The notes beneath the pieces were generated by a model. The model was not told the DNA's origin. It made no database searches and saw nothing but the letters and a program-made list of their open reading frames with translations. 64,000 nt of DNA from a virus. Lineage: Duplodnaviria; Caudoviricetes. Numbering within the stretch: position 1 is the first letter of the stretch; each line of letters starts with the position of its first letter. The position numbers and the translations under genes are program-made. The stretch lies in the IMG/VR virus record IMGVR_UViG_3300038673_000220, positions 1 through 64,000 of that record, one strand, 5' to 3'. Of the stretch, positions 1 through 64,000 are shown one piece after another.

Positions 1-1
1 T

Positions 2-487
2 ATCTATTTAACTAAGTCTGATGGATGGTGGAAAGATGAAGTAGCTGAACCATGTCAAGCTATCATGGAAGATCCTGGTGATCGAGCTATGGCTATTAAA
101 TGTGCTAAACGTGATGGTTGGTGGAGAGATCCAAATAAGGATTGTGTAGATGGGTTGAGTAATGATTTATCAAAAATCACCCCTTACAATTGCAATCAAA
201 TTCTTATTGTTAATATACCATCATCTTTAAGAAAGATCTTTTTAAATGACGACGGTATTATTATTTGTAAAGTTATACATTTTAGTATCGAGAACCGGAA
301 GATAACTTTACAACTTAAAGAAGTATATGATTCAGAATTATCAGAATATACTTTGAATTTAAATACCAGTATTGTTTTGTTACCTGACAATACTGAATTT
401 CTTGAAATAAACGATATACGAATTTGTGATTCTAATATAAAATACCTAAGAGGTATAACTGAGAATAAATTTGCTTTTGTAGCTTAA
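2..487 (+). CDS. 5'-truncated repeat protein (GDRAxAIxxAKxxxWW family), paralog of 1253..1816
   Basis: Frame open from base 2 (IYLTKSDGWWKDEVAEPCQAIMEDPGDRAMAIKCAKRDGWW...), so the gene starts before the window; shares its repeat with 1253..1816. Confidence 0.75.
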   Translation: MYLTKSDGWWKDEVAEPCQAIMEDPGDRAMAIKCAKRDGWWRDPNKDCVDGLSNDLSKITPYNCNQILIVNIPSSLRKIFLNDDGIIICKVIHFSIENRKITLQLKEVYDSELSEYTLNLNTSIVLLPDNTEFLEINDIRICDSNIKYLRGITENKFAFVA

Positions 488-490
488 TTC

Positions 491-530
491 AAATAAACAC
501 CCAGCCTTAGAGAGCTGGGTGTTTATTTTT
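491..530 (+). terminator. intrinsic terminator
   Basis: AAATAAACACCCAGC-loop-GCTGGGTGTTTATTT plus T tract just after the stop codon. Confidence 0.85.
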
Positions 531-563
531 TATTTTAAGGTATGATATTATAAAATATTATAA

Positions 564-574
564 ATATATATCAT
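564..574 (+). promoter_or_regulatory. putative phage early promoter motif ATATATATCAT
   Basis: Same 11-mer recurs at 9137, 12099, 27376, 35860 and 38386, each upstream of a + strand gene, mostly after a terminator. Confidence 0.7.
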
Positions 575-623
575 ATACTGATAGAAATAATAAATTATTT
601 TTAACCAATATCAAGAGGAAGAT

Positions 624-905
624 ATGAGAGCTATTAGACATAAGAAAACTGGTAAGATTTATTACATACTCAATGATGAAGTTATTTGCGCCACTAATGA
701 ACATAGTGGTCAAAGAAATGTCCTTTATGTCGGTAAAGAGAGAACAACGAATGAATGGACCTTCTTTGTAAGAGAATTCAATGAATTTTTTGAGAGGTTC
801 GAATTTACTACGGATATAGAAACAACACTAATTGGAGATCTCGATAACTTAAATAAAGCTGTACATTTTGTAACTGAGAGTATCTTTAAGGGTGAGGATA
901 ACTAA
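624..905 (+). CDS. hypothetical protein (DUF1653-like, RHKKTGKxY)
   Basis: RBS GAGG; IRHKKTGKIYYIL...VLY...FVREFNEF pattern. Confidence 0.6.
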   Translation: MRAIRHKKTGKIYYILNDEVICATNEHSGQRNVLYVGKERTTNEWTFFVREFNEFFERFEFTTDIETTLIGDLDNLNKAVHFVTESIFKGEDN

Positions 906-1252
906 TGTCATTACTTAGAATTGATACCATTGATGATTTTGAACCATTAGCTTATTGTAATTATATTACGACGAGTGGTTCAAAGATGAGTATTCCAATC
1001 ATAGATAGCCAGATCGAAGGTATGATTTTATTTGAGGAGGCTTATGATTCGAATATACCATTATTAAAAATAGTGCATACAAAGAATATTGAGACTGTCA
1101 TATTGTGCAATCGTTTTGAGAACATAATAACGATTGAGCATGATTTCCATATAAAAACATTTATTTGTTGTATGATTAAGTACCAGGCCAAAGAATCTGG
1201 TATATTGCCTATACCAAAAGATATCAATTCAATAAACTTCGACATAATCTAG
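905..1252 (+). CDS. hypothetical protein
   Basis: TAATG stop/start coupling with the upstream ORF. Confidence 0.65.
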   Translation: MSLLRIDTIDDFEPLAYCNYITTSGSKMSIPIIDSQIEGMILFEEAYDSNIPLLKIVHTKNIETVILCNRFENIITIEHDFHIKTFICCMIKYQAKESGILPIPKDINSINFDII

Positions 1253-1816
1253 GTGAGAGTCATGAGTGATGTCATTAGTGCGAATGATCTTTTAAAAGGA
1301 GTTGTTGAAGGAATAAAAGAAGAAAACATAAACAATTATTGTAATAGTATTAAAAATGCTTCTGGTGATAGAGCTTGGATCATCTATTTAGCAAAAGAAG
1401 CTAAATGGTGGATCGAAGATGATATCACGACATGTGCATCTATATTAAACGCTTCAGGAAATCAGGCTTTAGCTATATGCTACGCTAAATTATCAGGATG
1501 GTGGATCTATTCAGATGAGCAAACTACACAACAAATCACATTAGCTCCTGGTAATAAAGCTTTAGCTATTGCTACAGCTGTTTCAAGTAATATCTGGACA
1601 TTACCTATAGATGATGCCTGTCGAATGATATTGGAATCATGTGGTGATAGAGCTTTAGCTATTTATCGTGCTAAAAATTCAAAATGGTGGAACCAATCTG
1701 ACGATGATGCGTTTAAAGAAATTTTAAAATCATCGGATAATCAGTACGTTATAAATTGTATCAAAAATGACGGTTGGTGGAATTTAAAATCTGATAATCA
1801 TTTCTCTCAAAGGTGA
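1253..1816 (+). CDS. helical repeat protein (~33-aa GDRAxAIxxAKxxxWW repeats)
   Basis: Four to five imperfect repeats: GDRAWIIYLAKEAKWW, GNQALAICYAKLSGWW, GNKALAIATAVSSNIW, GDRALAIYRAKNSKWW. Confidence 0.75.
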   Translation: MRVMSDVISANDLLKGVVEGIKEENINNYCNSIKNASGDRAWIIYLAKEAKWWIEDDITTCASILNASGNQALAICYAKLSGWWIYSDEQTTQQITLAPGNKALAIATAVSSNIWTLPIDDACRMILESCGDRALAIYRAKNSKWWNQSDDDAFKEILKSSDNQYVINCIKNDGWWNLKSDNHFSQR

Positions 1817-1822
1817 TAAACA

Positions 1823-2134
1823 GTGTTAGATGATAATTGTTTTGATGGTAATGAAGAACGTGTTGAAAAGAAAAGACATGAGGATAAATGCTGCAATCTT
1901 GTATTGAAGCATACTAAGATCATGTCAAATATCGTTGGAGGAATATCATTACGTAGAGCTAGAGTTGAACATAATGTTGACATTGAAATGTTAGCTAAAC
2001 AAGCAGACCTTGATTTAGCTAAGATCGAATCAGTTGATGATGTTATCGATATGATCAACTATCTTCGTGATAAAAACTGTATTGATAATCCTGACGAACG
2101 CATTGGTAATCTAATATCAAATGGAGGACTGTGA
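1823..2134 (+). CDS. hypothetical protein, possible HTH
   Basis: LRRARVEHNVDIEMLAKQADL resembles the start of an XRE-type HTH. Confidence 0.5.
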   Translation: MLDDNCFDGNEERVEKKRHEDKCCNLVLKHTKIMSNIVGGISLRRARVEHNVDIEMLAKQADLDLAKIESVDDVIDMINYLRDKNCIDNPDERIGNLISNGGL

Positions 2135-2385
2135 TGAAATATATCAATATCGATGGAATCGGGATGATAACATTTCCAGATACCATTGATCATTCAAAGA
2201 TGTATGATCTTGTTTCAAAACTTAAACCTGGAGCATCTATAATCGGTGCTGGTAAAATCGGTGGTCAAGGTGATGAACTCGTTCCTGATTATCTCTATTG
2301 CTATGGTGAATCTATAACTTTAGGTTATCGATGTGATGAAGAGAAAGATAATTGGGAATTAGAAAGAAACTTAAGATTGTTTTAA
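2131..2385 (+). CDS. hypothetical protein
   Basis: RBS GGAGG; overlaps the upstream stop. Confidence 0.65.
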   Translation: MMKYINIDGIGMITFPDTIDHSKMYDLVSKLKPGASIIGAGKIGGQGDELVPDYLYCYGESITLGYRCDEEKDNWELERNLRLF

Positions 2386-2419
2386 TCATAATACAAATTC
2401 TGTTAAGGATAAGACCACT

Positions 2420-2791
2420 ATGAATACCATCATTGATAAACTGACAGTTAAAGCTCTCCAGGCTATGACCATAGCTGAATTCACTCAATACGCTAAAGAG
2501 GTTATCGAACCGAAGTTTAAAAATAGGAACGAAGGATTCGGATTTCGGTTTCCTTATGCTCTTAATTGTAGAATGGAAGAGAAGATGGCTGATTGTAGCA
2601 AACAACTACGCTATACAGCATTTTTGAATAACAGTGGGAGACTTTGTCATATCATCTCACCTGATGATAGTGACTTTATTTTAAGGATACGTTTCCATAG
2701 ATCGATCAAGTCTTATTCTGAAAAGAAACAACGGATCGCTATATGGATGAAAGCGCATAAATGGATCGATATTGGAGAATGTCCGAAATGA
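2420..2791 (+). CDS. hypothetical protein
   Basis: RBS AAGGA; in operon. Confidence 0.6.
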   Translation: MNTIIDKLTVKALQAMTIAEFTQYAKEVIEPKFKNRNEGFGFRFPYALNCRMEEKMADCSKQLRYTAFLNNSGRLCHIISPDDSDFILRIRFHRSIKSYSEKKQRIAIWMKAHKWIDIGECPK

Positions 2792-3207
2792 TACAACTAT
2801 CCGAATTAAAAAGCACCCTTGAAGATAATTTTCAAGGGTGCTACACCTTCCCAAAGTTGGAGGATGAGGCTAAAAAATCAACAAGCAATATAACTTGTAT
2901 ATGTCCTCTCCATGGGGAGTTTAAAAAGAGATTATCATATCTCACTAATGACAAAATGGGGTGTCCTCATTGCGCTGATCTTCGAAGAGTTATCGCTATG
3001 AAGAGTGATGTTGATAACGCTCTTAAAGAAATGATAGCTTTTTATAAATACGTTATGAATCCTGTTTATACTGACATGCTTATCGTTAGTACGAGTAGGA
3101 ATGCTTTTCAAAATTATCCAAGACTAGCGAATAATTCTTATCAACTACTGAAGTTTGTTTATTTTAGATACAGACTGATTAGTGGTCATGATGCTTTTTC
3201 ATTGTAA
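2761..3207 (+). CDS. zinc-ribbon protein (DUF723-like, homing-endonuclease-associated)
   Basis: ICPLHGEF...GCPHCA motif; true start probably a downstream ATG. Confidence 0.6.
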   Translation: MDRYWRMSEMIQLSELKSTLEDNFQGCYTFPKLEDEAKKSTSNITCICPLHGEFKKRLSYLTNDKMGCPHCADLRRVIAMKSDVDNALKEMIAFYKYVMNPVYTDMLIVSTSRNAFQNYPRLANNSYQLLKFVYFRYRLISGHDAFSL

Positions 3208-3229
3208 TTAAGTGTAAAAATATACCGAA

Positions 3230-4267
3230 ATGAATATTTTACAAAGTAAACTTAACCTTATTTTAGATGGTGGTTTGGGATCATCGGGTAAAGGCCTCTT
3301 AGCTGAGTATCTTGGATTGACTAACCATGTTGATATAGCGATAACATCAGCAGCAAGTAATGCTGGTCATTCGTTCATCTATCATGGGAAGAAGAATATT
3401 TCCAAATACATCCCAGTATCAGGTATAATAAACAAACGATCAACCATCTATCTTTGTTCTGGAGCTATCATCAATCCAAATATTTTCATAAAGGAGGTCG
3501 AGCATTTCGATATTGCACCTGATAGAATTATCATCCATCCGAATTGTGCTGTTATAGATGATGATGATATTCTTAATGAAAAAGATAAGGATAGCGCTAC
3601 AACGAAGTTGTCATCAACTCAATCTGGTGTAGGGAGAGCTTTATCTCGGAAGATCTTAAGAGAATCTGAATTAGCTGGATCTAATCCTATACTTAAACGA
3701 TTCACTCAAGATTTCGATCTTCAGTATTTATTGGATCAAGGTTGTACAGCTCTTATGGAAATCCCACAAGGTATGGACCTTAGCCTAAATGGTCCTTTTT
3801 ATCCTTATTGTACATCTCGTGATATTTCTGTAAGCTCAGCTTTGAATGATGCTCAAGTTCATCCATTCTATCTAGGAAAGGTATGTTGTGTTATAAGGAC
3901 TTTCCCAATACGAGTTGGGAATATCAAAGATGAGAATGGAAATGAGATCGGGTACAGTGGACCTTTCTATGATGATGCTGAGGAATTGTCATGGAAGGAT
4001 ATTGGTGTTGATCCAGAAATAACAACCGTAACAGGTAGAGAGAGACGAGTCTTTGAATTTTCAATGAAGCAATATCGAAAGATGATTAAGTCATTCCGTC
4101 CTGATTATGTTTTGTTGAATTTTGGTAATTATCTTGAATTAGATCGATTAGATGATCTCGTTAAACGATTACCTAAAGTAACTCACATCGGACTTGGTCC
4201 AGAAGTGAGTGATATAATTACGATTAAAGAATTCAAAAATGCTGTTAAATACTCAAGAATAAAATAA
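3230..4267 (+). CDS. purZ: PurZ-type adenylosuccinate synthetase homolog (N6-succino-2-amino-2'-deoxyadenylate synthase)
   Basis: GSSGKG where PurA has GDEGKG (Asp to Ser); SNAGH, STQSG, YPYCTSRD, RTFPIRVGN, TTVTGRERRVFEFS; LNFGNY where PurA has TKLD; short 345-aa length as in PurZ. Confidence 0.8.
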   Translation: MNILQSKLNLILDGGLGSSGKGLLAEYLGLTNHVDIAITSAASNAGHSFIYHGKKNISKYIPVSGIINKRSTIYLCSGAIINPNIFIKEVEHFDIAPDRIIIHPNCAVIDDDDILNEKDKDSATTKLSSTQSGVGRALSRKILRESELAGSNPILKRFTQDFDLQYLLDQGCTALMEIPQGMDLSLNGPFYPYCTSRDISVSSALNDAQVHPFYLGKVCCVIRTFPIRVGNIKDENGNEIGYSGPFYDDAEELSWKDIGVDPEITTVTGRERRVFEFSMKQYRKMIKSFRPDYVLLNFGNYLELDRLDDLVKRLPKVTHIGLGPEVSDIITIKEFKNAVKYSRIK

Positions 4268-4286
4268 TACTTAAATAGGAATAATC

Positions 4287-4481
4287 ATGGAAAATGTGAA
4301 TGAGATAAGAGCATTTTATCCAGATGGTAGCAATCAATTGGGTCTTGATTACGATGGAGATGAGTGGAATGTTCAAGATCAACAACATCATCGTATGATA
4401 CCTAAAGATATTCGAACTAAACGAAAAAATAAACGTAAACTTACAAAACAATCTCGTCGGAAAAATAGGAGGATGAATTAA
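4287..4481 (+). CDS. small basic hypothetical protein
   Basis: RBS AGGA; K/R-rich C terminus. Confidence 0.6.
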   Translation: MENVNEIRAFYPDGSNQLGLDYDGDEWNVQDQQHHRMIPKDIRTKRKNKRKLTKQSRRKNRRMN

Positions 4482-4822
4482 TGTTGCATAATGATAATAA
4501 TATTCGTGACAATACAGTTAGATATAGTCGTGGGATTATTGCGGGTTGTTTTAATTATGATGATATTTATTCCAGTCTTACGATATTGTCTTCGTTAAAT
4601 GGTATTTTCTCAATAAATAGTGAAACTGGGAAATTAGCACTCACTGTTCGGAAAGGTGATACGGTCGTTTGTATTGATTCTAATCAATCATACGTTAATA
4701 TCATTGGTAAGAGTGATTCCGAAGATGATTGGGTAGAAATTGGGTCTCTGTATACTGATGAAGAATTGGAATTGATTAGTAAATACAATCCAAATATTAT
4801 ATCAGTAGATGGATCTCAATGA
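4481..4822 (+). CDS. hypothetical protein
   Basis: TAATG coupling; RBS GGAGG. Confidence 0.6.
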   Translation: MLHNDNNIRDNTVRYSRGIIAGCFNYDDIYSSLTILSSLNGIFSINSETGKLALTVRKGDTVVCIDSNQSYVNIIGKSDSEDDWVEIGSLYTDEELELISKYNPNIISVDGSQ

Positions 4823-4945
4823 TCTGCAATCATTAAACGTCAATTCAAAATTCGACAAATAGCCAGAAAACAACGACGAAAACAATTCAATCGGTCGGAT
4901 TTGATTATGAGGTTAAAGATATTATGATTAATCATTGTCATTTTA

Positions 4946-5341
4946 TTGGAGATTAAATTTAAGGGGGTTGACCGAATGCATTTTACTATAAGTAGTTTAT
5001 CTGGAAATTATCCTATGATAATAGGGTTACTATCCGTTCTGCTTGCATTAATTATTATAAATGTTATTGTTGTTTCAATAATACTATCTAATAAGTCAAA
5101 AAGAAACAATCGAATATCAGATCTGGATAAGGAATGGTTAATAAAATTACTCATCGAATCGCAATTAGAAGAAATAGATGAAGAAAGTATCGAATTTCTA
5201 ATATCTCAGATGTCCAATGAAACATTGTATGTGATGACTAAACTTTTAGGTGAGAATTCTGATAAAGATTTTCATCAGAATGATCTAATACTTTTTATAT
5301 GCACCACGATCGCGAATGAATCACAATTTCGGTTACAATAA
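4946..5341 (+). CDS. membrane protein
   Basis: One hydrophobic segment; likely start at ATG 4976 after AAGGGG. Confidence 0.55.
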   Translation: MEIKFKGVDRMHFTISSLSGNYPMIIGLLSVLLALIIINVIVVSIILSNKSKRNNRISDLDKEWLIKLLIESQLEEIDEESIEFLISQMSNETLYVMTKLLGENSDKDFHQNDLILFICTTIANESQFRLQ

Positions 5342-5344
5342 TAA

Positions 5345-5386
5345 ATATAAAGTTAGCTAAGCATCTTTGCTTAGCTAACTTTATAT
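5345..5386 (+). terminator. hairpin terminator
   Basis: ATATAAAGTTAGCTAAGCA-TCTT-TGCTTAGCTAACTTTATAT. Confidence 0.8.
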
Positions 5387-5423
5387 ATTTTTAAACGATA
5401 TTAATGATAATTAATTTTTCTAT

Positions 5424-6026
5424 ATGAGGAATATCATCGTGACAAACGCAAAAATTGTAACAAATGGTATTGAACAGTATGAGTCATCTAAGAAAAATAA
5501 TCGAGGATACTCTGAACTTAATAATAATTATTATCGTGATAATCTCAAAAACATCTATGACAATTTGTATAAGAATATAGCTTCCAAAAAGCATTTAACG
5601 ATTATAGGTATATTCAATTATGCTGATACTGAAGAATTTAAACAACTTGGTATAGGTGGACGTAATCATGTACTTATATTCTGCAACATATGTAAAAAAT
5701 TCAGTATAATAACCATCGCATCGTTTCTAAGATCGAAACATAAATGCAAATATTGCTTTTACAATGCGTTGAAAAAGCGTCGACACAATAAACCAGAAAA
5801 AGCTTCATACACTTTCGAAGATTTAGTTAGAAAAGGTAAAGAAGTTCATGGTGATATCTACACTTATATTGGTAAGGATAGACATCATAATGGTGCGTCT
5901 CGTATTATTTATAAGTGTAATATATGCGGTCATATCAATAATCAATTGGCTCATAATCATTTTAAAGGAAGTGGGTGTTATAATTGTAACATCCTTAAGA
6001 GATCTTTAAATACTAGGAGAACTTAA
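5424..6026 (+). CDS. zinc-ribbon repeat protein (DUF723-like), no nuclease domain evident
   Basis: CNICKK, CKYC, VHGDIYTY, CNICGH, HFKGSGCYNC. Confidence 0.6.
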   Translation: MRNIIVTNAKIVTNGIEQYESSKKNNRGYSELNNNYYRDNLKNIYDNLYKNIASKKHLTIIGIFNYADTEEFKQLGIGGRNHVLIFCNICKKFSIITIASFLRSKHKCKYCFYNALKKRRHNKPEKASYTFEDLVRKGKEVHGDIYTYIGKDRHHNGASRIIYKCNICGHINNQLAHNHFKGSGCYNCNILKRSLNTRRT

Positions 6027-6487
6027 TGATGAGTTTGAAATTACTTCTACCATTATTATTACAGATATTAGGTTCTATATTCAAAAAGAAGCATCCTCAA
6101 AATCCACAATCTCTACCTGTTATACAAAAAGTTGAATCTAAGAAAATACCTAATGAACAATTCTTTTTTGAACTTGGCGCTAAGTATTTTGATAATTGGA
6201 TCTTGGGTGAACCCATTATTATAGATCCAAAGATAGAAGATCCTCAATCCATTTATAAATGGATAGATGGCTTTAATTCAAAACTATCATCTGGTAATCT
6301 TGATAATGTCAGAAAATTCAAAGAGAGAGTAGATCTCTTATTTGAATTAGCAACTGTTATTCGTAACGTTGAGGGTATCGCCCCTACTACTGTAGGTGCA
6401 AGCCTTGGACAGCTACTAGTTCGCTTACGAACTATCGATGGGGAAAGGTTTGATAGGGAAGTTTTGAAGATCGTCAAAAAGAAATAA
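6026..6487 (+). CDS. hypothetical protein
   Basis: RBS GGAG; hydrophobic N terminus. Confidence 0.6.
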   Translation: MMSLKLLLPLLLQILGSIFKKKHPQNPQSLPVIQKVESKKIPNEQFFFELGAKYFDNWILGEPIIIDPKIEDPQSIYKWIDGFNSKLSSGNLDNVRKFKERVDLLFELATVIRNVEGIAPTTVGASLGQLLVRLRTIDGERFDREVLKIVKKK

Positions 6488-6500
6488 AAAGGAGAGAATC

Positions 6501-7148
6501 ATGTTTGACTTTATTTTTAACAAGCATCGTATGTCATTTTTCAGGTCGAGTTTGTACATACCGATCATTATGGCTTTTGTATTGATTAATTATTTAAAAC
6601 TTACAGAATTTGAGACGATGTCAACATGCGTAATAGTCGCGTGTATCTCAGTTGTGTCGATAATTTTTAATAGACATTATTTCTGTAAGCTTTTTATTAG
6701 TGAAATATTAATTATTGATATGATAGCATCATTCTTTATAATCTTCTTTTTAGCATCTAAAGTTCATAGCGCTGAAATAGTTTATCCTGATATAACTGTT
6801 AAAATAAATCGAGTGTATGATGGTGATACGATATTCGTTGATGTACCTAATATACCAGATGCTTTTGGTAAAGAACTCGGAATACGTATACGAGGTATCG
6901 ATACTCCCGAAATAAAAGGAACTTGTGATAAAGAGAAACAATTAGCTTTAACAGCTAAGGATCTTGTTGTTAAGCTCCTAGAAAAAGAAAACTTCATAGT
7001 TTTAACGAATATAGGACGTGATAGATATTTTCGATTGGATGCTGATATCATTTTGAAGGACGGGTCAAGCGTTGCTGATATTTTATTGAAAGCTGGTTTG
7101 GCTTATCCTTATGACGGACAAACTTCCAAACAATCATGGTGCGATTAA
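6501..7148 (+). CDS. membrane-anchored thermonuclease (SNase family)
   Basis: VYDGDTI, IRIRGIDTPE, DRYFR, LLKAGLA motifs after three hydrophobic segments. Confidence 0.85.
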   Translation: MFDFIFNKHRMSFFRSSLYIPIIMAFVLINYLKLTEFETMSTCVIVACISVVSIIFNRHYFCKLFISEILIIDMIASFFIIFFLASKVHSAEIVYPDITVKINRVYDGDTIFVDVPNIPDAFGKELGIRIRGIDTPEIKGTCDKEKQLALTAKDLVVKLLEKENFIVLTNIGRDRYFRLDADIILKDGSSVADILLKAGLAYPYDGQTSKQSWCD

Positions 7149-7456
7149 GTATGCGATTTATATCATATTTTGCTGATTTATTATTCATCGTAATGGGAGC
7201 AACATTCCTTTCGAAGGTCATTATGCATAAACAATTCAAAAAAGATGTTGATGTTGATGAAACTCTTCAAGAAGTCGTGTTACGATTGATTTATCACGAG
7301 GATATGAAGAGTATACGAATGATCATAAAATGCATGTCTAGAGATGGTGTCATCCAATTTAGAGCTCATCTTCAAGATCATGTAGATAAATTCAAAGAAG
7401 GATCAAAGATAATGTACTATCATCAAATCATTGAATACATCGATGGTGTATTATGA
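7136..7456 (+). CDS. hypothetical membrane protein
   Basis: N-terminal hydrophobic segment; in operon. Confidence 0.5.
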   Translation: MVRLSMRFISYFADLLFIVMGATFLSKVIMHKQFKKDVDVDETLQEVVLRLIYHEDMKSIRMIIKCMSRDGVIQFRAHLQDHVDKFKEGSKIMYYHQIIEYIDGVL

Positions 7457-7926
7457 GACGGTATTTAGCCTATTTAAAATATATCGTACTTCATAAATAC
7501 TATGTTTTCAAGATCGGTAGAATGATGAAGATCCCCATCGTACAACTTATTTTACACGACTTGAGTAAATTCTACTTATTCGAATTTAAGAATTACGCTT
7601 ATGCGTATTATGATGAACAAGGTAAATCAAATTACGCTTATCATGACGGGCTCGATAGAGCTTGGAATCTTCATCAAAAAAGAAACAAACATCATTGGCA
7701 GTATTGGATATGTTTGAATGATTCTGGCAAAACTACATTCTTAGATATACCCGAGGTTTATTTAAGAGAGATGGTTGCTGATATGCTAGCTATGGATGAA
7801 TGTGACGTAGGTGATAATTCTTTGACTTATTTTAAAAAGATAAAAGATTCTATCATAATGAAATCTTGTGATAAAAACTATATTGAAAAATTGATTATAA
7901 CTTATGGAGGATATGGAGTTGACTGA
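7453..7926 (+). CDS. HD-superfamily protein (DUF5662-like)
   Basis: HKYYV...LHDLSKF...HQKRNKHHWQYW...EMVAD. Confidence 0.75.
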   Translation: MRRYLAYLKYIVLHKYYVFKIGRMMKIPIVQLILHDLSKFYLFEFKNYAYAYYDEQGKSNYAYHDGLDRAWNLHQKRNKHHWQYWICLNDSGKTTFLDIPEVYLREMVADMLAMDECDVGDNSLTYFKKIKDSIIMKSCDKNYIEKLIITYGGYGVD

Positions 7927-8314
7927 TCAAATGACGATTATACCTGTTAAAGATCTGAAGTATCTTATCAAACCTGTATTTGAAAATATCATTCGAGACA
8001 TCATTATAACGAATGTTGAAGATGACGACCTCAAGATGATTAGAGAATCTTTCTGTAAAGAAATAGCATCTATAATCGGTGATCGTCAAATGTTTTTCAT
8101 AGGCGATGTTCGTTACATATTCTTATCAATGCTAGAAGATGAGGATACTTTTGTTAAACATGGTGATATCGTCATTGATCATATAATCCAATGGTGCCAA
8201 AGTTCGAAAACTCATTGGGATTTTGAAAGATTACGTACACCTATAAATGTCATCAAAGCTCTTTTATTAAGTAAACGATGTAAAAGAGAGCAACTGATTT
8301 TGGAGAATACTTAA
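7904..8314 (+). CDS. hypothetical protein
   Basis: RBS GGAGG before the second Met. Confidence 0.6.
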   Translation: MEDMELTDQMTIIPVKDLKYLIKPVFENIIRDIIITNVEDDDLKMIRESFCKEIASIIGDRQMFFIGDVRYIFLSMLEDEDTFVKHGDIVIDHIIQWCQSSKTHWDFERLRTPINVIKALLLSKRCKREQLILENT

Positions 8315-8315
8315 A

Positions 8316-9083
8316 ATGGTAATCATCAATAGTGAGTTTTTACAAAGCGTCTTACCGGAGGTTTCTGGATCAAGGAGTGATAGTCGTTCTGACATCCTAA
8401 GAGAGATAGAACCTCATTTAGATGCTATACTTAAAGAATACGAAATCGATACACCTTTACGTATAGCTCATTTCTTAGCTCAATTGGCTCATGAGAGTGA
8501 TAGTTTTTGTACTACTCAAGAGTATGCATCTGGGACAGCTTATGAAGGTCGTAAAGATCTTGAGAACACTGATCCTGGTGATGGTCGAAAGTACAAAGGT
8601 CGAGGTTTGATCCAACTAACTGGAAAGGCTAATTATCGACAGATGGGTAAGATCTTAGATCTTCCATTAGAATTACATCCATGTATAGCTGCTGAACCAG
8701 TTATTTCTCTAATGATCGCTTGTGAGTATTGGAAAAGTCGTGATATCAATAAAGCTGCTGATACTGACAATATTGAAAAAGTTACAAAGCTTGTTAATGG
8801 TGGTTTGAATGGTATCGATGATCGTAAGAAGTATTATGCGAAATTTAAGAGTGGTTTAAATCAAACTGACAAAATCGAAGATGTGACAGTTGTTTTAAAG
8901 AAAGGGTCACAAGGAGAACATGTGATGAAGCTTCAACAAATTCTCAAAGATAAAGGGTACTCTATCAAACCTGATGGTGATTTTGGAAAGAATACTGATA
9001 GCGTAGTTAAAATGTTTCAGAAAACCAATGGTTTGAATCCAGATGGTGTTGTTGGCAAAAACACTTGGAAGATCTTAGCTTAA
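8316..9083 (+). CDS. endolysin: GH19 lysozyme/chitinase domain plus C-terminal peptidoglycan-binding domain
   Basis: AHFLAQLAHES, YKGRGLIQLTGKANY, VNGGLNG; LKKGSQGEHVMKLQ...DGDFG...FQKTNGL...DGVVG. Confidence 0.9.
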   Translation: MVIINSEFLQSVLPEVSGSRSDSRSDILREIEPHLDAILKEYEIDTPLRIAHFLAQLAHESDSFCTTQEYASGTAYEGRKDLENTDPGDGRKYKGRGLIQLTGKANYRQMGKILDLPLELHPCIAAEPVISLMIACEYWKSRDINKAADTDNIEKVTKLVNGGLNGIDDRKKYYAKFKSGLNQTDKIEDVTVVLKKGSQGEHVMKLQQILKDKGYSIKPDGDFGKNTDSVVKMFQKTNGLNPDGVVGKNTWKILA

Positions 9084-9087
9084 CAAG

Positions 9088-9123
9088 ATAGAGCGTGTCA
9101 GCTTAAATGCTGACACGCTCTAT
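9088..9123 (+). terminator. intrinsic terminator
   Basis: 15-bp perfect stem plus T tract after the endolysin. Confidence 0.85.
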
Positions 9124-9136
9124 TTTTGAAATATAT

Positions 9137-9147
9137 ATATATATCAT
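9137..9147 (+). promoter_or_regulatory. ATATATATCAT promoter motif
   Basis: Recurring motif directly after a terminator. Confidence 0.7.
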
Positions 9148-9176
9148 TAGTAAGATACCTAATGGAAACTTAACAA

Positions 9177-9626
9177 TTGGAGTTATATATGCCTCAATAC
9201 ACTGATCAATTGGATGAATTAGCTGAAAGAGTGCTAGGAGATGATTTTCATAAAGATACTAAATCATCTTCAGAATTAAATAAGATCTTAGATCCATTGA
9301 GAAATTTATTTATAGAAGGAGATATTGTTGATATTGTTTGTACATCATATATTGGAGAATTTATTGGATTCAATACAAAACAAGGTGGTTTGTATCCAGG
9401 GTGGCGATATCCTCTATTAGTGAAGATAATCTCTTCAACTAATAAGCGGTTTGATCGTTGTGTTGGTTCTGTATTCGAATACACTACGGAATTTATCTAT
9501 CATAAAGAGATTTTAACTAAGGGTCTAGATGATTATTGTAATGGTTCTATTGATGAACAATTACAAGAAGATGGTAGATATATCCGATGTTTAGAATACT
9601 GGAAGCGTTTTGACAATAAAGACTAA
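9177..9626 (+). CDS. hypothetical protein
   Basis: ORF; probable start ATG 9189 after GGAG. Confidence 0.6.
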   Translation: MELYMPQYTDQLDELAERVLGDDFHKDTKSSSELNKILDPLRNLFIEGDIVDIVCTSYIGEFIGFNTKQGGLYPGWRYPLLVKIISSTNKRFDRCVGSVFEYTTEFIYHKEILTKGLDDYCNGSIDEQLQEDGRYIRCLEYWKRFDNKD

Positions 9627-9641
9627 TATGGGGGTATAGAA

Positions 9642-9967
9642 ATGTACAAAAAAGAAACGATTTAATCATCCGACAACTGATTGAAGCTTTTTCTGTTGAA
9701 ACTGAGTGTGAGTTATCACGAACAAGAGATATGTTCGTAAGTATTTATGGTATGACATTTGGACAACCGTGTACTGACTGCGCTTACAAACCATGTAGTC
9801 AACTTCATCAATTTATTACTGAGGATAAACTCACTGCACAAGGAGTTCCTGTTAAACCTAATTTAACACTTCTTACAAATAAAGAGATGGCTGATAAATG
9901 CGGGATTTCGAAACGTCAAGTGTCGAAACTTTGTATCCATGGAACCAATGACATTCGAAAGGAGTAA
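9642..9967 (+). pseudogene. small zinc/HTH protein, apparently frameshifted at an A6 run
   Basis: ATG 9642 with GGGG RBS stops after 7 codons; one extra A at 9648-9653 would join it to ORF 9731..9967 (CTDC, KEMADKCGISKRQVSK). Confidence 0.4.
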
Positions 9968-10042
9968 TCGGGTATATAATTTAAAACCTGATGGTAGATG
10001 TTATATCACTCTCTATGAAACATAGTGAAGTTTAATTAAAAA

Positions 10043-10849
10043 GTGTTGACAATGAAAACTAATAAGGAGAAAATCATGGAAGCTATCGATCTAACTAAAT
10101 TGACAAAACTCACCTGTCCGATTTGTGGAAATGTATGGTATGAAGAAGGGATTGAAGAATTCCCAAATAATGTCGTATGTAATAATCATGATATTTATGA
10201 TATAGGATCTATCCACATTGATCCAAAAAGTCAAATGTATCGTGTACTTGAAAATTTTAAAATCAATATCGATGGTAATGATACAATTATCAAAGGAGTA
10301 AGAACTGACATTGCTGGGAAGTCATTCCTGAGGTTCGTCGAACGACTTGATGATCTTCCAAAATCCCCAGTAGTTACAATTGATTCTATGTATGGGAATA
10401 CTTCACCATTTACTTGTGGACATGTGCGTTTATTCCAAATCAATTTTGAGGAATATCAGATAATTAATAACTGTAATGTATTCGAAAAGATTCCTAAAGA
10501 ATTCCCTTTTTTTGATGATTTTCCAGATTTGAAAGAGAAGCTATCGAAACTCAAATTATCTAAATTAAATTTAAATCAAGAAACTGTATTCGGCAGTCGT
10601 TTTCTTGAAAATCATCGAGTTGAAAGTCCTGATGGTAAGCATTATCAATACGATTTCTATATCTTTGGAATAATGTGTAATATGACCGAAGAATGTCGAT
10701 ATAGTATCATATATCCAGAACCAACTTCTGGATATAACAAAGATGGTGTTTTCTATCATAGTAATCCGAAACGTATTCCAAGAAATTCTATCGGGTACCA
10801 TATTAGAATATCTGATATAGATTATTCAATCGAAAAAATCTTGGAGTAA
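10043..10849 (+). CDS. hypothetical protein with N-terminal CPIC zinc ribbon
   Basis: RBS AAGGAG before ATG 10076. Confidence 0.65.
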   Translation: MLTMKTNKEKIMEAIDLTKLTKLTCPICGNVWYEEGIEEFPNNVVCNNHDIYDIGSIHIDPKSQMYRVLENFKINIDGNDTIIKGVRTDIAGKSFLRFVERLDDLPKSPVVTIDSMYGNTSPFTCGHVRLFQINFEEYQIINNCNVFEKIPKEFPFFDDFPDLKEKLSKLKLSKLNLNQETVFGSRFLENHRVESPDGKHYQYDFYIFGIMCNMTEECRYSIIYPEPTSGYNKDGVFYHSNPKRIPRNSIGYHIRISDIDYSIEKILE

Positions 10850-10953
10850 AGTACGTCATCGTTATATGCCCGATATGTGGAAACCATTTTAAATGTCTTC
10901 CAGAAGATTCGTGCCTTGTTAGTAGATCGAGTAGAAAAAATCGTAGGATAAGT

Positions 10954-11532
10954 ATGTGTTCAAAAGAATGCTCTATGATTTATAATACGACAATACGGTC
11001 ACCTAAAAAATATGAAAATCTTCGAAGATGGATTGAGAATAATCAAGCTTATAAATTCATAAGAGTTTGGGATGATGGTAGATCCGTTGACATTGAAATC
11101 ATTAATGAAAATATGCTTAATTTCGATTTCATGAGAGATTATAAGCATCTTATCGATTTTGAATCTGCTAATTATAAACCTGAAATCTACCGTTTAACAA
11201 ATTGCTTAAAATACTACAACGAAGGTAAGAATAAGAGTGAGATAGCTGAATTGATGCACGTTAAGATTGGCTGTGTTTCGAATTGGATAGATAAATTACG
11301 ATCCATTGACTTTGATCTTAACAGATATGATGAGATAAATAGTCTGATAGCTAATAAATCAAAAACTAGATATAATCAAATAACAAATCTTTTAGATGAA
11401 GGGTATAATAATTATCAAGTATCTAAGATTCTTAATATTTCACCATCAACTGTATTGAGAGTTTTGCGAAGATTCAATGACGATCGAGCTAATTCAGCAT
11501 TAATTGTAAGTGAAGCTAATATATCTGAATGA
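10954..11532 (+). CDS. double-HTH DNA-binding protein
   Basis: KSEIAELMHVKIGCVSNW and NYQVSKILNISPSTVLR; the frame stays open upstream (ICPICG at ~10864) with no ATG. Confidence 0.65.
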   Translation: MCSKECSMIYNTTIRSPKKYENLRRWIENNQAYKFIRVWDDGRSVDIEIINENMLNFDFMRDYKHLIDFESANYKPEIYRLTNCLKYYNEGKNKSEIAELMHVKIGCVSNWIDKLRSIDFDLNRYDEINSLIANKSKTRYNQITNLLDEGYNNYQVSKILNISPSTVLRVLRRFNDDRANSALIVSEANISE

Positions 11533-11536
11533 TTCA

Positions 11537-11568
11537 AGATGATAGGTGATTCAGTTCACCTATCATCT
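11537..11568 (+). terminator. hairpin
   Basis: AGATGATAGGTGA-loop-TCACCTATCATCT. Confidence 0.65.
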
Positions 11569-11636
11569 AATATTTTATAAAGCTTGAATATTATTATAGA
11601 GGCTTTCAATAATCAATCAATTTAAAAGGTCCTATC

Positions 11637-12086
11637 ATGTCAAGGCATTATCATATCGGTGAGATCGTTTATGTAGTACGTTTCAATACGAACAAAGGTC
11701 ATAAAGGTTTTGTTCATCCGCTGTATATAAATTCAATCGATGATGTTGAGATTGAGAGATGTCGATGTGAAGAAGATTTTGAAGATTATGCTGTATTCAA
11801 AGATAGTAATGGTGATACTTTATTTCACTATTATGATAGAGTGAGTTATGGAAAACATATCGACTGTATGATATTCATTACTGAAAATGGTGAGGAATAT
11901 TCGGAAGTTGAAAAGTACGTTAGGTTAGTGAGTAAATCTAATAGGAAATTTCGTCGCCATATAAAATACTCAATCATTGTAGATAGGCTTAATGAAAAGA
12001 AACGTATTATAAGAAATCAAATCAATGTTATTCGAGATATAACATTTAAAGTATGCGAGCTTGATGTAGATGAAATCGCCGCATGA
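11637..12086 (+). CDS. hypothetical protein
   Basis: ORF with AAGG RBS. Confidence 0.6.
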   Translation: MSRHYHIGEIVYVVRFNTNKGHKGFVHPLYINSIDDVEIERCRCEEDFEDYAVFKDSNGDTLFHYYDRVSYGKHIDCMIFITENGEEYSEVEKYVRLVSKSNRKFRRHIKYSIIVDRLNEKKRIIRNQINVIRDITFKVCELDVDEIAA

Positions 12087-12098
12087 TTGTATTTTTAA

Positions 12099-12109
12099 AT
12101 ATATATCAT
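12099..12109 (+). promoter_or_regulatory. ATATATATCAT promoter motif
   Basis: Recurring motif about 50 bp upstream of a strong RBS. Confidence 0.7.
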
Positions 12110-12159
12110 TAATTTGATATTTACTTTAGAATTCAGCATATTACTAATAAGGAGAGATC

Positions 12160-12342
12160 ATGAAAGGGAATTCGTCATGCCATACATTTACTAAATCTGG
12201 GGCAGCTAACTATGATCAGATCGAATGGTCGAATGAAGGCTGTCAATTTAAGAAATCTATTGGTAAACGCAGATTCGTCTGTATGAAGAACGACGCTAGA
12301 GATTGTTTGGAATCCCAATGTACCCTCAAAGACCAAAAGTGA
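12160..12342 (+). CDS. small Cys-rich protein
   Basis: RBS TAAGGAG. Confidence 0.6.
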   Translation: MKGNSSCHTFTKSGAANYDQIEWSNEGCQFKKSIGKRRFVCMKNDARDCLESQCTLKDQK

Positions 12343-12348
12343 AATAAA

Positions 12349-13071
12349 ATGACTATAAGACAACTGACTGATAATGAATACGATGAGTATGTTCGACGTA
12401 TCCAAGAACGCTTTACTTCGAATATCAAAGATAGAACCATCTTCAAAACAGATGCTGCAAATCTTTGGTCACGATGTTTTCTAGCTAATATCGATGGGCG
12501 TTTTCGTCAACAGTATAACTGTATCGAGTGTCGAGAATTTATAAAAAGCTATGGATCATTAGTTGTACTTGATCCAGAAATCAAAGGATTTAAATCAGCT
12601 ATCTGGAATGAAGATGATACTCCAATGATATTTAAGGAATCAGTTCGTTCTATGATAGAAGCTATAAATAAATCCTTTATTCAAGGTATCTTTTTCAGTA
12701 GTAATCGTCGCCTTGGATGTTCTCAGTGTGGAGGACTATCTCATCTATCATTGATGTTACCGGAAGATCATGTATCATGTACAGATACTCCAAAAATAAT
12801 GACGTATGAGAAACTTAAAGATAAAATCTACCTCATGAAAGCTATCAAGAAAATAGATGTAGATTTATTCATGGAGATCGATCCACCTGATAATAATCTG
12901 ACAGATAGGCAGAAATGGTTCAATGACATAATTCGAGTGTATTCTGAAAAGGATATTAGTAAATGTCAATGGAATTCATTCATTTGGTGTAAAGTGTCTA
13001 ATTATCCTCATGATTTCTGTAGGATATGTGACACAAATGATTGGAGTTTTTACAAACAATTCGTAGAATAA
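12349..13071 (+). CDS. hypothetical protein with a CxxC motif
   Basis: RQQYNCIECREFIKSYGSLV. Confidence 0.65.
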   Translation: MTIRQLTDNEYDEYVRRIQERFTSNIKDRTIFKTDAANLWSRCFLANIDGRFRQQYNCIECREFIKSYGSLVVLDPEIKGFKSAIWNEDDTPMIFKESVRSMIEAINKSFIQGIFFSSNRRLGCSQCGGLSHLSLMLPEDHVSCTDTPKIMTYEKLKDKIYLMKAIKKIDVDLFMEIDPPDNNLTDRQKWFNDIIRVYSEKDISKCQWNSFIWCKVSNYPHDFCRICDTNDWSFYKQFVE

Positions 13072-13082
13072 AATCTATCACT

Positions 13083-13106
13083 GGGTGCATCATATTTGAT
13101 GCACCC
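13083..13106 (+). terminator. hairpin
   Basis: GGGTGCATCA-TATT-TGATGCACCC. Confidence 0.55.
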
Positions 13107-13111
13107 ATTCA

Positions 13112-13567
13112 TTGGAGAATGTTATGATAACTATCGAGAATATCGGAATCCAGTTTGATTCAAATGTGTTTAATGTAGCTTCAACGATAATCGCTGAAAA
13201 CATTATTGAAGATGATAAAAATTGCATTATTCAATTTTGTTTAAACAAACTCAAAATAGAGCGTTTATCTCCAAAATTAAGTAAGGAGTTAACATTAATA
13301 CTCGTTGATAATTTTGGAGTATTGAAAGCAAGATACGTGAATGGATCAGCTTTTATAAATTTCAAATATGATAAGTTATCCAAACGCGTAATCCTTGATG
13401 ATCCATCATCTCACAACTATCCTGATTATTCTTATATCGCGTCGATTCTCAAAAATAATCATTTCACAATAGCGAGTACTTGTGAAATCATTAAAGAGAT
13501 TTTCATCATAAGTGATGAAGATCTTAAACGTCTAATAGGTGATTACGATGATAAAGAGATTCACTAA
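13112..13567 (+). CDS. hypothetical protein
   Basis: ORF; GGAG RBS favours the ATG at 13124. Confidence 0.55.
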   Translation: MENVMITIENIGIQFDSNVFNVASTIIAENIIEDDKNCIIQFCLNKLKIERLSPKLSKELTLILVDNFGVLKARYVNGSAFINFKYDKLSKRVILDDPSSHNYPDYSYIASILKNNHFTIASTCEIIKEIFIISDEDLKRLIGDYDDKEIH

Positions 13568-14114
13568 CTTCTCTATAGAAATTGATAATAACCACTTTTG
13601 TAAACCGAATATCAAATCATTTGATAATGATTCAGTACTAGCAGATATTGATGTCAACGTTACTGGGTCTATATTAGATGCTATTGAAATAGATGATGAT
13701 GTTTTCTGTATTAACGATGGTGGGTTCAGCTCTCATAAAGATAAAAAACAACCATTCATCTTCAACGACTACTTTGAGCTTGTTAAATTATCTTCAGATT
13801 TCTCAAGCTTCAAAAAGATATCTCGTCATTATGAAAACCTTTATAAGATCCTTGGTATATTTTCTGATGGACGTCAGATATTTATACCGATCATCTTTTG
13901 TAATGAAGGGTTCGTAACTATCGAAGTACATCAATTCTCAAGCGATCTTATTTTTATTAAAAGAAACTTCTGCTTGATGCTGGAAAAGGGTCGTAAACAT
14001 TTCATACCTAATATCCATTTCATAAGACGAAAACGGTGCCTATTTGTTATAAATTTTGCTGATATAGCTATCATCAATAACGTATCTCAAACTGAAATCG
14101 AGGTTGAATTATGA
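13539..14114 (+). CDS. hypothetical protein
   Basis: In operon. Confidence 0.55.
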   Translation: MITMIKRFTNFSIEIDNNHFCKPNIKSFDNDSVLADIDVNVTGSILDAIEIDDDVFCINDGGFSSHKDKKQPFIFNDYFELVKLSSDFSSFKKISRHYENLYKILGIFSDGRQIFIPIIFCNEGFVTIEVHQFSSDLIFIKRNFCLMLEKGRKHFIPNIHFIRRKRCLFVINFADIAIINNVSQTEIEVEL

Positions 14115-14356
14115 TCATCAATGGTGATAAACTGAATAAGAGGGCTAAAAGTACATTCAATCGTCAGCTTTTTGTTAATACACTCTTAGTCCAAATAATT
14201 TGGATTGTAGTAGTTACTGTCAAGATGAATACAACAACTAAGGATATACTATTTTGTATAGCAATCCTTTATGGATTTATTTCTCCGATTATGATATGCT
14301 TAGAAAGGGTACTTATCGAAATCATCAAAGAAAATATCAGGAAGGTTCATTTATAA
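14111..14356 (+). CDS. small two-TM membrane protein
   Basis: Two hydrophobic helices; ATGA overlap. Confidence 0.6.
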   Translation: MIINGDKLNKRAKSTFNRQLFVNTLLVQIIWIVVVTVKMNTTTKDILFCIAILYGFISPIMICLERVLIEIIKENIRKVHL

Positions 14357-14601
14357 TGCTAACAAAGAAAGAGAAGGAGATAGCTAAAAAGAGTAAAGAT
14401 TTATCAATAGCTATGTATATCATTTTCTTGATACTAGCTAATATATACCAATTCTACACAAGGAATACAGATACAGATATTTATCCTTGGAATGTTTTTG
14501 GATTCTTAGTAAACACATTATTCTGGTTATGTCTACTTAACGCTATCTCTTATAATCTGATAGCTGAATTGGTAGTTCGGAAGTTTACGCTAAAAAAGTG
14601 A
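14356..14601 (+). CDS. small two-TM membrane protein
   Basis: TAATG coupling gives start 14356 (MLTKKEK...). Confidence 0.6.
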   Translation: MLTKKEKEIAKKSKDLSIAMYIIFLILANIYQFYTRNTDTDIYPWNVFGFLVNTLFWLCLLNAISYNLIAELVVRKFTLKK

Positions 14602-14604
14602 ATC

Positions 14605-14636
14605 GAAGATCAAGGAGCATCAGCTCCTTGATCTTC
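14605..14636. terminator. terminator between convergent genes
   Basis: GAAGATCAAGGAGC-ATCA-GCTCCTTGATCTTC. Confidence 0.85.
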
Positions 14637-14645
14637 TTTATTTTT

Positions 14646-15884
14646 TTATATTCCGCTGAAACTTGTGAGTGTTATATAAAGAGCTAGGGCGATACCTAAT
14701 CCAGATACAGTACTTTCACGAGAAGATATCTTTAATCTATTACAAAGGTGATTAAAAGAATTCCTTACATCGATAAGCTCTTTATTATTAGTTCTAGCAG
14801 CAGTGAAGAGATTCTTAACATGCGTATAAACACTGATCTTACTGTTAATATTAACAGTTTTACTTTGGATCGCGGTTGAATAGATGATATGGATAAGATG
14901 CTCCATAAACACTTCTATACCAATATACAAATCTTTCTTCGTATCAACTTTCGTAGTTTCACCACGCTCCATCTGAAAACGTGCTTCATCTGATAGAGCT
15001 GAGAGCATCCTTCTGATAATACTCTCATTCAAACGAGGTACATTGCTTTGCACCATCTTGATGAATTTTTCATCTATGAAAGATTGCTTCATGATGATTT
15101 TATCAAAGACGAAAGAACTGATAGAAGAAAATCCACCACTTGTTTCTCGTATGATTTTTTCACCATCGATCGAAGAAGTTGATGAATGTGACGTTATGAA
15201 AGTATTCGTCTTTTTCATCTCGTAATAAGCGGAAGTTATCACCTTGATTTGGCTCCTGATTCGTGTAGACGTATCGCTTATCAGGTAGAGGATATCTTTA
15301 TCAACATTGAACTTTAAAATCGTGTTGTGGTGAGCTTTATTATCGAAAGCTAAAGATTTCGATCTTTCGATGATAACGTTCTTCCAAGATTCATACTGCC
15401 GTATAGAGAATTTGAGATTCAAAGATTCAACAACCGATTGCATGATATCATCACTAGCACCATGAGGATAGTAATGATTCACAACACTACTGATCAATCG
15501 GTATTGCATGTAGTTTAAGATATCAACAACAGCAGCTTCTCTTAATTTCTGATTATTACGATCGTTGATGATAAGATAAGCTAAATAGATCGTTATAAGA
15601 TTAAGAGCATCGCTCGTAACTTTGAAATCGATATTGATTGATGGTATCTTCTTAATAACACTATTAACGAAAACCTCATCGTAACCAATGATATCAAAGA
15701 ACAGCTTTCGATCAGTTGATGTAAAAATGAACTTATTCACACCGATGATCTGTGAGTTTAACGTGAGTGGATGCTCTCCACGTATTTCAAACAAAAGAAC
15801 CATTTTCCTTAATTGATTAAGGAGATCTGGTGTTATTTTGATAGGTATTTCTTTAGATAAGATATCGTAAATATGATGGGTCAT
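14646..15884 (-). CDS. probable core or virion protein in the terminase operon
   Basis: 412-aa ORF in the same orientation, downstream of terminase. Confidence 0.6.
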   Translation of the reverse strand: MTHHIYDILSKEIPIKITPDLLNQLRKMVLLFEIRGEHPLTLNSQIIGVNKFIFTSTDRKLFFDIIGYDEVFVNSVIKKIPSINIDFKVTSDALNLITIYLAYLIINDRNNQKLREAAVVDILNYMQYRLISSVVNHYYPHGASDDIMQSVVESLNLKFSIRQYESWKNVIIERSKSLAFDNKAHHNTILKFNVDKDILYLISDTSTRIRSQIKVITSAYYEMKKTNTFITSHSSTSSIDGEKIIRETSGGFSSISSFVFDKIIMKQSFIDEKFIKMVQSNVPRLNESIIRRMLSALSDEARFQMERGETTKVDTKKDLYIGIEVFMEHLIHIIYSTAIQSKTVNINSKISVYTHVKNLFTAARTNNKELIDVRNSFNHLCNRLKISSRESTVSGLGIALALYITLTSFSGI

Positions 15885-15895
15885 CTAAATCATCC

Positions 15896-17545
15896 TTATT
15901 TTGAATTGATAAGGAATTTGATACGATTCGAGTAATAGAAACTCTTATTACTCAACATATCATCAAGATATTCGAAAAGTTGCGTATATTCCTTATAAGG
16001 ATTATTCTTAGAGAAAATGTTGATTCCTTTCTCAAGAGTCTTAGGTAATATCTCTAAGATGAAACGAAGAGTTTTCTCAATAGCATTGAACTCGAATCGA
16101 CTACGATTATGACTTAAAGCGTTTTCCATGTAATCAATATCGTTCAGAATACTCTGTTTGATATTATCTGGAATATCACGTTGTTTAAGTACGTCGTGGA
16201 GATTGTTAATGTTTCTTCTTAGACGAGTGTTTATTTCTTCATATTCAGATGTCACACCATCGATCTTTAGATTTATCAGATAATTTATAATTATAAATGG
16301 ACTACGAACCGTTACAGAAACGAAACGTAAAAATCTACTGTCTCTGATAGCTTTATTGAACACAGGCTTCATAGAGGGTATTTTTTCTATTTCATCAGCT
16401 ATTCGGTATGAATTTATCAAACCAGAATTGAGATATTTACCCATTTGATATCGACTAACATATTCATCAGCCAATCGTTCTAATAATGAAGTATTTTTAT
16501 TTGTAGCAATATCTCGAGTCATGAATTTATCAACAGATTCTTTGTTTATCATGATAAATTCTCTGGTGCCAAATAAACATAATATATTAAAGATAATCAT
16601 TGAATATAGTGTAAGATAGAATAATATTGAAAGTATTAAAAATGATGGTATACCGGATTTATATTCGCCACTTTCATCAATATTTTCAATATCATTGAGA
16701 TAAGGTTCTATTTTATCAACCAATTTCTTAGAGACATTAGTGAATTTAGCGTACTTCTTTTCTTTATCACGTTTCTCGATTTCTGAAGACATCTTCTTTA
16801 TTTCAGAGATAGTCTTCTTTGGATCATTTTTTACAAGTTCTTTAATATCTCTAAGAGAGTTATTTCCGAAGTAACCAAGATACATACTATCCTTCATGTA
16901 TTCGATGATCGTCATGATGTGACCAATCTCATGCATGAAAATAGCAACGATTTCTTCAGGCTTGAAATTCAGATCTTTTGTGATTATATCGGTTATACAA
17001 AATGCGCCAAGAGGTACATTGATGTTTATCTTCAATGCGTTATTATCGGAAAGCTTACCAGTCTTCTTATCAAGAGATTCGCTCATCTTGATAATATTAT
17101 CAGTTAAATCACCAACCTTACTACTCTTGAAATTAGTTCCTTCAGATTTATAATACAATGATACGATTTCTTCGAGTTCTTCTTCAGGATTAGCGATTTG
17201 CATCCAAAATCCTAAAACACCATTGAAATCTTTAGGAGTACAAACAGTTAATTCATTAACAGTAAATCCAGTATATTTAGTTATAGTCTTTTTGAAAATA
17301 GGGGCAACCTCTTTCAAGAAGTATTCTCTGAATCTGCTGTATTTTAAAGCAGCTTCTCCAGGGTTGTTTATTTTCCCATATTTTTCATCATAACGTCTAG
17401 CGAACTCAAAACACATGTTAATAACGTTTGTTAACTCTTTTGGAAAAGCGCTATTAACTTGAAAATTGATAGCCTCCAATGAACCATCACAACAGTTATA
17501 AAAAACATCGGAACCCATCAATTGTTTAGTCGTATCTAAAAGCAT
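15896..17545 (-). CDS. virion protein with HExxH zinc-peptidase motif (phiKZ gp026-like position)
   Basis: FMHEIGH, ERLADEY; N-terminal SLE head-protease site; directly downstream of terminase. Confidence 0.65.
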   Translation of the reverse strand: MLLDTTKQLMGSDVFYNCCDGSLEAINFQVNSAFPKELTNVINMCFEFARRYDEKYGKINNPGEAALKYSRFREYFLKEVAPIFKKTITKYTGFTVNELTVCTPKDFNGVLGFWMQIANPEEELEEIVSLYYKSEGTNFKSSKVGDLTDNIIKMSESLDKKTGKLSDNNALKININVPLGAFCITDIITKDLNFKPEEIVAIFMHEIGHIMTIIEYMKDSMYLGYFGNNSLRDIKELVKNDPKKTISEIKKMSSEIEKRDKEKKYAKFTNVSKKLVDKIEPYLNDIENIDESGEYKSGIPSFLILSILFYLTLYSMIIFNILCLFGTREFIMINKESVDKFMTRDIATNKNTSLLERLADEYVSRYQMGKYLNSGLINSYRIADEIEKIPSMKPVFNKAIRDSRFLRFVSVTVRSPFIIINYLINLKIDGVTSEYEEINTRLRRNINNLHDVLKQRDIPDNIKQSILNDIDYMENALSHNRSRFEFNAIEKTLRFILEILPKTLEKGINIFSKNNPYKEYTQLFEYLDDMLSNKSFYYSNRIKFLINSK

Positions 17546-17555
17546 TGTTTGAACC

Positions 17556-19697
17556 TCATAGTTGTGAAAAGTATTGGCTTACGTTATAACTCTTTTCAAA
17601 AAGAGTTGTTCCTTGGATAGGTACCTGCTTGGGTTTCAACTGAGAAACTGATTGGATCGATATCAACTTATCATCCATATCCTTAGGTAATTTCTGTTTC
17701 AAAGCATTCGCTTCTTGAAGCAACTCAACCCTAACAGCTGAATTCGTAGCTCCTTTAGCTTGTTTGTTCAGAAGATCTATCCTAGCTTTCATTTCAGTCA
17801 GTATCCCAAGATCTATATTATTTCCAGAGCTTTCCTCATCAACAGGAAGATCGTGCAATATCCTATCAAGATCACCTTTGCAGAAATCGTACATCTGCAA
17901 ATTGTTTCCAAAGAATAAAAGAAACCCTGTTAATATATAAGCGATAACGCTATCATCGTTCCCACCACTCGCATGATCAATCCTACCATTCTTTACTGTT
18001 AACCCACCTATCTGACTGATAAGGGAAATATCATTTACCCTATCACTAGCTATTCCTAATACATGCTTAAATACAGTCTTATAGAGGAAAGGTCTACTTT
18101 GACCAGATGTCCTGAATCCAAATGATGATCGATAATCATTATAAAATCCTGGACGATAAAGTTCAGCTTTCGTTATTTCTTTATTATCAAAGTCTTGAAT
18201 AACTGTATTGTAAATCCTAAAGAAAGGATTGATACCAGCTTGTTCCAATTTCAATAAGCAGTAGTCGACGATAGCGCAACCAACACTGTTTCTCTCAGGG
18301 ATATAAACAATATTGTCATACTCTATCAAATATTTAACGACGAACATGGCGACCTTAATGATATTCGTCGTATTACATACAGCTGTTCCTATAACTTCCA
18401 TATTCCTCGCATCAGTAAAAACGAAACTTGTAAAGTCCCGTCCAACATTCTCAGATGCATCCATACCTAAAGCTATAGGGATCTTACCGAATTCCGATTT
18501 GAGTTTAACAATCTCTTTAGGTATATACCATTTGATCATGAACTCATCAACGTATTGGATATATTTAGGTTCACTCTTGCTTTTATTCAAAGAGTCTAAG
18601 ATTTTCTTTTCAAGAGGGCTCTTTTTACCAGTACCGAATGTCCACATATTCAAATAGTCGTTGGCTATCTTATTATCATCACCAGCGGTTCTTGCAGCTT
18701 TTTCTCTAAACCATTCATCAGTCTTTCCAAGTTGTCTATAGTTGTATTCACAATAAACCATTCCTTGAGGGCTATTCATCTTTACGATCTTCGTAAGTTC
18801 TTCATTATCTTTAAGATCATAAAGCTGTTCATTGAATACTAATGAATTACTTATAAGCTTATGAGTGAATTCACCTTCATCAGTATTCAGAGCTCCAGCA
18901 GTAGTTGTTAGAATATTACCATAAGGTTGATTATTTACTCGAGCTGATTCGATTGCAGCGTTTGTTGTAGAGATAGCTACAGGATAAGTGATGTTGATAT
19001 TCGGGAAAAATGCAGGCTCATCCCAATGTTGACTTGGAACGGTCATACCACGACCAAGACGATCAGCACCTTGTTTTCCTAATTGGGCAACGAATGTTAT
19101 GTATTTGTTATTTAGAGCATTATACGATATACTTTCAGTATTATTTGTATCAGTTCGTTGTTTATTTATAAACCAGTCTGGTAGACAATCTCGGATATTT
19201 TTTAAACGTTCAACGTTCTCTTTACGTAAAGCATCATCTTTAGTTAATAGAGCGAATGTTATGTTTGTTCCAATAACAAAAATGATAGCTGATGTAATTG
19301 ATATACTTCCGATAGTTTTACCTAACTGACGTGGCATGATCAATAGATTATCAGTATGATTAAAGTATAACCAAATCATTGCAAGATTAGCTCTTGATAA
19401 TCTAAACATAGATCCAGTTGATCCAGATTCAGGTATCCTTAATATTGATCGAAAATAATACCACGGATTATTCTTAGCTTCTTGAGCGATCCTTAGTTTT
19501 AATTCAAGTGAGTCGTCTTTAAGATTATGCGGATCTATACCTCGAAGATCTTTATCAAGTAGAACTAGGAAGAATCTATTATTCCGTATACCCATCTTTT
19601 TAAGAATCAGATACATCCTTAAGAAACTTTTGTTATTTGTATCGTAATCAAAATGGTCTGACGATAAAAACAGGTATTCTTGTTCGAATAAAATCAT
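17556..19697 (-). CDS. terL: terminase large subunit (phiKZ gp025-like)
   Basis: Walker A PRQLGKT, Walker B HWDEPAF, TTTAG, nuclease motifs GMDASE, IPERN, NDDSVIA. Confidence 0.92.
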   Translation of the reverse strand: MILFEQEYLFLSSDHFDYDTNNKSFLRMYLILKKMGIRNNRFFLVLLDKDLRGIDPHNLKDDSLELKLRIAQEAKNNPWYYFRSILRIPESGSTGSMFRLSRANLAMIWLYFNHTDNLLIMPRQLGKTIGSISITSAIIFVIGTNITFALLTKDDALRKENVERLKNIRDCLPDWFINKQRTDTNNTESISYNALNNKYITFVAQLGKQGADRLGRGMTVPSQHWDEPAFFPNINITYPVAISTTNAAIESARVNNQPYGNILTTTAGALNTDEGEFTHKLISNSLVFNEQLYDLKDNEELTKIVKMNSPQGMVYCEYNYRQLGKTDEWFREKAARTAGDDNKIANDYLNMWTFGTGKKSPLEKKILDSLNKSKSEPKYIQYVDEFMIKWYIPKEIVKLKSEFGKIPIALGMDASENVGRDFTSFVFTDARNMEVIGTAVCNTTNIIKVAMFVVKYLIEYDNIVYIPERNSVGCAIVDYCLLKLEQAGINPFFRIYNTVIQDFDNKEITKAELYRPGFYNDYRSSFGFRTSGQSRPFLYKTVFKHVLGIASDRVNDISLISQIGGLTVKNGRIDHASGGNDDSVIAYILTGFLLFFGNNLQMYDFCKGDLDRILHDLPVDEESSGNNIDLGILTEMKARIDLLNKQAKGATNSAVRVELLQEANALKQKLPKDMDDKLISIQSVSQLKPKQVPIQGTTLFEKSYNVSQYFSQL

Positions 19698-19711
19698 AAA
19701 AACCTCATTAG

Positions 19712-20290
19712 ATGTCTAGGTGTACTTCACGTACACCTAGACATGATGGTATTAAATGAGAGTTGAATCAAAAACGGTGTCCGGCACAAACACAAAAACT
19801 AGGCGAACATGGCGTGAAGACCTAGTAAAATATTTAAGACCAACTCTCAAGGGTCCTAAAGAGGAATCTAGTTCCTCTCATTTTAAAAAATCATTGGCAT
19901 TACTATGCATAATATAGTTGATTCGATTTTTGCGGTTTTTGTAACACCCAGCAAGCATGTCGTCGACAGACATGCTTGCTGGGTGATTACTCCTAGAAGA
20001 GTTTCTTCAAATGTATTATTATCTCTATAGTGAGATGATCCTTTCGGATTAAAAAGATGAAACCGATCGAAAAATCGTCATCAACGCGAGAACGTTTAAA
20101 CATTTGTTTAATATACGAGTCCGTATGTTAAGTATTATTTCTAATACTTTCTATATTAGAGTCACTCAAAAAGTTGGTACCTTAGCTCAATGAGAGCTAA
20201 GGTACCTTTTGAGAGGAGAAAATGAAAACTATGAACCATCAATGTATTGATTGCCAGTAACGATTAAGCTGGACGAGTTCTTAATCGTAT
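19712..20290. other. intergenic region with several long hairpins, upstream of terL
   Basis: Stems at 19712-19744, 19757-19849, 19860-19878, 19941-19990 and 20176-20206. Confidence 0.6.
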
Positions 20291-20353
20291 CAATAAACTT
20301 CAGATTCACCATTCATAACATAGTAAATAATTAAATATTTTATTCATCTTATA

Positions 20354-20665
20354 ATGGAGGATGAATTTATGCATTATTTAGATAAAGCTGATTTATACGA
20401 GACGATGACGTTTAATAAACTAAAACAATTAGGTTCACAACTCGTCGTTGCCAATGTAACACGATCGAAATATCAACACGTTCTCATCAAACTCATAAAT
20501 GAATTGAGAGAGAATTATGGTAAATTAGAGGAAGCTCTTTTTATACATGACATGATTCAAGAGGTTGATAGTAAGACTATTAATGAGGTTGTTAAACAAA
20601 CAGATAATCTAGCGATAAAGCTTTACGAAGCTGATCAACTCTTTGATGATATGTTTAGCCCCTAA
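20354..20665 (+). CDS. hypothetical protein
   Basis: GGAGG before the second Met. Confidence 0.55.
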   Translation: MEDEFMHYLDKADLYETMTFNKLKQLGSQLVVANVTRSKYQHVLIKLINELRENYGKLEEALFIHDMIQEVDSKTINEVVKQTDNLAIKLYEADQLFDDMFSP

Positions 20666-21353
20666 GAAGATTCTCGATTGTTGAAGGTACATGAGTATTT
20701 TCATCAACCAAAGCTGATGTTATACCTTCAGATAAATACCCACCCATAATACGAGATGTTGTCGAAATAGGTCCATGACTTATCTGATGAAGAGGTACAA
20801 TTATTGGAGGCTTATCCATAAGTGTGTGTCGATAGAACTTGTAAGGATCTTTTGCATCTCTGAAGATATGAGCATAAATCATTTCAAAGATTGAGTGATT
20901 TACTTTGAGATTGATACCACAATGTTCTTGATCGTAATCAAACAATTGATAGATCTCATCGTAATTGAGAAATGGAGGAATCTTACCGTATGCTAAGAAC
21001 ATTACAAATATCTCATAAAGAAGATTACCATTCTTAACAAGTTGTGAGTTCGATATAAAGACACTATCTTTTATAAGCTCGAGAACGATGTATTTGAACC
21101 CATCTTCAGTCACGTTTTTATATGAAGTGAATTCTATATTCAACTTTCCTAAAAACAAGAAATTCGCATAAACGGCATCGTTGATACGGATTTGAAATAT
21201 ACCTAAGCTTGAGGCTATTTCACCAATCGTTAAAAGCTTTCGTTCTTGATAGATTTTAGGAATATAAACTTCTAACTTGTTTCCTTTAAAGATCCATTGA
21301 TTATTAATCAGTTCAAAATACTGAGATACATCATGAGTTCTTATAAGATCCAT
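20655..21353 (-). CDS. conserved jumbo-phage protein, possibly phiKZ gp176-like virion RNAP-associated subunit
   Basis: Size and position next to the prohead protease; LEVYIPK, GGYLSEGITSALV. Confidence 0.5.
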   Translation of the reverse strand: MDLIRTHDVSQYFELINNQWIFKGNKLEVYIPKIYQERKLLTIGEIASSLGIFQIRINDAVYANFLFLGKLNIEFTSYKNVTEDGFKYIVLELIKDSVFISNSQLVKNGNLLYEIFVMFLAYGKIPPFLNYDEIYQLFDYDQEHCGINLKVNHSIFEMIYAHIFRDAKDPYKFYRHTLMDKPPIIVPLHQISHGPISTTSRIMGGYLSEGITSALVDENTHVPSTIENLLRG

Positions 21354-21377
21354 AATTTACCTTACCCTTATTTGTAA

Positions 21378-21689
21378 ATGGATATTGTTTTTGTCAAATC
21401 ATATTATGACGACATTATTCATATTGGGGGTATTATGAGAAAAAACGATTTTCAAAGTTCGAATAATATATATCAAGTAGAATCTAATAAAGAGATCGTC
21501 GGAAATACATTGTATACTATTTGGCCGTATTTTGTGTTAGTATTAATAATAGGATTTTTTCTTTTTTCATTTTTAGTTTATAATAATTGGTTTATAAATT
21601 TGATATTATCAACATTGACAACTTACGAAACTTATATTGTATTAACAAGATTATTCAACAAACTCAATCAAAAAGGTGGTAGAGTATGA
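21378..21689 (+). CDS. two-TM membrane protein
   Basis: Hydrophobic helices; likely start ATG 21435. Confidence 0.5.
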   Translation: MDIVFVKSYYDDIIHIGGIMRKNDFQSSNNIYQVESNKEIVGNTLYTIWPYFVLVLIIGFFLFSFLVYNNWFINLILSTLTTYETYIVLTRLFNKLNQKGGRV

Positions 21690-22576
21690 GTGGTTTTATA
21701 GGAACCCCAGATAACAATGGAATTTATTTCAGTGTTACGACGATGGTCATTGATGATAATCGAACGTTGAAAAAACCGACTGTCGATAAAGATGGTTATT
21801 ATACTAATGTTCCAGCAGCAGTTCTTGGGAAAGTGAGTCGTAATAAAACATGTTACGATCCAGAATACTTCGTTAATCAATTGAAAGGACCTTCAACTTT
21901 TCATAAAAGAATAATCGAAGGTGTTGCAGCTGGAGAACATGGTCATCCATTTATACCTAATCCAAATTCATCAGAAGGACTAGCACGTTTACTTCATATT
22001 GAACCAACGCGTGAGTCTATCCATATTCGATCTGTAAGCGTTAAACACATCGAAGATCTTGGTATCGATGTTGTCCTTATGGACGTCAAACCAAGTGGTC
22101 CTTATGGTAAATATTTTGAAGAATCCATGATCGATCCTTCAAGGAATACTGCTTTTTCTTTAAGAGCCTTATCAAAAGCTCATCAGGATAGTAGAACAGG
22201 TATTATCCATAAGAAGATCGTATCGTTTGTTACATTCGACAGTTGTGTAGTTGGGTCTGGTTTTAAAGAGTCGACTAAACGTTATATGGATGCTTCACGA
22301 GAATTACTCGGGGCTGAAGATAATGAAGATATCAGCTGTGAAATCGTTGATAACATCAGCTGTGGTATTAATCCAGATGATCTCATCGTTTTGAGATCGA
22401 GATCATTTGAAACATTCACCGATGGTGAAATGAATGAAATCATCAAATCAAAACGTGTAACGATTTGTAATACTGAGATCGGTATCGTTAATAAAGATAA
22501 AGGTTTTATTGTCGACAATGAAGGAAACAATAAATCTTTATTTGGTACCTTCATGCAAGTCAAAGGGAGACATTAA
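21686..22576 (+). CDS. prohead (head maturation) protease, phiKZ gp175 / T4 gp21 type
   Basis: SRNKTCY, GEHGHP, HIRSV, PSGPYG, AFSLRA, VTFD. Confidence 0.88.
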   Translation: MSGFIGTPDNNGIYFSVTTMVIDDNRTLKKPTVDKDGYYTNVPAAVLGKVSRNKTCYDPEYFVNQLKGPSTFHKRIIEGVAAGEHGHPFIPNPNSSEGLARLLHIEPTRESIHIRSVSVKHIEDLGIDVVLMDVKPSGPYGKYFEESMIDPSRNTAFSLRALSKAHQDSRTGIIHKKIVSFVTFDSCVVGSGFKESTKRYMDASRELLGAEDNEDISCEIVDNISCGINPDDLIVLRSRSFETFTDGEMNEIIKSKRVTICNTEIGIVNKDKGFIVDNEGNNKSLFGTFMQVKGRH

Positions 22577-23226
22577 TGAAAAAGAAATTGTTTCTTCTTA
22601 ATCAATTCAGTAATATGAGTACTGAAGAAAAACCGATATCTCCAGTAAGTGAAGCTGAAAAAGATACTTCAGGTTTTGTTGCTGATAAATACGTTTCTTA
22701 CAAACTTAATGAAGAAAGAAAACGATTGGATATTTGGATATTCGGCGTGATTCAATCTATCTCTCAATTCACCAAGGTCATTTCTCTTTTTCATACTCTA
22801 ACTGAAGAGTATAAAATAATTATCCATTTACATACGCCAGGTGGTTCTATTGATGTAACTGATCACATCTTAACTGCAATGAGCAGATGTAAAGCTGAGA
22901 TCATTACACATAATCTAGGAATGGCTGCTTCATGCGGATCGCTTATATTGACATTTGGAGACAAAATAGCTATTGAAGATCTATCGATAACTATGTTTCA
23001 TAATGCAATACATGGTGGAAAAGATTCCTTACATAAAGCTAAAGTTCAAGTCGATCATACTGTTAATCGAGTAGCTTTGATTTTCAAACGTCTCATATCT
23101 CGTGGTATTATAACGAAAGATGAAGCCACGCGTATTGTTGATCATGGTGACGAGTTCTTCATTCCAAGTAATATCATCATATCTCGTTTGAAAGAAAACA
23201 ATCTTCTTTATGAAGGGGAATTATAA
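22576..23226 (+). CDS. ClpP-like serine protease
   Basis: HLHTPGGS, GMAASCGS (catalytic Ser), TMFH (catalytic His). Confidence 0.85.
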   Translation: MKKKLFLLNQFSNMSTEEKPISPVSEAEKDTSGFVADKYVSYKLNEERKRLDIWIFGVIQSISQFTKVISLFHTLTEEYKIIIHLHTPGGSIDVTDHILTAMSRCKAEIITHNLGMAASCGSLILTFGDKIAIEDLSITMFHNAIHGGKDSLHKAKVQVDHTVNRVALIFKRLISRGIITKDEATRIVDHGDEFFIPSNIIISRLKENNLLYEGEL

Positions 23227-23966
23227 TGGAAAATTTACAACCATTTGAAGTAGTACAGTTACGAGATGAATTGATGAATGGTAATGATTTGTCTTTAGAA
23301 GGTATCTTTTCGAATCTAGATATCCCCATCGATAATTTGTCAAACATCACCGATTTCAAAACTGGTGTGAGCAAGTTCTCTATGTCAAAGCTTCTTAATG
23401 ATGAAGGTTATGAATATAAAAAGCATATTCCATCGTTCATTGCTGTAGATTCTGATAAAGAACAAACGATCATCATTGATGATTTTCTCATGTTCAACAT
23501 CATGTTTGGAGATTATGAGGTTATCAACAAGTTCTTAAAACAACTCACCGATATTTCTGAAGATAACGTAGTGAATATTATTATAAGTATTTCACTTTGT
23601 CAAGTTAATTTTCAAGCTATCGATGCAGCAACTTTTATTCGAAACTCAATAAGTAATATTAAAGCTAAAAAGATCATGAGTTTTGGATCTGAAACATCAT
23701 TAATTGAACTCCTTATAGGAACTTGTTGTGATGACATCTATATATCGGATTTTGCATCTATCATTATAAATCACTCTGTTAATTTCAATAAGATATCTGA
23801 ATTTTTATCACCCGTATTTCAACAATTCATTGAATTTACATGCGATTTCTGGATGAAACGTGGATTATTCACAGAAGACGAATGTAAACAAATCGTCGAT
23901 AAGAATAATTCTTTTACTGTTAGTATCTTTAGTGACGATATCAAAAACCGAATGCTTCAAAAATAA
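23226..23966 (+). CDS. divergent ClpP-fold paralog, probably inactive
   Basis: LIGTCCDDIYISDFASIIINH aligns by eye with LILTFGDKIAIEDLSITMFH upstream; AAS and PGG motifs missing. Confidence 0.5.
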   Translation: MENLQPFEVVQLRDELMNGNDLSLEGIFSNLDIPIDNLSNITDFKTGVSKFSMSKLLNDEGYEYKKHIPSFIAVDSDKEQTIIIDDFLMFNIMFGDYEVINKFLKQLTDISEDNVVNIIISISLCQVNFQAIDAATFIRNSISNIKAKKIMSFGSETSLIELLIGTCCDDIYISDFASIIINHSVNFNKISEFLSPVFQQFIEFTCDFWMKRGLFTEDECKQIVDKNNSFTVSIFSDDIKNRMLQK

Positions 23967-23968
23967 AT

Positions 23969-24006
23969 AAAAGATCATCTCAGCTTAGATGCTGAGATGA
24001 TCTTTT
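23969..24006. terminator. terminator between convergent genes
   Basis: AAAAGATCATCTCAGC-loop-GCTGAGATGATCTTTT. Confidence 0.85.
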
Positions 24007-26517
24007 TTATAAATAAGAAATCTTTACGTTATCATTATACGTATCAGGTAGTGTTATATTCGCTGGATCGAGAACAATAACATTACCAGTATGAGATAAT
24101 TGCTCAACCATTAACTGGTTATGAATACTTACAAAAAGCTGTTCGATGATTCCAGACTTTTCTAGATTGAGAAGCATTGCTGTTAAACGCTGCTTATGAG
24201 TTTCATCAAGCGTCCTATCGTATTCATCGCAATAGATAGGGAATTTATTGAATTTGAGTTCAATGATCATAGCCAGATTGAAAGCTAGTTGAATGATAGC
24301 TTTTTGTCCTTCAGAACAAGATGAAATATCCTTAGCTGGTACTTCATCTTTAATAATGATTGGAAATTGAAAAGAGCAATCCTCATCTTTCTCTATCGGT
24401 ATGAGCTGAAGACGATACGTCCAAACTTCATTAATGAAATAATTAGCTATTTCAATAATGTTATTTACGAAATTCTTTGTGTACTTAACTGGCAATTCAG
24501 CTAAGCTTTTCTCAACGAATTTAGTTTTCTCAAACTTAGGTTTGATATCAGATATAACTGAATCGATCTCTGTATCTAAACGAGCTAATAAAAGCTCTTG
24601 TTCTTTACAGATATTCGTTATATCTAGAAGTTCAGATCGTACTGTATTTAACTTCGATCCTAAGATGTTTATAAGGTTCGTCAAATACTTACGACTAAGT
24701 ATCATCGATGTCTTATTTTTAAGATCCGATACTCTATACAGGAGATCCTTAGAAGCGTCTTTTTTGATTTTAAAATCGTTGAGTACCTTAAGTTCCTGAG
24801 AGATTTTTTCAATGCTCCCAGATTGGTTCGTATGACGACTTCTTAGGGATGAGAGCTCTTTAGAACGTCTCTCGATAGTTGCTTCAATGGCTTCAACTGA
24901 AACCTGTTTTTTAGATTCGATGGATGCATTCAGAACCTCCAGTTCATGGATACGTTTCTTAATATCTTCATATTCATGGAATAATTGACTATCAGTAACG
25001 TATTTGACGATATCATTATAAACACCCATAGGTGATTGATTCGATCGATCAACGATTTGCTCATAAGAGAATATGTTTTTTAAAAAATCAACACCTCGTA
25101 TTAACACTAATACTTTTTGAAGGATCGCACTTATCTTGATCTGGATATCATATGCTGATTTCTTTTCATCAATACAACGCTTCAACTCCTCAACGATTGG
25201 AGTTTTTTCATTAATGATATTAGAAACATTATCGAGTTCCTGTTTATGAGTTGATTGGTGATCTTGATAACTTTGAAAGAGTTCGCATGAGTTTTTACTA
25301 CAATTATCAGGAATAAAATAATCACGTATTATCTTGAGCAATCTCTCTTTTTTTGAGATAGCTTGATTTAAGATCATAAGTTCATTATCAAGCTTGAACT
25401 TAAGATCTAAGGATTCCTGATAAAGTACTTGGATCTCTTTATCATGTAAGATAGTCTTATATTCCAAATAAGTCATCTCGACAAGGAGTGACATGATATT
25501 TGATAAGGTACTATTTACATGAGGGATTGTGTTTTTATTGATAGGATTAAATCCTTCTACAAAGTTGAACTTATTCACCTTCTCATAAAGATTTTTTAAT
25601 TCAACATTCACATCTGAATCATTCATTATAAGAAGACCTTTCTCTGATTCAGCTTTATCTATAATCTCAACCAATTTACTTATGTTGGATTCAGTCTCAG
25701 CTATGTCGTCAGATATCATAACTATCTTAACACTTAATTCGGTGATGAGTTGTTCGAAGGTTGATCTATCAATATCTCTATACTGAGAAACAGTTTTATA
25801 TAAAGATTGTATCTCTTCTCCAAAAGATTGGTTGTGAACACCGTTAACATCTGGATATTTATCCAATTCAGATCGTACAGAAGTTATCCAAATCAAAAGG
25901 ATCTTCTCTTGATTATCAAGGATGTTTTTTCTCTCAAGCATATCCTTGTATTGTTCTTCAGGGATCTTTTTCGTTAAAAGCTGTTTTTGACGAGCATATA
26001 AACGATCCAGATTATTCCCATATGCGATAACATCTTTATGCACCTTCTGATACTTTTCTAAAAATAAACTGATGTCTATTGGATTCATGTTCATCAGTAT
26101 TTTTTTACGCACAGATGGAGCTATATCACAAATAGGTAAGGAGCATTTCAGAATATTATGGATATCATTCGTTATACCAAAATGCTCTTTGATGAGTTCT
26201 CTTTGAATCTCATTCGTACCACTGATATTGAGATTGGTCTCTTCTTTAAAGAAGCTATGACCATTCTCCATATCGTAGGTTAATCTGTAATTGATACCAT
26301 TGTGACTTAATGATAATGATTTATAACCATGTTTTCCGTAACTTGATTTGATTGGTGGGAATGGGAACAATTCGTGGAGTAGCGTACTTTTACCAGATCC
26401 GTTGGATCCTATGATGAGTTGAATTTCTTGATCCGTATCTATGTCGATTTCGTATATCCTACTTACACGCAAACGGATATGGTCGCATAAAGAAAGGTGA
26501 GTTATTTTCATAGTCAT
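24007..26517 (-). CDS. sbcC: SbcC/Rad50-like SMC ATPase
   Basis: Walker A GSNGSGKS, long coiled coil with central CSKNSC, signature SCSEGQ, Walker B YCDEYD. Confidence 0.9.
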   Translation of the reverse strand: MTMKITHLSLCDHIRLRVSRIYEIDIDTDQEIQLIIGSNGSGKSTLLHELFPFPPIKSSYGKHGYKSLSLSHNGINYRLTYDMENGHSFFKEETNLNISGTNEIQRELIKEHFGITNDIHNILKCSLPICDIAPSVRKKILMNMNPIDISLFLEKYQKVHKDVIAYGNNLDRLYARQKQLLTKKIPEEQYKDMLERKNILDNQEKILLIWITSVRSELDKYPDVNGVHNQSFGEEIQSLYKTVSQYRDIDRSTFEQLITELSVKIVMISDDIAETESNISKLVEIIDKAESEKGLLIMNDSDVNVELKNLYEKVNKFNFVEGFNPINKNTIPHVNSTLSNIMSLLVEMTYLEYKTILHDKEIQVLYQESLDLKFKLDNELMILNQAISKKERLLKIIRDYFIPDNCSKNSCELFQSYQDHQSTHKQELDNVSNIINEKTPIVEELKRCIDEKKSAYDIQIKISAILQKVLVLIRGVDFLKNIFSYEQIVDRSNQSPMGVYNDIVKYVTDSQLFHEYEDIKKRIHELEVLNASIESKKQVSVEAIEATIERRSKELSSLRSRHTNQSGSIEKISQELKVLNDFKIKKDASKDLLYRVSDLKNKTSMILSRKYLTNLINILGSKLNTVRSELLDITNICKEQELLLARLDTEIDSVISDIKPKFEKTKFVEKSLAELPVKYTKNFVNNIIEIANYFINEVWTYRLQLIPIEKDEDCSFQFPIIIKDEVPAKDISSCSEGQKAIIQLAFNLAMIIELKFNKFPIYCDEYDRTLDETHKQRLTAMLLNLEKSGIIEQLFVSIHNQLMVEQLSHTGNVIVLDPANITLPDTYNDNVKISYL

Positions 26518-26589
26518 GTATATTAAAATATTTGTTTACGATATAATGATTTCTTCTACATGATGGATAAATTTTATATTTTTTAACCA

Positions 26590-27363
26590 ATGGAATCAAC
26601 TATGAATACATACAATGTATCTGTTAAAGAAAAAAAATTCATAAAGACGAAAGCTTCCAATATACTTGTCCAGACAGTTATTTACAATGTCAATGATCAT
26701 GATAACATAAATGTACCACTAATGACATCAGCCAATATTATACTTCCAGACATTTTTGAACTTTATACAAAAAGTGAGATAGAGGAAGAATCTGAACAAT
26801 TTGTTATTCAATCGATATCAAGTACTGTTGATAAAATATCCATTAAAAGACATGATTTAGCTGAATGCCCTGTCTGTGGTGCATCAGTAATAGTCATTGA
26901 TAATCATGTAGTGTGTCTTAATCTTGATTGTTGTGCTACAGTTGACCTTATTAAGATACGAATGGTGAATATGTTTCCGAATCTCCCAATGCGGATGATG
27001 ATGGATCTTGTAGAATACGTTTTTAATAACTTCGAATTAGAATGCTCATTCATAGGAGTTATTCGACACATTATGAATCATTGTGATGAATATTTCCATG
27101 AGTTTGAAACTCTAACTAGTATGATAGTTGACAGTCTTCGAGATGTTCATCTTGAATGGTTCTTTTATGCGACTATAGGACGACCTTTACCTGAAGAATT
27201 AAGTCTTATTGTAAAAAAATATTCTGATAAGTTGATATATATGATAGAAGATTACTATAACGACCTTTCCAAAATCAAAAACATGTCTCAAAGATCTTTA
27301 GCTCTTTGTAAGCTATCGATTGCTTCAAATAAGGAATTCGTTGAGCTGGTATCAAATATCTGA
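26590..27363 (+). CDS. protein resembling the zinc-finger region of NAD-dependent DNA ligase
   Basis: IILPDI...CPVCGA...CLNLDC; no KxDG adenylation motif. Confidence 0.45.
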   Translation: MESTMNTYNVSVKEKKFIKTKASNILVQTVIYNVNDHDNINVPLMTSANIILPDIFELYTKSEIEEESEQFVIQSISSTVDKISIKRHDLAECPVCGASVIVIDNHVVCLNLDCCATVDLIKIRMVNMFPNLPMRMMMDLVEYVFNNFELECSFIGVIRHIMNHCDEYFHEFETLTSMIVDSLRDVHLEWFFYATIGRPLPEELSLIVKKYSDKLIYMIEDYYNDLSKIKNMSQRSLALCKLSIASNKEFVELVSNI

Positions 27364-27381
27364 TCCAAAATTCAGATATAT

Positions 27382-28773
27382 ATCATACTAAGAAGATGAC
27401 CCTTTCCTTTAGGTGAGGGGGTACTGAGAATCATAAATTATCCATACAGAACGCATAATCCAAAAGGATCAATCATGAACCTAACAGCTCAGGTAAAACT
27501 GGAGCCTGATGCTGATCAGGCTTTATCATTAACTCGAACCATGCAGCTCTTTAATGATGCTTGCAACTTTGTAGCTAAATTAGCTTTTAAGCGTAAAGTA
27601 TACCATCCAGTAGCGTTGCACAATCTCAAGATCAGCGACAGCACACTTTATTACCATCTTAGAGCTACTTATCCAAAGCTCAATTCGATACAAATCGAAC
27701 TGGTTTTTCGTAAGGTGGCTGATGCTTATAAAACACGCTTAAAACGCTTAAAGAAGAGGAAGAAGCTAAAGCATCCTTGCAGGTTCAAAGAGATGAGCAG
27801 CATTCCTTATAATCATCTTATCAGTAACTATAAGCTTATCGTAGCTTCGGCTGGAGATAGAGCAATCACTCCACACCTTTCAGTCGTTTTAGTTGACGAT
27901 GCTCGATACAAACGTTCTAAGATCGATTACATCGTAGCTGATCATCAGCGTAAGATATTAGCTAACGCTGTTCCTGGAACGTTTGGCGGAGAATCGCGGA
28001 TCTCATTCCGAAAAGGCGCTTTTTATATCAACATCCCAGTGGAGCAATGCGTTGCTCCAGAAGCTATCGATCCGATCAGATCGATTGGAGTGGATCTTGG
28101 AGTAGTGAATATCGCAACTACTTCGTATGGTAAGATCTTCAGTGGAGAGCTTATCGAAAATAAGCGGTTGAAGTTCCAGAAGCATCGATCTTCATTACAA
28201 AAGTGTGGATCGAAATCAGCTAAGCGTCGGTTGAAGTCAGTAGCTGGTAAAGAAGCACGTTTTCGCAAAGATCTCAATCATTGCATCAGTAAAGAGCTCG
28301 TTGTTGCGGCTAAAGGCACAAGTTCACGGATCGTGTTGGAGGATCTCACCAACATCCGAGAACAGACAACGGTTAGGAAGCAGCAACGAGCTCGTCATCA
28401 TGGTTGGAGTTTTGCTCAATTACGTGAGTTCATCGGCTACAAAGCAGCTATGGCTCAAGTGGAAGTTAAGGTTGTGGATCCGAGCTACACGAGCCAAAGA
28501 TGCAATAACTGCGGAAGCATCAGTCGATCGAACCGAAGAAATCAGTTCCGATTCAGCTGCAAAAGTTGCGGTCATGATGCTCATGCAGATTACAACGCCG
28601 CTTGCAATCTAGCTTGGTTAGGAGATAATGGTGCTGAACGATTCGTTAAGGATGAGTTGATGCACTAAAGACTATGTTGGGGCTGTAACTGTCAACCAGC
28701 CTTATGTAGGGGTGCTATCGGAGCAATGATAGAGCTACTTACAAGCCTCTTCCTTTAGGTGGAGGTTGTTGAC
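27382..28773 (+). mobile_element. non-autonomous IS200/IS605 (IS1341-type) element, copy 1
   Basis: Appears identical to 45896..47287; left hairpin CCCTTTCC-TTTA-GGTGAGGG, right hairpin CCTCTTCC-TTTA-GGTGGAGG, ends in TTGAC; no TSD, no tnpA; left end is 27382 or 27384. Confidence 0.9.
27475..28668 (+). CDS. tnpB: TnpB RNA-guided endonuclease
   Basis: RuvC triad GVDLG / VLEDL / ADYNAA; TSQRCNNCG...CKSCG zinc finger. Confidence 0.95.
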   Translation: MNLTAQVKLEPDADQALSLTRTMQLFNDACNFVAKLAFKRKVYHPVALHNLKISDSTLYYHLRATYPKLNSIQIELVFRKVADAYKTRLKRLKKRKKLKHPCRFKEMSSIPYNHLISNYKLIVASAGDRAITPHLSVVLVDDARYKRSKIDYIVADHQRKILANAVPGTFGGESRISFRKGAFYINIPVEQCVAPEAIDPIRSIGVDLGVVNIATTSYGKIFSGELIENKRLKFQKHRSSLQKCGSKSAKRRLKSVAGKEARFRKDLNHCISKELVVAAKGTSSRIVLEDLTNIREQTTVRKQQRARHHGWSFAQLREFIGYKAAMAQVEVKVVDPSYTSQRCNNCGSISRSNRRNQFRFSCKSCGHDAHADYNAACNLAWLGDNGAERFVKDELMH

Positions 28774-28793
28774 CATTTAGTTGATATAAAGAA
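28600..28793 (+). ncRNA. putative TnpB omegaRNA/reRNA; guide CATTTAGTTGATATAAAGAA (28774-28793)
   Basis: Structured right end of the element; the two copies diverge right after TTGAC; 5' boundary approximate. Confidence 0.7.
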
Positions 28794-28894
28794 GATACCA
28801 TTGAGACGATATGGTAGGACTTCTTTGTTTATTATTTTACAAAGATGATGTTAATGTGGCCGAATAAACGGTAAATTCAAATGAGGAGAAAATC

Positions 28895-29329
28895 ATGGCT
28901 GTAAAAGAAAAGGATTACACTGATGTAGCTAACCATATCGAAGGTGCCATGGAGCATGTTGGTACTAAAGATGGTATTGCTACATACAATGTAAAGCAAT
29001 CTGATTATATGGCTTTCATGAAAGGACGCGGTATCACTGAAGATACGATTCGTCAAGTCTCGGAAGCTGATATCGATTACATGAATGGTAATATCGTTGT
29101 TGCCAACAAGCTTCTTCTTGAAGACAATGATCTTAGTCGTGCAGTGATTAAGACTCGTTCACCGATGGGTGTTAAAGAGTTCCGTTACACTCGCAAGGTC
29201 GAAGGTCGTGCTCCAAAGACTGGTGAAGAAACTGTCAAGTTCGGTGTGGCTTCTGTGAATCTCAAGATCAGGACTCGTCTTGACAAAGATCTTCTGCAAC
29301 GTTGTTCAGAAGCTATCGAAAGAGCCTAA
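28895..29329 (+). CDS. probable abundant DNA-binding protein with an HU-like arm motif
   Basis: RBS GAGGAG; biased codon use; EGRAPKTGE resembles HU GRNPxTGE. Confidence 0.5.
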   Translation: MAVKEKDYTDVANHIEGAMEHVGTKDGIATYNVKQSDYMAFMKGRGITEDTIRQVSEADIDYMNGNIVVANKLLLEDNDLSRAVIKTRSPMGVKEFRYTRKVEGRAPKTGEETVKFGVASVNLKIRTRLDKDLLQRCSEAIERA

Positions 29330-29351
29330 GCATCAGCTTAATTAAAACATC

Positions 29352-29390
29352 ACAAGCTCTGATACCTGTGTGTATCAGAGCTTGTTTTCT
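29352..29390 (+). terminator. intrinsic terminator
   Basis: ACAAGCTCTGATAC-loop-GTATCAGAGCTTGT plus T tract. Confidence 0.8.
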
Positions 29391-29417
29391 ACGAATTCAT
29401 ATAAAAAGGACGAAACG

Positions 29418-30941
29418 ATGTCAAATGTATTAAGTAAGATGAAACGTAAAAATAAACGTATCGATAAGAAGACAGTAAAACAACTTAAGACGCAAAGCTC
29501 GAAGATGGATTTCAAATCCAAAGTACTTCCAAATACTCTCTATGTTGATGTTAAGAATTCGATCATTTACATAGGTGATGACACAAACCTCATTGGTAAC
29601 TGTAAACGTCTCGAAGTAGGTACTACGATTGAATCTAATGATCAACTCCTTGAGGATCTGAAGAAATTAGATAAGGATAGTATTAACAAAGTTATCTTAG
29701 ATAATCAGGATAATTTTAAGATCCTTTCATTCGATGAGTTTATTACGAATCTCACTCTCAACATTGACAAATTGAAGAATCATCTTTCATCTCGTATCTT
29801 TCATCTTGATGATAAATTCGGATCATTGATTCTGATGTTGCAACATTCTAGTGGTAATTATTTTTGCGTATCAGTTGATTCAACAAATGAGGAACAGTAC
29901 GTCATCTTAACTAAGTTCAACGAGTTTTTTGAATTCGTAGATACGAAAGAGTATCATGAATTTGGAAATATAACCGTTGTTAAAGAACGTCAGGATGGCA
30001 TGATCGTTTTCATTGGTGTTGATCACGATGGATACAAATCAACTATCGTTATCGTTGATGATAAGCTTAATGTTTTTGTGAAAAATGAAATCGACATAGA
30101 GGATTCATTTGTCGTTGCACGATCTATTGAATTTATTAATGAGGATATCTTCATTATCGGTATTGCTGAGCGACATAGTAAAGGTACTGGATACGGACTT
30201 ATCATTAAGTTTGACAAAGATCTTTACGATCCAGAATTCAAGTTGTTTGAAAACACAGATTCTAATTTCATAGGATTCACTGCATCTACAATTACCGACA
30301 TCTGTAGTGAGAAACAGTTGTTGGTTTCAGGATTGTCTGAGACTAAGATTGGAGATACTGAAAGAATGGTCGTATCATTCTTTTATTTTGATACGGATCT
30401 CAATATCAAAAGATCTGAATCTGTTATCACAAGTGAGTCTGTAGTTATTAATGACATCATCCAAGATGACTCATCTCTTATCGGTTGTGGTATCATATTC
30501 GAAGATGAAGATACACCTATCATTTTCTCAAAATCAGATAATAGCTTTGTCATGTATAAGATCCAGGGTGATGTCTCAGGATTGACTCAAATAACCGTCA
30601 GTGATGATGATCTGATATTCTCTGGAAAAATGTTACCAAATACTCAAAAATCAGATATCGCAACGATCATCGTAACAAATAAAGCTCTAGAGTTTAAATA
30701 CGCTAGAATGTTTGAAGAATCACCGTCGATGATTGTTAATGTAAATAAAACCAATAAAGGTGTTTTAACAACGATATCTTCTGATACATCAACGTTTGCT
30801 CTTGAAGCGAAATCTTTTAAGTCATTAAATTACAATGATAAAAAGATCTTTGGTAATAGGACTGTTAAATACGAAGAGCTATCTAGCCGATTCATTCCAT
30901 TCGGTTTAACAGAGCTTCCTATTGAGATCAACATCAAATGA
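29418..30941 (+). CDS. beta-strand-rich (beta-propeller-like) protein
   Basis: Repeated IIKFDxxL / G...I..I blades; start moved to the ATG after AAGGA. Confidence 0.6.
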   Translation: MSNVLSKMKRKNKRIDKKTVKQLKTQSSKMDFKSKVLPNTLYVDVKNSIIYIGDDTNLIGNCKRLEVGTTIESNDQLLEDLKKLDKDSINKVILDNQDNFKILSFDEFITNLTLNIDKLKNHLSSRIFHLDDKFGSLILMLQHSSGNYFCVSVDSTNEEQYVILTKFNEFFEFVDTKEYHEFGNITVVKERQDGMIVFIGVDHDGYKSTIVIVDDKLNVFVKNEIDIEDSFVVARSIEFINEDIFIIGIAERHSKGTGYGLIIKFDKDLYDPEFKLFENTDSNFIGFTASTITDICSEKQLLVSGLSETKIGDTERMVVSFFYFDTDLNIKRSESVITSESVVINDIIQDDSSLIGCGIIFEDEDTPIIFSKSDNSFVMYKIQGDVSGLTQITVSDDDLIFSGKMLPNTQKSDIATIIVTNKALEFKYARMFEESPSMIVNVNKTNKGVLTTISSDTSTFALEAKSFKSLNYNDKKIFGNRTVKYEELSSRFIPFGLTELPIEINIK

Positions 30942-30946
30942 AATAA

Positions 30947-30977
30947 CTAAGGATCAGAGGATGCCTCTGATCCTTAG
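30947..30977 (+). terminator. hairpin
   Basis: CTAAGGATCAGAGG-ATG-CCTCTGATCCTTAG. Confidence 0.7.
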
Positions 30978-31049
30978 GTTATATCTTATTATAAAAGCTA
31001 ATCATTATGTAGAACGCACCTCTATGAAAAATCTATAAATGGATTTAGT

Positions 31050-32399
31050 ATGAGTGATAATAAAATAATCAACAAGCAGTTCATACATTCATGTTCTATT
31101 CGAACAAAAACTGGAAATGCTGTAATCGTTAAAGAAAAAAACCAATACGAAGATGGAACCATCAAACCGAACCTAGTTTTATATGAGAATCCAAAGAGAT
31201 CCTTTTATATAACTCAACCAAAATACCGGACATACAATTACAAACCTGAATACGAATTAGCTTCAAGGCTTGACAAGATAACGGTTAGTGATCATGAGCT
31301 CTACTCGAAAGTAGCTGAGCTTTTTAATCTTGGTCCTGGGTATCATTCAGCTGATAAGCTTTTCAAATCACCGTATATCTTTGGAGCTGATATAAATGTT
31401 GAAGCTCTTATCAAGATGCGATATATGAATCAATACCCTGATTCATCTTTACTCCCAACTGTTGGATTCCTTGACATTGAGACAAGTATTGATACGAATC
31501 AGATCATCATGATATCTTATCTTCATGATACGACGGTTCATACCGCTATCCTTCGTTCATTCTTTTTTGAAGAAAAAGGTAAAGATCGAGTACCTATCAA
31601 TCTAGATGATCTTGTACCTTTCATCCAAAAGAACCTCGAAGGAAGAACTAAAGATATAAACTTCACTTATGACATTAAGATATTCGACATCGAAATAAAG
31701 CTCATAGCTTGGATCATGCAATGTATCCATATGTCAGAAACTGATTTTATATCTATCTGGAATATGAACTTCGATATCCCAAAGATCTTAGCTACTATTG
31801 TAAAATCAGGTTATCGTCCAGAGGATCTTTTCCATAATCCAAAACTTCCAACGAGATGCAAATACCTTAAGTATCACGAAGATAAGCAGAAAAAAGATCA
31901 CTTCACATTGAAATGGCATTGGCTTTATAGCTCATGTGGAACTCAATGCGTTGATGCAATGGGTCTTTATTCTCAATGTCGAAGAACTCAAGGTTATCTT
32001 GACAAGTATAGTCTTGATAACGTTCTTGATAAAGAGATTCAAATGGGGAAACTCCCACTTATCAGTGGATCTCACGTTATCATGCAACGTCATCATTTTA
32101 AAGAATACATCGTTTACAACATATTCGATGTCATTGGATTGAAGCTTCTTGAAGACAGGATCAATGATTTTGTATCTATGCATGTGCTTATAGGTCCAAC
32201 TCCAGTAAGCAAGTTTGCAACTCAGACCACTCGATCGACAAATGATATGTATTACGACCTTATCAACAAAGGTATGATCCTCTCATCTAAATCAGGTGAT
32301 GATCCTTTTATCAAATTCGATAAGTACTTACCTCGAGTAGGTGGTGCAGTTCTATCTGCGAGTCGAGTACGAGGAGTAGGGATTCCCTTAACCTTATGA
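31050..32399 (+). CDS. family B DNA polymerase, N-terminal 3'-5' exonuclease part (phiKZ gp082-like)
   Basis: ExoI FLDIET, ExoII WNMNFD, YSLDNV, ExoIII YNIFD, then GGAVL, which normally precedes motif A. Confidence 0.88.
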   Translation: MSDNKIINKQFIHSCSIRTKTGNAVIVKEKNQYEDGTIKPNLVLYENPKRSFYITQPKYRTYNYKPEYELASRLDKITVSDHELYSKVAELFNLGPGYHSADKLFKSPYIFGADINVEALIKMRYMNQYPDSSLLPTVGFLDIETSIDTNQIIMISYLHDTTVHTAILRSFFFEEKGKDRVPINLDDLVPFIQKNLEGRTKDINFTYDIKIFDIEIKLIAWIMQCIHMSETDFISIWNMNFDIPKILATIVKSGYRPEDLFHNPKLPTRCKYLKYHEDKQKKDHFTLKWHWLYSSCGTQCVDAMGLYSQCRRTQGYLDKYSLDNVLDKEIQMGKLPLISGSHVIMQRHHFKEYIVYNIFDVIGLKLLEDRINDFVSMHVLIGPTPVSKFATQTTRSTNDMYYDLINKGMILSSKSGDDPFIKFDKYLPRVGGAVLSASRVRGVGIPLTL

Positions 32400-32938
32400 A
32401 CGAAGATTTTTTTCCTATTTCAAAAGATACCGATGTCAAATGCTATCGTTGTAAAAAAGAAAATACTCAATCTGAAGAGCAGTTTTACCTTACAGAGTGG
32501 GAACTTTCTACAGGAGCATCAACTGACGGTATTTATTATTGTCATTCTTGTATAATTAATAGTGGAGAACATACAATGATCACATTGCTTGAACCTAAAA
32601 ATCCAAAGTCAGATAAAAAAGATAAAAACGTACCAGTAACTGTATTCACCTTAACTTTCGCTACAATCGATCTGAATTATTCGAACGTATCGATATCGAA
32701 GAAGGTACCTAATAGCAGGCTTGAATTGAACGAATCTGTATTAAATGATCATTTTGATGATATCATCAGGGATTATAATGATCCAAGTATTTCTACCATT
32801 AAGGGAGTATTTAATGGAAAATACGTTAACGTCGAAAAGAAATACATATCAGGATTCTTCGTTGATGTGCTTCATAAAGTTGAAGGTGAAGCTTGTAATG
32901 GTTTTGATAATGATGGTCTACCTCCTTGGAATCCTTAA
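32396..32938 (+). CDS. zinc-finger hypothetical protein inside the polymerase gap
   Basis: CYRC...CHSC; ATGA overlap with the polymerase stop. Confidence 0.6.
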   Translation: MNEDFFPISKDTDVKCYRCKKENTQSEEQFYLTEWELSTGASTDGIYYCHSCIINSGEHTMITLLEPKNPKSDKKDKNVPVTVFTLTFATIDLNYSNVSISKKVPNSRLELNESVLNDHFDDIIRDYNDPSISTIKGVFNGKYVNVEKKYISGFFVDVLHKVEGEACNGFDNDGLPPWNP

Positions 32939-32959
32939 TCCGATTAAGAGGAAACAATA

Positions 32960-34207
32960 TTGGAATTGTATTTTATCATTACAACTATCATAGATAGATT
33001 CAGAGAATATGCTTCGATAGAAAATTGTATTAGTGAACGATTTATGTATTTAGCTTATCTCTTAGCTAATATCGATAACGATCCACCATCATTCAAACAT
33101 CTCGTCGTTGAAGCGTTATCTCGTCAGGTTCATGGTGATGATTATGAGTATCCGTATGATGAAACTATCTATACTGATCTCATTTTCGTTGAAACTAAAA
33201 TCCCTATCATCTGTAAAACGCATGGTTTATTTTACCTAACATTGAGAGAGCATCTCATACCTCCCATCATAGATGCAGACGAAGCTTTTAAGCTCGATAT
33301 TCGAGATAATTACCCTCACGGATGCTTGACTTGTATCAATGAAATCAAAAACTCGAATGCAAGACGTCGATTAACTACTTCGATGTTCCTCATGCAATTA
33401 GAACAATATCCAGACTCATTAAAGGTTGATTATAGCCTTGTAAGATATGGTATTCCAACTGATGGGTCCTCTAGTGTTGATTCTGATGGTAAAAGGATAG
33501 ATCCTTCAAGTATTCCGATAGCTCTTATCTGTAGAGAGTGTAGCACTCCTGATAATAAAGTCATCTATTATCAGAGACCTTATATCCATATAAAAGGATT
33601 CAAAAAGAATCAAGGAACTGGGTGTAAAGAGTGTCATAAGAAGTTGAGAATTGAAGTTGGTAAAAGAATATGGGAAGATGAAGCTTTTCGTAAGTCTAAA
33701 ACCGAAGCTACTAGAATCCAAATGAATGATCCAATTATGAGAGAAAAATTGCGATCATGGATGACAGAGCGGAATAAGGATCCTGAGTTTAGGAAACTTA
33801 TGAGTTCTGAGGAGGTTCGTAAGAATAGGAGTATATCTAACTCTAATTTTGATAGATCAACTCCATCTGATGTTTATCTTCTTACTGGATATTCATCTGA
33901 ATTTGGATATTTGATCAAGGTTGGATGCAGCTCTAATATCCATAGTAGATTAGCCAATCTCAAGGTTGGTAATGATATCAATTTTGAGTTGATTTGGTCA
34001 AAACATTTCGAAAACGGTATTGAAGCTTTTAAATTGGAGGATTTCATCTTAAATAATGAAACAATTCTGAATCATAAATGGAATGGTGATATGGGGAGTA
34101 TTGTTCGTAAAGGAAGTACAGAAATCCTAACTTTTTCATCAGAAGAAGAACGATCTAAGATCCTCAATTTCATCATCCAAATTTCAGATACTTCCAAATT
34201 CAACTAA
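32960..34207 (+). CDS. putative homing endonuclease (zinc ribbons, NUMOD-like repeats, GIY-YIG/T5orf172-like domain)
   Basis: IICKTHG, GCLTC, GCKEC; DVYLL...IKVGCSSNIHSRLANL...LE...GSTE. Confidence 0.75.
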   Translation: MELYFIITTIIDRFREYASIENCISERFMYLAYLLANIDNDPPSFKHLVVEALSRQVHGDDYEYPYDETIYTDLIFVETKIPIICKTHGLFYLTLREHLIPPIIDADEAFKLDIRDNYPHGCLTCINEIKNSNARRRLTTSMFLMQLEQYPDSLKVDYSLVRYGIPTDGSSSVDSDGKRIDPSSIPIALICRECSTPDNKVIYYQRPYIHIKGFKKNQGTGCKECHKKLRIEVGKRIWEDEAFRKSKTEATRIQMNDPIMREKLRSWMTERNKDPEFRKLMSSEEVRKNRSISNSNFDRSTPSDVYLLTGYSSEFGYLIKVGCSSNIHSRLANLKVGNDINFELIWSKHFENGIEAFKLEDFILNNETILNHKWNGDMGSIVRKGSTEILTFSSEEERSKILNFIIQISDTSKFN

Positions 34208-34319
34208 CCTATTATATAACAAGATTCATTTCAGCATTTTTAGGAAACTTGAAAAATACACCTCTTTTGACAGTTTCCTAAAAATACCATTTTAAACCAT
34301 TCCACATGGAGGTTTAATT

Positions 34320-34613
34320 TTGCAATTAAGCTTCGAAACGATGTTCTCGATACTAGTAGCAGACCTTGATTACTCAAGTCTTTATCCAAGTATTATGAGA
34401 GCGATAAATCAGAGTCGGATGACTCTAACATTTGTACCTATCTTGATTGATGGAATGACTCGAGATGAACTTGATAGGTACTTTAGTAATCTTGTAAATG
34501 TTAGAGAAAACGCTGAAACTCTTTGTTCTGTTTATCACGGATTTCCAGATTACCAAGAAATGTACCAATTAGTTAGGGACTATCAGTATAGAGACCAACC
34601 CTCAATTAATTGA
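34320..34613 (+). CDS. family B DNA polymerase, motif A fragment
   Basis: VADLDYSSLYPSIMRAIN; own GGAGG RBS (34308-34312) and TTG start. Confidence 0.85.
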   Translation: MQLSFETMFSILVADLDYSSLYPSIMRAINQSRMTLTFVPILIDGMTRDELDRYFSNLVNVRENAETLCSVYHGFPDYQEMYQLVRDYQYRDQPSIN

Positions 34614-34629
34614 AGGATAATAAATTATC

Positions 34630-35292
34630 ATGAAATTCATTATGTTTTGTGGAGATGATCGAGTCGGTAAATCGACAATGTCAAGATCATTACAATCATT
34701 GATCCATAGAGGTTTTCGTGTTAAAACATCCATCGTATCTTTTGCAGATGGTGTAAGAGATGAATTAGTTAATCTCTATGGTATTCCAAATGAGATTATA
34801 TATAACAAAACCATCGATAAGAAGAAGTTGAATCTTTGCCTCGGTGATTATACATATGAAGGAATCATACCACAGTTGTGGATGAAATATGGCTTAATTG
34901 GTAAGCTTTCTGACTATTCTGATATAGAGATATCTTTACGGGATCTTTTCGTAACTCATGGAACGAAGATCAGACGTCAAGAAGATGATCTTTATTGGAA
35001 TAAGATCGTTAAAGAAAAAGTAGCATCATTCGATGATATTGAAATATGTATCATTGATGATCCAAGATCACCATCGGATTTTGAATTCGACACGTTGATT
35101 TTTCATCTAAACAACAATCAACCAGCTCATTATAATCTTGAACAACAGAGATTCCATGATTGGTTAAAAAATAACGAACATCGCATAGATTTGAGTGTAG
35201 ATCTACCTGTACATTTACTTGAATTCGATGCAGATAAAATAAATAAACAAATCATCTTACCGTATATTCGTGATAAGATGATTATTAAATAA
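34630..35292 (+). CDS. deoxynucleoside monophosphate kinase-like P-loop protein
   Basis: GDDRVGKST, SFADGVR, GTKIRR, IIDDPR (T4 gp1-like layout). Confidence 0.75.
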   Translation: MKFIMFCGDDRVGKSTMSRSLQSLIHRGFRVKTSIVSFADGVRDELVNLYGIPNEIIYNKTIDKKKLNLCLGDYTYEGIIPQLWMKYGLIGKLSDYSDIEISLRDLFVTHGTKIRRQEDDLYWNKIVKEKVASFDDIEICIIDDPRSPSDFEFDTLIFHLNNNQPAHYNLEQQRFHDWLKNNEHRIDLSVDLPVHLLEFDADKINKQIILPYIRDKMIIK

Positions 35293-35300
35293 GGTGGTTT

Positions 35301-35858
35301 GTGATGCAAAATCAGATATCTTGGCTCTCTTTTGATCTTGGGAGTAATCTCGGTTGGAACAAAAGCGTTTGTACGTTCCGACCTGAGTTAAAAATAAACG
35401 TTGTTGATCATGGTACTATCGATTTGAATCATTTGGCTTCCGAATGGTCTAAGCGTAATTACAGTGAAGTACTCACTCCACGACGTATCAGGATCAATAT
35501 CTTCATGGAGCAAATCAAGAAACTCGTTGATAACTCAAATGCTGACGCTTTTGTTACGGAAGATGTTTTCTGTAATCCTCATCGAGTCGATGCGTTCAGA
35601 GCATTAGTTATCTACATGGATCGATTAGAAAGCTACATCAATAATGAAAAGAACAAACGTTTATACACTATCCCTGCAACTCAGATCAAAAAGCATATCA
35701 GTAATTATGGACATGCTGATAAGTCGTTAGTCATCAAATCTGTTTTGGACAATAACCAAATAACTATGAAAAGGCCTCAAGATGCAACGACTCATGAGTT
35801 TGACAGTGTTGCTGTTGTTTGGGGTTTCATCAGAGAATACCTGATGGTTCAAGTTTGA
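35301..35858 (+). CDS. ruvC: RuvC-like Holliday junction resolvase
   Basis: SFDLG, FVTED, IKKHI...GHADK, HEFDSVAV. Confidence 0.85.
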   Translation: MMQNQISWLSFDLGSNLGWNKSVCTFRPELKINVVDHGTIDLNHLASEWSKRNYSEVLTPRRIRINIFMEQIKKLVDNSNADAFVTEDVFCNPHRVDAFRALVIYMDRLESYINNEKNKRLYTIPATQIKKHISNYGHADKSLVIKSVLDNNQITMKRPQDATTHEFDSVAVVWGFIREYLMVQV

Positions 35859-35859
35859 G

Positions 35860-35870
35860 ATATATATCAT
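35860..35870 (+). promoter_or_regulatory. ATATATATCAT promoter motif
   Basis: Recurring motif upstream of the thyX RBS. Confidence 0.7.
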
Positions 35871-35905
35871 CCTGTAATATCAAATCTACTCATGAGGAGA
35901 AAATA

Positions 35906-37300
35906 ATGTTTCAAGTATCAACTCAGGAAGACCGGACTCCTTCCAGATTAACGCGATATGCTGCTTCTAAATGTTACAATCGTAACAGTGAAGAGTGTTT
36001 GAAGAATTGTGATAAAATAGATATTCCAAATGCTTTAGGTAAAACTGGACATCATACAACGCTTCAACATTCGAGTAACTATATCTCATTCGATATTGAA
36101 AATATACCAGTGAGTCTAGCTACATTCGGTCTCCATCTTACGCATCCATTTTACAATTCGAGTCAACGAAGTGGTCGTTATTGTTTGGATATGTTTGATG
36201 GGGACAACCGTATTCAGCTTGTTGAATACATTCAGCAGTTTAAGAAAAAGTATATCGGTGATACACCTTACGATTTAAAGATCCTTAACTGGTTCTTACG
36301 AGGATTTGATTTCTTTCATGATAATATCGATAAGGTCCAAGCTTTAGCTAAGGACGCTCTCTATAAAGAGCGTCCTCATTATAAACTCGATATCGAACGT
36401 CAATCTTTAAGGATAGCTCAAGACCAACTACGTGTGTTTATCTCAACGATCGTTCCAACCGGAATGGTTTACACGATCAATCATATCGCTCTATTTGCAT
36501 TATATGCTTCAGCTTGGAATGATCCATTAAAAGATCTTACACAGCAGATGATACATCAGATCGAAGATCTTGATATCATACGAACATTTGATTCATTGAA
36601 TCTAAAACAAACTAATGATTATCATCCTCATTTCGAATGTTATGGTGATGAGAATAAGGTCTTTGGTATTTTGAATAAACCAGAAGTTAATGTTCATCTT
36701 ACTAAGATCATTAATGATGATAACTTTGATAAATTTGAATCGCTCTTTAAATCGCACGCTGTTCTTGATACGCTCTATTTTGATCCAAACTGTTATCCAG
36801 AGGATATCGATGATCTTTATTGTACTGAGTTTAAGGCGACTGTCAAAGTACCAGTTGTGACTTTTGGTCAGGATCAACGTCATCGTATGATCTCAAGAAC
36901 GTTAGCGAAGGTTACTGGTGATTTTTACATATCTCCATTACTTGAGAAAGTTCCAGGTGTGATCGATTTTGCAGCAAGATTCGCTAATGAATACAATGAG
37001 TTAGTGAATAATGTTGGACCACGTAATATGATCCATTTTATTCCATATGGTTCAGTTGTTGAATACGCTAAACGGTATGATTATAGAGCGTATGCTCATT
37101 GTATTCATAAACGTATGTGCTTCAATGCTGAAGCAACTATTTGGAAGATGGAGAATGAAACGATCAGACAGCTTTTTGCACTGATGAATCGTGATCGAAA
37201 AGAATCTGTTATAGGACCACCATGTTTAAATGGGAAGTGTCCTGAAGGAAAAAGAAGTTGTGGTAAAGAAAGAAGTTGTTTAACACGTAATCTCATTTAA
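35906..37300 (+). CDS. thyX: flavin-dependent thymidylate synthase, long two-domain form
   Basis: GHHTTLQH, SQRSGRY, QDQRHR; start moved to the ATG after GAGGAG. Confidence 0.8.
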   Translation: MFQVSTQEDRTPSRLTRYAASKCYNRNSEECLKNCDKIDIPNALGKTGHHTTLQHSSNYISFDIENIPVSLATFGLHLTHPFYNSSQRSGRYCLDMFDGDNRIQLVEYIQQFKKKYIGDTPYDLKILNWFLRGFDFFHDNIDKVQALAKDALYKERPHYKLDIERQSLRIAQDQLRVFISTIVPTGMVYTINHIALFALYASAWNDPLKDLTQQMIHQIEDLDIIRTFDSLNLKQTNDYHPHFECYGDENKVFGILNKPEVNVHLTKIINDDNFDKFESLFKSHAVLDTLYFDPNCYPEDIDDLYCTEFKATVKVPVVTFGQDQRHRMISRTLAKVTGDFYISPLLEKVPGVIDFAARFANEYNELVNNVGPRNMIHFIPYGSVVEYAKRYDYRAYAHCIHKRMCFNAEATIWKMENETIRQLFALMNRDRKESVIGPPCLNGKCPEGKRSCGKERSCLTRNLI

Positions 37301-37314
37301 AAGGACGAAATAAA

Positions 37315-38289
37315 ATGGAAGAAAATACTACACCTGAAGTTGTAGATGTTGATACTAATATTACTGATGAAGAATTGGTAGATCTTGGGGGATCGACTGT
37401 AACAGGTATCGTTACTGACCTTAGTGAAGAGCTTGCTGGAGAAAATATCTCTTTGGATACTCAAGAATCTGATATCAGCGAAGCTGAAACTCTACATAAC
37501 AAGGTTATTCAGTACGCTGATCGTCTGAATGAAATCATTAGTGAGAATGGTGAAGGTCTCGTGATGAGAACTTCAGTCACAGACACCAAAGATGATGTCT
37601 ATGTTGGCTGTATCGATCAAAAGGATAATAGCGTTGTTATCATCAAGAAAGGTTCTGAAAGCTTTATGATAAAACTCGATGGTTATAAGGATATCAAGCA
37701 TATCTTTATCGAGGGTGATGATATCATCGTAGCAGCCTTTAATCATCATGATCAGACAGTTATTATTAAGCTAGACAATAGCTTAAATACGGTTTTTCAG
37801 AAACCTATCTTTAATCATCCGATTGAGATTTCATCGATGGTTAAATGGAATGATCAATACCTTCTTGCAACCAATGTTATCAAGACGATTGAGGAGCATA
37901 ATCTCTTTCGTCAAGCAATCATCCGATGCAACGATTTCTTTGCTCCAATCGATATCATCGAATTCGACGATAAGATCATTAATGATTTTGATATCCCAGT
38001 TGAAGGTTCTTTCACGAAGATCGAATGTATGCTACCTATCGAGGATAAGCTCTTTGTAGCCTCCATTGGTGGTAATAATGAAAAAATCATTTCCAATATC
38101 AGTATTATCGACTCCGATTACAAAGTTGAGCGTTCTTCGTATATGAATATCGAAGGATCTAATATGACTAAGATCGGATTGCTTTATCCAACAACTGATA
38201 ATACTATCAACGTTGTTGGTATCTATACTCAAGATACTGATAACAGATCATTCATCAAGAAACTTGATTACAAGTTAAACATCATTTAA
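37315..38289 (+). CDS. beta-propeller-like protein, probable paralog of 29418..30941
   Basis: IIKLDNSLN / IKKLDYKLN blades; same AAAAGGACGAAA leader. Confidence 0.55.
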   Translation: MEENTTPEVVDVDTNITDEELVDLGGSTVTGIVTDLSEELAGENISLDTQESDISEAETLHNKVIQYADRLNEIISENGEGLVMRTSVTDTKDDVYVGCIDQKDNSVVIIKKGSESFMIKLDGYKDIKHIFIEGDDIIVAAFNHHDQTVIIKLDNSLNTVFQKPIFNHPIEISSMVKWNDQYLLATNVIKTIEEHNLFRQAIIRCNDFFAPIDIIEFDDKIINDFDIPVEGSFTKIECMLPIEDKLFVASIGGNNEKIISNISIIDSDYKVERSSYMNIEGSNMTKIGLLYPTTDNTINVVGIYTQDTDNRSFIKKLDYKLNII

Positions 38290-38295
38290 TAATAG

Positions 38296-38334
38296 AAACC
38301 AATCGACACCTATGTTGGGTGTCGATTGGTTTTT
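38296..38334 (+). terminator. intrinsic terminator
   Basis: AAACCAATCGACACC-loop-GGTGTCGATTGGTTT. Confidence 0.85.
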
Positions 38335-38385
38335 AAAAGTATCTTGATGAGTATTTATTTTTTATGCTATTATAAATTTTATCAG

Positions 38386-38396
38386 ATATATATCAT
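38386..38396 (+). promoter_or_regulatory. ATATATATCAT promoter motif
   Basis: Recurring motif. Confidence 0.7.
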
Positions 38397-38437
38397 TTGG
38401 TAACAATAACTGATCTAATAAATTTTGGAGGTTTATT

Positions 38438-38689
38438 ATGCTTGATTACAATTACATTGATAAAGGTTGCAAAGTTGCTGATCACTTTCATAAACCATTC
38501 AACGTTACAATGAATGGTGCAGTTATCGCCAATGGTATCGATGTTACCTATCCTAATGGTCACATCGAGTTGAGGATCTTTAATTACGATCCTCGATTCA
38601 AATCAGCTATTGATGATATGTTCTCATCCATAGTTGGTGTTCAAGAAGTAACTTTCTCCAATCCTTTAATTATTTCACCAAGGGGGTGA
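38438..38689 (+). CDS. hypothetical protein
   Basis: RBS GGAGG. Confidence 0.65.
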   Translation: MLDYNYIDKGCKVADHFHKPFNVTMNGAVIANGIDVTYPNGHIELRIFNYDPRFKSAIDDMFSSIVGVQEVTFSNPLIISPRG

Positions 38690-39045
38690 TCATGTATTTA
38701 TTATACTGTATGCATAAACTTAAGAAGCATCTTGCTCTTTATGATGGTTCTTATGAAACGATGCGTAAGTTGCGTACGTATCTTTCATTTGCTCTGAATA
38801 CCGAAACCAAAGGTATTCAAAATATCTCAATTTTAACTCGAGAATATGGGGATATTATTCATCGAATAATGCTTATATTGGACGAGCATGGACAGAGTAT
38901 CGTGGGTCGTGATAACGGTGTCTGGATCTATACAAAAGATGGAAACGTCTTTGAACCAGTTACTGCAAAAGATGTTCCACTCGTATCTCTTCCTAACCTG
39001 GTGCATTTCCGATTGGAATTCCCAGAATTGGAAGCGTATTTATGA
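38686..39045 (+). CDS. hypothetical protein
   Basis: GTGA overlap; RBS AAGGGGG. Confidence 0.6.
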   Translation: MIMYLLYCMHKLKKHLALYDGSYETMRKLRTYLSFALNTETKGIQNISILTREYGDIIHRIMLILDEHGQSIVGRDNGVWIYTKDGNVFEPVTAKDVPLVSLPNLVHFRLEFPELEAYL

Positions 39046-39061
39046 TCAACCTAAAAGATCC

Positions 39062-39097
39062 TAAGATCAAGGAGCTCATGTAAGCTCCTTGATCTTA
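39062..39097. terminator. terminator between convergent genes
   Basis: TAAGATCAAGGAGCT-loop-AGCTCCTTGATCTTA; stem nearly the same as the one at 14605. Confidence 0.85.
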
Positions 39098-39105
39098 TTT
39101 ATTTT

Positions 39106-40095
39106 TTAACCGCGCCAAGCTCTTAAAAACATGTATTTTCGTGGACCGACGTTTATAGCGTATTGAGTATCATTGTAGAATGTAGCTTCTAGCATACCAA
39201 GTTCAGTTGATTCGAAGATAATGTTCGGATTGTAGCAATTGAGCATTTTGTCAAGATCGATACTGAAAGCGATATCGGATTGGCTTTCGCCGATAGTACC
39301 AACAACATCTTTCATATCAAGATTCATAAGAGGTGCAATTGTCATGATACCATTTTCAAAATCGACAAGTTGCAGTGCTGAAGAAAGTTTCTTGTTATGC
39401 ATCTGTGCAAGTTGATTTTCAACAGCGTCGATAAACTTATTCGCATCATTCTCTTTGACATTCTTATCTGGAGAAATAAGATTGTTGAATATACCAATAA
39501 GCTTTTCTTGATCTTTGGCATTAGGACGTTTAGAGATATTCCAACCATTAGCATAAAATGGTCGAATAACGTCGTATGAATAAAGCTTGCAGAGGAGCCG
39601 TTCTGCTGCAATGTTTCCATTGAAAGATTGATAGTCTGTGTAGATGTCTTCAACCTCGAATCTTCCTACAGTCGTAAGGCTATTGATCTCTTCGTCAGGA
39701 CTCTCACAGATTTCGTTAAAAACAAGACGAATGATCTTGATACGTGGTGCGAGGATATTATGCTTGATGCTCATTTTACCTACGTAAATATGATAACCAG
39801 GCTTAATAACGATCATAGCTTGTTTAACATTCGGAACACGGTTAAGCTTGTTGAATAGAACCGCATTCAGTAAACGATCGTCCGGACCAGCTACGACAGT
39901 TGCTGTTGAAAACGAAGATTCTTTTTTACGTCCACCAGTTTCCCAAATAGAAACGTTGTCATCTTTGATGTTGAGTGGGATTAGAATTGTGTCGCCGATT
40001 GCAACAGATGAATTCAAAAACTCAAAATAGTCAGTATAGACAAATTGTTTTTTATCATCACCAGAAGTTCTAATCCGACAAGCGCTAAATTCCAT
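39106..40095 (-). CDS. hypothetical protein
   Basis: 329-aa ORF with GAGGAG RBS. Confidence 0.7.
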   Translation of the reverse strand: MEFSACRIRTSGDDKKQFVYTDYFEFLNSSVAIGDTILIPLNIKDDNVSIWETGGRKKESSFSTATVVAGPDDRLLNAVLFNKLNRVPNVKQAMIVIKPGYHIYVGKMSIKHNILAPRIKIIRLVFNEICESPDEEINSLTTVGRFEVEDIYTDYQSFNGNIAAERLLCKLYSYDVIRPFYANGWNISKRPNAKDQEKLIGIFNNLISPDKNVKENDANKFIDAVENQLAQMHNKKLSSALQLVDFENGIMTIAPLMNLDMKDVVGTIGESQSDIAFSIDLDKMLNCYNPNIIFESTELGMLEATFYNDTQYAINVGPRKYMFLRAWRG

Positions 40096-40195
40096 TGAAG
40101 CATCTCCTCTAAAATAAGTTTTAAGTTGGACAACAGGTTTGACTACTATAATGAGCTAAATACTTAATATTCCTCATTAATATAGTTTGAACATA

Positions 40196-41749
40196 TTAAT
40201 TTAAACTTCCTAAGATAGATTCGATATCATCTACCGAAGCTTTCTTATCACCATTTGAATAGATATTGCGAGATCCAGTAAAAGATGTTTCTAGATCATC
40301 AACGATACCTAATTCAGGATCGAACTGATAACAAACGAATTTGTGTTTCTCTGGAGTGTTATCGACGTATCGGTGTTTACCCCAATTCATAGTTAACCAA
40401 GAATTACCTGCATCGTCTTTTTCAATCTCCAAATAGATTATCATGTCAACCTCACGGGCTATACCAGTAGCATCAGCAAAATGACGTTCAGAATATCTCT
40501 TAACAGGGTAAGGTATTCCAGAAGCAGCTATATCAGAAGCACCTTTGTTCAACTGATGAGCTGTAACTAAAGTATTGCCAGACGCTTTACAAAAGTTACA
40601 CACATTATTATACAATGACTGCAATAATGCGTGATTACCAGCTTGACTTGTTGAACCGAAATTCGTCAATTTCATTTGGCTCAAGTAATCAACAACAGTA
40701 GTGATGATCTGAAAACCAGCATTCTCGTATTTCTCGATCAGCGTAACGAATTCATTGTATCCAAAATACGCTGGTAAATACCTTTCGATAACGAGAACAT
40801 AATCATTCACATTGAAATAGCTGTATATCTCATTAACGATTTCATCTTCAGTCATATCAGGTGGAGGAACTGAACCTTTGATGGAGATATACATCTCTTT
40901 AAACATCTTGAACATATTCTGATACCCTTCATTTTCTAATGAGATGAAGAGGATCATCGGTATCTTACCAGGAGTTTTTGGTGGATTGTTGTACTTAACG
41001 ATCCATTGTGGTATTTTTGTTAATATGCCGGATTTGTAATTATGCGTCCTTGCAGCGAATATAACACTCTCACCTAGAGCTAATCCACCACTCGGGCCAA
41101 ATAACTGATTCAGTCCTTGTAATCCAGTTTTAATAACATGATTCACACGACGTTCTTGAAAGAGCTTATAAGCACTCCGTATGCTTCCGATATCACTTGT
41201 GTTGATAGTTTCGACAGGACCGCTTTTATTCGTCAAGCTGTTTACATTGTCAACAGTTGATTGGAACTCTGAAATCAGAGAGCGTATATTCCTCAAAGAC
41301 TCTTTCTGACTCTCTATAGAATATGACAACTCGCTTTCTTTAAGATGACCATACAATTTCGCTATATAGCTCTTACTCATGAACCACATAACGATATTGT
41401 TCAATCTGTCCGTGATATCAACGATACGATTCGCTGAAATTTCGTCATTTACAACAGACTTTAAAGCGTCACGAATGTATCCATCTTTCCTGAATATCTG
41501 ATTCGAAAGATGTCGTTTGAATATATTCAAGATATCGATCTTGTTATCTTCGATATTCAATTGATTAGAAATGATCTCTTTGCAGAGCGTTATATATAAT
41601 TCACAATATTTGATATCTGAATCATTGATTGATCCAAGATTATCATTATACGTATTGAATATAGAATCAACAAGCTTATGCATCTTTTCATCGTTACGAT
41701 GAACTAAGACCTTTAATAGATCAAAGAATACAGTTGCGTCCAGTAGCAT
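40196..41749 (-). CDS. DnaB-like replicative helicase (phiKZ gp118-like)
   Basis: KTGLQGLNQL, Walker A variant AARTHNYKSG, ISLEN, VVDYL, TAHQL, GKHR. Confidence 0.88.
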   Translation of the reverse strand: MLLDATVFFDLLKVLVHRNDEKMHKLVDSIFNTYNDNLGSINDSDIKYCELYITLCKEIISNQLNIEDNKIDILNIFKRHLSNQIFRKDGYIRDALKSVVNDEISANRIVDITDRLNNIVMWFMSKSYIAKLYGHLKESELSYSIESQKESLRNIRSLISEFQSTVDNVNSLTNKSGPVETINTSDIGSIRSAYKLFQERRVNHVIKTGLQGLNQLFGPSGGLALGESVIFAARTHNYKSGILTKIPQWIVKYNNPPKTPGKIPMILFISLENEGYQNMFKMFKEMYISIKGSVPPPDMTEDEIVNEIYSYFNVNDYVLVIERYLPAYFGYNEFVTLIEKYENAGFQIITTVVDYLSQMKLTNFGSTSQAGNHALLQSLYNNVCNFCKASGNTLVTAHQLNKGASDIAASGIPYPVKRYSERHFADATGIAREVDMIIYLEIEKDDAGNSWLTMNWGKHRYVDNTPEKHKFVCYQFDPELGIVDDLETSFTGSRNIYSNGDKKASVDDIESILGSLN

Positions 41750-41883
41750 CGTGCAATCCTTTGTTATGATTATTGAAATGATCCCTCATCTAAATGATGG
41801 TTCAGCCTTTTACTATTAAATTTACTCCTAATATGTAATACCATCATATGAAATAAAATAACCTTCACACTAAGGAGATTTCG

Positions 41884-43221
41884 ATGTTTTTCAATATACC
41901 TAGTATTCTTTTTACTCATTCTGATCATCTATCGGTAGATGATCTCAACAGAACTGATAAAGTAGCTGTATCTATCGAGCTTTTCATAAGCTGCATCTTC
42001 TTATCTCTTTATATAAGTAGACTAAGAGGTCATTTTCCTAAAAATAATAAATCTTATAAGCATCTTTTATCATCGATCCTTTTTTGTAAATCATGCGTTA
42101 TCAGGATGCTTTTAGGTAATGTCGAATTAAACGCTATTGAATCTAATACGATCAATAAACTCACAGATCTCTTGAATAACATTCTTTATAAGAATAAAAT
42201 CGATCGTCATATCCAATCTAAAGATCAGATCTTTGCTTCACTTGATCAATCTTCATTCAGCGCTAATCTGATACAAACTGTTAAACGAGAGATCCAATTC
42301 GTTCTCTCTGTAGCTAACCAATTAGATTACACTGACGATGTCATAGTTATACCATACATCAGATCATTCACTTCTCATGAAGCTTTTAACAAAGATACTG
42401 TAACTTTGTCGGATATTCATTTTGACTTAAAGATCGACCAAACTAAGAATACTGCATCAGATCTCTGGTATCGTATTTATCAAGGTATCAAATTCTTTGG
42501 TAATTATGAAGATGTCACGAAAATTCTCCAACATCTTTGTCTCGCTATTAATATAGGGATACTTCCGGATCTCGATTCAGGTCTTGGTTTAACCCTATTC
42601 CCATTTGAATCTTTTTATGTCTCTGATACACTTAAGAAATATATCAGTGAAACAGATATTAACTCTATAGAAAAGCATATCTCTATTTTTGATTACGAAA
42701 CTGTATTTAATACTATCTTATTGAATAATCCAGTTCTTAAAGAAACTCATAGCGCTGCTATGGAAGCTGATTTTACAGACCAAGTCGGTGATTCAGAAGA
42801 AACTACTGATGGTAATGAAGAGGACCAACCAGTGGATGACTCTTTAGATACGGGTGAAGAGGACCAGTTATCTGAAGAACCTGAAACCGATGCATCAACT
42901 GATGACACTCAGGTCGATGCGATGATAAATACAGATAACTCTGAAAATAATTCATCATTCGATGATTCAAATAACCAAGAACAAACTGAAAAAAAATTAC
43001 TAGGGTTTGACGTAAAACTCGTAGTAAATGAAACTTTAGATAGATTTATGTATAAAGTTTCTGTTGCTAAATTCGTCGACAATTTAATCAAATTCAATCA
43101 TGATGACGTACCAACAGAATCAGTTGCGATCCTTCGTAAATGGAAGAATTCGTTTCTGTTTCTAACTGACGCTGATGAAACGAAGCGTCTTCTCAAATCT
43201 TTAAAGATCACCTTAAAATAA
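41884..43221 (+). CDS. virion/head protein preceding the capsid gene (phiKZ gp119-like position)
   Basis: Between helicase and MCP; AME site followed by an acidic linker. Confidence 0.6.
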   Translation: MFFNIPSILFTHSDHLSVDDLNRTDKVAVSIELFISCIFLSLYISRLRGHFPKNNKSYKHLLSSILFCKSCVIRMLLGNVELNAIESNTINKLTDLLNNILYKNKIDRHIQSKDQIFASLDQSSFSANLIQTVKREIQFVLSVANQLDYTDDVIVIPYIRSFTSHEAFNKDTVTLSDIHFDLKIDQTKNTASDLWYRIYQGIKFFGNYEDVTKILQHLCLAINIGILPDLDSGLGLTLFPFESFYVSDTLKKYISETDINSIEKHISIFDYETVFNTILLNNPVLKETHSAAMEADFTDQVGDSEETTDGNEEDQPVDDSLDTGEEDQLSEEPETDASTDDTQVDAMINTDNSENNSSFDDSNNQEQTEKKLLGFDVKLVVNETLDRFMYKVSVAKFVDNLIKFNHDDVPTESVAILRKWKNSFLFLTDADETKRLLKSLKITLK

Positions 43222-43244
43222 AAATATCCTTAAGGAGTTTATAC

Positions 43245-45452
43245 ATGACCGCTCTTAATAACTTTCAAGAGTTTATGGCTGGCCTTGAGTCCATGAATAT
43301 CGATGTTGATGGCGATAGCGTATCCATCTCTGATCAGCAAACCATCGACTCTGTTTTTGGTAATGTTAAGAATTTCATCACCTCTAACAACCTGGTTCAA
43401 CCTGATTACTTCCATTCTCTTGAATCCATCGAGACTCCGACCAGATCTCTGAACAAAGCTGTTGATGTAACCGGCGTTGGTATTGAACCATTGATCACCC
43501 TTTGTCAGAATTGTAACGTTCCGTCCAAGCATCTGAAAGCTGCTGTTGAGTCTGTAGCTCTGTGTATTCACAACTACTGTCAGAATTACAGTGCTAGCCA
43601 GCATTTTGCTAAAGGTTCTGCACCGTCTGGTAGCCATGGTGATTACGAGGTTCGTGGATTCGATGGTGTATTCTCTGACCGTATGAATGCCATGGTCAAA
43701 GGAGAGGCTGCAGCTTCTCTTGAGTCTTTTGGTGCCGATGTATCCAACGTTATCTCCGATGCTAAAGTAGCTGTCACTGTAACGATCCTTCGTTATCATC
43801 GTGGCGTTATCCATCGCCTGATTCCGAACATCCCGACTGATTCCGTAATGGTTTCCTACAAGGTTGACCATATGGAAGTATACGACTTGGCTAAATCTCG
43901 TAGTAATGATGCTGCTGAGCGTTATGATGGCCAACATCGTGTACCGTTTGTTGATCTGTATGGCGATCCCTCCCCAGCCAACACTCAGCTGAAACCGATC
44001 GTTCTTCGTACTTCCAACGATGCAACCGCACCGAATTCCAAGCTGCTTGCTGAGAATGTTGGTAAGATCAATACTTCGATCAACATGTTCGATTACTCGA
44101 TCGACGCCGGTGTAATCGGTTATACTCATATCGATTTCACTGATATCGTTGCTGACAACGTCCGTATCAAAGCGCTGTACTTCAACGTCACCGATGGTAC
44201 TTCCACTGAGCTTTTCCGTTTTGGTGTAAGTGAGTATGCTGGCGCTCGTATGTTGATGAATGCCAACAATCTTGATTCTGGCGATCGTACTTGTAACTTC
44301 AAGGATACCCTCGTCCTTGCCAACGATTCCAAAACTTCCAGCGATGTAGCATCCACCTTGCTTGCTGGTCTTACCGAAGATGCAGTTGTCAAATTGGTAA
44401 CCAATGCATCCGGTTCTGTTAATCTGAAAACTTCTGAGATCATCGTTCTTGGATCCACTGCTCCTGCAATCGGTACCGTTTCTGGTAATGCCGTCATTGC
44501 TGCTGATCAGGCGATCTTTGATGCTCTTACTTTCACCATCGTTGGTTTTGAGCCTGCTGCTGAGTTTTCCGAAGAGAACGTACGTAAGACTACTCGTGCA
44601 ATGCGAATCATGACTAAACAGGTTGGTTATGAGATCCCTGGTTCCCAGAACTTCGTTGTTCAGTACTCCCTTACTCAGACTCGTCCGGAAACTGTTATCG
44701 ATGGTCTTGCTAAGCTTATGGCTATTGGTAATGATGATCGTGGTATCAGACTTATCATGGATACCATGGGCAACGTCAAAGATCGTATCGTTGCTGAGTC
44801 CAAACTTAGTGATGCTAACTATGTAAATAAAGTTGGTCAGGCATTCGTCGCTGGCCAGCGTGTTAAACCGTCGATCTTCTTCCACACCATCACTCTTGAT
44901 GCTGATCTGAAGAATATACGTTCTGCTGATAAATGGGGTGATATCCGTGCATTGACTGAGGAGAATCTGCTGAACATCTTCTCTCGTCTGTATCGTGAAT
45001 CCTACTACTCTCAGGAACTGGGTGATGGTGAGAAACCGGTATTCAACTGCTTGACCTCCATCCCGATCAAGTCTTCTCTGCTTTCTGTACCGCATTATCA
45101 CAATCACCTTGCTGATTCTGCAGCTGACAAAGTAGCTGATGGCGTAATCGAGTTCCGTCGTACTCTTCCGGATGGTACTGTACTGAACGTAATCACCACT
45201 ACGTTCAATTACATGGATGACAAGATGCTGATCGTACCTGTACGTCCTTCTCGTCCTCAGTCCGTCCTGAACTTTGCTCAGAACCGTGAGCGTGGTCAGT
45301 TCCTTGCTCAAGCTACTCCGACTATCAACGATTCGATCTTCAACTCATTAATCGGCAACAGTAGGGAATTTCCCGTGGTCTTGTGCCCCGTGGGTGCACT
45401 TGTTCAGATCAGTGGCCTTCATGCTATCTTTGATACCTTTGGTGCTCTGTAA
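43245..45452 (+). CDS. major capsid protein precursor (phiKZ gp120-like)
   Basis: 735 aa; strong RBS; biased codon use; propeptide GLE/SLE sites (AASLESF); gene order. Confidence 0.85.
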   Translation: MTALNNFQEFMAGLESMNIDVDGDSVSISDQQTIDSVFGNVKNFITSNNLVQPDYFHSLESIETPTRSLNKAVDVTGVGIEPLITLCQNCNVPSKHLKAAVESVALCIHNYCQNYSASQHFAKGSAPSGSHGDYEVRGFDGVFSDRMNAMVKGEAAASLESFGADVSNVISDAKVAVTVTILRYHRGVIHRLIPNIPTDSVMVSYKVDHMEVYDLAKSRSNDAAERYDGQHRVPFVDLYGDPSPANTQLKPIVLRTSNDATAPNSKLLAENVGKINTSINMFDYSIDAGVIGYTHIDFTDIVADNVRIKALYFNVTDGTSTELFRFGVSEYAGARMLMNANNLDSGDRTCNFKDTLVLANDSKTSSDVASTLLAGLTEDAVVKLVTNASGSVNLKTSEIIVLGSTAPAIGTVSGNAVIAADQAIFDALTFTIVGFEPAAEFSEENVRKTTRAMRIMTKQVGYEIPGSQNFVVQYSLTQTRPETVIDGLAKLMAIGNDDRGIRLIMDTMGNVKDRIVAESKLSDANYVNKVGQAFVAGQRVKPSIFFHTITLDADLKNIRSADKWGDIRALTEENLLNIFSRLYRESYYSQELGDGEKPVFNCLTSIPIKSSLLSVPHYHNHLADSAADKVADGVIEFRRTLPDGTVLNVITTTFNYMDDKMLIVPVRPSRPQSVLNFAQNRERGQFLAQATPTINDSIFNSLIGNSREFPVVLCPVGALVQISGLHAIFDTFGAL

Positions 45453-45485
45453 TTTTTAATGCTTGATTAGTTATTTTGATACCAA

Positions 45486-45523
45486 ACCTTCTACCAGTAG
45501 CATAATAGCTACTGGTAGAAGGT
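45486..45523 (+). terminator. terminator after the capsid gene
   Basis: 16-bp perfect stem. Confidence 0.8.
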
Positions 45524-45593
45524 ATTCCTATTTAGGCTTTTCAAGTGAAATATCGCTCAATTGGTAAATATAAAATATTAAAACAAGCTACAA

Positions 45594-45604
45594 ATATATA
45601 TTAT
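45594..45604 (+). promoter_or_regulatory. promoter motif variant ATATATATTAT
   Basis: One mismatch to consensus, upstream of an AAGGAG RBS. Confidence 0.6.
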
Positions 45605-45650
45605 ACTCTAACAAAATAGTAGTTAAACTCAATAATTCAAGGAGTAAAGT

Positions 45651-45905
45651 ATGAAAGGTAGACGTAATCCGAACATTCGTTATGACAGCCCTATTCGTCG
45701 TTGGATTTCTGACAAATTACGTGAAAAAGGAATCAATGATCCTCTTCAATTCAGACAGTTGTGTTATGATTATTTTAAAGAGCATACTGATATTGATCAG
45801 AGTCGTTATATCAGTAAAGCTTCTGATTTGATGAAACCTATTTTAGGTCAATGTGTTCTTGGTAGAAAGACTGCTGGTATCATCATTGAGCATATATCAT
45901 ACTAA
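45651..45905 (+). CDS. hypothetical protein whose 3' end is interrupted by IS copy 2
   Basis: Removing 45896..47287 restores ...IIEHIISLGETHDWWKEPS* with stop at 47331-47333, directly before a terminator. Confidence 0.7.
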   Translation: MKGRRNPNIRYDSPIRRWISDKLREKGINDPLQFRQLCYDYFKEHTDIDQSRYISKASDLMKPILGQCVLGRKTAGIIIEHISY

Positions 45906-47287
45906 GAAGATGACCCTTTCCTTTAGGTGAGGGGGTACTGAGAATCATAAATTATCCATACAGAACGCATAATCCAAAAGGATCAATCATGAACCTAACA
46001 GCTCAGGTAAAACTGGAGCCTGATGCTGATCAGGCTTTATCATTAACTCGAACCATGCAGCTCTTTAATGATGCTTGCAACTTTGTAGCTAAATTAGCTT
46101 TTAAGCGTAAAGTATACCATCCAGTAGCGTTGCACAATCTCAAGATCAGCGACAGCACACTTTATTACCATCTTAGAGCTACTTATCCAAAGCTCAATTC
46201 GATACAAATCGAACTGGTTTTTCGTAAGGTGGCTGATGCTTATAAAACACGCTTAAAACGCTTAAAGAAGAGGAAGAAGCTAAAGCATCCTTGCAGGTTC
46301 AAAGAGATGAGCAGCATTCCTTATAATCATCTTATCAGTAACTATAAGCTTATCGTAGCTTCGGCTGGAGATAGAGCAATCACTCCACACCTTTCAGTCG
46401 TTTTAGTTGACGATGCTCGATACAAACGTTCTAAGATCGATTACATCGTAGCTGATCATCAGCGTAAGATATTAGCTAACGCTGTTCCTGGAACGTTTGG
46501 CGGAGAATCGCGGATCTCATTCCGAAAAGGCGCTTTTTATATCAACATCCCAGTGGAGCAATGCGTTGCTCCAGAAGCTATCGATCCGATCAGATCGATT
46601 GGAGTGGATCTTGGAGTAGTGAATATCGCAACTACTTCGTATGGTAAGATCTTCAGTGGAGAGCTTATCGAAAATAAGCGGTTGAAGTTCCAGAAGCATC
46701 GATCTTCATTACAAAAGTGTGGATCGAAATCAGCTAAGCGTCGGTTGAAGTCAGTAGCTGGTAAAGAAGCACGTTTTCGCAAAGATCTCAATCATTGCAT
46801 CAGTAAAGAGCTCGTTGTTGCGGCTAAAGGCACAAGTTCACGGATCGTGTTGGAGGATCTCACCAACATCCGAGAACAGACAACGGTTAGGAAGCAGCAA
46901 CGAGCTCGTCATCATGGTTGGAGTTTTGCTCAATTACGTGAGTTCATCGGCTACAAAGCAGCTATGGCTCAAGTGGAAGTTAAGGTTGTGGATCCGAGCT
47001 ACACGAGCCAAAGATGCAATAACTGCGGAAGCATCAGTCGATCGAACCGAAGAAATCAGTTCCGATTCAGCTGCAAAAGTTGCGGTCATGATGCTCATGC
47101 AGATTACAACGCCGCTTGCAATCTAGCTTGGTTAGGAGATAATGGTGCTGAACGATTCGTTAAGGATGAGTTGATGCACTAAAGACTATGTTGGGGCTGT
47201 AACTGTCAACCAGCCTTATGTAGGGGTGCTATCGGAGCAATGATAGAGCTACTTACAAGCCTCTTCCTTTAGGTGGAGGTTGTTGAC
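45896..47287 (+). mobile_element. non-autonomous IS200/IS605 element, copy 2
   Basis: Appears identical to 27382..28773 (offset 18514). Confidence 0.9.
45989..47182 (+). CDS. tnpB: TnpB RNA-guided endonuclease
   Basis: Same protein sequence as 27475..28668. Confidence 0.95.
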   Translation: MNLTAQVKLEPDADQALSLTRTMQLFNDACNFVAKLAFKRKVYHPVALHNLKISDSTLYYHLRATYPKLNSIQIELVFRKVADAYKTRLKRLKKRKKLKHPCRFKEMSSIPYNHLISNYKLIVASAGDRAITPHLSVVLVDDARYKRSKIDYIVADHQRKILANAVPGTFGGESRISFRKGAFYINIPVEQCVAPEAIDPIRSIGVDLGVVNIATTSYGKIFSGELIENKRLKFQKHRSSLQKCGSKSAKRRLKSVAGKEARFRKDLNHCISKELVVAAKGTSSRIVLEDLTNIREQTTVRKQQRARHHGWSFAQLREFIGYKAAMAQVEVKVVDPSYTSQRCNNCGSISRSNRRNQFRFSCKSCGHDAHADYNAACNLAWLGDNGAERFVKDELMH

Positions 47288-47307
47288 TATCAGTTTAGGT
47301 GAAACTC
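47114..47307 (+). ncRNA. putative omegaRNA; guide TATCAGTTTAGGTGAAACTC (47288-47307)
   Basis: Right end of the element plus flank; 5' boundary approximate. Confidence 0.7.
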
Positions 47308-47332
47308 ATGATTGGTGGAAAGAACCATCTTG

Positions 47333-47388
47333 ATATAAACAAGGAACGCTACCATCATTGGTAGCGTTCCTTGTTTATATTTATTTTT
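47333..47388 (+). terminator. intrinsic terminator
   Basis: ATATAAACAAGGAACGCTACCA-TCAT-TGGTAGCGTTCCTTGTTTATAT. Confidence 0.85.
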
Positions 47389-47480
47389 TAATGTATTCTA
47401 AAGATGCTTTATTTATATATTAATGAGGTGAATAGTAGAATTAATCAAAAAGATCTGTCATTTTATTTAAGGAGAGTATC

Positions 47481-47687
47481 ATGGATATAAAACAAGGTTT
47501 GGTTGTTGTTGGTATCGTCGTCGGTGTTTTAGGTTGTAGTGTTGGTCTTATCAAAAGACAAATAGTGATAAAAGAATTCAGTAAAATGAATTCTGATTAT
47601 TTGAAAGATCTTAGAGGTGAATTAACTTCTGAAAATCCTATTCAAGGTATCATTACTGGTATCTTGAAAAAGAGAGGTGAAAACTGA
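47481..47687 (+). CDS. small membrane protein, paralog family
   Basis: TAAGGAG RBS; N-terminal TM, KMNSDYL...KKRG. Confidence 0.7.
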   Translation: MDIKQGLVVVGIVVGVLGCSVGLIKRQIVIKEFSKMNSDYLKDLRGELTSENPIQGIITGILKKRGEN

Positions 47688-47920
47688 TGTCCATTCAAGC
47701 TGAATTAGTTGGTGCTGGAATCATTCTTGGATCAGCTCTTCTCTATATGGGTGGATCCAAGATCGTTGTAAAGAGATGCTCTGATGAAGAGCTTCGTCAG
47801 AAGTATTATAAGATGAAGGATCTTGCTGAGAAAGATCATAGGATCTTGAGGGTATTTCCTTTCAGAGTATCTTTTAACCAAATCATTGATGAAATCAAAA
47901 GGAGAGGATTAAATGGATAA
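47687..47920 (+). CDS. small membrane protein, paralog family
   Basis: N-terminal TM, RCSDEEL...KRRG. Confidence 0.7.
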   Translation: MSIQAELVGAGIILGSALLYMGGSKIVVKRCSDEELRQKYYKMKDLAEKDHRILRVFPFRVSFNQIIDEIKRRGLNG

Positions 47921-48278
47921 GTTGGCTTCTTTGTATTTGGCAGGTGCAACTGTAGCATTGGGAAGTTATGCATATTTCTTTATCAAAACCAAGAGGATGA
48001 ATAATCTTGAGTTGTGTGGTCGTTATATGAAAGTGGTAGAACGACTCAACAAAAGAGAATCATCTATCAGTCTTAAAGCTCAATACAGCATTCTTCGTAA
48101 TGAATGCATCAAACGTAATCTCATCGGAGGAGAAAATACTATGTCTATCGTAATCAATCAAGTCAATGATACCTTTAATCAATTAACCATCACTTGTAAC
48201 ATCTGTAGAAAGCTTCGGATCGTTAATCCGATCAAGATCGCTAGAGTGTTCAGTACAGTTAATGCATTTGTTCATTAA
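47913..48278 (+). CDS. small membrane protein, paralog family, with a possible internal start
   Basis: N-terminal TM, RMNNLEL...IKRN; internal GGAGG plus in-frame ATG at 48141. Confidence 0.65.
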   Translation: MDKLASLYLAGATVALGSYAYFFIKTKRMNNLELCGRYMKVVERLNKRESSISLKAQYSILRNECIKRNLIGGENTMSIVINQVNDTFNQLTITCNICRKLRIVNPIKIARVFSTVNAFVH

Positions 48279-48378
48279 TTCATTTATATATTATTAGGTG
48301 AAGAATATGAATAGATGCTATACTTAGGTATATTTCAAAAGTACATCTATGTATGTTATTTAATCATAGGGAGGGATT

Positions 48379-48501
48379 ATGTACATATTAGTTCGGATAG
48401 GTTGTAAATTCGTAGTTTCAACAACGTTGGATATATTGTCAAATCAAACACCTTTAATCGTTAAAGTGTGTAGAGCATTTTCATCAAAGGGTAAGAAATA
48501 A
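48379..48501 (+). CDS. 40-aa small protein
   Basis: GGGAGG RBS; below the ORF-track length cutoff. Confidence 0.45.
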   Translation: MYILVRIGCKFVVSTTLDILSNQTPLIVKVCRAFSSKGKK

Positions 48502-48538
48502 TCCTTACCTAAATTCTTTATCCTAAGGAGGATATACC

Positions 48539-48838
48539 ATGTCTGAGAATATCGACAACACCAACAAGAATACCACCAGTGTTAATGAGAACAACAATAC
48601 TGATAATCCTCAGGTTCCTGAGAATCCCGGATTCTTCGGTCGTATCAAGGGTCTGCCTTGGAAGAAGGTCGGTATCTACAGTGCTGGGACTGCACTTGTT
48701 GTAGTCGGTGGTGTTTTCGCTTACAATGGCCTGATGGAGAAGGTTGTTGAAGTGGCCACGGAAGCCGCTGAGAAGGTTGTTGAGAATGCTGGTAAAGTAG
48801 CTGAAACAGCTGCTGAAGCGATTGACGCTATCGCATAA
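48539..48838 (+). CDS. single-TM protein, probably abundant
   Basis: AAGGAGG RBS; biased codon use; followed by a terminator. Confidence 0.75.
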   Translation: MSENIDNTNKNTTSVNENNNTDNPQVPENPGFFGRIKGLPWKKVGIYSAGTALVVVGGVFAYNGLMEKVVEVATEAAEKVVENAGKVAETAAEAIDAIA

Positions 48839-48848
48839 TATCAAGTAA

Positions 48849-48876
48849 GATGAGGGGTTTTGATTAACCCCTCATC
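48849..48876 (+). terminator. hairpin terminator
   Basis: GATGAGGGGTT-loop-AACCCCTCATC. Confidence 0.75.
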
Positions 48877-48903
48877 CTATCCTTTTATTTTTGGAGGTTC
48901 TTC

Positions 48904-49197
48904 ATGTCAACTGTCAAGATGTTCTTCAACGCATTACGGATTTGGATAGTCTTCGCTTCAGCATCTATCGTAACAGCTATGCTGGTTATGGTGTTCTTAT
49001 CAATCCTTTCCGGCATCCTTGTCTCTATTTCAAATCCTTTCTCACTATGTATCGATATCGCTATTCTCTTCTTACTGAAGTATTATGGCGTATTCGATAA
49101 GATCAAATCGTGGAATATTCCAGGAAAGCTTAAGACTTTCTATGAATGGGTTGGATGGAATTTTCGTGATGTATTTCGGAAAGAAAATGAGCAGTGA
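48904..49197 (+). CDS. two-TM membrane protein
   Basis: GGAGG RBS; hydrophobic. Confidence 0.65.
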   Translation: MSTVKMFFNALRIWIVFASASIVTAMLVMVFLSILSGILVSISNPFSLCIDIAILFLLKYYGVFDKIKSWNIPGKLKTFYEWVGWNFRDVFRKENEQ

Positions 49198-49230
49198 TTA
49201 GAGAGCTTCCTTATTATGGAAGCTCTCTAA
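49198..49230. terminator. terminator between convergent genes
   Basis: TTAGAGAGCTTCC-loop-GGAAGCTCTCTAA. Confidence 0.8.
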
Positions 49231-49235
49231 CCTTT

Positions 49236-50129
49236 TTATTTTTTTGCTGATTTAAGTGTTTCTTCGACAACAGTGTTCAACCAGAATTCGAGATGATGAT
49301 ACTCTTTGACAAGCATAGCGTATTGTTCAATCAATACTCCAGTATCATTCATGATAGCAGCTAATCCAGAGATACGATGAAGATCAACATTATTATTTTT
49401 TGTTTTAATAACGCTATCATGAACTTTACTAAAAGTGTTGTAAAGACGATCCAAGGTTCTACCGATGACGATAGCTTTTTCAAGTTCAGGAGCTTGTGTT
49501 AAAGTGAGGTCGATCGCATCTTTAAAATCCCCAACTGAATCGAAGATCGCACCAAAGGTAGTTTTCTTAGAATCTGTTGAAACGATGTTTAAGAGGTATT
49601 GAGAGACATCACCAGATTTGAATACGTTTAATATATCAATGTTCTTGATACAAGCTTCAACGTTATTCAGATCATTGATAGCTAAAAACGAACCGATCTT
49701 CATGTAGTTATCAATAAGACTTGCCATACGTCGATCCATATCAAACGTAGTGAATGTCTCGATCATGAAATTGATGATATCTAAAGGCGGTTTTCTAAAA
49801 GGGTAACTTGGTACTATCGTATTATTCAAAAGAGAGTATTCTGTTGAATAGAGTCGACTTATTCCGAATTTGTTATTCTGAATAGTTATCGTAAGGACGC
49901 TTCGTTTGATATCCTTGAATGAATCCTTTAGCATGGATGCCATATTATTCTTAATACGAACAATGAAATCAGCAAAGGATATAGCTATATTCTGTAAGAG
50001 TTTACCTAACCCTTCTTCAGAAAGATTGTCATGCGTGAGGCCATAAAGGTTCAAGAGGTTTTCAAGCTCTTGAGCTTCAAGGTTCAAGATAGGTGAATCG
50101 TAAATAGGGTTGATGATCATCTTTGACAT
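49236..50129 (-). CDS. probable internal head protein
   Basis: Helical composition; N-terminal LSEE site fitting S/A/G-x-E cleavage. Confidence 0.55.
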   Translation of the reverse strand: MSKMIINPIYDSPILNLEAQELENLLNLYGLTHDNLSEEGLGKLLQNIAISFADFIVRIKNNMASMLKDSFKDIKRSVLTITIQNNKFGISRLYSTEYSLLNNTIVPSYPFRKPPLDIINFMIETFTTFDMDRRMASLIDNYMKIGSFLAINDLNNVEACIKNIDILNVFKSGDVSQYLLNIVSTDSKKTTFGAIFDSVGDFKDAIDLTLTQAPELEKAIVIGRTLDRLYNTFSKVHDSVIKTKNNNVDLHRISGLAAIMNDTGVLIEQYAMLVKEYHHLEFWLNTVVEETLKSAKK

Positions 50130-50141
50130 CTAAAGTTCTCC

Positions 50142-52040
50142 TTAAGGTATATATTGATCAAGCAAGAATTCGATATTCATTTCTGAGGCAAACACTGAAT
50201 AATACCTGAAATTAAGAACGTATCCTTCAAGGTATTTGTCAGTAGTTGTATTATAACCAAGCTCAAAGACATTAACACCCATATTGATACGATAATCAGC
50301 TTCATTCGCTTGAGTACCTGTGACGATCGTTTCATCTGTATCATCAGGAGTTATGATATCTTGTGGAAGTTGAAGGATCTTCGTTCCAGTCATGTGAACA
50401 GATCCATCATAGATATCTTCAAAGAATGTGATTATCTGATCAAGAACATCAGTTATACCTAATCGAAAAACGTCTGGTTTTTGATCAGTGAAACCGTATC
50501 CTTGAACGCCGATCCCATATGTGAAAACAACACGTTTCATGAATTGTGGATCGTCTGGCGAATACTCTGCTGAATCTATAAGCGTCAATACATCGTTATT
50601 AACGTTGTAAGACGTTATGCGATTACGTTTAGTATTGAATGGATTCGTTTCAATACTTACAGCTGTATGAACTTCAGGAGCATTTTGACCTAGTCTCAAT
50701 AAAGCGCTCTTTGTGCCAAACACTTCAGATATAGGTGATAAGTACTTTAAGAGGATCGTTCCTCGAATAGGATTATAAATACTCGAATAATTTCGGTAGA
50801 GTTTTGTTCCTAGAACTGATTGAGGAGTATCATCTGTGAAAATAGGTGGTACTGGAAGAGGTGTGTTGGTTAATTGATGTTGCCAAAAACCACCAGCATT
50901 GCAAACGACACCTTGATACGTTGTATTAAAGAGATTAGAAGGATCTATAGATAAAAGCGTATTGACATCGAATGATGTGATATTTAATCCAGTAGCATCT
51001 ATCGTAAATGAAAGTCTTCTCCATCCACTTGGAAGATCTTGGATACTTGGAATGAGTTTGGTTATGGATCCAGTATGTTGAGTTTCGTTATTTTCACAAT
51101 CATAAACGATAGAAGCTAGTATTTCAGTTGAAGCTAAAATATCTATACAGACAGCAGTACGTTCGATTGGATAATAATAGAGGACGAAGTTCTGAACACC
51201 AGTTATTTCTTGAGGGAGAGGATCGTTGAATCCATGAGCTCCCATTATAGCTGTTTCTTGAAGAAGGAGGAAATTCGTATCACTTGTTGGTGTGACGATA
51301 AGAAGATTACTTCCAGCGTTACGAACCGAACCATGGTGCGAAACATCAGAAAGAACCTTACTGTTTAGAAGGATATTCTGATGAGGTCCAAATATAGGAC
51401 AAGCTGGTTTATTATAAGAAAAATCGATCGGTAGTTTGTTTGCTTCGATCGTTAAAACACGACCATTGATATCATGATAGTTTATTGGACAGTTTCTATC
51501 AACAGTGAATAAGCTATTGATAGAGATGTTAGGTTCTAAGATATCTGATGGTGGCATCATGATAGGTGTTCCAGGTAATCTAAACCTGAACAATTCACTA
51601 TGAGCATTTTCATCAGTATCATGTTTCGAAATGACGTAGTTGAGTACATCAATATTGATTATACTGTCTTTATGGATACCTTCATCGATATCTTGACGAG
51701 TAGCGAAACGTTTGATATTGATAAGAGCATAACCGAACTCCATGATATCCATATCAACACCAAAGCGAGATATATACAAGCTATACATGATGTTGAGGAG
51801 CTGGAGTTCAGCTAATGACATATTGACTTTATGAGGATTATTGATATCTTCGATATGATCTTTAAAGAGATTCCTTAGAGGTGAAACAGTATTTGCTGTT
51901 TCTTGAAGATCATGAATAATATCTAAAATATCTTGGATATCTTTGGATTTACCAAAGTCCTCATGAAGACCAACACGTATCTCTGATTCGACTTTATCCC
52001 AATTGGATAAGATGCCTTGGATTTGTTGATCATTGTACAT
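50142..52040 (-). CDS. virion tail/baseplate-associated protein with lectin-like C-terminal region
   Basis: VDRNCPINYHDINGRVLTIEANKLP resembles the fibre C-terminal FSRASVANHLDRYGIVRASEANVP. Confidence 0.55.
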   Translation of the reverse strand: MYNDQQIQGILSNWDKVESEIRVGLHEDFGKSKDIQDILDIIHDLQETANTVSPLRNLFKDHIEDINNPHKVNMSLAELQLLNIMYSLYISRFGVDMDIMEFGYALINIKRFATRQDIDEGIHKDSIINIDVLNYVISKHDTDENAHSELFRFRLPGTPIMMPPSDILEPNISINSLFTVDRNCPINYHDINGRVLTIEANKLPIDFSYNKPACPIFGPHQNILLNSKVLSDVSHHGSVRNAGSNLLIVTPTSDTNFLLLQETAIMGAHGFNDPLPQEITGVQNFVLYYYPIERTAVCIDILASTEILASIVYDCENNETQHTGSITKLIPSIQDLPSGWRRLSFTIDATGLNITSFDVNTLLSIDPSNLFNTTYQGVVCNAGGFWQHQLTNTPLPVPPIFTDDTPQSVLGTKLYRNYSSIYNPIRGTILLKYLSPISEVFGTKSALLRLGQNAPEVHTAVSIETNPFNTKRNRITSYNVNNDVLTLIDSAEYSPDDPQFMKRVVFTYGIGVQGYGFTDQKPDVFRLGITDVLDQIITFFEDIYDGSVHMTGTKILQLPQDIITPDDTDETIVTGTQANEADYRINMGVNVFELGYNTTTDKYLEGYVLNFRYYSVFASEMNIEFLLDQYIP

Positions 52041-52065
52041 AAACGTATCCTCTTAAACAGAAAGA

Positions 52066-53661
52066 TTATTGACTGAATCCAGCTATAGCTGCAACTGAAT
52101 CTTCATCACTCAATGGTTTACTAAAGAGCTTCAATGAAGTTATCCTATTAGTTCCATTAAGATAGTTAGCTACTCTTGGGATAACGAATAAAAAGAAAGG
52201 AAAGACATCAAACATCCTATTCGTATTACTGAAAGTGTATTTCGCATAGTTGTCATTTACTTCAATATGACAAACGAGATTACTCTTAGAAATCGAAAGA
52301 ACGACTGATATATGATTAATATCTCCACCTTTTATATTATCAATAAGTGTTTCAGTGAATGCTGGATTATAGTTATCATAAGATATAACGAGTTTGTTTT
52401 TATCTTCTCCATCATTGTAAGGGATAAGACTTAAACAGGCGATCGATTTTGTTAATCCAACTACATTGAATAAGTCAAGGGTCTTTAATGTGACAAGATG
52501 ACTTAAACTTAATGTTGCGTATATAGAGAAATTGTTCTGATTGAGTACTGTGAATATGTTGTATACTTTCGAGTAATTCGTATGAATATTTCCACGTAAT
52601 GTTGTTAGTTCAGCTCGGTATTCAGGAGTCATTGAATCACTTAATACATAATCAAGATGATTCAAATAATAATCAGTGTATTTCTTCTTAAAGATACGAT
52701 CATCCGTTTCTCCACACGCATCTAATAATTCATTATATCCGATGAGCGTCTCTTCTCCACCAAAGAACAGAGCTTCAAGAGAATAGATATCGTATTGAAG
52801 ATTGTAAACGCCATATGTTACGTCGAGATATGGATAGATATTCACAAAGAAATCAGTTGATATCAGTAGAGCTTGTTCGAATCCATGAGTGATGATGAAT
52901 TCTACAGTATCTTGATACGTCGTATAATCGATCGTTTGAGGATTACCCAACGCTATCAATTGATTACTCAGAAGAAGCATGAGTCTTTCGAATGACTCTT
53001 CGTCAAGGATTCGATACGTTGATAAATCAAATGAAATAGGGGACAATACATAAATAGGGAGAACGCTACACATCGTCATAAGTTCATCGAGCTTAACTGA
53101 TAATGTGTTTTCATGAGCATCAACTCGACTATTATGATTCTCCTCGAAGTATTCTTCAGTTACTTTAACTGATAGAGCTGTACCTATCTCATCAGGATCT
53201 TCTGGAATATTTTCTATGTAATATTGAGGATTTTCAATCAGCCAATGAACGAACTTTGTTTCGTCTTCAGGGATAATGAAATCTGTATCGTATTCAGTTC
53301 CAACTTGAAGGACGCGAACATCATTGAAACGTTCGTAACCATCATAGATATCTCTAAAGAAATAGAGGAATTGTTCTTCAGTGATACGATTATTTGTGTA
53401 AAGACCAACTCCTACAAAAGCTCTCCTTAGAGTTTGTATGATTTGACTATGCATCAAATCAAGATTTTCATAATGAGCAGTATCTCCTTCAAGCGCCATA
53501 TGTTGATTTAGAAGATCAACAAGCTCTTGAGTTCCATCGTCATTTAAGACTGATTTAACGTAATTGAGAACTGCTGTTAAGCATTCGATTACGACTGGTG
53601 ATTGTCGTAACTTGGCTTCATGCCTTGATATGGTTTGAAAATTTTTGATAGCTCCTATCAT
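52066..53661 (-). CDS. probable virion structural protein
   Basis: In operon with the previous gene; LamG-like ending ITSLKLFSKPLS. Confidence 0.5.
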   Translation of the reverse strand: MIGAIKNFQTISRHEAKLRQSPVVIECLTAVLNYVKSVLNDDGTQELVDLLNQHMALEGDTAHYENLDLMHSQIIQTLRRAFVGVGLYTNNRITEEQFLYFFRDIYDGYERFNDVRVLQVGTEYDTDFIIPEDETKFVHWLIENPQYYIENIPEDPDEIGTALSVKVTEEYFEENHNSRVDAHENTLSVKLDELMTMCSVLPIYVLSPISFDLSTYRILDEESFERLMLLLSNQLIALGNPQTIDYTTYQDTVEFIITHGFEQALLISTDFFVNIYPYLDVTYGVYNLQYDIYSLEALFFGGEETLIGYNELLDACGETDDRIFKKKYTDYYLNHLDYVLSDSMTPEYRAELTTLRGNIHTNYSKVYNIFTVLNQNNFSIYATLSLSHLVTLKTLDLFNVVGLTKSIACLSLIPYNDGEDKNKLVISYDNYNPAFTETLIDNIKGGDINHISVVLSISKSNLVCHIEVNDNYAKYTFSNTNRMFDVFPFFLFVIPRVANYLNGTNRITSLKLFSKPLSDEDSVAAIAGFSQ

Positions 53662-53760
53662 ATTTATTCACCTTATAGAGAAGATTGTATATATTTATAT
53701 CAAGCAGATATGATATAGCGAATACTACTGATACTGTTTAATATAAGAGGAGAATGACTC

Positions 53761-55119
53761 GTGATTATTAATTCTGTTATGCAAGATTATAAGAGAACAT
53801 TAAAAAATTGTTTTCTTAATACAGGAACTTTATTGGATTTAGCTACAGGTAATTTCTTACCTGGAAAAAACAATAGCATGATCTTGAATGGTGGTTTGTA
53901 TACAACGAACTCATTCGTTGGACGAGAGCAAACCTACAAATCAACGATCGCTGGAGGGTATTTTGGAAGAGCTCTTCATCATTATAAATCATCAGAAGGA
54001 TTAGTTTGGGAGACTGAATTAAGTCTTCAAGGTAAAGGACGTATATTAAGTATCAGTGGTTGTAAATCAAAAGAAGATTTAGCTGATCTTGATAGTCGAT
54101 TTACGTATTATGATAACACTGAAGTATCTCTTGAAGATATGTTTGAGATCATCAAGAAAGTGAGTGCTGAAAAAAGTATCCATATGAAGGATTATATCCG
54201 TGAAACTCCATTTATTGGAGATGATGGAAAACCGATCCTCACAATAGCACCAACGTTTATCTTCATTGACAGTTTCTCAGCAGCGAGTTCGAGTAAAGAG
54301 ATCAGCTTGTATGCTGATAATAAACTTGGCGATTCAAAGAATAACACAGTTGCTATGAATGATGGTCGACTCAAATCAGAATTCGGTCGTCAACTTCCAT
54401 ATCTTTGTGGTGCAAAAGGTATCTATTTGATATCAACAGCTCATGTTGGTGATAAGATCAATATGGATGGTAATCCATACTCATCTCCACCTAAAGATCT
54501 TCCAACGATGAGAGCTTCCGATACGATCAAACGAGTTGGGACACAGTATTCATTTTTATCAACGAACATGCTTGAAACAAGGAAGGTTACTCCTGTTCAA
54601 GATTCTAAGAAAAAGAATTTCTATCCGTCTGGATCAACCTCTTCTGATGTTGAGCTCCAACAAGTAACATCGTATATTACACGATGTAAGAATAATGTTT
54701 CAGGTGATCCTATCGAATTGATCAGTTCACAGTTTTATGGTATCCAGGAATACCTTGAATTTCATAACTTCTTATCATCTCTCAAATGCAATCTTCTTGA
54801 GGGAGTTCAAGAACAAAAACTAGGTATCCATGATCAATCTTTCAATAGAAAGAACATCAGAGAATACATTGATAAAGATCCAACATTCGCTAGAGCTTTA
54901 CAGATCTTAGCTCATTTTGCATTTGTTCGTAATCGTTGGTTTATTCCTGAAATAAACAATATCGGTTATGTCGAATTCTGTAAGATGTTCAATGCGTCAA
55001 AATCCTTAAAAGAGGAGATCCTTAATAGTACTGGAGTGTGGTCTTTCAAAGAAGATAAACCGAGTAGGAATTATCTATCGATATTTGACATCATAACTAA
55101 GATCCGTAGTGCAAAATAA
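53761..55119 (+). CDS. uvsX: UvsX/RecA-like recombinase (phiKZ gp152-like)
   Basis: NTGTLLD, Walker A GREQTYKST, WETE, FIDSFS, TAHVG, RCKNN. Confidence 0.82.
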   Translation: MIINSVMQDYKRTLKNCFLNTGTLLDLATGNFLPGKNNSMILNGGLYTTNSFVGREQTYKSTIAGGYFGRALHHYKSSEGLVWETELSLQGKGRILSISGCKSKEDLADLDSRFTYYDNTEVSLEDMFEIIKKVSAEKSIHMKDYIRETPFIGDDGKPILTIAPTFIFIDSFSAASSSKEISLYADNKLGDSKNNTVAMNDGRLKSEFGRQLPYLCGAKGIYLISTAHVGDKINMDGNPYSSPPKDLPTMRASDTIKRVGTQYSFLSTNMLETRKVTPVQDSKKKNFYPSGSTSSDVELQQVTSYITRCKNNVSGDPIELISSQFYGIQEYLEFHNFLSSLKCNLLEGVQEQKLGIHDQSFNRKNIREYIDKDPTFARALQILAHFAFVRNRWFIPEINNIGYVEFCKMFNASKSLKEEILNSTGVWSFKEDKPSRNYLSIFDIITKIRSAK

Positions 55120-55158
55120 ATAGCCCATTTTAACTATAATATCGGTCCAAACGACCTA

Positions 55159-55380
55159 ATGGAGGGAATAAACATGGCTGATAATATTCAGGAATACGTC
55201 GAATCTTTAACTGATACGAAAGTGAAAGGTTTCGTCCAAGCGGTATCTCAGCGACTTATAGATGCTGAAAAAGAGATAACTGAATTAAAAACTCAGAATG
55301 CTGATTATCAAAGTCAAATAGAAACTTTGAATACTCAGATCGAAGATCTTACTATACGAGTTATTGAGCTTGAAGTGTGA
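55159..55380 (+). CDS. small coiled-coil protein
   Basis: GGAGG RBS before the second Met; heptad pattern. Confidence 0.6.
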   Translation: MEGINMADNIQEYVESLTDTKVKGFVQAVSQRLIDAEKEITELKTQNADYQSQIETLNTQIEDLTIRVIELEV

Positions 55381-55389
55381 AATAATATA

Positions 55390-55425
55390 CCTAATACGAA
55401 CGCTACTATCAGCGTTCGTATTAGG
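55390..55425 (+). terminator. hairpin
   Basis: CCTAATACGAACGCT-loop-AGCGTTCGTATTAGG. Confidence 0.75.
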
Positions 55426-55507
55426 ATTTATAGCGCATTTTATGCAATAGTATAGGGGTAAATGGCCTTTCTGTTTATTTTATTTTTCTTTAAGGAGACA
55501 CAAATTT

Positions 55508-58500
55508 ATGCAGCCGAATATTCCTATTCAATATTCAACTTTACGAGAGTACATTGAAGCTATTTCTGGTGCTCAAGTTACGACGTTGACGCAAACTGTT
55601 GATGCTAATTATGCAACGATGATGGGTTTGGTCAATGATCTTCAAACATCGATCGCTGATATCGAATCATTAAATGCGAATATCAGTGCGAACCCAGACG
55701 TTGTTCTTAACACTTCACATCGTCTGACTATTGCTGGTAACCCACATCATGTAACGAAAGCAGAAGTTGGATTAAGTGAGGTACCGAACTACGACTTTAC
55801 TGCTGAAGTTCAGATCAACAATGCGAAAGTTGGTATAACCCAAGCTCAAGCTGATGCTATCATTATTAACTCAGCGAAAGTTGGTATCACTGTTCAGCAA
55901 GCTGCCGATATCATTTCCAATAATGATCATCGTGCTATCGTATCTGGGAATCCACATCAGGTCACCAAAGCTGAAGTAGGTTTGGGTAATGTCCCGAACA
56001 TCGATTGTACGAATGCTTCGAATATCACTTCGGGTATTTTACCAACGAGTGTTCTTCCTCCATTAGCTATTACTGATACATATTCAGTTGCTAATGAGGC
56101 CGAGCAGTTAGCTCTTACTGTACAAAAAGGTGATATTGCTGTTCGTACAGATCTTTCAAGATCGTATATCAATCAGACTGGTGGTAATGAGGCCATGACT
56201 GATTGGCAGGAGCTCATGACTCCAACTGATCTTGTTCTCTCTGTTAATGGCTATACTGGAACAATCCAACTTGTTACTACAGATATTCCAGAAGGTACCA
56301 ACTTCTATTATACAGAAGCACGTGTATCTAACAATATTGATGTTGCTACCAATACTGCAAACCGTCACACTCACGGAAATAAAGCTATCCTTGATGCAAC
56401 AACTGCATCTTTTACTACTGAGATTTCCAACACCATCGATCTCAACTCCGCTCATCGTGAGACAACTGTAGGTAATCCGCATCAGGTTACTAAAGCTGAT
56501 GTAGGTTTGAGTAATGTACCAAACCACGATTTTACCGATGAGGTTGCCGCCAATACTGCAAAGGTCGGTATCACTCCTGAACAAGCTGCTGACATTGTAG
56601 CTGCTAATGTTCATAGAACTACTACCAGCGGTAATCCTCACGCTGTAACTAAAGCTGAAGTTGGTTTAGGTAATGTACCGAACACTGATTTTACAGCTGA
56701 TGTTCTTGCAAATAATGCCCATCGTGCAATTATTACGGGTAATCCGCATCAAGTTACTAAAGCCGAGGTTGGCTTAAGTAATGTTCCAAATCATGATTTC
56801 ACTGCCGAAGTTGATGCGAATACTGCAAAGGTTGGTATCACTCCTGAACAAGCTGATGCTATCGTAGCCAATACTGCAAAGGTTGGTATCACTCCTGAGC
56901 AAGCTGCTTCTATCGTAGCATCTGACGCTCATATTGCAACTGTTACTGGCAATCCTCACCAAGTAACGAAAGCTGAAGTTGGCTTAAGTGAAGTCCCCAA
57001 CGTTGACTGTACCAATGCGAGTAATATCACTACTGGTACTCTACCAACAAGTGTTCTTCCTGCATTGGCTATCAGTGAAACTTTTGTAGTTGCCGATGAA
57101 ACCGCTCAGTTGGCTCTCACTGTACAGAAAGGTGATGTTGCTGTTCGTACCGATGAAGGAAAATCTTACATCAATGCGACTGGTGATAACACTGCGATGA
57201 CTGATTGGCAGGAGCTCTTAACTCCTACTGACACCATCTTAAGTGTAAATGGTCAAACTGGTAACGTCATTCTAACCACTACGAATATTGCAGAAGGGAC
57301 TAATCTCTATTATACTGAGGCTCGTGTATCTGCGAATGTTGATGTTGCTCTTAATACAGCGAACCGTCATAACCATACCAATAAATCTATTCTTGATGGT
57401 ACTGAAGAATCTTTCACTACTGTATTAAAGAATAATATCTTAACCAATAATGATAAGGTTGGTATCACCACTGAACAAGCTGATGCTATCGTGGCCAATA
57501 CTGCAAAGGTTGGTATCACACCACAGCAAACTGCTGATATTATCTCCAACAACACTCATCGTGCTATCGTATCTGGTAATCCGCATCAAGTCACTAAAGC
57601 TGAAGTTGGATTAGGTTTGGTTCCGAATCACGACTTCACCGATGAGGTTGATGCGAATACTGCGCATAAGAATACTATTACTGGTAATCCGCATCAAGTT
57701 ACTAAAGCTGAAGTAGGATTAGGTAACGTACCGAATACTGACTTTACTGGTGATATCGCTGCATCGAATGCTCATATTGCAACTATCACTGGTAATCCGC
57801 ATCAGGTCACTAAAGCTGAAGTAGGATTGGGTCTTGTACCTAATCATGACTTTACAGCTGAAGTTGATGCGAATACTGCAAAGGTTGGCATCACTCCTGA
57901 ACAAGCTGCTGCAATTGTAGCGAATACAGCACACGCTGCTATCGTAACTGGTAATCCGCATCAAGTTACTAAAGCTGAAGTAGGATTAGGTAATGTTCTA
58001 AACATTGATACGACAAATGCTACGAATATTACTTCAGGTATGCTTCCTTCAAGCGTACTTCCTCCTATTGCTATCACTGATACATATTCTGTAGCAAGTG
58101 AAGCTGAGCAATTAGCTCTTGATATCCAACGTGGTGATATCGCTGTTCGTACAGATATTAATCGTTCGTACATTAATAAACTTGGTGTTAACGAAGCTAT
58201 GTCTGATTGGCAGGAGCTTTTAACACCAATCGACTCCGTTCTTTCTGTTAATGGATTCACTGGAGCTGTCGTTCTGACTACATCCAGTATTTCTGAAGGG
58301 ACTAATCTCTATTACACTGAAGATCGTGTTATCAATAACGTTGATGTTGCTACCAATACTGCAAATCGTCATAATCATGGAAATAAAGCGATCCTTGATG
58401 GAACGACTGCATCATTCACCACTGAGATCTCCAACACCATCGATCTCAACTCTGCGCACCGTTCTACTATCACCGGAAATCCTCATCAAGTAACGAAAGC

Positions 58501-61500
58501 AGAAGTGGGATTAAGTGATGTTCCTAACCACGACTTCACTGCTGAAGTTGCTGCCAATACTGCAAAGGTTGGTATCACTCCTGAACAAGCTGCATCTATC
58601 GTTGATGCAAATACGCATATCGCAACTGTAACGGGTAATCCTCATGCAGTTACTAAAGCTGAAGTCGGTTTAGGTTTGGTTCCGAATCACGACTTCACCG
58701 ATGAGGTTAATGCTGCTACAACTCATATCGCAACTGTTACTGGTAATCCTCATCAAGTTACTAAAGCAGAGGTTGGTCTGAGTGAAGTACCTAACCACGA
58801 CTTCACAGCTGAAGTTGCTGCGAACACTGCAAAGGTTGGTATCACTCAGGAACAAGCTGATGCTATCGTAGCCAATACTGCAAAGGTTGGTATTACAGTT
58901 GAGCAAGCTGCTTCTATCGTAGCATCTGACGCTCATATCGCTACTGTTACCGGCAATCCTCATCAAGTTACTAAAGCAGAGGTTGGTCTGAGTGAAGTAC
59001 CGAATGTGGATTGTACGAATGCTTCGAATATCACTACTGGTACTCTACCAACAAGTGTTCTTCCTGCATTGGCTATCAGTGAAACCTACGTTGTTGCTGA
59101 TGAGACTGAACAGTTAGCCCTTACTGTACAGAAGGGTGATATCGCTGTTCGTTCTGACCTTAATCGCTCGTATATCAACTCCACTGGTGATAACACTGCG
59201 ATGACTGATTGGCAGGAGCTCTTAACTCCTACTGATACTATTCTCACAGTTAACGGCCAGGTTGGTACTGTAGTTCTTACTACTACGAATATCGAAGAGG
59301 GTACAAACCTCTATTACACTGAAGCACGTGTATCTGCAAATGCTGATGTTGCAGCAAATACTGCAAATCGTCATAATCATGCAAATAAAGCTATCCTTGA
59401 TGGTACTGAAGAATCCTTCACTACCGTTTTGAGAAACAACATCCTTACTAATAACGATAAGGTTGGTATCACCACTGAACAAGCTGATGCTATCGTAGCC
59501 AATACTGCAAAGGTTGGTATCACTGCTCAACAGGCTGCCGATATCGTTTCTAACAATACTCACCGTGCTATCGTAACTGGAAATCCGCATCAAGTCACCA
59601 AGACTGAAGTAGGATTAAGCGAAGTACCGAATCACGATTTCACTGCTGAAGTAAACGCCAATACTGCACATCGTGGTATTTTGGAAGGTAACCCGCATCA
59701 AGTTACTAAAGCTGAAGTTGGCTTAAGTGAAGTACCGAATCATGATTTCACTGCAGAAATGCTTATCGCATTAACTCACGTTGAAACAATTACCGGTAAT
59801 CCGCATCAAGTCACTAAAGCTGAAGTAGGTCTCGGTAGCGTTCCGAATCATGATTTCACTGCTGAAGTTGCAGCCAATACTGCTAAGGTTGGTATCACTC
59901 CTGAACAAGCTGCAGCTATCGTAGCCAATACTACTCATGCTGCCATTGTTGCTGGTAATCCTCATCATGTAACAAAAGCTGAAGTTGGTCTGAGTGAAGT
60001 ACCTAACGTCGACTGTACCAACGCCTCGAATATTACTACAGGAACTCTTCCTTCAAGTGTTCTTCCAGCTATCGCTATTACTGAAACTTTTGTAGTATCG
60101 AACGAGCTTGAGCAACTTTCTTTAGATGTTCAAGAAGGTGATATCGCTGTTCGTTCTGATCTTAATCGTACCTTTATCAATATCACTGGTACGAATAACG
60201 CTATGACTGATTGGCAAGAACTCGCTACTCCTACTGATACCATTTTGAGTGTTAATGGTCAGACTGGCACTGTAGTTCTTACCACGACGAATATTGACGA
60301 AGGTACTAACCTTTATTATACAGAAGCACGTGTATCTAACAACGTTGACGTTGCAGCAAATACTGCAAATCGCCATAACCATGCAAATAAAGCTATCCTT
60401 GATGCAACAACCGCCTCTTATACGACTGCGGATGTTGATACGTTAGCTGCTGCTGATGCTCATCGTTTAACAACCACTGGTAATCCGCATCAGGTCACTA
60501 AAGCTGAAGTTGGTTTGGGTAATGTACCTAACTTAGATTTCACTTTAGATATTGCTGCGTCGAATGCTCATATCGCAACTGTAACTGGTAATCCGCATCA
60601 GGTCACGAAAGCTGAAGTAGGATTGGGTCTTGTACCTAATCATGACTTTACAGCTGAAGTTGATGCGAATACTGCAAAGGTTGGCATCACTCCTGAACAA
60701 GCTGCTGCAATCGTAGCGAACAGCGCTAAAGTTGGTATCACTCCTGAGCAAGCTTCTGATATCACTTCTAATAATAATCATAGATTAACTGTTACTGGTA
60801 ATCCGCATAATGTAACAAAAGCTGAAGTTGGATTAGGCTCTGTACCTAACCATGACTTTACAGCCGAAGTTGCTGCGAATACTGCAAAGGTTGGTATCAC
60901 TACTCAGCAGGCTGCTGATATCATTTCTAATAATGAACATCGAGCCATCATTTCTGGTAATCCGCATCAAGTTACTAAGGCTGAAGTTGGGTTGAGCGAT
61001 GTTCCTAATCACGACTTCACAGCTGAAGTTAATGCGAATACAGCTCATACTGCTATCGTAGCTGGTAATCCGCATCAGGTAACGAAAGCTGAAGTTGGTC
61101 TTGGTAATGTACCTAATGTCGATTGCACCAACGCTAGCAATATCACCACTGGTACCTTACCTTCTTCAGTATTACCTCCATTAGCAATCACTGATACTTT
61201 TGTTGTTGCTGACGAAGCTGCTCAACTTGCATTGGTTGTTCAGAAAGGTGATGTTGCAGTACGTACTGATGAAGGTCGCTCGTATATCAACTCCACTGGT
61301 GATAACACTGCGATGACTGATTGGCAGGAGCTCTTAACTCCTACTGATACCATCTTGAGTGTTAATGGCCAAACTGGAACAGTTGTTTTAACTACGACAA
61401 ACGTTGCTGAAGGGACTAATCTCTATTATACTGAGGCTCGTGTATCTGCAAATGCTGACGTAACACTTAATACAGCTAATCGTCACAATCATACAAATAA

Positions 61501-63547
61501 AGCAGTTCTTGACGCTACAAATGAATCGTTTACTTCTTCTATCTTAGCTGAAATCAATATTAACACTGCAAAGGTTGGTATCACTGTTCAGCAGGCTGCT
61601 GATATTGAAGCAAATAATTCTCATCGTTTAACTACGAGTGGTAATCCTCATGCTGTAACCAAAGCTGAAGTAGGTTTGGGTAATGTACCTAACTTAGATT
61701 TCAGTTCTGCTGTTGCTGCTAATACAGCTCACGCTAATACCGTTGCAGGTAATCCGCATCAGGTTACTAAAGCTGAAGTTGGTTTAGGTAATGTACCAAA
61801 TACTGACTTTACAGCTGATGTTGCTCTGAATAACGCTCATAGAACAACTACTACTGGTAATCCTCATCAAGTTACTAAAGCTGAAGTTGGGTTGGGTCTG
61901 GTACCGAATCATGATTTCACTGCTGAGGTTGCTGCCAATACTGCAAAGGTTGGTATCACCACTGAACAAGCTGCCGATATCGTTTCTAACAACGAGCATC
62001 GTGCAATCACCAGCGGTAATCCTCACGCTGTAACAAAAGAAGAAGTTGGTTTAGGTTTAGTACCAAACCACGACTTCACTGATGAAGTTAATGCTAATAC
62101 TGTATTGGCTCATAGTCATGCAAATAAACCTATTCTTGATGCTACAACCTCAGCCTTCACTACTGAACAAGCTGATGAAATCGTAGCATGTCATTCACAT
62201 CGTATTGATACAAGCACTAATCCTCACGGTATCACCCCGATCATGATCGGCGCTGAAACTCCAGAAGGTGCTCAAACTAAAGCTGACACTGCTGAGCATA
62301 ATGCTAATCTGTATACTGATAGCTTTGTTCTTCAATCTCCGAATTCTTTGTTATTTGAAGCTGCATTGAGAAACTCCTTGGCACTTGATAAGGGTGTTGG
62401 TATGATCAACTTCTCAAGAGCCTCTGTTGCAAATCATCTTGATCGTTACGGTATCGTTCGTGCTTCTGAAGCAAACGTTCCTCGTTTTAATAAAGATGGT
62501 TTGTTGATTGAAGGTCGGAGTACTAACTACTTTGTTGGATCTAAAGATGCTAACGTTTTTGATAAAACAAATTGTCGTGTTGAACTCAATAAACAATACG
62601 ATGCATCTTTTGAAGCTACTGTTGATATCATTTCGATCGATGTTCCTGCAACTGATTGGAAACTTTCAAAAGTTATCACTGACATGTATCTTGAAGAAGG
62701 TAAATACGTTACATTCAGTGTTCGTTTAAAATCTATCACTGATACCCAAGTTGAACTTGCTATTCAAGATTCTGCAGGTATCAACGTTGGGGATTTCGGT
62801 GGAACTAAAGTTATCACTCTGAATGAGTATCTGACTCGTTATGATTTCACTATATTCGTTGAAAACGCAACAACTGGTCATCCCGTTGTCGAGGTTCGTG
62901 GTTTAACGAAAACTGAAGGTGAAAGCTTCGGTATCGTCGATATGCAAGTTGAGCCTTTACCGTTCGTATCGAGTGTTATCGAAACTGTTGATGCGCCAGT
63001 TACTCGTGAACCTGATCGTGTTTATATTCCTTATGTTGAGAACTATCCTGGAAGCTTAGTTGATAAAACCATCAGCTTTGATGTAAATGTTATCGGTACT
63101 ACTGAAGATGTTCATCGTTGTTTCTGTTCTGGCGATCTTCAGATGTATATTGGTAACGGTACTCCTGGAAATCATATGACTCGTGTTGGTATGTCTTCTG
63201 GTGAAGAGACTGAATGGGTTGAGAAGATCGGTAAGTTCCGATTCGGTATCACCTATGATGCTACTTTACAGGAATTGAAGATGTTCCATGATGGTGAGAA
63301 AGTTGCAACGAAAACTAATGTAACTAAGGCTGATCCGCCTTTGGTTGATTCAACTTCTTATGATCAATTCCTTGCTGAAGTTTATCCAACTCTTGATCCT
63401 TCTTCTTATGGGTTAGCTATCTTACAGATCCCGCTTGATGTAATGCAAGCTACCATCCGTTTCGATACTGGTAATCCTTTTATGACTATCTCTAATATCA
63501 GGATCACTGACAAAGTGTTGACTGAGAAACAAATGCTTACTTTCTAA
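55508..63547 (+). CDS. giant repetitive tail or head fibre protein
   Basis: About 28 NPHxVTKAEVGL repeats, six WQELxTP...SVNGxTG modules, C-terminal lectin-like domain. Confidence 0.85.
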   Translation: MQPNIPIQYSTLREYIEAISGAQVTTLTQTVDANYATMMGLVNDLQTSIADIESLNANISANPDVVLNTSHRLTIAGNPHHVTKAEVGLSEVPNYDFTAEVQINNAKVGITQAQADAIIINSAKVGITVQQAADIISNNDHRAIVSGNPHQVTKAEVGLGNVPNIDCTNASNITSGILPTSVLPPLAITDTYSVANEAEQLALTVQKGDIAVRTDLSRSYINQTGGNEAMTDWQELMTPTDLVLSVNGYTGTIQLVTTDIPEGTNFYYTEARVSNNIDVATNTANRHTHGNKAILDATTASFTTEISNTIDLNSAHRETTVGNPHQVTKADVGLSNVPNHDFTDEVAANTAKVGITPEQAADIVAANVHRTTTSGNPHAVTKAEVGLGNVPNTDFTADVLANNAHRAIITGNPHQVTKAEVGLSNVPNHDFTAEVDANTAKVGITPEQADAIVANTAKVGITPEQAASIVASDAHIATVTGNPHQVTKAEVGLSEVPNVDCTNASNITTGTLPTSVLPALAISETFVVADETAQLALTVQKGDVAVRTDEGKSYINATGDNTAMTDWQELLTPTDTILSVNGQTGNVILTTTNIAEGTNLYYTEARVSANVDVALNTANRHNHTNKSILDGTEESFTTVLKNNILTNNDKVGITTEQADAIVANTAKVGITPQQTADIISNNTHRAIVSGNPHQVTKAEVGLGLVPNHDFTDEVDANTAHKNTITGNPHQVTKAEVGLGNVPNTDFTGDIAASNAHIATITGNPHQVTKAEVGLGLVPNHDFTAEVDANTAKVGITPEQAAAIVANTAHAAIVTGNPHQVTKAEVGLGNVLNIDTTNATNITSGMLPSSVLPPIAITDTYSVASEAEQLALDIQRGDIAVRTDINRSYINKLGVNEAMSDWQELLTPIDSVLSVNGFTGAVVLTTSSISEGTNLYYTEDRVINNVDVATNTANRHNHGNKAILDGTTASFTTEISNTIDLNSAHRSTITGNPHQVTKAEVGLSDVPNHDFTAEVAANTAKVGITPEQAASIVDANTHIATVTGNPHAVTKAEVGLGLVPNHDFTDEVNAATTHIATVTGNPHQVTKAEVGLSEVPNHDFTAEVAANTAKVGITQEQADAIVANTAKVGITVEQAASIVASDAHIATVTGNPHQVTKAEVGLSEVPNVDCTNASNITTGTLPTSVLPALAISETYVVADETEQLALTVQKGDIAVRSDLNRSYINSTGDNTAMTDWQELLTPTDTILTVNGQVGTVVLTTTNIEEGTNLYYTEARVSANADVAANTANRHNHANKAILDGTEESFTTVLRNNILTNNDKVGITTEQADAIVANTAKVGITAQQAADIVSNNTHRAIVTGNPHQVTKTEVGLSEVPNHDFTAEVNANTAHRGILEGNPHQVTKAEVGLSEVPNHDFTAEMLIALTHVETITGNPHQVTKAEVGLGSVPNHDFTAEVAANTAKVGITPEQAAAIVANTTHAAIVAGNPHHVTKAEVGLSEVPNVDCTNASNITTGTLPSSVLPAIAITETFVVSNELEQLSLDVQEGDIAVRSDLNRTFINITGTNNAMTDWQELATPTDTILSVNGQTGTVVLTTTNIDEGTNLYYTEARVSNNVDVAANTANRHNHANKAILDATTASYTTADVDTLAAADAHRLTTTGNPHQVTKAEVGLGNVPNLDFTLDIAASNAHIATVTGNPHQVTKAEVGLGLVPNHDFTAEVDANTAKVGITPEQAAAIVANSAKVGITPEQASDITSNNNHRLTVTGNPHNVTKAEVGLGSVPNHDFTAEVAANTAKVGITTQQAADIISNNEHRAIISGNPHQVTKAEVGLSDVPNHDFTAEVNANTAHTAIVAGNPHQVTKAEVGLGNVPNVDCTNASNITTGTLPSSVLPPLAITDTFVVADEAAQLALVVQKGDVAVRTDEGRSYINSTGDNTAMTDWQELLTPTDTILSVNGQTGTVVLTTTNVAEGTNLYYTEARVSANADVTLNTANRHNHTNKAVLDATNESFTSSILAEININTAKVGITVQQAADIEANNSHRLTTSGNPHAVTKAEVGLGNVPNLDFSSAVAANTAHANTVAGNPHQVTKAEVGLGNVPNTDFTADVALNNAHRTTTTGNPHQVTKAEVGLGLVPNHDFTAEVAANTAKVGITTEQAADIVSNNEHRAITSGNPHAVTKEEVGLGLVPNHDFTDEVNANTVLAHSHANKPILDATTSAFTTEQADEIVACHSHRIDTSTNPHGITPIMIGAETPEGAQTKADTAEHNANLYTDSFVLQSPNSLLFEAALRNSLALDKGVGMINFSRASVANHLDRYGIVRASEANVPRFNKDGLLIEGRSTNYFVGSKDANVFDKTNCRVELNKQYDASFEATVDIISIDVPATDWKLSKVITDMYLEEGKYVTFSVRLKSITDTQVELAIQDSAGINVGDFGGTKVITLNEYLTRYDFTIFVENATTGHPVVEVRGLTKTEGESFGIVDMQVEPLPFVSSVIETVDAPVTREPDRVYIPYVENYPGSLVDKTISFDVNVIGTTEDVHRCFCSGDLQMYIGNGTPGNHMTRVGMSSGEETEWVEKIGKFRFGITYDATLQELKMFHDGEKVATKTNVTKADPPLVDSTSYDQFLAEVYPTLDPSSYGLAILQIPLDVMQATIRFDTGNPFMTISNIRITDKVLTEKQMLTF
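55700..62250 (+). repeat. hierarchical coding tandem repeat (~1 kb super-unit)
   Basis: Many near-identical aatccgcatcaagttactaaagctgaagt and aatactgcaaaggttggtatcac units. Confidence 0.9.
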
Positions 63548-63569
63548 TACGTGATTTAAACTAGCAAAT

Positions 63570-63612
63570 AAAATCCACACAGGCACCTTGATTGGTGCCT
63601 GTGTGGATTTTT
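63570..63612 (+). terminator. intrinsic terminator
   Basis: 18-bp perfect stem. Confidence 0.85.
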
Positions 63613-63614
63613 AA

Positions 63615-63625
63615 ATATATATTAT
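63615..63625 (+). promoter_or_regulatory. promoter motif variant ATATATATTAT
   Basis: After a terminator, before an AAGGAG RBS. Confidence 0.6.
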
Positions 63626-63669
63626 TATACAGAATGATGTATATAATAGAACTTTCAAGGAGATATCCA

Positions 63670-64000
63670 ATGAGTATTGGTGAAATAGTAAAAGTAATGA
63701 CCGAGGATATGGTTGCAAATAATTGAGTGTGTATGGAGTTAGAAGATTTTGCATATACTACTTTTCATCATAAACCTAATAATACAGAGATATTAGTATA
63801 TTGTGGTGTAAAATACAAATCAGAATCTGAAATCGATAACTTATTCGCTGGAATAATACATACTTTGGTTGTTCATATAATCAAAAACGATTATCCTGAA
63901 GGTATTAATGTAAATAATTGGGTCAAATTCGAAAAGGTTCCAAATACTGATAAAGATCATGTTATGTATCGACAATATTTTAACGATCCTACGTTTGATA
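63670..64000 (+). pseudogene. 3'-truncated ORF with an in-frame TGA at codon 19
   Basis: AAGGAG RBS and ATG 63670; TGA at 63724-63726, after which the frame stays open to the window end. Confidence 0.5.

Follow-up and report, generated by a model that had tools for sequence, protein, structure and literature searches.

Two polymerase cistrons in the window

The window (the whole stretch of 64,000 nucleotides of viral DNA that was analysed) carries two cistrons on the + strand that each encode part of a family-B DNA polymerase. The first, DNAP-N1 (31050..32399, + strand; 449 aa), includes an N-terminal domain, a 3'-5' exonuclease and the first palm strand, GGAVL, and matches PF03104 with 24.3 bits (cut-off 23). 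Its exonuclease motifs, Exo I (DIET), Exo II (WNMNFD) and Exo III (YNIFD), were invariant in a 40-sequence alignment and lined up with Exo I-III of RB69 gp43 in a profile alignment. The C-terminus reads ...GGAVLSASRVRGVGIPLTL, and the TGA stop codon (32397-32399) overlaps the ATG of a 180-aa ORF in the sequence ATGA. The second, DNAP-N2 (34320..34613, + strand; 97 aa), starts with a TTG codon 7 nt downstream of GGAGG at 34308-34312 and matches PF00136 with 22.5 bits. It contains motif A (ADLDYSSLYPS), which aligns to RB69 residues 404-433, D411 included. D17 of DNAP-N2 is the catalytic Asp, the counterpart of RB69 D411 and PhiKZ gp82 D562 according to the alignment and the PhiKZ structure paper (bioRxiv 10.64898/2026.09.30.755723), and the helical tail that follows corresponds to the first segment of the PhiKZ palm-insertion domain.

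As both cistrons match a single PHROG, phrog_3011 (576 positions), over successive non-overlapping ranges (11-462 for N1, E 2.4e-92; 483-562 for N2, E 1.3e-12), they represent two parts of a single gene, and the resemblance is not due to chance. Judged by these matches, N1 and N2 are the N subunit of a phiKZ-type family-B polymerase, which is ~576 aa when whole. In cultured phiKZ-like phages and in the nearest unsplit homologue, both parts are found in one gene of 577-585 aa. DNAP-N2 aligned to the C-terminus of unsplit N subunits, and the two pieces are collinear with the unsplit protein, each with its own stop, RBS and start. No single polypeptide in the window covers both the exonuclease and motif A, as N1 stops at 32397-32399 and N2 starts separately at 34320, 1.9 kb away and in the same genomic frame. 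The sequence statements of a preliminary description, which had placed a 97-aa motif-A ORF with a GGAGG RBS and a TTG start 1.9 kb downstream of the end of an exonuclease ORF, were all borne out.

Near-identical DNA was not found in cultured phages, and the cultured relatives share less than 30% protein identity. A PDB search with a single unsplit homologue gave chance matches only, and a profile was required to reach RB69 and T4 gp43. An AlphaFold2 model of the unsplit homologue by itself was confident over residues 1-433 and of low confidence over residues 434-531, the palm part, so the break could not be placed on a modelled hairpin.

The C subunit (contig coordinates 142162-144423, - strand; 753 aa) is encoded by an intact gene outside the window, 108 kb from N1/N2. 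It matches phrog_2927 over its full length (E 7e-111) and carries motifs B and C (KIKINAISG and DTDS). An intact second polymerase copy was not present within the 149-kb contig; as this contig is itself only ~54% complete, a second intact polymerase could lie in the remainder of the genome.

Contents of the gap between N1 and N2

The gap between the two cistrons is occupied by two ORFs, leaving 21 nt and 112 nt (133 nt) of non-coding DNA. The 180-aa ORF (32396..32938, + strand) begins with a CxxC...CxxC zinc ribbon in the N-terminal ~60 aa, defined by alignment to ORFs of the two closest relatives (L010 and L110), followed by a C-terminal extension of ~120 aa. No Pfam or PHROG match was found for this ORF; its zinc ribbon is common to ORFs of 61-65 aa at the same place in L010 and L110. 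Homologues of the zinc-ribbon protein formed 18 clusters, one of which (P0129; 167 aa) has an extension similar to that in the window. Viral contigs were also scanned with a single zinc-ribbon protein for the context of more homologues, and nothing was found; the homologue alignment is too variable for a pattern scan.

The second ORF (32960..34207, + strand; 415 aa) has a TTG start and a GAGGAA RBS and occurs once in the contig. Gene callers place the start 28 codons later elsewhere. It matches phrog_681 'endonuclease' (E 4e-7), and its tblastn matches include annotated phage endonucleases. Pfam matches to T5orf172 (PF10544; 16.7 bits, cut-off 20) and MUG113 (PF13455; 15.9 bits, cut-off 22.3) were below cut-off, a homologue with 37% identity (P0122) carries PF05265, and language-model matches to DUF723/T5orf172 clusters of the Atlas had a score of 0.93. 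The ORF is predicted to be a free-standing homing-endonuclease-like gene with DUF723-type zinc fingers at its N-terminus and a T5orf172 domain (GIY-YIG superfamily) at its C-terminus, in agreement with the T5orf172-like endonuclease that had been described between the pieces, next to a zinc-finger ORF.

The 112-nt spacer (34208..34319, + strand) contains two hairpins, identified from RNA folding and the sequence. The first (34236-34285), which had been picked out earlier as a stem in the short non-coding remainder, has 14 bp and a folding energy of -23.4 kcal/mol (z -3.7), and 0 of 200 shuffled sequences folded as well. The second, smaller hairpin (34292-34317) covers the RBS of DNAP-N2. When the DNA and protein sequences were aligned to those of L010 and L110, the nearest relatives lacking the cassette, ~1.75 kb (approximately 32570..34319, + strand) was found to be present in the window and missing from both. 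The + strand from 27376 to 35044 does not contain the putative promoter motif ATATATATCAT, hence the cassette is without a promoter of that type, and sigma-70 and terminator scans of the region returned nothing exceeding the shuffled expectation.

The cassette is a resident feature and did not arise through misassembly. An independent wastewater run yielded a contig that is collinear through the cassette at ~88-93% identity, and two more runs contained pieces of it. The indels listed in the cassette ORFs are multiples of 3, namely a 3-nt deletion near 32915-32919 and a 54-nt stretch that becomes 69 nt.

The split in related phages

A clade of 44 protein clusters (41-71% identity; support 99), nested in the tree among full-length forms, was found to be split throughout. 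In all of P0002-P0040, P0046, P0048 and P0056 the first piece ends after GGxVL...VGxxL, and the break falls in the same short stretch across the clade, between the GGAVL strand and motif A. Most of the relatives that were fetched have 3-21 nt between the two cistrons (L011, 12 nt; L013, 11 nt; L014, 3 nt; L015, 21 nt; L100 and L101, ~14 nt), L104 is likewise close-set, and L051 has a spacer of ~100 nt. TGA, TAA and TAG all serve as stop codons at these junctions, and a separate start codon follows at each. Of the seven examined, five preserve the reading frame and two do not. Both ORFs are intact and the catalytic motifs conserved in every relative examined. For DNAP-N2, dN was 0.36-0.61, dS was saturated and dN/dS was 0.12-0.37, values that indicate purifying selection on this piece. 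As synonymous sites are saturated between clade members, the split long predates the lineage of the window, and the N1/N2 break is probably ancestral to the clade.

The contents of the gap vary. The cassette is absent from L010, L110, L011, L013, L014, L100 and L101, a presence/absence polymorphism at one site. L010 and L110 carry the zinc-ribbon gene only, and the gap in L012 contains an HNH endonuclease, a 316-aa insert (phrog_374, E 1.5e-63) that is unrelated to the ORFs of the window's cassette. By these comparisons the intercistronic gap is a landing pad with occupants that differ between relatives. As an extended form resembling that in the window exists in P0129, L010 and L110 may have kept their zinc-ribbon ORFs from a formerly complete cassette, and the order of events within this subclade is ambiguous.

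Introns, inteins and the state of the gene

Models for group I and group II introns gave no match in positions 31000-35000 even at E<=10. The Rfam RF00028 model detects group I introns with 34-92 bits in the same gene region of nine other lineages, which served as positive controls; introns in other lineages of this polymerase family lie after the GWI strand or inside motif A. Neither the window nor its clade showed a detectable ribozyme core, and no intein blocks or surplus residues were found at the C-terminal end of N1 or the N-terminal end of N2, which together sum to the loop of unsplit homologues in the alignment. The earlier statement that neither a group I core nor intein ends are visible was thus upheld.

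It is very improbable that the 1.9 kb is a cryptic self-splicing intron, of group I or group II and with nested ORFs, whose splicing rebuilds one mRNA. The common frame of N1 and N2, the strong hairpin in the 3' spacer and the frequency of group I introns in the same gene region of other lineages would fit such an intron, but no model matched even at E<=10, although the group I model scored 34-92 bits on nine homologous loci, just 133 nt of the DNA is non-coding, the GGAGG RBS belongs to N2 itself, and a stop, an RBS and a start are retained even in relatives whose spacers of 3-21 nt make splicing unnecessary. The two pieces could instead be joined at the level of protein or translation, by split-intein trans-splicing, stop-codon readthrough, frameshifting or ribosome hopping, and fractured genes in which a free-standing endonuclease lies between split-intein halves are known (PMC2677866; phage MIJ3 PolB). 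The five of seven junctions in the same frame hinted at readthrough, but the use of different stop codons and the existence of two out-of-frame junctions led to its rejection. As neither end has extra residues beyond the loop of unsplit homologues, and the pieces in the window are separated by 1.9 kb with many stop codons, joining of any of these kinds is hardly to be expected.

The incompleteness of the contig leaves room for a reading in which the gene for the N subunit is decaying into a pseudogene and another polymerase, encoded in the missing half of the genome, carries out replication. This is most unlikely, as both pieces are intact ORFs with catalytic motifs conserved in every relative examined, dN/dS values fall far short of 1, the C subunit that goes with them is likewise intact and no second copy is present in the 149-kb contig. 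A somewhat less remote but still improbable alternative is the one put forward in the preliminary description, that the homing-endonuclease cassette of the window split a once-continuous gene on insertion, on the model of mobE in Aeh1 nrdA. A homing-endonuclease-like gene does lie exactly between the pieces, and there are precedents in Aeh1 nrdA and T4 gene 60. However, 44 of 44 clade clusters are split here and most fetched members are without the cassette, the saturated synonymous sites make the split long older than the lineage, and the same gap in L012 holds an unrelated HNH gene. Relatives lacking the cassette are equally split, with spacers of 3-21 nt, a pattern that the description itself had named as one that would count against it. 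The causal part of that description is therefore not supported, and the parts concerning three chains and the lack of an intron or intein are. On this comparative evidence the cassette is probably a secondary occupant of a pre-existing intercistronic gap and not the cause of the split. The original cause may have been an older endonuclease or intron that has since been lost, a claim distinct from any made for the cassette in the window.

A proposed three-chain replicase and the probable history of the gap

The reading that we consider likely is that of a three-chain replicase, made up of N1, N2 and C, in which the gap of an older split was later colonised by a zinc-ribbon gene and a free-standing homing endonuclease. 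The window carries the N half of a split family-B replicase of the phiKZ/chimallivirus type, and this half is itself in two cistrons. N2 would be translated from its own RBS and start codon, and the active core would form from N1, N2 and the C subunit without covalent linkage. By transfer from PhiKZ, which shares less than 30% identity, N2 is predicted to be held through strand pairing in the palm, its tail and the C subunit packing together as the palm-insertion domain. Purifying selection and the existence of the PhiKZ complex suggest that the pieces assemble into an active enzyme. The proposal that the polymerase has three or more chains, one of them a tiny subunit with a catalytic Asp, is supported by a split that is maintained under selection throughout the clade and by a separate, intact C subunit.

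In the lineage of the window, the gap would have been colonised by the zinc-ribbon gene that is also present in the two closest relatives. It would also have received the 1.75-kb DUF723-T5orf172 cassette, and with it the hairpin and a new RBS for N2 together with its TTG start, an insertion that would have been harmless because the site was already intercistronic. The predicted endonuclease may cut cassette-free alleles of co-infecting relatives near the conserved region, and the cassette would then be copied in by recombinational repair, i.e. by intronless homing.

A broader reading is put forward more tentatively, as a possibility that we rate below even. In it, a large and old phiKZ-like clade would have a replicase core of three polypeptides, with a motif-A mini-subunit of ~90 aa clamped between the exonuclease and C subunits. 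The split would be the relic of an intron or endonuclease that invaded at motif A in the distant past, and the gap a safe harbour entered repeatedly by unrelated homing endonucleases (T5orf172 and HNH), possibly weapons against cassette-free relatives in co-infection. A catalytic carboxylate on a free chain of ~90 residues would be an extreme natural test of the modularity of replicases, and the first PhiKZ polymerase structure makes the prediction that the mini-subunit is held by the palm-insertion domain checkable. The clade would also offer a clear comparative example of the aftermath of invasion at an active-site motif, where a permanent gene split becomes a tolerated landing pad for more endonucleases. 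In annotation of these phages, a ~90-aa ORF after a ~450-aa 'exonuclease' gene would be a polymerase subunit and not a hypothetical protein or pseudogene fragment.

Comparison with known systems

The nearest known parallel is gene 43 of the T4-related Aeromonas phages 25 and 44RR, which is divided as 43A/43B (Petrov et al. 2006, reviewed in PMC2988022). There, the gap is an untranslated intercistronic spacer in one relative and contains a seg-type (GIY-YIG) homing endonuclease in another (PMC2988022). Both cases involve a family-B replicative polymerase in two cistrons with a gap that is empty or endonuclease-filled depending on the relative. However, the enzyme encoded in the window is of the phiKZ type, already in two subunits, and the split therefore brings the number of chains to three. 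With a length of just ~90 aa, the new piece includes motif A. A large and old clade has the split as a fixed trait, and the endonucleases predicted in the gap are of the DUF723-T5orf172 and HNH families.

PhiKZ DNAP-N (gp82) and DNAP-C (gp50) form a stable interdigitated complex, in which the motif-A residue D562 is on DNAP-N and residues 589-638 form part of the palm-insertion domain (bioRxiv 10.64898/2026.09.30.755723). The polymerase described here belongs to the same PHROG families (3011 and 2927) and divides its functions in the same way: its N part includes the exonuclease along with motif A, and its distantly encoded C part includes the fingers, the thumb and motifs B and C. PhiKZ DNAP-N is one chain of 638 aa, whereas in the window the equivalent of its last ~93 residues, comprising motif A and the first palm-insertion segment, is separate. 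A further split of the polymerase is not mentioned in the PhiKZ structure paper (bioRxiv 10.64898/2026.09.30.755723).

In Aeh1, the mobE insertion is held to be the cause of the nrdA split; the separately translated NrdA pieces reassemble into an active enzyme, and residues derived from the insertion aid assembly (PMC3045599; PMC2988022). Both loci appear to have an essential gene of DNA metabolism in two pieces around a free-standing homing endonuclease, and in both the upstream stop overlaps the next start (ATGA in the window, UAAUGA in Aeh1). Unlike in Aeh1, the split in the window predates the cassette, and neither side of the break shows surplus residues. Group I introns of phage polymerase genes, with or without HNH genes, target the same gene region, but the clade of the window is without a detectable ribozyme core and its pieces have their own translation signals.

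PhiPA3 gp210, an endonuclease encoded by an intron of an RNA polymerase gene, serves in competition among chimalliviruses, where its effect was measured (PMC11620839; PMC12908238). As with the predicted endonuclease of the window, a phiKZ-like phage carries a homing endonuclease inside a polymerase gene that is essential, and by analogy the carrier may gain a benefit against cassette-free relatives. The endonuclease predicted in the window differs in being free-standing. Elsewhere in the window, the ORF at 3230-4267 matches PF00709 above the cut-off, in accord, at the level of Pfam, with the reported presence of purZ.

Organization of the polymerase locus

The window covers the initial 64 kb of a viral contig of 149 kb (~54% complete), which comes from a phiKZ-like jumbo phage that shares <30% protein identity with its cultured relatives. 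Four consecutive ORFs were found in the + strand at 31050-34613. The first, N1 (31050-32399), encodes a 449-aa product with the C-terminal sequence ...GGAVLSASRVRGVGIPLTL and is closed by a TGA that shares bases with the ATG of a zinc-ribbon ORF (32396-32938; 180 aa, CxxC...CxxC). An endonuclease-like ORF (32960-34207; 415 aa), with a TTG start and GAGGAA ahead of it, follows, and 112 non-coding bases separate it from the 97-aa ORF N2 (34320-34613), which contains ADLDYSSLYPS and starts at a TTG 7 nt past GGAGG. This 112-nt spacer includes a 14-bp hairpin (34236-34285; z -3.7). The ORFs, stop, ribosome-binding site (RBS), TTG start, motif A and stem were all re-read and are as reported in the preliminary description. 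In the window, the base composition of the insert between N1 and N2 did not differ from that of its flanks.

The 449-aa product matched positions 11-462 of phrog_3011 ('DNA polymerase', 576 positions; E 2.4e-92), the N subunit of phiKZ-type family-B polymerases, and PF03104 above the cut-off. The 97-aa product matched positions 483-562 of the same family (E 1.3e-12) and PF00136 across motif A. In cultured phiKZ-like phages, both parts are encoded by a single annotated gene for 577-581 aa, and the nearest unsplit homologue, P0044, is 585 aa with 42% identity. An alignment of unsplit proteins as a profile to RB69 gp43 covered Exo I-III and residues 404-433, and D17 of the 97-aa ORF is therefore equivalent to RB69 D411. 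The C subunit (phrog_2927, full length, E 7e-111; 753 aa, with KIKINAISG and DTDS) is intact, encoded in the minus strand at contig positions 142162-144423, 108 kb from the N part. No second copy of the N part was found within the 149 kb.

A shared and ancient split

A search of 5.8 billion proteins identified ~40 homologue clusters of N1 at 41-71% identity, all of 447-471 aa, and homologues at <=42% identity that were mostly 541-630 aa. The short homologues share one end point, after GGxVL...VGxxL. In a tree made from the exonuclease part alone, a single clade of 44 clusters (support 99), split in every case (44/44), was nested among full-length forms, with the window placed deep within it. 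The junction was surveyed in DNA of fifteen clade members, and the N1-N2 gap was 12 nt in L011, 11 nt in L013, 3 nt in L014, 21 nt in L015 and ~14 nt in both L100 and L101; the two ORFs are likewise close-set in L104, L018 and L106. As synonymous sites are saturated between members and the small-ORF dN is only 0.36-0.61 (dN/dS 0.12-0.37 where computable), both pieces have long been kept by selection. The split is clade-wide and old.

In the P0042/P0043 branch (L015:6001-7671), the split lies ~25 residues earlier, and the small subunit in L015 is 125 aa and includes the GGAVL strand. The small ORF in this branch runs across the main split site, indicating that the loop tolerates either a joined or a cut state.

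The pieces could in principle be reunited after or during translation, or by splicing of the mRNA. When aligned to the cultured phages and P0044, the end of N1 and the start of N2 together make up exactly the loop that joins the GGAVL strand to motif A in the unsplit proteins, with no residues lost or gained, which excludes intein or split-intein ends. Group I and group II intron models (Rfam) gave no match in 31000-35000 even at E<=10, and the earlier statement that neither a group I core nor intein ends were visible thus holds. Among the clade members tested (L010, L012 and L051), the group I model RF00028 also found no match. The stop codon at the junctions may be TGA, TAA or TAG, and of seven junctions examined two were out of frame. 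Every small ORF begins at a start codon of its own, with an RBS present where readable, so readthrough, recoding or frameshifting does not in general reunite the pieces.

The group I introns of other lineages served as a positive control for RF00028. Most loci in the wider family are unsplit, and all interrupted loci outside the window's clade had an RF00028 match, with two at tandem sites in L065 (92 and 87 bits; L065:6274-7112) and others in L056 (79 bits), L069 (69), L020 (64), L038 (57), L074 (51), L044 (49), L019 (41) and L048 (34). These introns are located just after the GWI/GGAV strand or within motif A, and some carry HNH or DNA-binding ORFs, which marks these 35 codons as a mobile-element hot spot. 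L056 and L057 have an intron that is absent from their close relative L058.

Contents of the gap

Most relatives have nothing in the gap between N1 and N2, and L051 has ~100 nt. The two relatives nearest to the window, L010 and L110, have a 61-65-aa zinc-ribbon ORF there that is homologous to the N-terminal ~60 residues of the window's 180-aa ORF, and L012 has a 316-aa HNH endonuclease (phrog_374, E 1.5e-63) unrelated to the window's cassette ORFs. The window has a 1.9-kb insert with two genes, and alignment to L010 and L110 placed the extra DNA at ~32570-34319. The zinc-ribbon domain was found in 18 homologue clusters, mostly proteins of 61-77 aa. A C-terminal extension like that of the 180-aa ORF is also present in P0129 (167 aa), and the longer form is therefore more than a product of chance readthrough. 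In L010 and L110, the short ORF may reflect the ancestral condition or be what is left of a cassette that decayed. Homologues of the domain (window 32396-32578) also occur as 12 tandem copies in 769-aa and 697-aa proteins and as 7 in a 1894-aa protein (P0125, P0126 and P0141). P0044 has its own short CxC...CxxC insert (residues ~440-465; L016:6001-7758) just upstream of GGAVL, and its closeness to the site of the separate zinc-ribbon gene of the split clade may be a coincidence or the trace of an older element.

The 415-aa ORF gave sub-threshold Pfam matches to T5orf172 and MUG113, both members of the GIY-YIG clan. It also matched phrog_681 ('endonuclease', E 4e-7) and, weakly by tblastn, annotated endonucleases of small phages. 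One homologue, 37% identical, carries DUF723, and the language-model neighbours were uniformly DUF723/T5orf172 phage proteins. Identification as a free-standing homing-endonuclease gene is, on these similarities, moderately well supported.

The region was present in contigs of four studies (bioreactor, two wastewater, landfill). An 8.2-kb wastewater contig was collinear with the window over 30333-36500, cassette included, at ~88-93% identity, and divergence was similar inside and outside the cassette. The indels listed in the cassette ORFs keep to multiples of three: near 32915-32919 there is a 3-nt deletion, and in the other 69 nt replace 54. Among these DNA contigs, none was seen to join across the cassette. 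The cassette is real and resident in the phage.

The simplest history has three steps. As a conjecture, an old intron or endonuclease would have invaded near motif A, after which piece 1 would have ended in a stop and piece 2 had a separate start. Loss of the DNA between them would then have given the compact two-cistron form of most clade members, and new elements would later have entered a gap that was by then harmless. The latter two steps rest on the distribution of gap states among relatives. The endonuclease would cut cassette-free alleles near conserved DNA and be copied in during repair; free-standing seg and mob genes of T4 spread in this way (PMC2988022). A competitive benefit for the carrier is possible by analogy with the intron endonuclease of PhiPA3, which confers one (PMC11620839, PMC12908238).

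Predicted assembly and comparison with known systems

The PhiKZ polymerase is a stable 1:1 complex of DNAP-N (gp82), with the exonuclease and motif A, and DNAP-C (gp50, 731 aa), with the remainder of the enzyme; DNAP-N residues 589-638 and two segments of DNAP-C form a palm-insertion domain wrapping the palm (bioRxiv 10.64898/2026.09.30.755723). As 80 residues follow the catalytic Asp in the 97-aa product and 76 follow D562 in gp82, the product is the counterpart of the C-terminal ~93 residues of gp82, namely motif A and the first palm-insertion segment. When an unsplit homologue was modelled alone with AlphaFold2, residues 1-433 were confident and 434-531 unconfident, a pattern consistent with a palm part whose folding depends on the partner subunit. 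We infer a three-chain core of N1, N2 and the C subunit, including its assembly, stoichiometry and activity, in which the mini-subunit N2 would be held by a strand paired to the C-terminal end of N1 and by a helical tail packed on the C subunit.

Among known systems, gene 43 of the T4-related Aeromonas phages 25 and 44RR comes nearest to this arrangement: it is split into 43A and 43B, and between the two one phage has an untranslated spacer and the other a seg endonuclease. For separately translated pieces that reassemble, the model is Aeh1 nrdA/mobE. What appears new is a split inside a polymerase already of two subunits, which would make three chains. The extra chain is only ~90 aa and bears a catalytic residue, and the split state is fixed throughout a large clade. 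Full-text literature searches found no description of such an arrangement, though a blank is not proof, and the PhiKZ polymerase paper makes no mention of a further split (bioRxiv 10.64898/2026.09.30.755723). In a small predicted hairpin (34292-34317), the RBS of N2 (GGAGG) is base-paired; an RBS-sequestering hairpin has also been described for mobE, whereas that in the window would instead throttle a polymerase piece.

Neighbouring genes

The polymerase gene is separated from the 523-aa ORF before it by DNA with a perfect 14-bp GC-rich palindromic hairpin (30947-30977), terminator-like on both strands. Downstream synteny (window 34630-37300) is kept across the clade, with dNMP-kinase-like (220 aa), RuvC-like (185 aa) and ThyX-like ORFs, the last unusually long (493 aa) with its Thy1 domain in two stretches. 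The presence of purZ, noted previously, holds at the Pfam level: an adenylosuccinate-synthetase-like 345-aa ORF (3230-4267) of PurZ-like length has two stretches that match PF00709 with scores above the cut-off. The window also carries two TnpB genes (OrfB_IS605/Cas12f1-like TNB; 27475-28668 and 45989-47182) of 397 aa each, and the relative L012 has a TnpB gene at 2292-3446, just upstream of its polymerase gene.
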